Assembly (NCBI GenBank): GCA_030141605.1
Contig: JAQGDQ010000011.1
Coordinates: forward strand, 1,445,319 to 1,509,318
Source: Tubiluchus corallicola
Taxonomy: Eukaryota; Animalia; Priapulida
Direction: 5' to 3'
DNA: 64,000 nt
Shown here: positions 1-64,000 of the stretch, piece after piece
Numbering within the stretch: the stretch's first letter is position 1
Layout of the letters: every line of letters begins with the position of its first letter
Notes under the pieces: model-generated
Databases searched by the model: none
What the model saw: only the letters and a program-made list of their open reading frames with translations
What the model was told of the DNA's origin: nothing
Made by a program: the position numbers and the translations under genes

Positions 1-440
1 ATAGTCAGCCATTGTTTTTTGTCGCGTCTCTACAAAACACTTAGAAACCATACGAAAATGTGGTTACTATGGACTTTACAAGAACTCGTTGAAGTTATCT
101 TGAAATCCAGTAGATGGCTCTTCCTGATGAAGATTTGGGTTTGCCAACAGAAAAAACACAAAGCAAAATGACTGTTTCCACAAGCTACTATCAGAGTTTG
201 AAAACACAAGTTTTTTACAATTGCAGCTACAATCGCAATTGAATAGTTTATAGAAAAGTGGGTACAAGGTAATAGAATTAAATTTTTAAGTATGTTTTGG
301 ACATTTTCTTGCTAATTTGATGCTAGAATATGAAAGTCCAATATATTTAGTGTATGTTTTTATAAAAATCAAAAAATTAACACTAGACGATAATTTTGGT
401 GCATTTTACTTTGAAGCATCATAACGTAGTTTTAACTATG
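1..440 (+). repeat. Interspersed repeat copy (TTAA-ended DNA-transposon-like), homologous to ~27900-28352
   Basis: Colinear diverged similarity with 27900-28352 (e.g. aaaatgactgtttccacaagctacta vs aaaatgactgcttccacaggctacta; both end ...gttttaact). Truncated by the window edge. Confidence 0.7.
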
Positions 441-824
441 CCAACTTATGGGTGGTTTTGGTTTGCAAGCACACATATGTAATTACATACATCTGTGTTC
501 GCACATCTGTCCTGTTTATCTGTGCATGTATATGTCTGTCTGTCTGTTCAATGAATGAAATTTATGAAGCTATAATCGCTAAACTTTGTATATGGTTCTA
601 GGGTGCGAAAAGTCAAAGATCAAGGTCATGAGATCCAAATACTTAACTAGCCGTAAAATCAATAATTATTGATATGTATATGCATCACTATATTATGTAC
701 TCAGTTTAAACAATGAAGGCTGACATTAGCTGACAGCATTTGGACGTGCATGAAAGTGGAATACTTATTGGAAAAGTTATTTAAATAATTCCTAAATTCT
801 TTTATATCTCATTTTCCATTCTAG

Positions 825-920
825 ATCTTCCATCCTTCTCTTGAAGAGTATTTTGAAAACTACGACGGATCGCAGTATCTTCCAAGACCGTGGTTAAGAA
901 CTATATACCCTCACGATTAG
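825..920 (+). CDS. Possible terminal coding exon of a gene starting left of the window (IFHPSLEEYFENYDGSQYLPRPWLRTIYPHD*)
   Basis: Good acceptor (ctcattttccattctag) followed by a 32-codon stretch ending TAG, then AT-rich UTR-like sequence. Phase and identity cannot be confirmed. Confidence 0.3.
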   Translation: MFHPSLEEYFENYDGSQYLPRPWLRTIYPHD

Positions 921-1074
921 CACAATTACATCCTATATATTGGAAGAGAAACTATTTATGTATTTTTATTATGACGTGGTTTTAATGTTATTTTAAAGTG
1001 TTTATTTGTAAGTTATTGTAAGTTTACATGTAATTCTAGGTACATTGTTCTATGCATAAATATACTTTCGCAGA

Positions 1075-1313
1075 TTACAAATGTCACAAGGAAATATACA
1101 TACTGCCAACTTTTGTACAATCAAATTAAGCCCAGCAATGAGAAAGCCACGTATATTGCAGTCATGCAATCTTTGTTTAAATTTACTTTTGTAACTTACA
1201 AATGTCGCAAGGAAATTGGTACACTGCCAAATTGATACGCTGACAGTCAGATCGAGCCCAACAATGACTATAAGCTACCTGTATCGTGGTCATGCAATCT
1301 TTGTCTAAACTTT
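1075..1313. repeat. Diverged tandem duplication of ~120 bp
   Basis: ttacaaatgtc(a/g)caaggaaat...actgccaa...agccc...gtcatgcaatctttgt(t/c)taaa occurs twice in tandem. Confidence 0.7.
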
Positions 1314-2864
1314 TCTAGCTGAGAGCTACAGAACTAACCTCTAGCTAACAAGGGTCTATTGTCAGTTTAGAATTTGAAACAATTGCTGCTATGACTGGTA
1401 CGTGTTCATGCTTTGGTGTGCTAATGCTGGCTGCTTGTACAACCTTACGAATCGAGAAAGGATATACCAGTTAGTCATTTTTGAACAACATAGTTGTTGG
1501 AATTACATATCATTTGGGCGTTGGCACCATTTATATGGGTGTGTCAACGATGGGGTGCCTGGATTATCCAAATTTTCTTCGGTTTAGGCCAGTTTTTTCC
1601 ACCACATATCCAGAAATCTGTTAAATTGGCCGAGTTCTGTTTATGTAAACTTTCTCTGCCTTTAAAGAAGTCCAGATCATCGATTCGATTATCAGTAAAA
1701 TCTTTTTTTGGCCTAGTGTGTTATGGCACTGCTCGCCAGTCACTCAGTGAAAATATACTGGTTTGAAAAATTAGAAAAGTTATTATACGATATGTGATAA
1801 CAACAAAGTTTGTGACCAAAGCTAGGTAGTACTGGGTTTGTACAGCAAAGTCAGTCGCGAAAACCTAGTCGGTTTCACCTGCTCACCAGCCGTTTTGCAC
1901 ATTGAGGGAAAATATTTACCTCAATAGAGACTAAAACACCTCTGATAACACAGTATATCATTTTAGGGATTATGCTTGCCAATTAATAGGTTCCTATCCT
2001 GTCACAATCATTTACGTACAGCATGCCGTGCATCTTGGCTTGTAGAAAACATGTTTTAAATTTTAAGACAAACCATAACAGCCACGAGACAAATATAAGC
2101 AAAAAAAAGTTTGTTAATTTATTCAGATATTAGTATTTTTCCATTAATCCACGTAAAGTACTTCCACTGAGGTCTCCTAACATGCATCAGTGAGAGATGC
2201 AGGGATGTATCCAAGGCATAGCGACGCCCTAAGTAAATAGTTCCACCCATGCCTATTTTGGATTTATGGTCGTTTATATATGAAGTGCAATGCACAATTT
2301 TTATTGTTAATTATATACTTTTGTATAGTGCTTATAACTGTGCAGCCTGCACAATATCTTGTGGTGTAGTACTTTCTACGTAGCAGTAAGTGTAAGTGTT
2401 TCTTGTGTGGTGGGTATATTACTTCTTTGTTCAGTAGCGGATTGCTACTATGGATTCCGTAACTACTTTGTGGTGTGTTATAAATTACGAGCTTTATATG
2501 AATATGAAAGGATACGTAGTTTCTGAACAAAATAAATTTTTTAACATTGGTCCCCTAAAATCTGGCACCCTCGGCTATGGCCCAGTTAGCCTATTAGTAA
2601 ATAAGCCCATGGACAAATATTAAAAGAGCTATTATGTGTTGACCCAGTGTGACAGCTGGAAAGTAATTAAAACTCCTTTCGTTTGTATTGGATGTACGCA
2701 AACAACTGTTTTCTGTACATTATTAGAAGGGAAAATATCTAACATAGCTAATGTCCAAGATTTAAAATCTAAGTCTCTGATTAATTAAAAAAATACAAAA
2801 GTTATGCAATGCAGATACGCACAAAATGAAGTGTGCTAATTTGTGTCCTTGTAAATGAATAATA

Positions 2865-3868
2865 CAGTGTAATCTGCTTACAACGAGTTTCAGGGGACCA
2901 TCAAAATTTGCTCACCACAGGCCAAGGTCAATTGTTTGAATACATATACAAGATAGAAATGAAGCCTATTCGGCAGATATAATGTAATAATGAAAAGAGC
3001 ACTTGCTTTTAGAACTGGCACAAGTTCTTTAACAAACAAGCAAGTTTGTCCAGCAAGTATTTTATCACGAAAGAGTAAACATAGTGTTAAAAACTACGTT
3101 ATTTCTATGACTAAAGATGTATTGTCCTTGCAATAAATTCCTGTGTAAAACCACCAGCCAGTGTGTTTAGCGTGGGTGTTATTTGTGACCATTTAAATGT
3201 CTGTGCAAGATCCTGGATGTAATTAACCTGCATGGTGGAAAACACGTTTTTATTTAAATAGCTATGCAGGCACTGTAAAATTTTTGATGATTATGAAAGA
3301 TTCCTCAACAGACCTATGTCATCTAACAACTAAGTCTATCATCTGCTACCCGTGTGTAATGTAAAATCATGGTTTTCATTCAAAGCAGTATTTTTATTTA
3401 AAGAATTGAGCTTGGAAAGTTACACAATAATTATTTTGTAAAGCAGGACAGTATCTTTTTTGAAAAAATGCCTGGCAAAAGTGGCAAGAGCAAAACTTCT
3501 TAAAAAAGGAAATTTCGCGGAAATTAAATGAAAGCAAAGCTGCACAGCATCACCCATAAAAATAATTCAAACTCAGCAAGTCTGCACATACTGTGCTTGA
3601 TATGGTACAGAATGACCTTTTTGCTCTTGGCGCAATAGGTGCTATAGTTATAACACAAACCTGCAAGAACTCGCTCGTTATATGCGGGGGAAGTACAGTC
3701 ACGGGGCAGTAAAATTCCCTCGTAATAAAAAAAATCTCATCATATCGGATATCTTATAAACAAGGTTTAAACACATTACATAAGCCTAAGATTTGAAAGT
3801 GACTTTCATATTCACTCTTAACAACCAGAGGCTCATTATAACAGGCCTCGTTATAAAGGGATCATACT
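2865..3868. mobile_element. pogo/Tigger-like MITE
   Basis: ta-cagtgtaatctgcttacaacgag ... ctcgttataaagggatcatactg: imperfect CAGT-type terminal inverted repeats, with TA on the left. Confidence 0.5.
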
Positions 3869-4839
3869 GTCGTAGAAGCACCATATTTTATATCAGCTCA
3901 AAGCTAGTACAACAGACACACAATGTACTATGTAACTTGTTTATTCAAGAATGTTTAATGTAAACAGCCCTTTGACACAAGCAAAGTTACAATAATGCAG
4001 TACAATTCTAGAACTCTAACTTAATAAAATTCAGATTTAATTAGCAGCCATAACTGGGTATAGAACAAATGTACTATCAATTTGAAGCAAACTGCCTGAT
4101 TACAATGAAGTTATTATGGTAATTTTTTCACACAAATAAGAAATCATTAAATGTATGAAATACATTATATTATTACTTTGCACATAAGATCCATGACAGA
4201 ACTGCAAACTGCCATTTTGGTTGTTCAGTCAAACCTCATAACAGCCATGGTTATAATGCCAACCTCGTTTAACGCCCAAATTTTTAGCTAAACAAAATAT
4301 TTATATTTGCATATACGTGTATGTATTAATGCCAAACTTTCTGCAACACCAACTTTTTTGTAGTTCCAAAGTAGGCAGTGTAATAAGGTTTGACTGTAAT
4401 ACAATATATAAATGAACCAACACACAATGTATCAAATTCAAAATCTTTATCATAATCATATTGGACCCACAATTAATATTAATCCTCATGCACAAAATCA
4501 GCAGTATGAAACAAAATGTATGTGCATCAGACACGTTTTTCATGGCTCCTCTCATCTTCATTTTTCCTTGATTTATCCCATCCCATGTGTTGAAAACATT
4601 GACTGTTAGAATGCAGATGAAAAAATTGCATATCGAAGTCAAGATGCGATTAGAGAATAAGACGTGTGAAGCCTGGTAAACGTGTTTGATTGGCATCTGA
4701 GATTTCCGCTTTGATGATTTTCATCTTGCTTACTTACAAACATATTAATCAGTACCTTTCTACATTTTTCTTACATATCTATTATGCCTGAGAAAATAAA
4801 TACGTTTTCATAAATAAATCCAGGAAAAAAGTTGTATAA

Positions 4840-7800
4840 TTAGCACACCAGAGTGGTCAGATCACACGTCACGTACTGCTGCAGCCAGTACGTCTTGTAG
4901 TCTTCTGTTCCTGGAGATTTCTGCTTGTAGTCGTACTTCAGAATAAATGATATCTAAAAAAACGAACAGATTCAGTTTGATAACTTATTATACAAATGAG
5001 TTCAAGAGATCTGATCACTATTCTAGAATACCTTCGAAAAGAGGATTTACTGAGCCAACAAAGACAGTAACTCACACTTTGAATGGGCACTGACCTTCAC
5101 AGCTACAAAAATCAGCCAACCATAATGTCAAACTCCAAAAATTCAAGTAACCTCTGTAGCTATGCTATAGGCCAGTACCCATTTTGGATCAATTACATAA
5201 CACTGTAATTGAAAAGTATGCCTAACTTTTTTCTTAATCACCAAAGAACAATTTCCAAAAAATGAAAATATTGTGGTTTTAATTTCATAACGTACAATAG
5301 AGGAAATCTTCCCAAGTAGTTTATCAGCAATAGCCATTTACGACGGTAAACAAGATAACTACGAAAAGGAATTCTTACCACTGGTTTTTTGTTCGACTTC
5401 TCGGTAACGACTTTCACGACAACGCCAATCTTGTTTGCTCGACGAAACGCGACAATTCTGTAATGAAACAATAAAATCACAAGGTGAAATGGTGGGTGAA
5501 CTGTTAGCAAAATTTGGGACTTTCTAGGAGAAAGAACAGTTTTAGTTTGCTATGTTAGTTTCCATTGGAATTAAATAGATTGGGTGTATTTACTTTGATT
5601 CGTTGAAAGAGAAAAACCAGCTTTTATATCAATACTTTGTCGCTTATAATTTTCTTTGTTGTAATATTACAACTTTGTAATTTTGAGAGAATGCAATAAT
5701 ATTATATACATTGTGCAATAGCAGTAGAGTAACAAGTCAAAATGGAACTTCTGCAACAATAACACATTAGCATATGTAATAGGCATTGTTTTACCATTGG
5801 TAAAAAAACTTAGCCCCATGGCTTCACCATTTTTAACGATCATAATGAAACTCTGCAGGATACGACTAGGACATATTCTGGAATCACAAAGTAAGGTCGC
5901 AAAACGTTCCACACTTTCTTGTTAATGAAAAAAAAGATAAGTAATAGGAATGTAACAGGCACGTTTAAAGCAAAAAGCTAATGGCTGTTTTGCCCCAATC
6001 ACCAAAAGTTACAGCAGTAAAGCTATGAAAAAATGGTGCAATGTGTTTCAGTGAAAATGTTCAAAAAATATAAACTAACAGACATGCACGAAAATACTAG
6101 TAGTTGTAACGTTTAAGTAAATTTTGTTGAGAATTTTTGTAGTGCTTCAAGTAGGAGATTTACACTCCAACCTAGAAGAAAACAAAGTTAAAGAGAAATC
6201 GGTATTTAAAATTGGTATTTATACAGGTCGTTGAAAATTGTTAATTCTGCTTCAAAAATTATAAGAACCGAACACAGCGACCTACGGCACATTTGTATGA
6301 AACGAGAGTCATAAGGAACGCGCAAGTTATCATTTAGTGATGAATTTTATCCAACTAATAAACTTTCGAAATGCTCCACTCTAGCCATAGATACTGTTCA
6401 ATTAGCGCTAAAACCACAAATTCTTTCTATCCCGTTACAGTTAGCACTATTAACAGTAATGCTCAATAAATTTGATATATCATAGAAGAAGTCAAAATGC
6501 CAATTAAGTTTCAAAAAATTCTCGAAATCACTGTAAATGCTTTACTAGCATTTATCCAGTAACTGATTGTATTTATTAATGTGTTAATTTTTCTTTTGCT
6601 GATATGTATTATAAAATAATGACAATAAATTGCATACTTACAGAAAGATTGGGTACAGAATTAGGTTCTATATGAACGTTATACTCTATAAATGAATATC
6701 TTTTTTTTCATTTTCGTGCCAGAAAAAACATGAAACTCAAAATGGAGATCCGGGCAACATCAGTACCTCGAATTATTTCCGATATGACAAGATACTCAGA
6801 GTTGGCATAACGTGCAATACGTACACTTATGTCAGTGTTACTTACTGGGGATCATCTTTGGAGCCTTGTGGAACTTCAGAAGGGTCGTCAAATTCCGCAA
6901 TGTCATCTTGCGGTGAAAGAACCAACTCGGATTTTGGTAGAATTACCTACGAAAAATTATAAGTTTTAACACACGTTTTAAAAACCTGTTTAAAAAAAAA
7001 AACACGCACTAAATCGACATTCAAAGCAATGGCTTGATAATCAAACTAGTTGTACACCGAACCTTGCAGTTGCCCATATCATCTTCTTTGTCACTTGGCA
7101 ACAAGGAAGCATGTACTACAAACTGACTAGGGTTAGAAAGTGTTACTACCACTCTGCTCTCCTACAAGTAGAACAAGAACAAAATTATTGATTTTCATTT
7201 AATAAGACGGCACAGAAGGCTACTTGTACGTGAACGTCAATTCGTCTGCTGCTAGAATAAATAAAGCTGAATAAACATAAGCAAAGATCCGTACATTAAC
7301 AGTCCTACATAGCAGTATTAGTCTATCAAGCTGGGAAGCACACAACCAATAGGGTGTCCAAAAAAACCTAAATGTGTCAATTGGTATTCATAATTTGCAA
7401 AGAAATGAGAAATATGAATTAAGGTCCAAATTCTAGCCTTATTTAGATGCTCTGACAGGTTGATTTTTCCCTTGATATGTAGATACTGTAATTTTTACAA
7501 TGTTATTTTTTTCTCCATTTTACATTGTTCAAACAAAGAAACAATAATATTGTTTCTCACCAGATTAAGATGTGATAATGTCAAATTATTTTTAATCCAC
7601 TTAACTAATTACGTTTAAGATTGATGATATTTCAGCTAGAAACTGCTGGACAATTGGCAAATTTATCTATTAGATACAACCTTTTCTACTTTCATAAATA
7701 TATTCAATGCAGTTGTTTGAGCTCTGAGGTGCTAAACATTCCAAACTACAATTTCTTACCAAGTTATACAGAATTTTCAGACTATTGCTATAATTAATAT

Positions 7801-10800
7801 AATGTGCTAACTAATAACTTCACCTTCCATTATTTTGTATAGAGGAAAAATTTCTTGAACAAACTTGTTGCCAAAAGACAAGATTTCACAGCTCTGCTGT
7901 CCAGAAAATGTTTGGTAAACCACTATGGGAATACAAACCTTTCCAGGATGTATCTGAAAACCGGGAAGAATTCTTACTTCGGGAACTAGCAACCTGTAAA
8001 ATTAATTAACATGAGTTAAATGGCTTCAAAAATCTAATTTCATTTTCATTAACTTTCATCAGTAGACTTAAATAGTTTTTATAAAGTTGGGCTTGGCTAT
8101 AGTTCAAAATTACTCACACGCAAGCATCAGTTCGTGAAGTGGATTAGGATTAGGGTTAGATTACCTAAATTGTGTGGGGAATTGTAAACTCTTTCCGCTG
8201 GGCTTTACTGCTCCGCGAGCCATGATTCAGCACATATTTGCAGGATCTATTTAAATTAGAGCCTTTTGGCAGAACCAAACCCTAACTCACTCTACCTTGA
8301 GGCACTTTTTCTTGACCAGAATTGGATGCCATTCATCTAGGGGTGCAACGAAGGCACATTTTCAACAATCTAATCGAAGACAATTTTTTTACACTTGGGT
8401 GCCACCAAATGACGGCCATGATACAGAACCGAATTCCGAATGAAATATCAAAGTAAATTGAAATACTGGAATGAAGCACCAAACCGATTTTTTTTACCGA
8501 AATTTTTTTGTATTTCCAATTGAAAAGCCTGTAGTGTTTTTTCGTTTTAAATAACTGATGATTGGTGAGCTGTGTAATACTGTTCTGTGTTTTTATTTAA
8601 TGGTTATATAGTAAAGGATCATGTATTTTAAAAGCAGCCCCAATTCTTTCAAAAGCTTTTCAAACTATTTTATATAATTAATAAAAATAGTATATAAGCA
8701 AAACTACAATTAAATTTTAATTGTATAGTATAACTGCGTAATAATAATTGTTTAGTAACAGTATAATTGTTTACTACCTCGAGTTCTCATTGATTTATAT
8801 CGTCATGTATAAGCAAATACAGCACCGCCACACTATCACCGGTAGATACGACTTGTGTACTGACAGTGCATTGCATTCCTTGAGTTATCGCACAGGAACA
8901 GAAAGCAAAATGTCGTCTGTTGTGCCGTGTTCACTGTTTACTATCAGTTTTTTTCGGATAAATTTTTACAAGCAGTATAGAGAACTACTCGGTTTCTTTT
9001 TATATAATTTTTACAGGAAGTATGAATTATTAAAAAAGTAACTTCAGTATACCGAAAGTTCACCGAACCGTTTAGTGATTACGACCGAAGTTTACTGGAC
9101 CGGATTTTTACGCTGAAAAATAGGGAAAAATGCGACGATCCAAATATTCAGTGCATCCCTACATTCATTTCAGTAAGAGAACTAGTACAGAAAACTGTGA
9201 CAAATGAAACAACTGAGAAGCCTCTCCGGTGATGACCCAGCCATTTACCGATTTGATTAAATGTTGTTTAATTAATTACAAAGCTGCATGCCTACGACCG
9301 AATCAGTGGAAGCTACCGATTTGTCTTCTCAATGTGTGGTTGACAAAAGTTGGCTTAGGTCGCAACCAGAAGGTGGGTTATCATGTACACTACAACAATA
9401 CACCCTCGGTCAATTCAACAAAAAATCTTAACACATCACTGAAAAAATAAACGATAAAAAGAAAACAATTTATGCAATTTTTTGATGCCTACATTGCGGT
9501 CAGCTGCATTTTAAATTTGATGGAAGTCGTTGTAAAATCCGGCTTGATGAGATTGTGTTCACATTCACGGCAACGGCGAGACCGTTTCACCAGCATCTGC
9601 TTGCGAAGAGGATACATGTCGGCTGTCTTCTCGGGCTGCCTCTCTGGCCACATCAGTCTCTGAGACACTGAGCAAACTACAAAAAAAGATAAATGCTAGG
9701 GAAAAGATGCAATAAAAGAAATTACTACCAGGAAAAGACAAACGTTTCTAAAGCAAATCGTGTCATTTTCTATGTTAAGGTAAATTATATGTCTAATAAG
9801 TTCCTGGCAGATTTTTGAGCATAATTGGTTGTTATAAATGTTCCCAGGTAGAAAAACCTACAACATGCATTGTCGCAGCTATTGTAGTTAGCTGGCCATT
9901 GAACAAGTACAAATGTTTTGTTTCTGTAATACAGATCCTCGAACACAATCCGGCATGCGAATCCAGCTATCTTCATAAATGAAATAAATGAGGTTGCAGT
10001 TATTGATAAAAACTATGTATTAATAAATCTCAGATCTATTAGATTATATAATTGCACACAATGAACAGCTTTCTTACTTGGTCAAACCATTTTACATTTC
10101 TGCATTTGAAATGAATTACCTGTTGTTAATTATCATTCGATCACGATAAATTCCACTTGTACTTCTTTGTATCGCTTTTTTATTGCTCAGTGCACAGCAA
10201 GGTGATATCAAGAGCAGGACCTGCTTAATGTAAATGGTCGTGGTTGGACCAGAAATTTCCTAATTATCAGGAATAATTATCTATGATAAAATAAGTAAAC
10301 TACTGTATGTATGTATAAAATTAATGGCTCGAGGAATGTCACAGATGAAATTCTCTGGTGATAAACTATTCGCATGTTAACCATACACAGTGTTGCTCAA
10401 CTTTTTTCGATCGATGAGCCAGCACTGTGACACTCAACCATTTCTTCACTCCGCTTTACTATAAAGAATAACATGATAGCCTGACCAACTGTCAGCTAAT
10501 GTATGCAACTAACTTTCACAAAATTGGAAAATGTATTTCTTCTACTATGCCAGTGTAAACAACAGCCAAATTTAAGAACCTTCCCAAACTTGCTCCAGCA
10601 GAAGGATTGCTCTTTAAATAGCACATTTTTTGTCAATTAAAAAAAACAATTAGTTGTTCGATGCTGACCGTTAGCTAAGTTGACCGGTTGTGAGAAATAA
10701 TCATCTGGGAGAGGTTCGATGTCATCGACTGCTTCACTTTGTTCAGCATCTATAGAAACTTTGGTATCCCCTTTCATACCAGCAAACTGGGGAAGACCGG

Positions 10801-13800
10801 CGCGATGACGAGCTACAACTGATGTCAATCCGTACTTATCCTGTAATCATCATAAATTCATAATCATTATAATACAAAATTAAAAAGAAACAACAAGCTT
10901 TCAAAAAACTTTTTTGCAACATACAACTAAATAATACGGAAGAATTTTTTTATTTATTAGGCACAAAAATATAGGCACTTATATATTAGTAAAAAGTAGA
11001 CAGTAAGATTAAATGGCCATGATAACTACGAAGGTTGTGCCTACGACTGTGTGCCAGGGTTGACATACAACTAATGTATAAAAATGAAAAAAATTAAGTT
11101 TGCTATAACTATCTATGGAACTTAAATGAAAACAGTATGATTTTTCACATCCTAGCCTATTTTAAAGTGTGATGAAAAGTATACATTTTAACACCTATAA
11201 TAATGCTAAAGCATTTCTGATAATTAAATAATAGGTTTAAATCTTAATTAACGGTGAGCGAGCTCAACTAGTGGTGATATCACAAATGAACATAATTCTC
11301 AACAGCTTAAATATTTCATGAGCATGTTGCACGTGTTCGCGAAAGAGAAAATTGACTACACTGCTACTGTACAACATTCAGTGTGATACACAAAAATTCA
11401 GCAAATTTTCAAATTCAAATTAAATCAAATTTAAAATTTGCTCAGACAAGAGATCTCAAACATGTGCAGTTCGATAGCACCTGTTTTTTGTGCAATCATT
11501 TGAAACATGCAGATGCTACTGCTCATCTAACTAGTGAATGGCGAAATTAATGTAACAGTGAAAATCTAGCTGCTAGGGTAGAGATTGTTTTGAGCTATAG
11601 TTTAAGATTGGGTCCAGTTTTCCTTTAAGTAATTTTGCACACTGAACGGAGTAAACAGCAACCTTTACCTGAATGCCATATTGCATTAGAGCTCTTCGTC
11701 TCAACGGTGTCTTCTTTTTTGTCAGTTCAGTAAGTTCAGCCAATGCCATTAACTGATAGTGTTCAATTAAAGTGTTAATCTGAAATTAATATCAAAACTG
11801 TACATCTCACCACCGTACAGCAGCAAGGGACCCATGTATAGGTCATTGCTCAACAGCAGCTGGGCACAAGCTGACATTTTTACAAATTATAACCAAAAAA
11901 GAGTGATAAAAAAGCTGTGGTTCAGAGTGTGGAAATGAATTCAGGAGTTTTGCATGGCTAACTATTTAGCAGCAGTTACAAAACATAATCGTTTCCAGAA
12001 ATATCCATACTTAGTACAATGAAGTCAAAAAGTAATATATTCATACTTTCATAAAGATAGTTTTCCAGCTAAGATTGATTGGGAACATGTATGCAAGCAG
12101 TGCTGCTCACTGATATCTATGGATCACAAGTTATTCACAAAAAATTCAATCAACACTTTTGTGATCAGTACCTGCTATATGCTGTAAAAGAACAGCTACA
12201 GTAATTTAAGGCACAAAAAAACACTGTTCATAAATACAGCTTAAAAAATTAGTTTCGAAATTTTGCGCTGCAGTAACACTGTATAAAATATGTCAATTTA
12301 AACTGCGTGATGACTGCTAGGTGCAGTATTTAACGGCAAGTCGGTAGAAACAAGTTCCGATAACATTGCGTAAAGTTTGAGAAAATAATCAAGTATTTCT
12401 AGCACATGCTTCACTAATTAAGTAAAAGTTTTAATTACTTCATATTGTGAATAAGATCAATAATATGTTTCTGGTGAATCAGTGGTGCACACTGGAATAG
12501 TGATGCGGTGCCGTTTTACCAGGTGGTGCAAACATTTAAAACTATTAAGAATTTTTTCCCCAATTACATGTCTTTCAAACAGGTAAGCGTAATGCTCACT
12601 AGTATAACTTTGAATGGAAAGATCTTTGGGATATATTCTAAAATATCCCTTTATTTCCCTTTCAGCTTAGCATAGCAGAAATTTCGTAATAAATTTCCAT
12701 CACATTTTATGGGAACGATTTGAATTATTTTTATGAAATGACCTGCTTATTTTACTAAAAACTGACTGTTTGATTGGGTATTTTACCACTCATAAATGTT
12801 TATTTGGCAATCAAGAATCGACTTTGCCAAGCAATAACAGAAAATGTAGAAAATTTCTACTCCAAATCTGAAAGGTAAATTTCTACTGCTAATGTACTGC
12901 AAAATCCATATTTGCTCTTACCCACTGCAGTTACTGACGTGTATTCTAATGTAAAAAATGCAAATTGAATTCACTCCAACCCTGAAACCACACAATGTAG
13001 TGTACTTGTGTTTTTGAAGACGTGGGAAAGTGAAAAGGAACTTACACGTTTGGCATCTGGGTTCTCAGGTTCGTGCCAACCTCCGGATGCTGCAAAAGAT
13101 GCATATAAATAGTAAGAAATATGAAAAAAGTTACCTCTTATTTTTAATATGCATGTGCTGCATAATATAAATCAAGTGCGTGCATCACAAAAGTCGGATT
13201 CTATAAATAAGGATCAAGGATTGAAGAAGGCAGGTATTTTTTACACAATCAAATTCTAACTATTTAATCCACAACAAATGATAGAAACGGCCTTGAAGAG
13301 TAGTATTTTACAATCCAAATAAGAAGTCACAGGCTCATTTCAAAAACTAATGAAAAGAGATTAAAAGTTTCCATAAACTTCTAGCATCACAGCTGAACCA
13401 CACGAAGTTTAAAGATTTTAAATAGAAAACTACAAAAATAGCTATCATCTCATCTTTCATTATTTTTAAATCCAAAAACGAATCTGTGTGGGCAGATCCA
13501 ACCTTTTAATCCTGTATATGTTTTAAGCCTGAGTTCTTAGAGTAATTTTATTATATTATCATGGCAACAATTTTGAATTGTTGAATATTTTGAATATAAC
13601 AATTTGAACAACATCGCAACAACGCCATAATATCGAATTTAGGAAACTATTACTGAATTATCTCATCACGTAACTTGACCTTAATTTTGTACTTTTTAGT
13701 CTATATTGCAACAATTTTTCAGATTAATATACATCTTTATAAATTATAAAAAATATCTGTTTTATCTTTATAAATTATAAAAAATATTTGTTTTATGTAT

Positions 13801-16800
13801 TGCTTGTCAGAGTACATGTTTTATTTGTGTTTCACTCTGTACAAGTTTTTGTAATTCCATCTTTTGTATTAAAAGTCCAATGACTGGAATGAACGTATTT
13901 CTTTATCAGTAACAAATAAAAACAAATGATTTTATACTACCACAATAATTTGAATCACTGCACAATTTTTTTTAAAAGATTCATTGCGTGCCCTGCACCA
14001 GGACCCAAAGTAAACTATGTATAAATAACAAAAATACATTGAGAAATTTTTTGAGTGACCAAATGGTGGTGAATGTCCTGAACGAGAAATCATTGTTGAT
14101 ATGAACAATAACAATTACAGCCACAACTTACTGCACAACAGGCCCAATTTTAAGCCAGTTAGACAGATTTATTCAAGTTGAGCCCCTCTCCAAGAGGACG
14201 CAAGCACACGCTCGATCAGACAACTCTATGATGAATTAATGAGTGCCCAGCGTACACGAACTTTCTTCATACTGCGAAGGTAGTGAAACTATTCAGTCTG
14301 TCCTTGCATATCTACATTTCAATGTTTTTTTGCTGATCATCTGTTTATTTGTTTTGTAATTTTAGCTTACCGGCACCATTTATCTTCTTAAAAAAGGTAG
14401 CTGGGGGAGCCTTATATGAATTAGTTAAGTCATCATTGGATTTAACTTAGTAATTTGTGGAAAATATTCAAACCCCCACACAGAAAGAATGCAGTTAATG
14501 AATTTATATAACCTAGAGCTTGGAATATAAAGTTGTGTTGTTAGTTAGGTATGTCCAAAATGTTTATACTGTTTTGCAGCATCCGCGATATAAAAATGAT
14601 TAAAACATAACTATGGTCAAACAGTGATGATGAGTGAGACTAAAAAATTTGGGTGATGCTATCTATAGCAAATTACATTACAAAATCCATTGACATTGAA
14701 ATGATTTTGAAAGATTTCTCTGATAAAAAAGCAAGAAATGTCTGTTTTTAGAAGGCTTATGCACAAAAAGTATGTCAGCGATTATCAAGAATTATAACAA
14801 AACATTAAAACTCTCATATGATCTTTCAGTTTTTAGTATATCAATGTAGCTAATGGTGGAGCTTCAAGCCCTCAGTGATTTTTGGCTGGGACTGACATAT
14901 TGCACGAAGCACAAAACGTCAATAATCAGCTTGTGTAGGGTAGAGGGCCCAACTAACCATTTTCTAGTTGGGCCCTACACTTCCTAGCACCAGCCCTGTC
15001 TACCAAACATAAATGGATAGCCTCCCAAAACAAATCACTCGCATAATCCACAATAAAATACATCAGTTCTTCCTTATCTAAGGCCCCAATCCCCATGCTG
15101 AGAACATTAGAAATACGAACAATGCTATAGATACATGACTGAAAGCTAAAATAATGTGGATGCAGTCATGAGACAAAACTTTTTTGCTGTCTCCAATTAC
15201 ATACCTACAGGTAACCCATCAGCAATAAACTCCTACCTGCAGGCTGGTCCTTCACACCAATATCTCTAGTCGTCCATCGACAGAAAGCGCAGGCCAGATA
15301 GTAAACCTTCTTCTGAGTACCAGTAACCGAATGCGGAGAATCTGTGGCAGAATCAGGCTGCTCAATGGGACTAGATGGTTCAGGATTGACCAATGCTGTA
15401 GCCCTGGTGGACAGTGAATGACCACAACTTGGACAGTCGAAACAATTGACACACCTAATGACAAAAGCAGAAGTTTTCTTTTAAAGGAAACCACTTTAAA
15501 ATAGCATAATAGTTTTGACTGTATCTCACCATGCCTTATATTTTAAATGACTATTATGTACATTTTATTACCTATAATAACTATCGAAATATTTTTCATT
15601 ATAAATATTAATACTTAATATAAACTTAATGAGTGGCTAGCAGATTGGAGTCACAACTAATGATGACATCACCTTTGTGTTCAGTTTTCCAATGAAAAGC
15701 ATCTTCCACATACGGTTATCAAACATTAACTTTGACAGAATAAATACAAGGCACCCGGTTGGTGGGTAGGTACTTTAACACTGTGCCTAGCCAATAACTC
15801 TAGTGAACTTCTTTTACCCTTAATAGAAGATGGTTTTGCACCCAAAATGAGTATGTCAACTACCAAGTGAAAAAATTTCATACATAACGTCAACACATTT
15901 GCAAGTATATACTGGTATTGTCTTAATGATATATTATTTTGTGCAGGCTAGTTTCGAAAGATCAAAATGATTGAGTTTCATTTAGGTTTATTTTTTATAT
16001 CAAAATTCAAATGATTTTGGCATGTACTATATTCTATATGCATGGCTTTAAGGAAAAAACTTGCCAACCTGTTTTTCTTTAATTTTGCTTCGGCAGAAGG
16101 GGTGTTTTCCAAACAACTCGGACAGCAGTGATTATCTACCTAAAAATTGCATAATAAGATCATTTATTGACTATCATAAATTAATGAATTGAATTCATTC
16201 GAATTCCTGCTAGCCTGATGGCATCAACCAGAGAGATTATCCATTTTACATAGCTATGTAGCTAACTATTTAACTAATAAAATTACAACGAACTAATTAA
16301 TGGTAATAATCCTTTAACATTAATTAACCAAAAAGTAACAGTGTCTTCATAGGCACATACACCTTCTAACACAAAATTAGCACACCTGAAATATACAAAT
16401 TTACTTTATGGCATATAAATCGGTAGAAAGAGTTAAAGTTCACAAAAGAAAAGAAAAACAACAGCTACAAATAACAGCAAGCCTAGGAGCATTCAGGTCA
16501 GAAATTAAAGGCTGTAGCGAATGATCTCTACAGACTTTCAAACTGGCATTGCAGATTAGCTGGCTTTGCACACCTCATGTAGGCCCAAGCAAAACACCAG
16601 GATCTATGTTCATTAATACAAAGATGTAGTAAACACGGCAATAGTTTACTGGCCACATGGACCTGGTGTGCAGATGACTTCTACATGTGCTCAGACAAAT
16701 TTACTGGAATTTCTAGGATGAACGGCATCAAATCTGCACCCGAGAAAGTAACAATTCCAAATAGAATAGTTCTGATAAAGAGCTGTGTGCAAGATTTTTG

Positions 16801-17537
16801 TGTGCAGAATCACAAATACCGATTAAGTTAAGGTTGGAGCATACTATTTTGAAGACCAAGCTGAGATCAGCTTTGAGTCTTCTAATCAATTTACTCTCTG
16901 CTTGTATGAAGAAAAAGTTTGTGAAGAAGATGATGGGTGAAGTATTTCTAGGTCAAGGTTTGCAAGGATAAATACAGGGTTAAAGTTGCATAACAGTTCT
17001 AAATAATTACTATTCAATGAACGGACGCTATCAAATTTCAATTCAATTGGATATATAATAAATGATATAACATAATTTGATATATATGATATTATATATA
17101 TAATATGATATATGTGTGTGTGTGTGTGTACACTTCTGGAGCTGCAAAAATGCGATGCACAGAGTAAGTGAAAATCACTGAATTTCTTTCTAGGACCCAA
17201 GCTGGCGGTCAGAAATCTATCTAAATTTGCATTTTGGTGGTTATCGATAACTGTGCACGTATGTGTTATCACCGTGTAAAAAAACTCTTGCTTCAGAATA
17301 GAGACTTCTAAGTTCTATATGATTCTACGAGGAAATACTAGCGACTCGGCTAAACAATGCACGCACTTTTCAACCTGGATAACATAAAAAATAAAACAAC
17401 TTTTATACCTCGTGCGAGACGCATTTTGAACATCTCAGTTTAATACAGTGTTTACAGAAATGAAGCAGAGCAAAAGGAGTTAACTTTCCACAATCACAGA
17501 GATACTTCACATTTTCTACCGCATAGTATGTCGCCAT
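4840..17537 (-). CDS. DCTN4: Dynactin subunit 4 (p62), 12 coding exons, ~458 aa
   Basis: Exons (-): 17537-17409, 16139-16069, 15454-15237, 13089-13046, 11779-11669, 10840-10669, 9676-9493, 7993-7939, 7161-7063, 6946-6846, 5457-5379, 4953-4840. All are GT-AG, phases are consistent, total 1377 nt. Motifs match p62: [83 protein letters not shown]. Confidence 0.96.
8338..9161. mobile_element. hAT-type MITE in a DCTN4 intron
   Basis: TIRs taggggtgca...tgcatcccta; 8-bp TSD cattcatc/cattcatt; internal accgaa repeats. Confidence 0.8.
11081..11629 (+). mobile_element. TTAA-ended (Kolobok-like) non-autonomous element, second copy at ~35271-35884
   Basis: Long colinear similarity between the two copies, with a shared end ttaagattgggtccagtttt(c/g)ctttaa. 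Confidence 0.7.
12206..12660 (+). mobile_element. Interspersed repeat (TTAA-ended), second copy at ~42683-43160
   Basis: Shared blocks such as gtgaatcagtggtgcacactgg and ttttaccag.tggtgcaaacattt; colinear over ~450 bp. Confidence 0.75.
13733..13794. repeat. 31-bp tandem duplication
   Basis: atctttataaattataaaaaatat(c/t)tgtttt x2. Confidence 0.85.
14139..14998 (+). mobile_element. Internally deleted hAT element retaining a degenerate transposase C-terminus (hATC dimerisation region)
   Basis: CAGG...CCTG ends. 14594-14751 reads [45 protein letters not shown], like the RSTM..ERL..L..LSIE...F...KAR end of hAT transposases. Confidence 0.65.
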
Positions 17538-19116
17538 TTTTCTGAGAAATGCAGAATTGTAGCGCTACCTTTTAGGCAAAAATACAATTAAATAACTGGT
17601 CTTGTTACCCACGACCAACACACACGACGGCCTGATATTTCGATTCTAACTATCACTGCTGATAGTGTCGAACATCAATCGTTCGAGTATGTAGAATAAT
17701 TCCATATATGTTAACAGCTGCTCGTTCAGAATAGACTTCCAGGCAAATCAAGTAAAAAAATGTCAGGTTTCGTGTTGATAAAAACACCATTTGCACAGCA
17801 ATGTAAATGGACTGATTAAACTGAAATTAATTCCGTGTTTAATAATGAAGGAAAACAGTCTGTTCCATAACCGAAAGTACTATAAAATAAAGGGGACTTA
17901 TTTTTAATTTGCTCACCTGATATTGATGACAACTCTCTTTTGCATTAGCTAGTACTAAATGATGAGTGCCACCTGATGGCAAATGTTAGTCAACTGACCA
18001 GTTTTTGCATTCTAATCAGTTTATCTGACCTGTTGAGTACAGTTTAACTGGGGAAATGCTCTGCCTCCTTGTGTGCCAGGATAGGTTTCTAGTGCATGCA
18101 AATTTAATGCATGTTTTAAAGGCTGCAACATTAATGTTATTGATAATGTCTTCAGGCAGTAAATTCCTTAGGTTTACTATGTTTGAGAAACTAAACTACC
18201 CTCAGCTGTCTTTTGTATATTCTATACTTGGGACCTCTAGTTACAGAAGGATGTCAATCAAGGAACACTGCAGGATTAAAGTTCGAAACATGTGTGAAAA
18301 TTTTATACATCATGATTAGTACATCTGTATGGAAGGCTATAAACCATCGATATTAGCTCCTCCATGTAATAAAAGCTAAACTATATTTTTAGAACTGCTA
18401 CTTCTGGAAGCAAAGTGTAATGCCGATTTTTTTGTTATTATCTGCAGCATTTACGTCAGAACCTCTATCTATCAGCAACAAAACTATATTTCATTGTTCT
18501 GTACCATTGCTAAATGTAATTGAGTTTCCTTTCTTTTACTCACAACATGGACGTTGACAACAGGACCCATCATTAAAGCAACAATGTATAGAAAAAACTG
18601 AAAACTGGAGTTTGTTATTAATGCAACAATTATTAATGCTTGATCTTCGATACTGGTTGGTGTATTTTAAATAAGTTTGTTTGCATCTTGCAAGCAACAA
18701 ATTCTGAATTGTTTCAAATCTTTATGACAATGTAATCATAAAAAGTCAATCTATACAAATGCTGTCAATACATAAACATGTACAACTATCACGCACAAAT
18801 TTTTACATGGCAGACAAACTAACATTCTTTATTTCTTCTCACGGTGATGTGCCAGTCTATAAGTAAGCCAGCCAAAAAAGGTCATGCAAAGCTTCAAAAT
18901 GATGGAGTGACATCAAAACACCTGTACGATTATGTCCGTCATTAGGACTCATAGAATAACAATAGCATTGTCAAAGTTACAGAGCCAAAGCAGACCTTTT
19001 GATAACATCTATAGGAGGCTTATCAATGTACTTCTGTTACTCGACTAATACTAAGAATCTTCAACATACATTAAAATTCACTTCTTTCTGAACAAACATC
19101 AGAAGAAGATTATCAA

Positions 19117-19523
19117 TCAGGACTCTTCAAGTGAATTCAGCTGAGCACAGACTGTCAAACATTCTGCACATTGAATCTCTTTATTGACATCAATTGCTAA
19201 AGCTTCTCCCCGTAAACTCGTCTTACTAGGTTCATCTGCTGCAGATTCTGCGCACACTCTTAGTTTATTTAGACAATCTATCATAGGGTTTTCATCATCA
19301 GGTGCTGACTGCAAAACGTCACCTAAACAAAAATAAAAGATTTACAATTCGGACATAGAGTTACAGCTTATCATTAAAAAAAATTTCATTTTTGAACACA
19401 ATGAGTCATTTACGTTAAGGAAGAAATATAAATTGTCACTCTGTGAGCAATACACATCAATTGTATACATACATAAATATTATTTAATGAAAGAGAGCAG
19501 GGAGAGGAGGGAGAAAAGGGAGA

Positions 19524-19569
<46 letters not shown>

Positions 19570-19584
19570 AGGGAGGGAGGGAGG

Positions 19585-19678
<94 letters not shown>

Positions 19679-22600
19679 AAGAAAAAGAGAATGAGAGGGG
19701 TCCATACTGCTTTTGTATGTTTAAAGCACATATGTGACTAATCAATTTCGTTAAAATCTTCATACATTGTGATAACTCCTCCAGTGAATGATTGCACTTG
19801 TCATTCCTTGCAAAGTCTTCTGGAGATAATAACAACTGTGAAGGCCTGCAACCATAATGTGAAAATGTAACTTTGGATCCATAAACATGCAGCCTTAATG
19901 CCTAACAAACAAAGGTGTTTGTAAATGCAATATACAGACCTATATACAGTCTGTCCAAACAAGAATTCGCACTCGTTCAAAAAAATAAAAAAATTCAGCC
20001 TAATAAACTTGCAAACATTTGCATAATATCCCTGGCAGTCTTGGCAGTAGCAGTAGTCATTATAGTTGTTGTTATTGTTATGTTGTTGGTGTCATGAAGT
20101 AGATTTAGTTAAATTTAAACTGAATTTGGCATAATTATGAACTCCATGTGGACAAATAGTCAGAGTGTATATCATAGCATGTGACTTATATTGCTATAGA
20201 ATTGATTTTTCCTTTCCTTTCTGTATTTACAGGCCTGTAGCCAAAATATCAGAAAATAATCAGATTTAAATCTTTTAACTGTGGGAGTCCGGTTTTAAGC
20301 AAATTCCTTTGTGTAGAAATTGGCTTACCACAAAATTGGGATTATTTGTCCACTTGATTATGCATTTGTGATACTAAAAAACCAATCAGGTACAGACTTT
20401 TGTGAAAAATTGACAAATTATAGTAGCAAGGAATGCAAGGATCAATATTGTGTTAACTATAAAAAATACGTTTGTTAAATATATCCTTATACATGTAACT
20501 TTTAGCCCTATAGAAAAATGCATGATGTCATTTGTAGATTTAAATTCCACATTTGCACAAAGAGAGATTGCTAGCCTACATTGAACAATACTTCAAAAGT
20601 GTGTCACTAAATGGCTATTTTTGCCTAATAATCGAACACTGTTTTTCTATTGTACAACATGGCGCCCATTGTTTGCCATACAACAGACCATAGAAGTTGT
20701 ATAAGAACTTGGTACCCTTTGTTTGCCATACAACAGACCACAGATTTGTATGAGAACTTGGCACCCACCGTTTGCTACACAACAGACCACAGAATTTGCA
20801 TTACAACTTGGCACCCTTTGTTTGCCATACAACAGACCACAGATTTGTATGAGAACTTGGCACCCACCGTTTGCTACACAACAGACCACAGAATTTGCAT
20901 TACAACTTGGAGCCCATTGTTTACTATACAACAGATTATAGAATTTGTATTAGAAGTTGGCACCCATTGTTTGCCATACAACAGACCATAGAATTTGCAT
21001 TAGCATGTGGCGTGCATTGTGGCTTTCCTTTTTGACTAGTAATCTCTCTTTATGCACTAGTGGCATTTAAATCTACGGACTTAATCATATTTGTAATTGT
21101 ACAATCTTGTAACACAATAATAGTTTTAGTTCTATTTTGGCTTCGATTATAATTATTGAACATTTATTAACGAAAAACAGACTTTTAGGTGCTTGTAAAG
21201 CTGCTTATGGCACTTGAATTATGATGCAAAACAGTTACAATTCTATTATGATCCAACATTAACATCACAATTACACACGTAAATCCTTTGACTGATAGAC
21301 ATGCATATAACTGCTACATTTTGTTTATCTTCTATACAGCATTTGCACAGTGCAGTGTAAAGCAAGGACTATTTCTCTGAGGTGCCTTATATGGAAGGTA
21401 TAAGGTTTTCTGCTACAAAATCTTACTTCCTTATAAAGCTACTTTGTAAGGTCCTCACCTTTCACTTAAATCCATATCTTGACCACATTTGGCACAACAA
21501 CTGTTCTTTTCTGCACATGAGCCGCATACAATATGGTAAGCAAACTTTACTTTCTTCTGTTGACATTTTGTACTGAAAGACAAAATAAGTTTTTTTCTGA
21601 TTTCTGTTATTTGTAAAAAAGCCACAGATTTTATGTGTGTTTAGAATGTAACCAGAATGATGATGATTGCTAGAAAATACGAAAACTGCCTAGTATACAC
21701 CATTTTTTTTAATAAAATTAAGATACACGTATTTGAATGCAAGAGAAACACATACATATACGTACATACAGCCTGCTATAGTATGGGTGATATTATGCCT
21801 CTTTAACCATAGCTATGCTATCATTAGGAAAATTAAACTCAAGTGGCAATGTAGGACTTTATTACATTGAAATAAGCATCTCTTGAAATCTAGTGTCTAT
21901 AATAAAATAAAGCATACTTTGTATTTTTAGTTTCTACTGACAAAACTGGCTTCAATCAGAGAGGAAATGGCAATAAAATGAAACATATAAACAATCTGCA
22001 TTAATTTTTTTATGAAAAGAATTTCAGCTTTTATCAGATTGGGCAGAAAGACAATGTCTACAGTCATTTAGTTTTGAAGCTTCTGCTGTATTTTATAATG
22101 CCATACTTGACCATACTTATACTGCCATACTATCGTTCTATAGCAGTGGCGGCTCGTGTATAGGAATAATAATATAATATAATAATATTATAATTCAATA
22201 TAATAATCTTTTTTCTTTAGTTCTTTCTTTATACTTGTGCACCGGAGCACGCGAGGGAAGTACAATTTGCTTCACAGCCCAAGCAACGTGGTCTGAGATA
22301 AGATGCTGTACTTTAGGTAGAAAGAGTACTGTCGCTTACTGCAGTATGTGTTGTCAGTCGTCACATGCTTAAAAGCGTGTATTGGCATATTCTTGAACTG
22401 CGACAATTTAGGCTATTCATGAGAAAACAATATTTTTTGCTTATGAGTTTATCAAGGTTATGTTTAAATTAGTCTGTTTGTTTAAAATTACAATTACAGC
22501 AGTATAATTACATATGTTTATTTCGTTCTACACAGTATTAAAACAATGGCTAAAATTTTTTTAAATTTTACAGCACCCCCACTAATTTTAACTACGAGCC

Positions 22601-22884
22601 GACACTGCTCTATAGTAAAACACCGTGTAAAACATCTTGTATGTTCATTAAACAACTGGCATAGAAATTGAAACTTACCATTTCTTGGGCACTGATAATG
22701 GCTTATACTTTTTATACTTGATCTTCCAGTCAATAATCTGTTTGCATCTATTGCACACTCCTTCTATCTCCATCCTATTTAACATTTTTGTTCTCTGGCT
22801 CACATCATGCATGTCGTTCTTAAACACTTTCACGTTTTTGTGTTTTTGAGCCCTTTTCGTTAAATTTCCTCTTTGACAACTCAT
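19117..22884 (-). CDS. C9orf85: C9orf85 homolog (DUF2039 Cys-rich protein), 4 coding exons, ~201 aa
   Basis: Exons (-): 22884-22679, 21572-21459, 19845-19766, 19322-19117; in phase, 606 nt. MSCQRGN..RAQKHKN..FKND..GVCNRCKQIIDWKIKYKKYKPLSVPKKCTKCQQKKVKFAYHIVCGSCA..CAKCG matches C9orf85. The last two exons are less conserved and less certain. Confidence 0.88.
19508..19676. repeat. (GA)n / (GGGA)n microsatellite
   Basis: Directly visible; it produces the spurious SLSL/ERER ORFs. Confidence 0.97.
20651..21020. repeat. Minisatellite, ~7.5 units of 49-50 bp with a 99-bp higher-order dimer
   Basis: Unit gtttgccatacaacagacca(c/t)aga(a)tttg(t/c)at..(g/c)aacttggcaccc...; 20721-20819 is repeated almost exactly at 20820-20918. 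Confidence 0.95.
22144..22607. mobile_element. hAT-type MITE in C9orf85 intron 1
   Basis: TIRs cagtggcggctcgtg / tacgagccgacactg; 8-bp TSD ttctatag/ctctatag. Confidence 0.8.
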
Positions 22885-24349
22885 GTTTTAGATCCTGAGA
22901 AATACAAAATTGCTGACTGAAATTTGTTAGAAATGACCAAGTTGACTGATCATCTTTTTTAGCATTCGTTTGTGTATTTTGTATAACTTTAAAAAATATT
23001 ATGCTGTAATGAACAGTTGGACATCAAAGTACACATTTTTAAATACAGAAAGCAAAACTGTTTACCCAAGACAAATCTCCTGATCAGAAATAAGAAAATA
23101 TTTATAGTGCTTAATAACTAGTTTGGTCTGGCCTATTTATATTGCTCGCAAAGTTCCTGTTGTCCCATCATAAATATTTTTATTTTTAGGTATTTGGCTA
23201 TTATAGAGAGTGACTGAAATACAACTTTTTTCAACTTAGTTATTCATTTATTATACTTCACAAGTTACAAACTTGTGTTAGTGAGCACTGATTAAAAGGG
23301 GTCATTTAAAACTTGCATGACTGAAGCGGCTGAATATGAAGGAATGAAAAACAACACTTGAAGAAAATTGTCTAGCTTTGACGGAAGACCAAAGTACAAA
23401 TCGTTTTTAGAACTTTTGTCCACTTGATGCACATTAGGTTTCAGTGTGGGCCAAACTACTTCAAAGTGGTGCTTGAAAAAATATTGTGCGAGGTAACATG
23501 ACAGCCTGTTCTTAGAAGCAGAAAATCGCTATTCACGAAAATAAAACCACCATAGGTAATAATATTTGTAAAGTCACTACCAGGAAACACTAGAACTGCA
23601 CAGATTTAACAAAAATAATCTGTTTTACTGAAAACACTAAAGAAGTTTCACATAAGCAACACACTCATCAGCTTAAGGCGGTAACGTTACAGCTGACTAC
23701 AGGGATCCCAGATTGGGCGAGGCTAATGGTAAATAATAGTAATGCCTACATCATAAGTAGGATGTAACCGATGTCACAGAGGTGAGTGTTGGCACAATTG
23801 AAACCACAGTGCTCTTACACTTCTTCATACTTATGAAAGAAAGTGTGGAGTTGGTCCGAGCCACAGAACGAGGCAGCACTATAAAACATTTTCCTTAACT
23901 GTTTATTTAATTCATAGGTGGCGCCAATAGCAAACTACTAGTAATTTAATTTCCATTATAGAACATAGGTGGTACCGCCCAGTTACTATAAGCATCTTGC
24001 ATGCTAGCATGCATCCAGGCAAGAATTGGTAGATATTTATAGAAATGAAGCCGGCTTTTACATGGACAAGCCTAAATGGTTACTCACTCACATAAATATA
24101 TTTGGCAGGCTCTTCATGAAGCCATCAATCAAATTAAATAAAATATGCCGGACAAATTATGTCCGCCAAAATATTATACTTAGGGTATCATTTTAAGTAC
24201 AATATCATATAATGATTATCAAAATCATTATCAATGTCATTAGCACAACATCAATGCATCCACAAACAAATACTCATCATGATTAACACACCGTAATGAT
24301 CGGTTTCTAACATCCTCATATCATTTTAGGAGACTGCAGTTGTCCAAAC

Positions 24350-25960
24350 AATGCTTGAGGATTTTACAGCAAACGAGATGATTTTACAACAAACGAGATT
24401 GCATTGTACATAAAAATACCAAATTATAATGTCATGGAATCAACTATAAACATCATAAAATCGTAATTATCAGTCAAAATCATTGTTATCATTAGAGTTC
24501 TATCATTATGCTCTTCTTCTTCTTCATCATCTTCTTCTCTTCCAGTCAAAGGTCCATGCTTGGTCCAATATAGGCGAGAAAAACGAGATCTTCCACTGGA
24601 GGTATGGACATTGGCATCTGGGTACAATGTCTCAAGTTATCCTTGACCCCACAGGCAGGGTTGTCAGTGTGGACGGGCAGTATGTCCTTATTATAAACTG
24701 TTGCTGCCACGTCATCGATGTCAGAAATTCACCATTATCAAAAGTGTCACTATCAATCGTTATATCATCACATCATCTAGGCAGCTAAAGCTGATAAACA
24801 ACGACTGAAGATTTTACAGCAACGTTAGATTTCTGCCACATCAGAATTCGAATTCTTCAGCAACCGAAATTATATTGTACATAAAATACCACATCATCGA
24901 AGGAGTTTGTTAAATATCATATAATCATCATCAACACTTCATTCTCTGCCTCTGTGTAACCTTCATATTCTTCTAAAGGCGGAAGGTCTTCTAGTTGAGA
25001 GGGTCGGACAACACAGACGGGAAGGCGATGGTGGCATAGTGATGTGGGTTTGGCTGGCAACCATATTAAATGTATGTGGTTGTATGGAACATGGTAGGGA
25101 TGCAGGGATTGTGGCTGAATGGGTGATGATGGCACAACCTGCTTGTTTAGTACAATGTTTACCAAAAGGCACCTAGCAGGGTGGTGAGTGAAATTGCACA
25201 GCCATGTTTGTGACCATTACTTCGATGTGACAGTTGACGAATTGTTGTAACTCCCGTCCCTTCATGAAAATTTGATGGTTTGTCGTGGTTTGTTTCAAAA
25301 TATCAGGGAGGGCCGACCAGGCGACATTGTGAATTTTCATTTGGTGATAACATGCCTGGCATTGCATTATATAGGGTCTTTGTTGTCACGTAATGGCTAT
25401 GGTAATGCTGTAACTAATTCATCCCAAAGAGAGCCAGCAAACAAGTTGTCTACTGCAAAATTGGTATCTAAACGAGAAGAAGTCTGATTTTCATAATAAA
25501 TAGGGAGTGATCCTTGCAAATAATAAAAGGTCACTTGTTCTTTGTGAAATGGTACTACGTAATATTGTCCATTGTTTATGTGATACAAAGTGGTGGAGAC
25601 GTTGCGAATGTGATTTGCTTGTCACAGTTCTGTGCAATAAATTTTCCATCCTTTTTGAGCAAAGCGGGTAGACAGGTTCTTTACGTGTATTAAAATTAAA
25701 AATAAGCTTCACATTACGACAAGCCGAGTATTGTGTCTGCAAATAAGTACTGGTGGTTACTTCGTCTACTTCGTAACAGCATGTTCCATCCTTTGAGACT
25801 GTTAAATATATTGTAGACAGAGATATAAGCATGAACACTTTCGTAACTGGGTGAGCACTGGGCAGAGCTTAAGCCTCGTACAGAGTAAACATATCAGTTA
25901 CGCGAACGAATAGAAGTGTTAACATCGAGAAGTCTTTCGGAATTAAGACAGTTTTTATAA
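24350..25960 (-). pseudogene. Decayed intronless multi-ORF island of unknown origin (possible viral or transposon cargo relic)
   Basis: TATAAAA on the - strand at ~25953-25959, followed by broken overlapping ORFs with acidic C-termini. Both ORF blocks are followed by the same 3' motifs. No recognisable homology. Confidence 0.3.
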
Positions 25961-27779
25961 TCTATGAAAAATATTGCCAAACACTGGTATGAGGCTCTTG
26001 CAGAAATATTAAACCTTGTGATAGATAGCTTTCAATTTACCGTAAATAAAAATTAATTGCTTGTGCGGTATTAGTGATGTTGGAGTTTTGCTAGCTAACC
26101 ACATTGAAAGTGCTGCCCCAAATGACAGTCACGCAGAGATTTGTGACTCAATGTTATTGCTGCTATCTACTGGACAAAAGACGAAGCTAAAATCTGCCAT
26201 AGAAAGCATTGCGAAGTAAGGAGTCACACGCATGTTAAGTTTATTTAAATTACAAGTTGATAGGATGTACAGTGCCTCACTAAGAACTCATCAGAAGTTA
26301 TTGTGCATAACACCAAGAAAGCAATTTTGAATAACTGCACATCGGTACTCACCACTGAAAGGATTAACGAAGAATTCTGGAAAGGACGAGTAATCACCTT
26401 AATATTATAATAAGCAATAATTTGATTTTGTGAGTGATGAACTGATAATACATGTGTGCAATCCAAATGGTATGCTTTAGGTTAGCTAATGCCTGAGCAC
26501 TATGTGAGATGATCGCTTGCCGACATCCCTGTGCAGTGTGCACCCCAGCGCCACGTACCACCTCGTACCGCCGTACTATCTCACAATTTGTATCTCGCCG
26601 CAACGCAATGTATCCTGGCTCTGTACGTGAGTCGCGGTGCAGCACATGACAAAGCAGCACACAGCAGGAGATGTGCAGATACAGCGAGGCGGTACAGAAC
26701 ACACTGTCTGCAGTGCATTGTAACGACGCTGGAATATTCTGTTCGACTAGAACTCTTTTTTAATTTCTTCAGTTGTGTTAGGTAGACCTACCTTCAGTTT
26801 AGTGCTAAAGTGATTATATTGGAATGAATACTCGTGCAGGATCAACTAATGTGGATAATTCTTTTACGTTTGTTCACGGCGAAACCCTTTTTTTGTCATT
26901 GAATATCAGTGTTAATTTTGAGTATGCAGCAATATATTTCCCAAAAAGAAACTGGCAATATGGGAATCTTTGGAGCCTTTCCGATCAAGTTTTAGCGAAA
27001 TTCTGGCCCTTTTTAACGACGCCTGTTTTGGCTATTAAAGTTTTATTAAAGTTCTTCTTATGAACTTCTTATGAATGATTTTTTTGGAAATTTATAAGTA
27101 CGAACGTTCTTAGCGTTACTAACAGATTCATTCAGCCAGTTTGCCTAAAAATATTCTTAAATTTCTTCGTAACTTTACTCGCTGATTAGAACTTGCATAA
27201 GTACAGTTTTGTACGTGGCAATGGTTTTGCGGAAGAGGAAAGGTTGATAATAGAAATTTGATATGTAGAAAACATATTTTTCGCAATAGATTAGAATTAG
27301 ACCTTTCAAATGAAAGCGATATGCGAGCTATAGTTCGCACAGCAAACCATAAAGCTGCGTCTGTTTTTCTTTTTCTGTCTATATGTCTGTCTATATGTAC
27401 CTATTGACCACCTACCTACCTTAAATGCTCATCTGTGGATTGACTGACTAACCAGCCAATTGACCGACCGTCTTTTGTTTTGTTCCTCACTTCTTAGTTT
27501 GGGACTTCTTTTACACATTGTTAAGTATTGTGCTTTCTCCTGTACCAACATCGTCCACTATCGGTTAGCACGAACATTCGAGATCAAACGAGTGGTTTGA
27601 ATTCATTTAAAACCTGAAGTTGTAGATTCGAATTGTACAGCACTTCAACCACTTTATTACAACGTTTGGAATATCACGCAATTACCGCAATTTTTTGTGC
27701 ACAAGTTTTAAATGTGTGCTTGCGCAGCAAAAAATGCCGGTCAAACTTTTTTAGTTATTCAAATGTTCTGAATCTCTAG

Positions 27780-28352
27780 TTCATGGGGATCATTTTGATA
27801 CCAAGTTTGTCACTGTATGTTATTTCTAAGCTGAGATATTCCACATTGAAGTTGAGGTGCAGGCTGCATACTGAAAAACATAATTTTGAGAAAATCACCG
27901 TTAAAGTTTGTCATTGTTTTATGCCGCATTTCTATAAAGCACTTAGTAACTGCAGGAACTGGTGGTTGCTATCGACGTTTGTAACAGCACATTGAAGCTA
28001 CACTTAAATCCTGTGGATGGCTCGTCCAAACGAATATCTGAGCTTGGCAGAAAAGAACGCAAGTAAAATGACTGCTTCCACAGGCTACTATTGGAGTTTT
28101 AAAAATACGAGTTTTTGAGAAATATAGTGCTAGTTTTTAGTAAGAGAAGTGGGTAAGGACTAAGGTGTTATAAAACCAAATTTTTAGTAATTTCTAAACA
28201 ATCTCTTGGCATTTTTATGCTAGAACGCAAGAGTTCAATATATTTAGAGTTTGTTTTTGTAAAATAAAAAACAAAAAAGAAAAGATATTTTATCCAATTT
28301 TTGCTGTATGCATTCTATTTTGTAGCATCACAGTTCATAATGCAGTTTTAAC
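27780..28352 (+). repeat. Interspersed TTAA-ended repeat, same family as 1-440
   Basis: Colinear similarity to window positions 1-440. Confidence 0.65.
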
Positions 28353-28764
28353 TGTGCCGACTGGACTATAACTGGATGGACTGGACTGGACTGTGCCGAC
28401 TGTAACTGGACGGTTTTGGTCTGCATACACAGAATTATTAGTGGATTTACGGCACAACGAAATAGTAATAGACATTTCTTGCATTAAATTTTTGGAAAGT
28501 TACTTAGTGCCTTTTTTGTCATAATTGATCTTTCATGTAGCACTTGGTACGCGCAAAGTGGTCGGTGCGTTGTTGTTGCAGACGAATTACGGGTTAATAC
28601 AGAACACACATAAGAAAACCAAACAAAATATTGACAAAGTTTATTCTTGTTTATTATACCATAGAATTACTCGCAATGCAACATATACAAAAGATCAAGA
28701 TTACCCACAATATTAAGATCCATATTTATACTGCGACGACTGATTACAACATTTTTGCGTCCAG

Positions 28765-31700
28765 ATGACTTATGTTGACCCAGTGGAACTGACTACAATT
28801 TTGGATAAAGAATTTACGTTCTTTCACACGTGTAGATGGATCGCTGACGCTTATGTTGTGGTAAACTTGTTTCAAACAAGTTGTTTGTGATTAAGGAAAT
28901 TGATTATTAGTATAATTGGCAGTTATTTATTTATAATTATACCTGATATTTCGACTGTAAGCGTAATTCATACTGAGTTGTGGTTATGTTGCTGTCTCTA
29001 AAGTGGCATAAATGCAACTTGCAGTTGCCGATGTATTTTTCTTTTTATGCTGCTATTCGTTTTGTGTTTTTTCTGCAGGCCCGCAGGGTGGAAACCACAT
29101 CCGTACATTACATAAACGCGCGTTACTTAAGCCCTGCCTTCATTTACTTTTATAGTCCTATGCTGTTCGATTTATGAAATTTTATATTATAATGGTTTAT
29201 GTATAATTATTCACTTGTTTTCAAATTGTTTTTGTATGTTTAATTATTGAATTTTTATTCTTTATTCAGGAGTTCTACGTGCAAGATTTTTGGCATAAGT
29301 TGCCATCTTGCTGGCAACGATCTTTGGAAAATGTTGAACCCTGGCAACTGGCAGAGTTGTTGTGTGATGGGAATCAGAAGTGGTAATGAATTAAATATGT
29401 CACAAAAACTGAGTGACGTCTCCACTGTGGGAGTGATGTTAGTCTACCCATTAACGAAAAATGCTACTCAGTGGTCACTATACTGATACAATATGTAATT
29501 TTGTAAAATCTATCCACGAAGTTTTTACCTAGGTATAAGATAATATAATATAAGATAATATTTATTTACACAATAGAATTACAAACAAATAATAAATAAA
29601 CTTATAAAAAATAAACACTTTTATTATAACCAACACAGTAACAGAGTTTTCAGTTCAAGATGATAATGTTAGAGCTGACTTCAACTGAGAAGCTCAGTTT
29701 GAGTAGAGTTAAAGTTGATGGAAGTAACTAATGTGGTAGAGGGAGGACTGATACAATCTAAGTGCTGTCACACTTTTACGCAAAACTCTTTATGGCCATT
29801 GCTAACAACTTTGCCTTGCTACTTTACATATTTTAGCATTTTTTTATTTCAGCTTTTTAATCACTTCATTCAAGTAAATAATTTGAAAATATTAAGTCTC
29901 TGGGATTGCCTAGAATCTTGCATCAATCAGATGATATATATGCATTTGGCATATTTAATGGTTTTGGCAGTAACACATACATCAAAAATTCAAAATCTTT
30001 TAAATTTTTTTATGCAGCTTTTTGAATATGAAATATTACTGCGTTCACGGTCAGTTTGGTCAAAAGCATCGATAATGTCATGAATATGGTAAGTGGTAAG
30101 ACAAACAGGAAATTCTGTTGATCTGCTTTAGGCCCATGATGTGGCTATTTAGTCACTGTGACTCATTATTCGACTAACCTGCTTAAACTATCTACATTTG
30201 TTATTACAGGTCGCGAGTATGGCCGCTGTCATTGTTAGCATACAGAGTAGCTGCTGCTGTTCTCTCTTTGCCCCGAATGCCTGACGAGAACACTTTTTTG
30301 TCCGATGACAGCGAGATGTCCAATTTCGATTCATTAGAAGATTTTCAGAAAGACAAGCATCAAAGAACTCTTTGCGCAAAGGCTGTGGCTGGCTTGCGCT
30401 ATCATCGCGTAAAGTCAAAAAAACTTCACGAGATCCACAGACTGGCTTATGTGAGTTTGTGACTGTCTGTTCAATTAATGAATCAGATAACAGCTAATTT
30501 TTAATTTTTCAGTTTTCATTTGTTTGTCTATGTTTCTGTATTTGTTTTCATTTGTTTGTCTATGATTCTGCATCTAATTAGTGTGCATCCAACAGTTCGT
30601 GGTTGATGAAGTCAAATCTGAGGTGAACAAAAACTGTTGATCAAATAAGAATAGTTGTGATTTCTGGGTGAATTTTAAAGGAAAGGCCAAATTTTCTGGA
30701 AAGTCAGGCTTATTTGAATACTTGCGAGAAATGTTAGAAGGATTTAGTAGTAAAAGTGTTATAAATGACTGATGTAATTAATAAAATCTCTTTAAAGTCA
30801 CAATCACTTCGTGCTTGGGCGCTCCCATTTTCAATGCCCATTCTTCTTTCTATGACGTCATTCATCCTGAAGAAAAGTAGCACACTGTCAATCTTTCATC
30901 AAAAGTATAATAAGTTTTTATAGAATAATTAGATGGTTATTTTGTAATGTTTTGCATGAACATTAGGTAAACTGCAGAAATTTGAATTAGTTTAAGTAAT
31001 ATGTACTTACGGAAAGCCACAATGCACTCACAAAAAGTCATGAAGTCTCCCAGTTACGTCATAATTTTCAAGTTAATGGCAGCAACCATCATGCCTGAAA
31101 ATTTCTATTCAGAGATAGTATATTTTAAATTTTTCTAGACAATTTTTTGCAAATTTCTCTTTTATATTTTAGTGATAACAATAATGTAAACCCAACATAC
31201 TGAGTGACTTCCTTTAAGGACATTATCACAAGATTCAGAAGAGTTTTTGTGAAGAATATAAATGCAGTCTTGATATTTTTCTGTCTATACTGAAAATTGC
31301 TTTCAATAATTTCTCTCAAAGGCACATTTTGAAGTCTATTTAATACTGTCACTTGTGGTACTACTGGAACATAGATGATTATCAAGGATAATCCTCGGAG
31401 GTGAATTGTAAAATGGCAGAAGATGCATCGGCCATCTTCCTGTGCGAGTAAATCCTCTCTCAATCACCGAAATAGTGAGAGGGTGAAGAACTCTGTTAGA
31501 AGCAATTTGCCAGCCATTCACCAAGGTATTTACTGACTAGGAGCAGTGTTTCTTAACTTTAATTGCAAATATTATGACCTTTTTTCTAGGCTCAGCAATT
31601 CCACTATAGTCATTATTGTAGGTTGTACATTCACTTGCTTCCAAAGTCGACTGTAGCAAGGTGATAGACGTCGGGTGCGGTCAAGGTCACCTCTCCAGAT

Positions 31701-34700
31701 TCCTCTCATTTGGTTTGGGTTTGAATGTGATTAGTATTGATGCAGATGATAACCATATGAGGGGAGCTCAAAGACTCGACAGGTAAGATATGAAGAAGGA
31801 GGCATAGGTGTATCTGACGAAATATCTTCTGTCATAATTTCATGTGCTTAAATTTCCATTTTATATTTGCAATAGGGTGTGCATCCTAACAAAGATTTTT
31901 ACATTCGAGTTTTGCTCCATCAACAAAATCTAGTCAGTTAAGCGTAAACAAACTCTGAAATTTATGGTATCAATACTTTTCCAAATTAGCTGGCAACTAA
32001 CGATATCATTAATTAATTATGAGCGTGATTGCCAGAATTTTTATTAACCATTGCAGTTTAGTTTTCCAATTATTACCATTTGGCGGGCAAACGAGACACT
32101 GAAAAATTGTAGACTAGTCGGGGTTTGAACCCGAGACCTGGGATACAACACCGCCATGTGTTGATACTCTAAGTATTCACCTACTGTAATGGGTCAGGTG
32201 GTGATGTTGGATTGTGAACTACAAGGAGGAAGTCTTAGGCCTACTCTGTTATGCTTGGTAACTTGGGTAGTACAGCATGGGAGTACTAATCCCAGATCTC
32301 AGTTCAAATCCTGACTAGTCCACAATTTGTCAGTGTTTCCTTTCTCCAATGCATTACTGCACAACAATGATTAATAATTGGTAAAATAAACTGTAATGGT
32401 CAATAATTGGTAAAATAAACCGCAATGGTTAATAAAAATTCTGGCAATCACATTCATTATTAATTGATGAAGCATAAACAAACTCTAAAATTTTTTAACA
32501 CTTTTGCCCCTGTTGAGACATGTTAGTGAACACTTGTCACATCCATGTGTTCAACATCAACAGTATTGAAAACAACGAGACCTAGTTTCAGATCACTATT
32601 ACATGCCCATTCTAAATGTCTGCTTTGTTCAGTGACTCCCGAGAGGAAGGCTATCTTCTTGGGCATCACAGAGGGGCTTGATGAAAAACACATAGTCCTT
32701 TATTGCTATTGAAGTTTTTGATTGCTGTTTTGCAGCCGCGCCAAAAGATCCTGCAGGTATAATGAGAAAGAATCCATGAATAAACCCAAAGAACCTAAGT
32801 ATATTACACATCGCATCTGCTCTGATACTTCACCAGATCATTTCCGAGAACTGACTTTGATGGAGGTTTGTTTGTTTGTTTGTTTTTATTTTTGGCGATA
32901 CATTAATTTTTGCTTCCTAGAGCTAGACAATTAGAAATACTATGAATGAAGAGTGGTGCAAATGGATTTTTTATACTGTGTGTTTATCTGAAGTGTTAGT
33001 GGAGGCTTCAGTTTATGTTTATACAGTTTTATAGTTTTCAAGCTTGATGATCAACCTGATTTGCAGTATGACAGAGATGGTGATGTTGCACCAACCACCA
33101 GCTTAGTTTAGTATGTTAGATAATGGCAGACTAGCAAGTTTTTCTCACTAATTATAACTTGCCAGGTAACTCGCAAGCAGACTAGAGAGTATAACTTGCT
33201 GCGAGTTATTCTCTGACAGTAAACTCACACTTTCTTCTCTATTCACTGTGAGAAGTATCGAGAGCTCACTCTAGACAATAACTCGAGCAATTGTCAGAGA
33301 GTTCGCAGTTTCTTGCCAATAATAATTCAAAAGGCAGTTCACACTTGTGAATTTACCATCAGAGAAAAGCTCGGAATAAAAAACTCGCTAGTCTGAACAA
33401 GTCGTTTTATTCACTCCATACAATACCTAGGTAACGAATAAAATATCTAGCAAAAGTTCAATTCTGCAGAAATTATGTTCATTTTACCTTACCTTTGTTT
33501 CCCTTTATCAAACTCAATTTACGCATTTTATATAAATCCTAGCTATTGTACAAAATATTTAGCTAAAGCATGATAGAGTTGCAGCAAAAAGGTTTATTTC
33601 ACACTTTTCTCGAAATGCATAGATGTTATATGAAATGCCTAGGAATTTGATATATTATCTGAATTTGATACATTGCCTGTAACATATGTATTATACTAAA
33701 AAGTATCAAAATTGAAAACTAAGCATTTCTATGTGCTATTAAACTTTTCTCGTTTATACGAAAGAACTACATAGTGAACTACAATAACAGCATAAGAAAG
33801 TTTAGCAGCATACAAAAATTACTTTGTTTTTTCTTTTTGCCTTAATTTTTTTGATATTTTGATTTTGACACCTAAGAATGCTAACATTTCTGGGGCATTG
33901 ATTTTCCTCCTGGACTCTTACCAGGGCTGAGATGATCCCCGGGCTTTCTACATTTCGTAGTCATTTTTCCGTCAAATAGTCGGCAGGTCAGGAAATGTAT
34001 TGACAGTGATGACCTTATTCTTTAACAGGATGAATGCGTGACTCTTGTGGGCTTGCATACATGCGGCGATCTCGGACCTACAATGATCAGACTGTTTGCT
34101 GAGATTCCAAACATTCGGGTCTTGGTTTCAATTGGTTGCTGTTACATGAAGGGACAAGAGAAACGGTAATTTTTGTTTTTTAATTTAAATGAAATTAGTA
34201 GAGTCTATACTTTTAGGTCCTTATTGATGATGTGAGCTCTACATTACTGTACATTACATTGCATTAGTTTACATTACAAATTCTAGTAAAAATGATTTGC
34301 TTTCTAGATGCCTTCAAAATGAAATCAAATGAACAGAAATTGTACAAAACTGGTTGCCAATAAAATTCCTTTTTGAAGAAGTTATACTTATTTGCCAAAT
34401 ATGGATAACTGTACATGAAATGTCTGTTTTTATTTTTACATACTTTTACCTTGGTTTATTAGTACGGACCACATACTTGAAGTCTATTTCAGGTCTGCAA
34501 GTGGAGTTAGTGAGTCTCTTGGGTTCAGCTACCCAATGAGCAATTTTCTGAAAAATAAACCCGGTCATCAGATGAGCTATGACTGTCTGGAGCTAGCCTG
34601 TCATGCCAAAGAGCAGTACATAAGAAAGCTAACAGGTAAAGGTGGATTCTGCCTTGTGCTTTGCTGCCGAATCAGTGGTAGCATTTTTAATCTTTAGTTT

Positions 34701-37700
34701 GAGTCAACCTGAAATTGAACACACAACCACCCGAGTGCAAAACCAAACCATTACCTCTGAACTAAACCATCTCGTAAAATGATGCAATAATGATCAGTTA
34801 CTTTCTGTTTAAGGGTAAGTTTAGTTTGCTTGCATCCTCTCATATGTATATATATATATATAGCTTGAGAGTGTTGATGTTTAAGCATTATTTTAATTTT
34901 TGTTTCTGATGCGTTATTTTTTATGTAGTTGCAAAGGCTTGATCACACTGAAAATTGGTTGTGTTAGATGCAAGTAATACCTCAAGTAAACAGCGAATAC
35001 GTCAAAGGAAGTTATGATGTCAAATTGAAGTCACAGAGCTTTCCTATGTAGTTAATAGTTTTAATACAATGTCTATACAGGTGGCTTCAAGTTGTCAAAA
35101 GCGTCCAACAGCATATTTACATATATAAGTACATTTTTGTGAATATACAGGGTGGACCCAAAATAGTAAGCCCTTTAAAATGCAATAGTGACTAGAATTT
35201 TTATTCAATTTGTATACAAACTTAACAGGATAAACTATAAACATGTTAGCACTTTACCAAGATATATTCTTTAAGGCAGACAACATGACTTTTCATGTAC
35301 TACCCCATTTTCAAGTCCTATAAAAAGTTTCAACACAATTAATACGGCAAAAGCATTTCTGGTAATTAAATAATAGATTAAAAAACTTAATTAAAGGCAG
35401 GCGAACCAAACTATTGATGACATCACAAACTAACGTAATTTTCAACAGCAAAAATATTCCACGAGCGTGTTTCACATGTTTGTGAAAACGAAAATTAAAG
35501 TACATTACTACTGTAAGATATTTGGTGTGTTGTACAAAAACTAGGCAAGTTTCAAGATAAAAATTCGAATTTCAAATTTACCGCTGTGCTCACGCATGAG
35601 CTGTCAAACGTGTGCAGTTTGTCGCAAACAAATATATATCTGAACTGAGATGTACAGCGCTTGTTTTTTGTGCAGTGCATTTCCGAATGTAGGCGCTAGT
35701 GCCCGTCTACCTGGCGAATGGCAAAATGCATGTAACAGTGAAGAACTAGTGGCGAAATTGCGTTTGTGTGATAATAGTTCTTTCACGTAAGCCTTTTTTG
35801 ATAAAATAGTATGCTTTCTTTCAACAGTTTAAAGACTAGATTATTTTGACGTACAGTTTAAGATTGGGTCCAGTTTTGCTTTAAGTTCTACTTTCAAGAC
35901 ATTCATATTCATATTAATTATTTTAATCACACGTGAAACATTCAAGCCTTTTTCCAATTTTTAAGCCCAATTTGAGATGCAATTTTTGCATTTAGGTAAT
36001 TGTCAATTAATTTATCAAACTGTAAATGCTGTCTGCTTGGTCACATTCAATGAAACCAGCTAGCTAACAGAGTGTTAGGCAGACGTAGTTTATTTGCCAA
36101 ATAGCATATTAAACCGTATCACTCTTTTCGAAATTTAATTTGCTGAAAAGTGAAGAACTTTAGCATTTGACTTGAGTATGATTCATTCAGTGGTAAAAAT
36201 TATTTAAAAAATGTAAATGTGATCAAAAATATTTATGAGTCTTAGACACACCTGAAGTTATGCTTAGGTGCCACAGTAGAAAAAGAACATGTAAACACAA
36301 GTTTACAGAATTCCACAGTTAAGAAGCCTGGGGGGAAAAGGGGGTTTACAAGTAAATGTTCTACATCTAGAAATATCCAAGGTGAAACTCAGCTCCAGGT
36401 AAAAAAAACTTGCTGATGATATATTTACTATGATTTTATTAAATTGGTTCTGTATCTTCAGCCAAATAGAGTAGGCAAATCATCATTTTGTCTGCATTTA
36501 TATAGGAAATTCATCAAAGTTAAAACTCCACTGCTACCGGGCTGCACTGGAGTGGCTGCTTAAAAACTGCGGAAATCTGAGTCAAGATGCCCGTATTTCT
36601 ACCAGAACAATCAAACGTATAGAAGATGCATCTTTTACAAAGTACGTTGCATGCATTCCTGTTTGTGACATTGCAAATAGTAAGTTTCAACTAGTTTTAG
36701 TAACTTTTGATATTAACTTACTTGTTAGTGTCAGAGGAACTCAACCAATATCGGTTCATTTCTGGATGTTGTTGTTGTTCTTGTTGTTGAGGTGATGACT
36801 TTTTGAAAAAAGCCCAAGGCTTTGTCAATTCGCAATGGATTGCCATGAAACTACGCGCGAATATACTAGAGCAAATTCCACATCCACTGATAGAGTCGAA
36901 TTTTTGTTCCGCCATTTTAAATTCAAGATGGCAGCTATTGTTGAAAAAAGACTAAGGCTCTGCCAATTCGCGAGGGATTGTCTTGAAACTTACCTAGAAT
37001 ATTGCAGAAGGTATTCCGCATCACCGGCAGAGCCACATTTTTGATTTGCCACTTTGAATTCAGGATCACAACACTAATATCATTCTAGAGAAAAGTAGAT
37101 GTTCCATCAGTTCACAACAGTCATGAATTTGTATTTGAATCTGAAAACTTCAACTTGTTTTAGGTCCAAGATATTTTAATCATCTTATTAGTAGTGATAA
37201 CAACATTATTTGGGTTATTTGCGTTTAGCACTGATGAACGTTTAAATAAATAAATTGATTTGTAAAGTGAAACATGCTTGTGACTTGAAAAGTAAGATAT
37301 TCCAGCATATTTGTGTTGACTTTGCAGTGAGCTGCCACAAGTTTCTCACCTTCCTAGTTCCAGATTTACCAGTTGCGTGTCAGTCAGCACCCTTTCCACA
37401 TGCACATGTATGAATCTTATTTTTGAGAATTTAAGAGCCCCTTACCTTCAATGCTACAAGGTGTTTTATTACTGTGATTATTACAAATATGTAAGAGATT
37501 CAGGTTCACAGTTCTAGTTTTCTGTGTTTCAGGTATGCAGCAGTGGCACTACAGCGACTTGGTTTTGAAGGCTGTATTTCTGAAGAAGAGCTACAGGCTG
37601 GGGAGAAATTCTGTGAACAAGAATGGAGAAAAGTGATGACATTTCACGTTCTCAGACTCATGCTGGCGCCTGTCATAGAGAGTATCGTACTAGTCGATCG

Positions 37701-40197
37701 GATGCTCTGGTTACGGGAAAGAGGTAAATGGAGACAACATTCTTAGCTGTATAGTATAGCCAAGTGCAGATGTTAGATAACACAAACTGGCTTTTAAAGA
37801 AGTGATTTTAAATGTTGGGTTTATTTTATTACTATCACTTAAAAGAAAAATGTAGCCAAGGAATTTGCAAAAAACAACTGTCTATAAAGCATAAAGTGAA
37901 TTTATACTACTGCTGTATAGAAATTTTCAGGCACTGTGGCAGCCTCCATTCACTAGAAAATTATTATGATGTAACTGGTGAGCTTGGAATTATCTAATTT
38001 TTGGCGACTTTTCGTAAATGTGTCGTGGCTTTCAGTAAGCGAGTGCTGCTTAAACGAATTTAAACTTCTGCAGCTTACCTAACGTGCATGCAGAAATATC
38101 ACAAAATTATCTAATTTTCTGTCAAAACTTATCATACTTTTGATGGAAATTGACAGTACACTGCTTTTCTTCATTGGTGGAAAAATGGGCTTTCAAAATG
38201 GAAGTGCCCAAGCGTGAAATGATCACATCATTAGAGGATTTTACTAATTACACATGGTGCTTATCACATTTTTATTACAAATTCCTTACATTTTCTCAAA
38301 CAATGAAATAAGCTTAACTTCCCTTTAACAAAACTTCTGGTTCTACAATGACTTGTGAAGTTCAAGTTCTACATTCATACAATGACTACAAGTTCTAGGA
38401 AAGCTTATAATATTACCTGTGTAATCACTACAGCTACTATGAACAAGTCCCACCAATATATTTTCATCAAAAAGCACGTAAGCAGAAATAATGTTTGTTT
38501 TTTGTAAAATAAATTTCAAAAACAAATGTGCTGCATTCCCAGTTAGTCAATCAATGTGGATGTAAATTTTGTGTTATCAGCACCAGCGAAGCCACATACT
38601 ACATTGTATAGAGAGAACCTGTATTGATTTATTGACAGTTGATAATGCACTTTGTGACATTATCACCATTCCTTTTAGCAATTCACTTACCATTAACATA
38701 ATATAATGTAAGCAGTCGAATTGAAGAACTGGAATTCAAACTAGCTAATTTTTTAAATGACCTTGTATGCCACTTTTTGTGAAGAAGATAGTTAGTTAGT
38801 TTACAGACACACACACAACAGGAAGCGATTAGAACATATTGACCTCTCTGCACACGCCTTGTCCAGTGTGTCTGCTGTGATGAATGGCCCTAGTCATTAA
38901 CCCTTTAACTATGAAAAGTGGCACAGTGCCGCCTATGTTTTTTTTGTGAGGGACAGAAGGCGGTAGACTGGCACCCAAGCCCAGCACTAAGCGCAGTCAC
39001 TCGGGTCTGTTTGTTTTGCTACTACGGCCATGCAAAAATATTGTAGGAAAGTTTGACAGCCGTGGGATTGGGGTTGCTTTGCAACAAATAACGTTAGCCA
39101 GCCAATCAGCATCTGAAGCTAGGTGCATTCCAGGATACTGCGTGGTATGATACATTCTCACACAAAATCACTTGTTGATGGTTAGTGGCCTGTTTGTATA
39201 AAATGTTTGCACAATATTGATTAGTATTATGACTTCTGTGAAAATTGGTTTCTAAATATAAGTATGTTGTTATCTGTTAAGGTTTGCACGTGTGTGGGCG
39301 CTTGAGCGCACGCATGTGTGCATCAGTACAAATTAAACTAATATCCAATATTGGTGTTTATTAACAGATGACTATTTGTTTATTTACAAGATTCTGTTTA
39401 AGTAATACACAACAAAAAGTTATTGTCAAATATGCAAAATGCAATACGGCCTAGTTAACAAGCAACTACGTACTGAAAGGTTAATGATATCAATAACTAA
39501 CCAAAGAGGTTTAAAAGAATCTTCACGTCAAATGAAAGTTACATAACATTGAGGCTGAGGAGTAACTCGATGCGCAACCACTTGGTTGGATTTCCTCTCT
39601 GCCATTCAGAAACATTATGATTCTGAATGTGAACCCCACTGAGGGAGGCTGTATTCATATATGAATGTGACTGAGACGACTTTATCAGTTCTGTGTCTCA
39701 TCTTAGAGGGTTAGCCTTGATAATGAATCAGGTCCAGTCCTGCTTCAACTACTCATTACAATATTAAAACCTGCATATAAATAGTTAACCTTCAGACATA
39801 CACACACAGCAGGAAGCTATTAATACATGTCAATCTCTCCTCTGGTACACATGGCTTATATAGTGTGCAGTGAGACGAATAACCCCAACCACAATATTAC
39901 AATAATGTCCCAGTGAGGTGTAACAGTGGCTCCAAATGTCTGGTTTCATCGAAAGCCACACACAATGGTAACGTTTGTGAAGCGCACATTGTACCGCATG
40001 ACCCACAAAGTGTGTTACATGCAGGACCAAGCAGTATGTACACGTTTTTTACTTTTTTGAGCAATCTGTTGTGATGGATGAAATGAATTTTTTTTTGTTT
40101 TCTAGGCTTTAGTTGCAAAATAAGGCCGCTGTTTGATCCACTTGTTTCTCCGAGAAACTTGGTGCTGATAGCTAGGAAATCTCAAGATGGACAATGA
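28765..40197 (+). CDS. METTL25B: Methyltransferase-like 25B / RRNAD1, 10 coding exons, ~479 aa
   Basis: Exons (+): 28765-28860, 29270-29382, 30210-30450, 31622-31782, 32736-32865, 34029-34165, 34493-34635, 36506-36641, 37533-37723, 40106-40197; in phase, 1440 nt. Motifs: DAYVVEFY..WHKLPSCW, VWPLSLLA, KKLHEIHRL, VIDVGCGQGHLSRFL, VGLHTCGDLG, GCCYMK, ACHAKEQY, HCYRAALE, LAPVIESIVLVDR, LFDPLVSPRNLVLIA. Confidence 0.94.
30674..31218 (+). mobile_element. Kolobok-like (TTAAAG...CTTTAA) MITE; inverted copy at ~37792-38328
   Basis: The reverse complement of 37792-38328 aligns colinearly over ~550 bp; termini ttaaagg...cctttaa. Confidence 0.7.
32006..32470. mobile_element. Fold-back element with ~170-215 bp inverted arms, each carrying a tRNA-like (B-box) segment
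   Basis: gtgattgccagaatttttattaaccattgc is mirrored by gcaatggttaataaaaattctggcaatcac; ggttcaaacccc (-) and agttcaaatcct (+); ~75-bp spacer. Confidence 0.85.
33125..33405. mobile_element. Harbinger-like MITE, related copy at ~45652-45916
   Basis: Shared blocks gtaactcgcaag, cttctctattcactg, gcagttcacact.g.ga.tttac and aaactc.ct.gtctgaa; internally palindromic. Confidence 0.6.
35271..35884 (+). mobile_element. TTAA-ended (Kolobok-like) element, same family as 11081-11629
   Basis: Colinear similarity and a near-identical right end. Confidence 0.7.
36722..37150 (+). mobile_element. Helentron/HINE-like element: (TTG)n microsatellite plus two ~135-bp internal tandem core repeats
   Basis: A ttgttgttg tract is followed by ttgaaaaaag..c.aaggct.tg.caattcgc..ggattg.c.tgaaact... 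twice (from 36803 and 36941). Confidence 0.55.
37792..38328 (-). mobile_element. Kolobok-like MITE, inverted relative to 30674-31218
   Basis: Reverse-complement similarity to 30674-31218. Confidence 0.7.
38901..39480. mobile_element. piggyBac-like MITE
   Basis: ttaa-ccctttaacta ... gtactgaaagg-ttaa: TTAA TSD with CC(C)TTT termini. Confidence 0.6.
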
Positions 40198-40348
40198 CGA
40201 TGAACACAAACAAATGCTTTGATTTTGATATGCCAAATTTTGTGAAATGAGTCCGAGTCATACAGATTACAGACTTGTGTGACATGTAAGTGATCAAGTT
40301 ATGGGTATGGAATGGGCATGCAATTTCAAAACAAGATTCCCTCTCGAA

Positions 40349-43300
40349 CTAGGAGGTGCTCGTTTGTTCGTCGTAATTCTCTGCCAGCGTTTCAAGAAAA
40401 GCCAGTGCTTCTTGAAAGTCATCTGATTCTAGTCCGGCTTCAATGTACTTGTGAAATTTGTGGATGTTGAATCGTCTACCAGCTTTGCTTAACTCTTTGA
40501 GCATGTGTGAGCAGTCAGATGCGGAACTGTGGCATGTCATTACGGGCACACTGTCCACACCTGGAATAATAACACAGTGACTGAATGAACATGTAGATTA
40601 TTAAATTTTGGCAATCATCGCATCAGAAAGGTGGAACTGAGCTTGGATTTAACACCAGAGACCTTGGTGCTGAACTGAAATACACAGAACCTTTTTCATA
40701 TCCAGTCAGAATCCAAATTTTTTCACATTTTTCTTTGTCACGTTTGGTTGAAGAAATGTTCTATCATTAACAGATATTCTTCTAATGAAGGTGATAACGA
40801 ATAATTTAAATATGTAAACAGTTTACTGGAAAGTAGCAGATGAAGCAGATATCATGTGTTTTTATTATGCCTCTCACTCAAACACATTTTGGAAATATAA
40901 AAATATTACTTTCCTGATTTGGAAAGGATTTTACATTACGTCACCAATGATTTCATATTTAAACCTGAATGTCATCAATAAGGGTGAGCATCGAACGTTC
41001 GAGTTCAAATGTTCGAATCGAGTTTTTTAAGTTCGGATTCGATTAAATTATAGATTTGAATAATTCAGTACTTCAGCCACACACGTTCTTTATCATCAAA
41101 ATGTTTGAAACAGCATGCAGTTGTCACAATTTAGCTGCAGTTTCTATGCAAAATTTTTAACTTTCTAATGGTGGTTTTAGTGCAGGACAAAATCAAGTAA
41201 TATGCATGATCCTTGTAAGGCCAATTCTTACTAGTGGTTCGAAAAAACTTGTTGGAAAATCTTTCAAATTCGAATTTCATTTGGATTTGAAATACTGAAA
41301 TTTGGTTCGATTCAAATTTGAAAGTCACAATTTCGATTCGATTTCGATTTCTGGTAGCGAATGCTCACCCCTAGTCATCACACAAATGAAAGAGCCAGCT
41401 AACTCGACTCTAGGCTCCACGGGGTCCCGTATTGGTTCTTGTAAATTAGTGAGTCTCTGTGTTGTTTGGAGAGTTTTAGGTTTCTCATATTGTGTTCTCT
41501 CTTGTGGTTGGGGAAAATGCAGAATTGCCTAAAATGTGTATTAATCTTCTGACACTTATTACAATGGTTTGTTTTCCCAGTATGTAGACATTGTTTGGTG
41601 CTAAAATAATTGTTTGCTGGTTGTTGTGATCTTTGCCGGAAATCTGATATATAAGGTAATATGTTTATGTTTTCTTTATAGTTTTCTCCACATCAGATTA
41701 GTGTATTTCTACTTATATTTTGACAGTTTGAATTTCACTCTTGTGATCGTCTTGATTACTAGCATCATAATTGTACTAATTATTGATTTCTGCTTGGTTT
41801 ATAACATTGAAAATGACAGTTGCTGTCGAAACGATTGTCTGCGCTAATAAACATGTTAAAACCTGAATGTGCCCATACTAATTTATGTTATAAAAAAGCT
41901 GATAATATTACTTCTTCTTGTGAGGTTAGCACACTTTAACTAAAGAATAGTGATTCTCTGCTAGAGTATATAGGTTTTCTAGAGCGCCGTCTGTGATATT
42001 GCATCATTTGTCGCCACTGTGTAAAACTTACTATTCTACGTGTTGATTAGCAATCACCAAAAGTATAGTAGAAACTGGCATTGCTCTTACAGTCGATCAC
42101 AGTCATTTTTGGACGCAAGGAATTTAGACATCAAAATTAGAAGAATTTAATAAAAAGATAGCGCTGTCTGGTTAGGCTCCTTTTAATAAAAGCCATACCA
42201 ATAGATGAACGATAATACAAAATGGCATGCTAATACGAAATGCTGTTTGACCACACGTCGCCATTGCCAGTTCACACTCTAGTTCTAGGGCTTCACACCT
42301 TGAAAAACCTGAACTGAACTTTAAATGTACTGATATTTTTGGCTAAAGTTTACAATTCCTCACATACAGGAAATTAGTTGACGAAGCAGGTTAGGGTTAC
42401 ATTTAGTGTTGAAGTTATGGTTACGGTTATTTAAATTGTGTGGAAATTATAAACTCCTTTCGTATTTGTCTATCGAACATAAGCCGCACCCAAATCAGCA
42501 ACACTCGTTTGTTGCATTTCCCAAGTTGTGGATCATTAAATCAGTAAATGGCTTCATTTCACATAGTGGTTTCATTAGACGTAAGTGAATAATGCCATTT
42601 ACCCTGCTCGCTTATCATTCACAGGTTGCACAGTGTTAACAGATATTGTCTACTGTTATTTTTATAATGGCATATTGCTGCATTAAAGCATAAGAAAATG
42701 CTCTTCATAAATCGTCTTGAAATTTTATACCATGTACATACTGTCTATTGAGTACAAAGCTTGTGTGTGCAGTAATGCTGTATAAAACTCGTAAATTTAA
42801 ACTCTCGTGATGACAGTTAGGTGCAGCCAATATAACAGTAAGTCGTATGAAACAAGTTTAGAAAACATTGTGTAAAGTTTGAAGAATAATCAGAGGATTC
42901 ATAGCATACTCTTCTCTAACTAGGCAAAAGTATAAATTACTTATATTGTCAATAAGATATAATGTATTTTTTGTGAATCAGTGGTGCACACTGGGAAGGT
43001 GAGTCAGTGACATTTTACCAGTTGGTGCAAACATTTTGAATTATTAAGAATTTTCTTTTGCAATTACAAAGTCTTTCTAACAGATAAGCATAATGCTAAG
43101 TAATATAACTTTATATTGAAACTATTTTGGGATGTACTTTAAAATTTCCTTCTCGTTTAATGAATTACAGCTTTTATTAAGTAAATTACTCACTGAGTTC
43201 CACTAAAATAGATAATCAATGCATTACACTTTTGCACCTGTTAATGTAGATGCGCTCTTTGTTGAAATCAAGCCATCGTGTGAAACATCCGGCGTGAATA

Positions 43301-46300
43301 TTTGAGGAAATGGAGCTGTAACTTTACAAGCTTCGCTGAATGCCAAACTACCGCTGAAATAATAATCAAAAATTGTATAGAAAAAAATAAGCATGCACGA
43401 AAAGAATGATCAACTATTTAATGGATAGTTGAAATGTCACACAGTGTGTATTGATTGATACTATTAGATTAGATGAGATTATTATTTTATTTCAATAGCT
43501 AGATCATAAATTACATAAAGATATACACACAATTACAAATACATTTACAATTATAATCACAAAAATATCTAAAACTACAAGATCAGACTGTAGCAGCAAT
43601 ACGAATCAGTAACGTTTTTCGTTGGTTTATCCGGGTTGTTGGTAGTCCGGTTTTATGATGTCACGAGCGATATTATAAGAACAGTTGCGAAAAAACTGAT
43701 CAATCTATGTTACTACTACTATGAGCACTACTGTCTTGATTTGGCACAGTACTGCTTACCTTGGAGTACTGACAGTTTTTCCTATTGAGGAAAATGTTAA
43801 CCTGTGTGAAATGTACAAGAACAATGGTTTGTTAGACGAGCCAACACAGAGCTATCATGACACATTGGTTCAGTATGGATGTGAAGCATTCTACCAATCC
43901 TTTAACATTATGGACCCACTATGTAGAATGAACTGTTGGTTTTCAGAGAGTGGCTTTTTTGACATAAAACATTCTATGGGGTTATAACATAACATAGATG
44001 GAAATGCTGGATCATCTTCTGTCTAATGAGATGGACATGTTAGTTCTTGGTCAATACCAGCATAAAGATGTGCCACCAGATTTTCTAAAAGGGAAAACTA
44101 GATTATTTGTATATCGAAGGCTTTCCATTATGAGGGTTAGAGATGATGATATACAGGCAACAGACATTCGAAAAATTTATTTCGGTTTTTGTAATTCAAT
44201 GATAACCATCAAACCTCGTGCTTTTGCACACTGGCCCAAACTGGAGATTATATTAAATGCTTCAGCTGACAGTTTAATTAAGGCCGATCTAGATTTGAGT
44301 AACAACCCAAGATTCAATACTATAAAAATCGCTCAGACATGACTGCAGCACATAGCAATGCCGAAGTTGCACCCGAATGCCTCTATATCTGATGTGGGAA
44401 TATTCCTAAGAGGCAGTCAATGTTTTGTCTGCGATCGCAAACTCGCTTGGACCAAGAACAACATGTGGAAAAGAAGCCTTGTGTACTGTTCCAAACCAAG
44501 ATTTCCCGATCATCAAATTACCATTGACGAGTTTCTTCCATGCTCAGACACTGAGACAACTATCGCTATCTTGACGGACACTGTTGAAGTTACCACTGCC
44601 TCGCTGTCCACTGAACTTACCACTCACGGATGCTCTACTGTTGTAGCTGCTGCCGTGTCAATATATTTTAATGTTATACCATGAAAGTTGGGTAGCTGGA
44701 CCAAAAACTTGATCTGCATTTTCAGCCATTTTTGCAGTTTTTGTTGCATCAAACCAGTAATTTGCAGTGGTTTATAAATGTAATTCATTTTTCTTACAAA
44801 ACTTTAATGTTGAAATAAATTTGGTACAGTAAAATCAAACTTATATCAGAACAAATTTGGTATGATAGGGTTGAACATACAAAATGTTGTAGTGTGAAAA
44901 AGTAACGGCCAATATTTTCGCGCTGAAAGCTAATTACACCTAGAAGCGAAATCATCTTCAGGTATTGATTCTTCACAAAAATGTTAGCCTACACTGGTTA
45001 GTTAGTTTGTTTAGGTTTTTCTTTAGGACATAGTTCAGAGATAACACCTTAAGTAACTCAATTCTTATTTCCAAGGTGGTCCAAACTATTATTACCCGCA
45101 TGTTACTTCAATAAACCCACGTGCTTGGTCAAAGAACCAGCGGTACAATTTTTTAAGTCCAGTAAGACTCAGTCGGGAGCTGAATCCGTGACCTCTGAGT
45201 GGAAAGCAAGCATGCTACCATTAAGCTATACCCCGAGTTCACAAATACTGTTACATAATATTCACCAAAACTGTTATTTTTAACTGCTCACTTTGTTCAG
45301 TAAAACCCAAGTACGCACCTGAGTTGCTCTGGACACGCATGTCTCATGTATTGATCCAGTAACACGTTGAATGTTTCAGTACCCTGTGTTGCAGGTACTC
45401 CTCTCAAAACCACGGACTGGGGGCCACCACGAGAAGAACTAAAAACATGGATAAAAAGACGATGATAAAAACAATGACAAGGTACGACTCCGTGCACACG
45501 GACAGCTCTATACTTATCAAGTTTATCAAGTTTTTTCCCTATAATGAACTGAACTTAATTTAACAGGGACTTAACTTAATGAGAAATCCTAGGAATGAAT
45601 TTGGAAAATTGAATTTAATGCCACATGAATGGGGTAATTTACTATGCACATTCCAGATTAGAATGTTTCCTCGCCAAGTAACTCGCAAGAGTGTTCAGCA
45701 TAAAGGGTAAAAAACTTGCTAAGAGTTACTCTCTGATAGTAAGCAGCAGCTGACACTCACTTCTCTATTCACTGCAAGAAGTAATCTTCTGTTCACACTA
45801 GACAGTAAATCAACTTGCAGCAGCTGTCGGAGAGTTGCAAAGCAGTTCACACTCGCGAGTTTACTGTCAGAGAGAAAACTCGCTACAGGAAACTCACTTG
45901 TCTGAAAACACCATTAGCGCAGTAACTTTTGTACTTAATTTCAGTTTATTAAATGGATCGAATTGCTTTTCTGATATTTATAACTCTAGCTAAGAAAACT
46001 TCAGCTAGATGAGGGATCTGCAGCTTGGACCTATAACAACTCAACAACTTTCTTCCAACATAATGCTGGTATTATTCTGATTACCATTATTTGCATAAAA
46101 ATCCCATAATTAGGGTGTCTCATAGCTTGCTTGGAGCAAGTGTAAAAAGCAGACATTTCACACACCTGCAATAAGGAGTCACCATCGTCCAAGGCAAAGT
46201 AACATCCAACCTGCGAAATGCTGTTTGTATAGACATACCCTCTTCAAGCGGAAATGGTACACTCATTCCTAGTGCTGCCATCTGAAGGAAGAATCAATTT

Positions 46301-49300
46301 TATGAAAATTCTTATTTTTGAAGAAAAGTGTAAGCATTCTGTAAAATAAATAATACAGTAAGTCCTCACTAAACGATGCTAATGCTTTCCAGCAAAACGC
46401 GACGTTAAGCGAAACGTCGTTAAACGAAGCCAAAACTTCCATAGGAAGTAATGTAAACGAATTGAGATCTGTTCCAGAACCAAAAATCAATGCATCAATG
46501 CAGCTTAAATCACATAAATTACACATTTTATGTTTTATTCATATTTCTACTGATTAATTTCTTTCTGTTTGCATGAAGCTTATCTTTTTTAGCAGTATCT
46601 AGCTAGGTTTGCTAGCGATTTCTCCTGTTTAGACACTACGTAGTGAAAGCCAAGCTCTGTATGGTGCAACCTTGAGACAATTTCATGTAGTACTAATCTG
46701 GTTGTTATAGCAACAGATTACAGACCAAATTCCTTGGCATAAAGTTTAAACTCGGGTGTCATTTGATACAAATGGCTAGAATTTAGTATGTAGTCAGTCA
46801 GGAAGCATAAACATTATAATAATTGCACTATTTAGGTTACTAATGCATTTTTAGAAAAGAATAACGCAATATGTACCGTTTTAATGCTTCAAATTAGGCA
46901 AAAAAGTTGTTGATAACATATATAAAACGGCTGTGAGCAAAATAAAAAAAATTGTCGCTAAAATGAAACGGTGCGTCATTAAGTGAGAAAAATGTTTCAA
47001 ATATTCAGCATCGTTAAAACGAAACATCACTAAATGGGGAGTCTTTAAGCAAGGACTTACTGCATATCTTTGCCTGCTTTGAGCATACATGGAGAACATT
47101 ACCTTTCTTCCACACATGGCAAGCGTGTCCGTAATCTGGTATATCGGAACTTTATTCATGTCGATTCGATAAAGTAGACTCAACGTGTCCAAAGCTAAAG
47201 CAAGTACCGCACTTGTGTGATATGCTAAATCTGCCTACAGAGAGTACAAATGCCAAAGTGGCAAATACAACAGAAAACATGGTTACTAATAATATAACAA
47301 TTCCAATACATCGTAGAGCTATGATCTTTTTCAGCTATAGAGTAACATCACAGAATAGTTAGGTTCACAAATTAGAATCACAAAGTGGTAAAGTACTGTG
47401 TGAGGAAAAGTAAATACTCCGTAACAATAGCTGACAGTTTACTTATGAATGAACACAAAGAAGCAACAATATCACTCACTGCTGATGAGTGATCTTACCA
47501 CACCTTGTAATCTAAGTGGGAAAATTTGACACAATCCATTTTTGCCACCCAGCCATCTGGACACAGAGAAAGAGGAGTCAAAACTGATGCATCACAAGAC
47601 ATCTTGCTAAAACTTAGCAGCGTATTTAGTGTCCGACAGGTGTCATAGTAAATGTTCTTGAAAAAAACAGTAGTAGTTTAGATGGTTATACTGATGTGTT
47701 GAGTGACTAAAAATCAATTAATCTCACATGAAATGTTTAACAACACAGCAAAATGATGAACAATATAGCCAGGCCAGATTATCCTATAAGCTAGTACAGG
47801 TTACAGTCTAGAGTTCATCTAGCTTGGGGGTCCCTCATGGTAACACTTAGTTAAAAATCTATTTTTTCGTTATGGTTGTGTTGAAATATGTGCTAATTCG
47901 ATTTGTTATAAATAGTAAGATAGCATATTTTTATTGACAAACAAAAGGTAAATATTCTAGTTTTTTTAAAAACTTTGCAATAAGTTTATTTCAAGCTATG
48001 TAAATGTAGCTAAAATATATCATGAGTAAAAAACACCCAAGATGGACACGAGTGAGTTAGAGGGTGACTCCGTTGAAGGGAGGCCCAATAATATCACTAG
48101 TTAGGGTCCCAAAAGTTCTTAATCAGGCCCTGAATAGAGCAGTCGAGAAAATTTCAAAGATTAAATGTAGCAATGCAAAACATGCATATCGAGCAATGTA
48201 GTTTCCTTAAACCAAAATTCAAGACATAATTCAAGTCTGTTTTGTTATGTATACACGTACTATATTATACATATTACATACACTATGTAATTTACTATGA
48301 CATAAACTTGCTTATCAAAAACAGACAAAATGGGGGTGAGGATTCTCTACCAAAAAGTGAGTTGGAATCGAATTGAATTTTTGACCTTCAAACTCTAATC
48401 AAACTGAATAGAATTTGAATTCAATTTTAAAGATTTCTGAATCATGAATAAAAAGAGGTCTCACAAAGATCATGTATGTTACTTGATTTTATTCTATCGT
48501 AAAAATGATAATTTGTTTAAAAATTGCGCACAGAAGTCACAGCTAAATTGTGCTGATTCTATGATGTTTCAAATGTTTAATGATAAAGTACATTGTTACC
48601 TGAGGTTTTGAATTATTTGAATCCATAATTTTAGGTTTGAGGACTTTAATAGCCACGATAAAAGTGACATTTGATAAAAATTAATTTAACTTGAACCCAG
48701 TTCAGATTGGAAAGGAATAACAATGACTGCAAGGTGTTTTATTAAGATTTTTTTTAAATCTATTGCAGTTACAATTAAATGGAAGGAGTGAAAACTTACA
48801 GATTTTTCATACGATGTTGGACTCACTGAGAACACTAAAACAGATTTTCCCCGGTACTCCTCTTGGATATATTGTAAAATCTCTGCACCTAATCCTCCAA
48901 AGCCATTATACGAATCTACTAACAATTGAAAACCCTGAATAAAAATCAAATAAAAACAACATGTAGATATCTGTGTTAGTCAGTAGCATAGACCAAAAAA
49001 TAAAGTGGCTACCCATCTAGCAAACAGGTAACCTCTTCCCATAATAGTAATATTAGCTTTAACACAAAATTTTTATTTTGAAGCAACGACACATTATCAA
49101 CTTTCACTTTCCAACAAAATCCTAAGCACCTCACAGTATCCAGACTTCATTAGTCAGTGAACATTATGCGCCACACTCATCCAACTTTGTCCAGTCAATT
49201 TTTACCATCCAACAAAAATCATCTTTCACGGACATGCAAATTTCATGTCTTGTGGCTTGCAAATTCCTCTCTCGATTAGAGTGATGAATTAAGAATATGA

Positions 49301-49844
49301 AACAAAATGTTTTTTTTACCAAAACAGTTCATGTGTATTGTATTGTATTGTATGGGTATTGTAGTACTCGAGTCTGAGACTCGGACTTGACTTGGACTTG
49401 AGTTGAAAGACTTGACTACAAAACTGGCATGCATTACAGCAAAGACAACAACAGATTGCAATTAAATAAAACAGTTGTTTGAAAATTTGCTGATTTTGCT
49501 GGTAATTGAAGATAATTTTGATGGTAATTGGAGCAAATCTTAACATCAAAGGTTATTAAGTAGTCAAAATCAGTTTCATTGTGGATCCATAAATTATCTT
49601 GTTGCATACTTGAATACTGTCACATTCCTCGGCAAAGAAATGTAATCTGTCTTCTATTTCGTCAGACGTGTGACCGTTTTTCCATAGTTGCTGTCCTAAT
49701 CCAAAGATTTCAAATGACGACGTATCACTAAAGCAGGAGAATGAAAAGTATTAGTACCCTAAACCAGAAGCAATCAGTAAATGATAGAAGCTTTCAGCTG
49801 CTCAAAATCTAGGACTCAGCAGGAAAGAGAAAATGTAGGAGAGC

Positions 49845-49894
<50 letters not shown>

Positions 49895-52800
49895 CGAGAG
49901 AGAGAGAGAGAGAGAGAGAGATGACATAGCAAATAGTATCCTGGACCTCAAAATTTTGGAAGCCCTGTATATTATTAAAAAGCAGCTTCTCAACACAGTG
50001 CCTCTCACACATTCTGAACGGTTTAGCAAAATAAACTTGATTTAACAATTACATAATTCTATTGCTTTCCATCATTCATGTTTTTGAGAATGACTTTTCA
50101 CATTTATAAGTATTTTTTTGAGTAAAATTCAGTTGCTTTGTAAAATGCCTGGAAAGTGCAAGAAACATGTCAAGTATATTATAAATGTTAAATTTCTTTT
50201 TACTTAAGTTTGCTAACCAAACAATGAAAGAAAAAGAGAAAGACAAATACGAGTTAATGTTCTAAGAAGTAAAGGCACAAAAAAGTCATACACAAGTAAT
50301 TCAGTCCATACCTGTCTGTGTCAAACTGATATTCATTAACTATATACATCGACTTTGGATGTAGATGAGTGTGGAGAAAATCTGACCAGACTTTTACAAT
50401 CGAGTCTAAATCATACAAATTAGGAAAAGACATGGATTCCTTAGTCTGATTCTTAGCGATATCTGACGGTTCAGATGTATCTGTAAACATAAACAAATAA
50501 AACCGCTTGAAAACAGCCTCTATTTTATATATTTTAATGAAACGGTTTTCTTTCGTAAAGTACAGCAGTTTATTCTGAGTGAGACTCACTGCTACCATTT
50601 CTAGCTTCCAAATGCTTTTTCTTGCAAAGAAACTACAGTAGGCGCTGCTAATAGACTAACTTTGGGACCAACGTTTTTTGACCCAATTAACTGACTGAAC
50701 CTATTAACCGATGGGTGTAGTATTACAGCTATAGAAGTAAGAGTTACCAGCTTACTATGCACTGCAAAGGCTTTTAATGAATTTTAGAAACAAAGTAATG
50801 CCTAAATTATTTGTGCAGTTAAAAATTAGAAAAAAATATTTTAAAATATTAATTTATATAAGTGAATTAGCAATAAATTAAAAAGTATACTTTTCTAAAT
50901 CACAGACTTTTCAAAGTCTGTTTATTTGCAAAAATTACAAAAATTCCTTCAAAGTCGGCTGCTTCATTTTCTCGCGAAGAAGTTGGTCCACAAAGTTCTC
51001 GTAATTATAAAAACATTGAAAATCTGTTGTTGTGCTTGACTAAAACAGTTCTGAATTGTCTGCTCACTTACATTGCCCTTATTTACTGTACAATGTTTAC
51101 TCTTGTAAGTCACAAGGAATACCAGTTGATTACTGTACCTGCATCTTTGACTATTAACTCATTAAGCCTGAAAGCGTAATTTGCAACGAAAGCATCAAAA
51201 GCACCAAGTGATTAAATGTTTAGCTTATAGAAATTCTTTGGGTAACAGTGGGCAGCAGATAACAGATTCAAAGCAAAACCGCGATGCTAGCGTATTAGTG
51301 CACAATAAGTGTACCTGCTTATAAACAAAACAGTACTTAACATGATTGTATCTACATATGTAGTGCATAAAAGGGAAGTAAAAATGACATAAAAGCAAGA
51401 AAGGCTCTTTTGGCAAGTACAAACATCTTATTTTAAGTGGGTGAAGGAAAAATATTGAGTCAATTATGCAGAGTTATTTGAGTAAATTACCGATAGTTTT
51501 AATATATATTTGAATAGAAGCGGCCGGTTCTAGGCGGTTTTGAGTCAATTACGCGATTGAGTCTATTAACCGTGAGTCTATTAAGCAACTGTAAGTATTA
51601 TGCAGCCAGTGTAAAACTTAGCGCAACTTTTTGTAGGCAAAAAGTTTTGGGATTTTCCATCGATTCTTCTAGCCAGGAAGACACAGGTGCCTCAACCCAA
51701 GAATTCTGTTGCGTCATAAACACAGACTCACTATTAAATAACAAGGCACATGACAGCTTTTATTGAATATTTTTTAGGCTTGAGCAGCATGTTAAATAAC
51801 CAACTTCAAAGTCAAAATAAATTTGAAGAACCTGCCTGTTAGGTTGAAAAACATTCTTTATTGGATAGCATTGTTAATGTCTAGGGTATGATTTGATCCA
51901 GAATTGAGCCCACAATCCCGAGGGTAAAAAAGGGTTACCAATGAACTAATTTGCCTGGTACGTAGAGCAGCAATTGAGGAAGAAGCAGAAAAAAACAGTT
52001 TTCTTTCATTTTCAATGAGACCTTACATTTAATAGACACCTTTATTAGATGCATATTTACTACCTACATGATATTGCTTAATAGAGAGAGAAAATAATCA
52101 CATACCCATTTCTACTTCATCGTTATCATCTTTGTCTACAGAAATCTTTAAACGCTTTACTGCGCTGGTATTAATATGCTTGTCCTGCAATTGTAAAACT
52201 GTTCATTTAGTTTACTTGTGATGCAAAGGAAATGTCTTTTGACGACATACATTCTCTGATTAAGCAACAGGCCGGAGTCTAGTAGTACTTAAAAAGAATT
52301 TGAACAGCGTACAGTGCAGCTTTGCACAGGTTTTCCTTATCTAGCAAATTGTAGAAAAAGTCGCTCCCCTTAGAATCATTCAAAATATTTTTCGGTAATC
52401 TCGCTTTTTCTAAGTTTATTTAGTAATAGAAAGCATTTTATTTTCTTCATCAACAACTAATAGTTGGTTCATACATGCAGAATGTTGTTTTTTATGTCAA
52501 AAAAGCAGCAGTTTTAAGTTTAAACAAAACTCAGTCTTTACTATCATTCGTCACGAAAAGTGTAAGTGTTAAAACCTTTTCGGGAGAAAGTTATTTTGCT
52601 GAAATCATCTAGGTTAAACCACTCGACAGTCTATGCATGGAAATATACACACCTTCCGTTCACTATGGATTTAGTATGCTTTGGACAGGATTTCTCTCTT
52701 TCAGCTAGAGATCGCTGTTCTGAACATGTGTGTTACGGTTGGCCTTTAGTTGCCAAGTCATAAAGTGATTATACTGTCCATGTCGTCATACTAGGTAAAG

Positions 52801-55800
52801 TTTGGGAGGCGATCAATGAGTCAGGCATTAACTCAAGATAGGTAAGATCTTTCAGGTAGCATGAGGGTTGTAATCCCGGGGATTACACTATGTGACAATA
52901 TAAAGCAAATTTCAGTTACTAAGACACGTTATGCAATTTATGTTGCTCTAAAACCTGAACTGATACAACAACCCGTGTGCAAAGCTGAAATCGCTGATTC
53001 ATTGCAGATTAACTTTAGTTGTTTATACTGTCTGAAAGTTTGAAAGCAGAGACTGGAAGATGGGTTCACAATAGAAAAGTTTGTCCTTCTTGTATACTGG
53101 GGCAAGTTTCACAAAGCCGTCACTAAGTTAACGATGTGGTTATTACATTCACTTAACTATTAATAAAGATGTTGTTAAGTTAGTGACGGCTTTGTGAAAC
53201 TGGCCCCTGGCCTAATTCAGGATGAGGATCATGATACACTATGTTATTCAGAGAGCATCAGAACCAAGGACCATATGAGGTCTAATAGTTTACATGAACT
53301 GCTTAAATTAGAGCCGAAATCTGTGCAAAATTTACACTTGATATCACATTCATTCAAGAAAATCATTTGTTTTGCATATTGTATTAATTTCGGATGCCAA
53401 TAGTATTTCTAAGTCTTGACCTGTTTATGATTTATTTTTAACTGTTACTAATTCTGTTTGCTATGTACCTTTGCGCCTAATGGATCAATAATGCTGTCCA
53501 ATTATTGTTATTTTCATTAGTCAATAACTTACTAGTACTGCCATTAAAAATGTCTTTGGTCAAAATTCACAAATCAAGACCTGCAGCTAGCCTAATAAAC
53601 TTCGTCTCACTCACATAGTTTTCGGCTATGAAAATAAGGATGCAAGTTTTTCATGTTATTTTCAACAGCTGTTTTAAAGGTGCAGAATACATACGGTAAT
53701 ACGTTGTACAATAGTACCAAAGAACCAGAAATCAGTTGTACGAAAAAGCACAGCAGCTGCTGATACTATTGATATAACAATGGAAAAGCTTGCCCATTTT
53801 CTAATAGAGACCACCAGTTAGCACAAAAATTTGCAAACACTGAAAGTAGATGGTCAATACAGCATCGCCTACTGAAAATTTACAAATAAACGGTCGTTAA
53901 TCCAGTAAAAAACCTTATGTCAACAAAATTAGCAGCAACAAAACTGTAAATTATCATCTTGAAGACCAGAAAGCCACAAGTCATCTAGTAACTCAATTGT
54001 GGATGCGAAACTTCAACCATTGGCAAGCTTATCCATGGTTACCAACATTGATATTCAATAATATTAAAAGATTATTAAATAAAACCTCTTCCAACTCCAA
54101 GTCTTTCAAATATCTGTTTCTTTTTGCAGTAGACATCTGATGAAGTGTAACATCCCCAGGCCTAAATACACGACAAAAAATTGACTACTTTTGCAAGTTA
54201 ACGTCATTACTAGTTGTTTTCCTTTAACCACATATCCCAGGTGACAAAAGTGTCATGCTGGGTTTTAAAACGAGATGGCCGCACATCAAGATCAGTCTTA
54301 CGTAATGCTGCAAATTTTCTTCCAATTTTCATTCAGCCGCAGTTTTTGTAGGATCACTCAAGTACCTATCTGACATGTTGTTGCACATACACACATGCAC
54401 GCATGTCTGTACACATACATAATTTTCTGAAAAAGGTTAAAATTCAAGCGCGTATTTTACAGTCGGACCTCATTATAAAACTTACACCCCCCTCCCCCGC
54501 CGCTACAACACCATCCTTGTCATTTGCCCGGTCCCGATTTCCATGACATATTAAATGCAAAGAACATTGCCAATGTATCTGCTGTGCTAAAAGTCTATTA
54601 TACATAATAAATTTACCCCATTATAACGCCAGCTAAGATAAAGCACAATGCATTGCTGCTGAAAAACAGCCATTGTGTTGTAAAAACAATGACCTCTGAA
54701 CAGAACAACAATTATGGTGTCTAAATTAAGATTCAGGTTTTGTTGCAAGTGACTGTATGAAAGTGAATTTTAGAGTACAAGAGTTACATAGCTATGGTTT
54801 AGTATTGAAATGATATGAATTTAATGGGTGTTAAAGCTGTTTGACTCAATGTCAAGTTATATGCAGCAGCTATTTATAGCCTTAATTATCCAGTAATGTT
54901 AGGTTGGGAGCGTGTGGTTGCATGTTTCGCTTATCAGCAGCAGGTTAAACAATCAGCATTTCACAAGATTGCTTTTCCACATTGTATTATTTAAAGGTTT
55001 TGCAACGTTCCACCATACAACTACACCTGCAATGTAAATGTAGCAAAAATTTACAGTAACACACACGTATTGTGGTAGCTATAATAATATTATACTATTT
55101 AACACATACTAAAATTCATTAGGAAACAAAATAGACGCTACACAGCAGAATGGCTTTGATATTCAATAAAATACCACTAACCCTGCATTTAGTGGTGCCT
55201 CAGACCTGGTGTTATAATGAGGTTTGACTGTACAAAAATGCAAGAAACTTGCCAATAAAAATTGAAAAATTTGGCACATGTGAGACATTAGTTGCACCCC
55301 AAAAGTTAAAGGTGGTGATACACTTATGATCTTACTTAACAGAAAAAGCTCTGCGACATTTGTCTCTGAAAAAATTGGAAAAAACTGTTGTTCAATAATT
55401 ATAACACGTTTGATTTTTCCTTGTTTTTTTGTACACAAGTAAAACAAAGTTGGATAATGATGACGTCCACGGACACAGGCGATTTCATAGGATAACACAA
55501 AAGTCGTATGATAAAAGTCGGGAATGTGCCAGTATCTAAATAGTACAATTCCTTAGGTTTATAATGACACCGAACTTGAACATTAGTGAGTTTATTGAAA
55601 CTTACATGTATCAACAATGTGTAGTGAAAAATTATAAAGATAAAGTAAGTAAACCACACTGAAATTATACCACCGAACATCATCATTTTGATTGGGTACA
55701 TCGTACAAACAGCCAGACTGCTTTAAAGTATTCAGACTTCCTTTCAGGTCAATCGACACAAGCCTTGGCGTAAACGTCTGATGACCCTACAATGAGAAGA

Positions 55801-57352
55801 TGAAGTTTCACTTGTTTCCCCAAATTACCTTGCTCATTTGTTGCTAACAATTACAAAATTTAAAAAATATCGGAATTGCTCTTGAATTTTGAAAAAGAGA
55901 AAACTTCAAACCAAGCTTCTAATTTGAAACTTGCTTTTCTGTGTTAAAAATGCAATTACTTGAAAGATTTCCACCATTTTCCAAGGAACGTATTTGCACT
56001 ATTTTGCTAAAAAGTTACTGTTGTGCTTGATGTAAGCACAAGAATGCACCAGCAAACTTGGTGTGACTTTTCCAAATCAACACCTAATTCTAAACTAAAT
56101 ATAAAAACATTTTTCTCACCGTAAGAGTGACTCCCTCTCTAAATAGAACGTCATGATCCACTTTTGGCCCATCAACAGGTCCACGTTTTACTGCTGCATT
56201 TGTGTAATCAAAAGATGACTCCTGTAAATGTAAAATGAGTTCTGCAAGATGAGTAAAATACGATTGCATGCTTCTGGTTGTAGTCAACTGAAAAGCGAAA
56301 ACAACTGCGAAAAACAAAAACTGTCATTTTGTTTGTAAGTGCTAGGATTTTATGAAATTCTCGAGTAAAGAGAATTCCAAAAATTGAAACAATGAATTAA
56401 TTCTAGGTGGCTTATAGTAACCTGCTCTATTTGCTGTTGTAATATCTAACAAGTTAGTTTCAATGTACTACTGAAATGCATAAAATCAGCAAGATTTGTA
56501 TTGTTTCAAAGCAAATGTACTAGTTGTGTGGTCAAAGTTATCAAAGTAATGTAGCAGGAAATCTAGTCAGCAAATGAATGGGTGATTTGCCAGTAATGTT
56601 TACGTGCCATACTGCTACTGGTTCAAATGATGAATGCACATATAGAAAGCATGTATTCACGTGCATTTGAATGTAACTGAGACAGATTATCTTTGATCAT
56701 GAGTTAGTTGCACTATAGTCTCACTATAATTTGTAGTAGTAGATCATGACGAATGGGTCGACTGTAATCCACAATTTGCTAAATGGTATATGATAACAGA
56801 ATTAGTACAATAGCATTCAATCACGACTCAAATATGTTTAAGGAATTGCATGCAATGTCAAGTAAATAATATCAAATTTACTGTGTAAAAGGCTAAATAC
56901 TGAACAGTTTGCACAGCCAACCAATTTTGAGACTAAATACATGCAAATTGCAAAAAAGAATCCAAAGTTCGCTCAGGTTACTACTTACAATGCAAAAGAA
57001 TGGAGTAAAAAGCATGTCTGTCTGGCTAACATTTTTTATATGACAGTGTTTTTTATTGCAAACATTTTAGTAAACAGAAACGAATTAAAAAATGCACCCA
57101 CACTAGCTACAAAAGAACTGAGATCAGGCACATGTGTTCTTAAAAACTCATTTTTAATAAATAAAACAGAAATTAAAATAATAGACTAAATACCCAATTA
57201 ACTTACAATGGCACAGCATTTCATTAAACTATTTCATCACGACTTAAGTAGAATTTTGCTCAAAAATATACCTGAATGTTCCACCAATGTGTTCCTACGA
57301 AGTTAGAATAATGTCCCACTTGTAGTGTTATAACTTCCTTTGCTGATGCCAT
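40349..57352 (-). CDS. MSTO1: Protein misato homolog 1 (tubulin/FtsZ-like), 14 coding exons, ~574 aa
   Basis: Exons (-): 57352-57272, 56221-56120, 55786-55671, 54161-54086, 52184-52106, 50480-50312, 49727-49610, 48934-48800, 47656-47504, 47234-47103, 46281-46166, 45438-45319, 43353-43238, 40560-40349; in phase, 1725 nt. Motifs: KEVITLQVGHYSNFVGTHWWNIQ, DVLFREG..TFTPRLVSIDLKGSL, VKVWSDFLHTHLHPKS, EDRLHFFAEECDSIQGFQ..D..NGFGGLG, YHTSAVLA, PFPQIF. Confidence 0.96.
40979..41373. mobile_element. hAT-type MITE in the last MSTO1 intron
   Basis: TIRs tagggtgagcat/atgctcacccc-ta; TSD gtcatcaa/gtcatcac; ttcga repeats. Confidence 0.8.
42683..43160 (+). mobile_element. Interspersed repeat, same family as 12206-12660
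   Basis: Colinear similarity over ~450 bp. Confidence 0.75.
43721..44684 (+). pseudogene. Intronless leucine-rich-repeat surface protein (pseudo)gene nested antisense in MSTO1 intron 12
   Basis: Hydrophobic N-terminus; LRR-like DVPPDFLKG, ITIKPRAFAHWPKLEII, LDLSNNPRFNTI; LRRCT-like FVCDRKLAW...VYCSKP; Thr-rich stalk; hydrophobic tail. Broken by a stop plus frameshift (~43985-43997) and an in-frame TGA (44340-44342). Confidence 0.65.
45035..45236 (-). mobile_element. tRNA-derived SINE
   Basis: Minus strand: ggggtatagcttaatggtagcatgcttgc...gaggtcacggattcagctcccg (A-box and B-box-like), followed by a non-tRNA body. Confidence 0.6.
45652..45916. mobile_element. Harbinger-like MITE, related to 33125-33405
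   Basis: Shared blocks with 33125-33405. Confidence 0.55.
46356..47062. mobile_element. pogo/Tigger-like MITE
   Basis: TIRs cagtaagtcctcactaaacga / tctttaagcaaggacttactg; TA on the left flank. Confidence 0.75.
47770..48132. mobile_element. hAT-type MITE
   Basis: TIRs caggccagatta / taatcaggccctg; TSD aatatagc/aatagagc. Confidence 0.75.
49846..49921. repeat. (GA)n microsatellite
   Basis: Directly visible. Confidence 0.95.
53100..53206. mobile_element. 107-bp Harbinger-type mini-MITE (near-perfect hairpin)
   Basis: gggcaagtttcacaaagccgtcactaagttaac / gttaagttagtgacggctttgtgaaactggccc; 3-bp TSD ctg/ctg. Confidence 0.85.
54460..55230. mobile_element. pogo/Tigger-like MITE
   Basis: ta-cagtcggacctcattataa ... 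ttataatgaggtttgactg-ta; TA TSD on both sides. Confidence 0.85.
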
Positions 57353-58665
57353 GTACTCCTGGTCAGTAGTAGCACTTCACTAACTTTCTTGAATTGTCTA
57401 CATTTCAATTTCTGCAAAAAATAACACGTGTTAAAAACAAAAAATAGCAAAAGTATTATACATTATACTGTTTTCATTTGTGTTTCTTAAAAACAGTGAA
57501 AGAAGATGTGAAAATAGTTTTTGCTAGAAAGATCTTGCAGTGCTCGCACACAGAGGGCTCGGGCTGGTTGCATCCACATGTCTGCACCTCGGGGATGTAT
57601 TTTTAGGGTCCCATGCGACTTTATAGCCTCACATAAGTGAGCATTTCAGCGATTCTTATAGTTTATGAATTACTATACATGAGTGATTGCGTCAGTACAT
57701 CACCTTTAAAATTAACTCGTGCTATTAAAGAAGCTTATGAAAATTTGTTTTCTTAAACTACAACATTTCTGTGAAATTTTCTGGAATCATTGTATTGTGA
57801 TAATCTGAATCATTGATATTTAGCATATGCATATTTTGACTGTACCCTGTTAAAAACAGTGTTAAATAATTCAAGCTGCAGCTGTATAATCACTTATAGA
57901 TACGTAACAATCAGTGCAGTGAAAGCAGCATTAGCAGACTAAAAGCCAGACTTGACAAAGGCAGACCTGCTGCTAGCAGCTAAAGCGAAACGGTTGACAA
58001 TGCAATGTGTTCATAATAATCTATAGTATATAATTCATAATAATTATTATATTTATAAAATAGTACATACTATAAAGTATTTATAATATATTAATAATAT
58101 ACTTTATATAGTTTATAATAATCTATAGTACGTTTTTGCTTATAAGGCTGAAATGACTAGCAGCAAATGTGGACTAGACATAGACATAGACTAGAAAACG
58201 CACCAGCGTATTTTATATCAAAAGTACTGGAACGTTTTGCATTTATGGTGGTTTACAATGCAAAGAGTACAAACATAAATCAAACAGCTTGCTGAATTAT
58301 TTTAGCACTTAACAAGTTTTAAATTGTTTGAGTAAATCTAAGATATATATATATATATTGTATAACTCGTTTGTTCACTCATAAAAGAACTATTATACCA
58401 TTGATCTTGGTACACACTTTCTAGATCTGTGATTATACAGCAACAGTTCTTCTGCTCTAAGTTTTTGCTCACATGTTTTTAAGCAACATCAGAAATCTTA
58501 TGTTTAAGAGTAAATCTAATTCACCGATCTGACCTGTTGGGAGCCGAGTGGACCACTGCGCCAAGTAGACCACTTTGCGATTGCGATTGCGATACTCGAC
58601 TCTCTCCACCTATCCGAGGCGGGCACCTTTATAGGGTGCAAAGTCTCTTCTTTAACGCTGATCTT

Positions 58666-61600
58666 TTATTTGTCTTTTCCAAGTTTAATGTCTTTATTTG
58701 TCTTTATCCTGTATTCCATACATTCGTTCACTAGATTTCTAATTTCTAACAATCCTTCCTTTTCACTGTTCATTAATACTTCTGAGTTCAAAATTTTTTT
58801 CCATTCTCCATATCTGTAACATCTAAGCATATGTTCAGTAGTGTCATCATCTTCCTCACACACTGGGCATAATAACTGATCCTTAAACTCATTCTTGTAG
58901 TTCCCTTTAACTTTAATCATATTCAGTCTTATTTTCAATATATCTTTAACTTCTTCTGGCTTGCATGTGTCTATGTAATTTTGTCGTTTCCACTCGGTAT
59001 GCCTTAAAAATCTTAATTTAGTGCTGCTCCTGCATTTTTCTGCACATTCGCTCTTTATACAACGTTCAATCTTATTCTTTATTTCTTTCTTCCATTCAGA
59101 CTTTTTCATGACCTTCACCCTTTCTTTATTAGCATCTATGGTATATATTTTTGCAGTCTCAAATACTTCATTATACCATGACCTTTTGTGTATACTGTTT
59201 ATTTGCATTTCAAGTATGTCTGATGCTAATCTCTTTGGTTTACTAATCAATAAATTCCGATAGAACATCAATCTCCTATAGTTTACTTTATGTTTTAGAG
59301 GCCATATGCCTATTTCAGTTACTAATCCCCAGTATGGCGTTGATTCACTAAGGTTAAATAATGTTTTTAAAGCATTTGCTTGAATCATTTCTAATTTCTC
59401 CCAATCAGTTGTTGTCAAATTTGACCATGTCTCAGAACTATTTAGCACTGCACTCACTGAAAGAAGCTCGTACAGCATTAGTTTTACCCCTATTGAGCAA
59501 TCTCCCACTTTCAGCTCACCTCCTATTGTATTGATGTAACTAATTATCATTTTGTTTTTCCAAACATTATTTCATAACTACCTTTTGTATTTATCCAATC
59601 TCCCAAATATTGGTATTCCTCTACTTCCTTAACCTCTCCGTTCCTTAGTGACTCACATAATTCTGGGATCCTTTTCTTTCGTGTCATTTTAGTTCTCATA
59701 TATTGTGTTTTCTGTATATTGAATGATAATCTTTTGGTTCCTTCAATTTCTTGACAGTTTTTAATCATCTGCTTGATTATAGTTTCTTGTCCTATTCCGA
59801 CAATATCGTCAATGAATAATAACATACCCACATGTATATTTCTGCCCATTACAGTCCCTGTTGTCACCATCTCATTAATCCGGTTTATTGCAGCACAACA
59901 TAGTAATGGTCCCAACACTGTTCCCTGTCGGACTATTTCATTTATTTCTATCTGGTCTGTTTTTCCCAATGGTGTTTCTATAACTATTTCTGCAATTTCA
60001 TTCAGTTTATATATCATAAATATTTCTCCTGGTGATATGCCCATCCTCCATAATTCTGTCAATGCATCTTTCAACCACAACTTATCAAAACACTTTTCTA
60101 TGTCACAAAAAATTATGTACACTTCATTTTTATAAAACCTGTTATACTCTAACATTGCCCTCAAGGTGTACAGATGGTCATAGACCCCTCTGTTTTTTCT
60201 TCCGCCACATTGATGTACTCCTATGTTTTCTTCAAATTTAACTATTATTCTATTTTTGATCACTTTTTCCATTAGTTTACTGAAAATATTTGTTATGAAC
60301 AGCCCTCGTCTATTTTTCATCTCTTTCTTGTCGCCTTTTCCCTTATAAATTGAATTTATTTTCATTTGGGCCCATCGGTATTTTCTTTTGCTTCATTATT
60401 TCATTCAGCATTGCTACTATACTATCAATAAATCCCTTCCCTGCTTGTTTGATCATTTCATTCTTCCATCCTTGCATGTCTGGAGCCTTTTTATTTTTTA
60501 GTGATCGAACTGCTTCATTCACTTCACTGTTAGTAATTTCTTTTACTTCCTCCTCACTTGCCATTTGTTCAACATGTTTGAAAATTTGTTCAACCCTTGA
60601 TTCTATCATTTGCTCATATTCATCCTCTGTCTGAGTAGGAGTTCTTCATAATATTTTTTAAAAATCAACTTAATTTTTCCTGGATCCTCTTGGATCTCAC
60701 CTTGTTTATCTCTCATTGCTATAGCTTCTTCCATTTTAGGTTTATCGATGCCCTTTTTGAATTCCCAAAACAACTGCTGGTTAAGTTTTCCATTTACTGT
60801 AATTGTCCTAACAGTTTTATTTATTCTATTTATTTGTTCCTTCCTTTGCACAACCCTCATCATGTTTTCTATTAGTTCAATTTTTATTTTTATCATTCTT
60901 TTCCTTTCCGAGTCTTCTTCATCGCTCATTTCACGTTTTAACTTACGTCTTTCTTTATTTAGCTTCCTTGACATTTTACTTCCATATTTTTGTTTCCTTT
61001 TTCCTTTTACTGAAAGGCACCTGTCTCTTACTACTGCAGCTTGATTTATCCAGCCATCATATTTGCTCTGAATTGATCTGTTACTGCTCCATACTTTACT
61101 AAATATTTGATCATCAGTTTCTTTTTTGTATCTGTTCATTTTATTTTTATTAGACACTACTAATTTTTTTATCTCATCACTTTTATCTCTTTTCATTTTA
61201 CTAATCTCAACCCAATCAAATTCACTATATATTGTGTTATGGTCTGTATATACAATTTTTTTCTCGCCACTACTAGTCACTCTGTACACTCCATACAGTT
61301 TTTGTTCATCAACAAGTGTGAACCTATGTGCATTTACATCATTTGCACTTATTATTATATAATCAATAACAGATTTTTTCCCAGCTTCTTCTCTTGTCCA
61401 AATTCCTGAGCATTCTTCAGTTGCATTTAATATTACTAGTTTTTCTTTTTTAACCAGATTTAGTAACATTTTCCCTGCCCAAGTTATTTCATCACTATTA
61501 CCTTCGATAATATTTCCTACTTTTGCATTGAAGTCCCCTATAAGCAAGCACTTCTGGTTTTCATTTTTTGCTTTTTGTACTTGCTTACGTATTTGTTCAT

Positions 61601-62060
61601 ACATTTTTTTCATTTCTTCTTTATCTGTCCTACTTTCCTGAGGTGCATACAATAATCCTACTCTCAATTTTACTTTTGAATTATCCATTACAACCCATAA
61701 TTGTTCACCTACTTCATTATACTGATCAGCTTTTATTGTTACATTTTTTAAGTCATTTTTAATTGCCAATAATATCCCCCCTCCGTACTTATTTCTATTC
61801 AGTTGGAACACTTTGTAACCCTCAATTTGCACCAATTCTTCTTCCGCCAAATGAGTTTCAACAATTCCTATTACACTAGGCTTTTTTTCCCTTATCACTC
61901 CATACAATGACTCTAGCTTATTATTTAGCCCTCGACAATTTGTATATACTACATTAAAATTTTTAAACTTCTTTTTCTTTTTCTGAGATCTTTTCACTCT
62001 TACTTTTTTTTCTAATTCCACAGTTTTTCTTTTATTGCATTGATTTCTCTCACTAAAAAA
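58666..62060 (-). pseudogene. LINE ORF2: apurinic-like endonuclease + reverse transcriptase + C-terminal CCHC finger, 3 frameshifts
   Basis: EN motifs YTNCRGL, IVETHL, GGGIL, IGDFNAK, SVIDYII, TDHN; RT motifs KKAPDMQGW, RGLFITN, CDIEKCFDK, VRQGTVLGP, FIDD, YLG; CPVC..TEHMLRC. Split into ORFs 60606-62021, 60343-60609, 59547-60365, 58666-59550. Confidence 0.92.
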
Positions 62061-63325
62061 TTAATCTGCTCAACTAAACTTTCATTTTGTGTCTTTTGTT
62101 CATTTTTATTTGTTTCTAGAGTTGTCTGCTGTCCTTCTCGTTCTTGTGTTCGTAGGTATCTCTTTTCATCATCGTTAAAAAAATGTCTGTATCTGCACCT
62201 ACTACCATATTTGCATTCACCATCATACTTGTAATTCCAACACAAATTTGTCTTTTCCTTATCCTCCCCAGGTTTCAAATAATGTCTAAACCTACACTTG
62301 CTTTCAAATTTGCAATATTTATTCCTTCCAAAATAGGAACACAACTTTTGTTCATATTCTCCTTGTTTGGCTCTATGTGCACTTTCACTGAGCTCTTGAC
62401 ACTCCTTTTTTGTTTTGTAGTGTCTAAACTTGCACCTGTTTTCAAATTTACACCACACATTTTTTGCAACATATCTGCATAGTGGCGTTATCAGGCTCTG
62501 CCTCCTCTCTTTGACTCTGTACTTCTTTTCTGGAATCATCTTCCTTCTTATTAGATTCATTGTTTTCTTTTGCCTCTTCATATGTTCCTCCCATACCCAT
62601 TTTGCTCATCAACAATTCTTCATTTATCTTTTGTAGATCACTTATGTGCCTGTTTAGGCTATTTACTGTAGTTCTATTTTCCGCTGCCTCACTTATCAAT
62701 TTTTCTAGTTGTTGTCTGAGTTGCACTGCTTCTTCTTTCAACTTTTTTATTTCACTTTCATATTTCTTTCTCTTTAAGTCAAACTCAGCCAATTGATCCG
62801 TTTTCTTATTCACTTCTTGCCTCATTTTCTCTAAGTCATCTTTCAAATTTTCTACTTCTCTTTCTTTGCATTTCATTTCCTCCTCTAGATTTCCTAATTG
62901 TACTTCATTCAACAGCTGTGTATTTTTTTGCATTCCCATGCCTTCCTTTATCTTCTTGACTTCTTCTTCGCACTTATCGCAAAACCAGTGCAAAGTGTCA
63001 TTTATAACTAATGCACTTGCTGTGCCTACCGCTTTATACGCTTTCTTTGACATGCCAATGCACTCTCTGTGCAGCATTTCTCGCACCAGAAACAATACAT
63101 TCCATCTTCCACAATCTCCACTCTTTTTACACATTTACTGCACACTTCAGCCCCACTTATTTTCCTTTCCTTTCTTCCCTCTCCTTCATTCTCCTTTTGA
63201 GTTTTACTTTCTGACTTTTCTCCATTTTTCTCAGTTAAAGCTTCATCCACCACTTGCACAAAATCACACAATGCTCTTTCTATCCTGGTGCTCTGTATCA
63301 TTTCTTCATCACGCTCCACTTCCAT
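62012..63325 (-). pseudogene. LINE ORF1: PHD finger + coiled coil + three C-x8-C-x5-C-x3-H zinc fingers, 2 frameshifts
   Basis: The PHD finger is rebuilt across a 1-nt deletion (CSKC...CFWCEK[W]LHREC...WFCDKC). E/K-rich coiled coil. Fingers CRYVAKNVWCKFENRCKFRH, CSYFGRNKYCKFESKCRFRH, CWNYKYDGECKYGSRCRYRH. Confidence 0.85.
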
Positions 63326-64000
63326 TTTATTACGTTGTTTAGTATGTTTAGTGAATTAGTGAACTATTATAGAGATGTTTGGGTAAATCCTTATATTGAC
63401 TGTTTTTTATTATTTTTGTCTATTTTGTTTCATGCATGCAAACTAGTTTTACTTGACTACTTACCCCCCTAAGAAAAAAAAAATTAGTATATGATCTATG
63501 CTGCCTTTTGTCACCAAGCCACCGTGACTCCTAAGTGTACTTCTTATTAGCTACTGCTGCATCCCTTTCACCAGTAGCACGGCTTGTCATTTTAGTCTTA
63601 AAAAACCTTAAGTTAGTAATTGTAATTAATTTAACTGGTTCTATGAATTTGTAATAGTACTAATAGAATTGATTATACCTCAACTACTCTGATACTTTCC
63701 CTATCTCAAATTTGCCATGTTATACTTTTATACAGTTAATAGGAAATTATTTCCAGTTTCTGTCTTTTAAAAAAGATCAGTTATAAGACGAAGTTTCAGC
63801 TGTTATGCTGTTAGCTTCCCATTAACGCCATCTTGATTTTTCAAATTCCACTTTTATTTTCAACTGTTCTCTAACTGAAGTTTGCACTTCCCAGACGTAA
63901 TTATTTTTCACGCTATTTTTTTCACAAACACTCATATACACAATTTGAAAGTATTTAGTGGTATTTTAAATTCTTAAATCTCCGGATCACAAAAAACACG

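Follow-up and report, generated by a model that had tools for sequence, protein, structure and literature searches.

The ORF1/ORF2 locus

By the window we mean the whole 64-kb stretch of DNA analysed here. It carries a single LINE copy on the minus strand, from approximately 63,900 to 58,575, set in ORF-poor DNA of 34% GC; no second copy of this LINE was found within the 64-kb window. The element is an APE-type non-LTR retrotransposon (LINE), with an ORF2 that has an APE endonuclease followed by a reverse transcriptase. The copy is decayed and contains five frame breaks besides the ORF1/ORF2 junction. Its features, all on the minus strand, are the following:

62012..63325, minus strand: ORF1, about 437 codons, with a PHD-like finger, a coiled coil, three CCCH fingers and a short C-terminal helix
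near 63074 and near 62488, minus strand: breaks of ORF1 in the window copy
62183..62482, minus strand: the three CCCH zinc fingers of ORF1 (Pfam zf-CCCH, E 3e-10, 3 stretches)
62061..62063, minus strand: ORF2-frame stop directly 5' of the heptamer, TAA (TAG in one variant contig)
62054..62060, minus strand: slippery heptamer U_UUU_UUA in the -1 register, the first bases of the open ORF2 frame
62012..62060, minus strand: ORF1/ORF2 overlap of 49 nt, with ORF2 in the -1 frame
61968..62009, minus strand: basic (K/R-rich) motif in the ORF2 frame, 5' of the endonuclease and conserved in homologues
61240..61958, minus strand: APE-type endonuclease domain (Pfam Exo_endo_phos, E 4e-10), containing the first in-frame ATG at 61688
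59600..60330, minus strand: reverse transcriptase domain (Pfam RVT_1, E 1e-22)
58666..62060, minus strand: ORF2 (endonuclease, reverse transcriptase, C-terminal Cys/His motif), with breaks in the window copy near 60641, 60374 and 59555
58575..58665, minus strand: short 3' UTR with a terminal (ATCGCA)n tail; many different flanks adjoin it at 58574-58581, and contig depth is highest here

ORF1 aligns in three pieces, at 55-71% identity, with an intact homologue of 435 aa (P0176), whose match to the PHD finger is weak (E 0.005, below the cutoff). The depth of matching contigs follows a 5'-truncation pattern: summed over the X2 contigs it falls from approximately 140,000 at the 3' end to approximately 1,200 at the 5' side, depth not being equivalent to copy number.

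Several other repeats lie in the window. Adjoining the LINE tail, 58535-58575 (minus strand) contains, on visual inspection, a tRNA A-box-like motif, and the loose ends of 11-13 contigs fall at 58535. A further repeat, for example a SINE, may begin in this segment, with no match in it by ARAGORN or Rfam. A tandem array of about seven copies of a 50-bp unit occupies 20653-21003. Four dispersed repeat pairs, 68-79% identical (12269-12648 and 42768-43149; 30698-31198 and 37812-38323; 11121-11569 and 35269-35749; 10-446 and 27912-28362), are probably other old mobile elements. Rfam gave no match in the window or in the related loci L001, L002 and L003 described below.

Architecture of the junction

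The preliminary description of this DNA proposed that ORF2 opens at an HIV-type slippery site, and its reading of the frames is borne out in each particular. ORF1 ends as ATT AAT TTT TTA GTG ... TGG AAT TAG, with the U_UUU_UUA heptamer at 62060-62054 in the X_XXY_YYZ register of ORF1 and the ORF1 stop ending at 62012. The ORF2 frame is -1 relative to ORF1; a TAA at 62063-62061 precedes the heptamer, after which the frame is open for 484 codons through the endonuclease motifs YTNCRGL and IVETH. Its first ATG, at 61688, falls inside the endonuclease, at codon 125 from the heptamer and 108 codons past the ORF1 stop. As the description also had it, there is no evident stimulatory structure 3' of the heptamer (z +0.8 to +1.4; the junction window ranks 42nd of 47 by z).

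The description was silent on the five other frame breaks and on how common such heptamers are. In any register, 35 occur in the 4,665 nt of the element; hence, the site in the window is by itself modestly unusual at most, since under synonymous resampling the overlap contains a heptamer with P 0.17 and is open with P 0.39. The case from the window copy alone is weak, and its weight comes from the family copies and the relatives. Neither of two other arrangements was found at the junction. For stop-start coupling of the SART1 type, no AUG overlaps or adjoins the ORF1 stop in the ORF2 frame, and none occurs before 61688. Pairing of the junction with the 3' end of the element ranks only 113th of 517 in the window family; pairing of this kind behind the heptamer ranks 2nd of 359 in L001 and 9th of 504 in L002, elements with undefined 3' ends, and was given no weight.

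Copies of the family in public contigs

Contigs of the family were obtained from four public runs, which represent at most two samples, one of which may be the source of the window itself. Among the indels listed, frame-restoring ones are present in contigs at all five breaks (+1 at 63074, -1 at 62488, +7 at 60641, +5 at 60374 and +13 at 59555), and those listed include no common indel at the junction in contigs of the two samples. Since the five other breaks are restored and the junction is without a common indel, the -1 overlap is a trait of the family. Contigs identical to the window span the junction: in X1 these cover 62012-62200 at depth 351 and 61930-62041 at depth 158, and in X2 one covers 62018-62106 at depth 1231, the lowest-depth X2 contigs being near 150-185. 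Between the heptamer and the endonuclease (61930-62200), the indels listed are minor, none exceeding roughly a fifth of the local depth in any of the runs.

A second common variant differs at 62053 and 62048, but its heptamer is intact, its frame is unchanged and the ORF2 frame still has no ATG. Its new ATG is read in the ORF1 frame, which is true of both variant ATGs, at 62053 and at 62023. The heptamer is thus present in both common variants, in line with the retention expected by the preliminary description. Its view that the two ORFs are separate and that no AUG lies 5' of the endonuclease also holds for the family: the ORFs are not fused, and most copies have no AUG before the endonuclease. 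The family-wide layout, then, is an ORF2 that lacks a start codon and overlaps the end of ORF1 in the -1 frame.

Given 10 common substitutions in 247 nt, a 7-mer would remain untouched with P 0.75, and conservation of the heptamer within the species is for this reason not significant. One loose contig end has TAG instead of TAA 5' of an intact heptamer. In a divergent contig (depth 150, approximately single-copy; 20 differences and one gap over 169 nt), a change at 62056 breaks the heptamer, and the ORF2-frame GTG at 61997 has become ATG. For a more diverged subfamily (about 83% identity), the alignment to ORF1 covers 62081-62459, with the match ending at 62081.

Relatives of the window family

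DNA was taken for 85 loci, comprising 80 of the 115 confirmed metagenome matches and five genome matches. By profile score the close group consists of L001-L006, five of which were placed in a quick endonuclease tree, where the split between the close group and 11 other elements, most with an early AUG, has SH-aLRT 100; we take these 11 to be RTE-like. The five matches in prokaryote genomes were rejected as relatives, being distant, and the two of them placed in the tree fall outside the clade. The contigs L081-L085, which carry non-LTR endonuclease genes and lie in five prokaryote assemblies, four of them MAGs, are likely eukaryotic contamination. Endonuclease and reverse transcriptase queries against viral contigs found no relative.

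The two intact relatives, L002 and L003, are 33-37% identical to the window family. L002 has a 552-codon CCCH ORF1 frame and a 1,182-codon endonuclease-reverse transcriptase frame with a -1 overlap of 220 nt, in which A_AAU_UUU (A_AAT_TTT) directly follows the TGA and thereby forms codon 1 of the open frame; a Met is present at the start of its endonuclease. A long stem begins 5 nt 3' of this heptamer (z -2.8; rank 1 of 49 windows by both z and energy), in a 130-nt window that was selected after a duplex scan had pointed there. L003 likewise has an intact CCCH ORF1 and a -1 overlap, here of 277 nt, with A_AAA_AAC at codon 13 and the first Met inside the endonuclease. Its junction window ranks 11th of 19, with no clear stimulator; the strongest fold of L003 (z -4.3) is at L003:989-1120, in the CCCH-coding region about 200 nt upstream of the heptamer. 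CCCH-type fingers are found in ORF1 of L002, L003 and L004. The L001 contig begins within the overlap on A_AAA_AAC and has a -1 overlap of at least 177 nt with a Met in it; we infer that its other frame, a Q-rich tail of 58 codons, is ORF1. The contig of L005 starts downstream of the junction. In the decayed L004 a heptamer does not appear before codon 82, and the decayed L006 has none.

An early heptamer is accordingly seen in both intact relatives and, with the decayed loci included, in two of the four with a readable stop (P about 0.07, a hand binomial at 64/561). The rate used comes from other stops in the -1 frame, taken as controls from the window, L001, L002 and L003 ORFs; a heptamer follows directly in 4/561 cases and within 13 codons in 64/561, the 13-codon limit having been chosen after L003 was seen. 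The overlap stays open over 74 codons in L002 and 93 codons in L003, against longest upstream runs of 27 and 50 (synonymous resampling P 0.064 and 0.010, respectively); a heptamer somewhere in such long overlaps is itself expected (P 0.58 and 0.30). From the frame opening to the endonuclease the distance ranges from about 34 to 102 codons across the elements, and the register is still -1. The conservation in other elements anticipated by the preliminary description is thus found in part: the -1 overlap recurs in the intact relatives, as does a heptamer in register early in the open frame, but the heptamer differs.

At the protein level, we collected 160 endonuclease homologues, 13 from one search and the best 150 of 3,852 from another, three being shared. 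The called start lies at least 9 residues before the endonuclease in 66, at its edge in 38 and inside it in 56. This scatter is partly artefactual, because the calls are automatic and the copies often damaged; the 66 with an upstream called start could use an AUG. Among 65 homologues with an N-terminal extension, K/R makes up 82-83% at two positions before the endonuclease, and no position has more than two internal Met; no called start offset is common to more than 5 of 71. The dipeptide FF, which is the -1 reading of U_UUU_UUN, occurs in two extensions, a count equalled in 94 of 5000 shuffles. Searches with ORF1 gave only P0176 and L003's own ORF1, and the ESM Atlas gave only generic CCCH clusters. 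None of the 15 listed members of the 194-member cluster of P0002 has a longer N-terminus.

Translation of ORF2

The junction is a real feature at the level of the family. It is also a good candidate case of -1 frameshifting, of which we found no report for this LINE clade in the literature consulted. We judge it probable that a -1 programmed frameshift at U_UUU_UUA gives an ORF1-ORF2 fusion, a reading drawn from the sequence: it is the simplest account of the kept -1 register, the long overlaps, open from a canonical heptamer or from close to one, the hairpin of L002 and the lack of a conserved start. Under this mechanism most ribosomes would stop 16 codons past the heptamer and release the ORF1 protein (approximately 437 aa), and a small share would slip on UUU-UUA to read ...QINF(L/F)SERNQ..., yielding a minor fusion of about 1,560 aa. 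In RNA folds modelled free of pseudoknots, a stimulatory structure 5-9 nt downstream is absent from the window family and L003 and present in L002, where the hairpin at 5 nt is predicted to stimulate the shift. In the window family the heptamer would have to act by itself or with a stimulator that this analysis did not detect, and a low rate is therefore to be expected; U_UUU_UUA alone shifts at a low rate. The literature consulted, available in part as full text, gave no figure for shifting at U_UUU_UUA without a stimulator. On a broader reading, with the odds if anything slightly against it, a widespread clade of CCCH-ORF1 LINEs would make a Gag-Pol-like fusion by a -1 shift and swap U_UUU_UUA, A_AAU_UUU and A_AAA_AAC as the slippery site, the window family doing so without an RNA stimulator and perhaps, speculatively, with aid from its own RNA-binding ORF1 protein.

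The chief alternative, which we consider less likely but not negligible, is AUG-independent termination-reinitiation as proposed for L1, with the heptamers arising by chance in A/T-rich sequence. The restart site would perhaps be GTG 62021 or GTG 61997 here and any handy AUG in the relatives. It would draw on the two in-frame GTG codons within 15 nt of the ORF1 stop, on the single contig that pairs an ATG at 61997 with a broken heptamer, on the Met at the L002 endonuclease start, and on the short overlap without a stimulator in the window family; it has a precedent in SART1, and L1 is described as initiating ORF2 independently of an AUG. However, reinitiation leaves the 74- and 93-codon open overlaps of L002 and L003 unexplained, gives no reason for the frame to open at or near a heptamer, and does not account for a -1 register that is kept while the opening-to-endonuclease distance varies from about 34 to 102 codons. 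In L002, moreover, a restart at the Met would drop the conserved basic motif.

Joining or separation of the ORFs at the RNA level, through a spliced or shorter transcript or through polymerase slippage that adds a base on the T6 run, has little probability: the relatives have different heptamers and no common long homopolymer, T6 is a short run for slippage during transcription, and a spliced RNA would be copied back to DNA, yet no such joint is listed across the junction in the four runs. Least probable of all in our estimate is an origin by decay, in which a formerly single, fused ORF acquired an indel at the junction or the window copy lost an ORF2 ATG by mutation. The five other breaks of the window copy would suit such decay, as would two homologues (P0091 and P0023) with ORF1-like sequence in frame with the endonuclease. 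Against this, family contigs repair those five breaks and not the junction; the intact P0176, 71% identical over the terminal part of ORF1, ends on the same final residues (IHFL...KEKLWN); and P0091 has a truncated second CCCH finger, the kind of defect that a damaged copy would show. The contigs and P0176 together largely refute decay as the origin of the junction.

Comparison with known systems

The proposed -1 frameshift in the window family resembles that of HIV-1 gag-pol and of retroviruses and LTR-retrotransposons generally, in that a structural ORF would be joined to an enzyme ORF. U_UUU_UUA is the HIV shift site, and A_AAA_AAC, as found in L001 and L003, is among the most shift-prone heptamers (PMC5009743). 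Unlike HIV-1, in which a long hairpin drives the shift (PMC2794165), the window element is a non-LTR element with an APE endonuclease, and no hairpin was found at its junction.

Human L1 and SART1 of Bombyx share with the window family a bicistronic LINE RNA and a low level of ORF2, which for the window family is a prediction. The ORFs of L1 are separated by a spacer, whereas those of the window family and its relatives overlap by 49-277 nt in the -1 frame; L1 ORF2 is translated independently of its AUG (PMC5009743). SART1 uses a UAAUG stop-start coupling with reinitiation (PMC10275272), in contrast to the window family, which has no AUG near the stop. The preliminary description had set the proposed shift against the characterised LINEs (L1, SART1), but left out TRE5-A and TRE3-A of Dictyostelium, for which a -1 shift has been stated. 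The latter resemble the window LINE in having overlapping ORFs and an ORF2 with APE, reverse transcriptase and zinc finger; they differ in their host group and in targeting tRNA genes. According to the legend of a review figure they need a -1 frameshift for ORF2, the two sources cited there being element descriptions by title and no heptamer being given in the text consulted (PMC5911963). Elsewhere, +1 shifting, reinitiation or readthrough has been suggested for Paramecium LINEs (PMC5405496), and Zorro3 requires its own ORF2 ATG (PMC1965478).

PHD-containing ORF1s are common in Jockey, CR1 and L2 elements (ORF1 types I-V; PMC4120745). The main text of that survey contains none of the words 'CCCH', 'frameshift' and 'overlap', and an ORF1 combining a PHD-like finger, a coiled coil and three CCCH fingers is absent from it. 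The text consulted of a review of recoding by Atkins mentions non-LTR elements once (HeT-A, TART, L1), without a -1 ORF1-ORF2 case (PMC5009743), and the portions consulted of two further papers (PMC5006619, PMC3592465) add nothing on -1 frameshifting in LINEs. In the literature covered, mostly the main text of open-access papers, we found no experimental -1 frameshift in an animal LINE and no clade of LINEs with a CCCH ORF1; such silence is weak evidence of novelty.

How ORF2 of LINEs is translated is a long-open question, the answers to date being reinitiation in L1 and SART1. If the frameshift is real, the enzyme would be tethered to the ORF1 protein in constant proportion, a possible explanation for its ability to locate its own RNA, and the inconsistent ORF2 starts that gene callers assign in these elements would be accounted for. 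The junctions, at 50-280 nt, are short enough for a direct reporter test, in which L002, with its heptamer, 5-nt spacer and hairpin, is the positive candidate.
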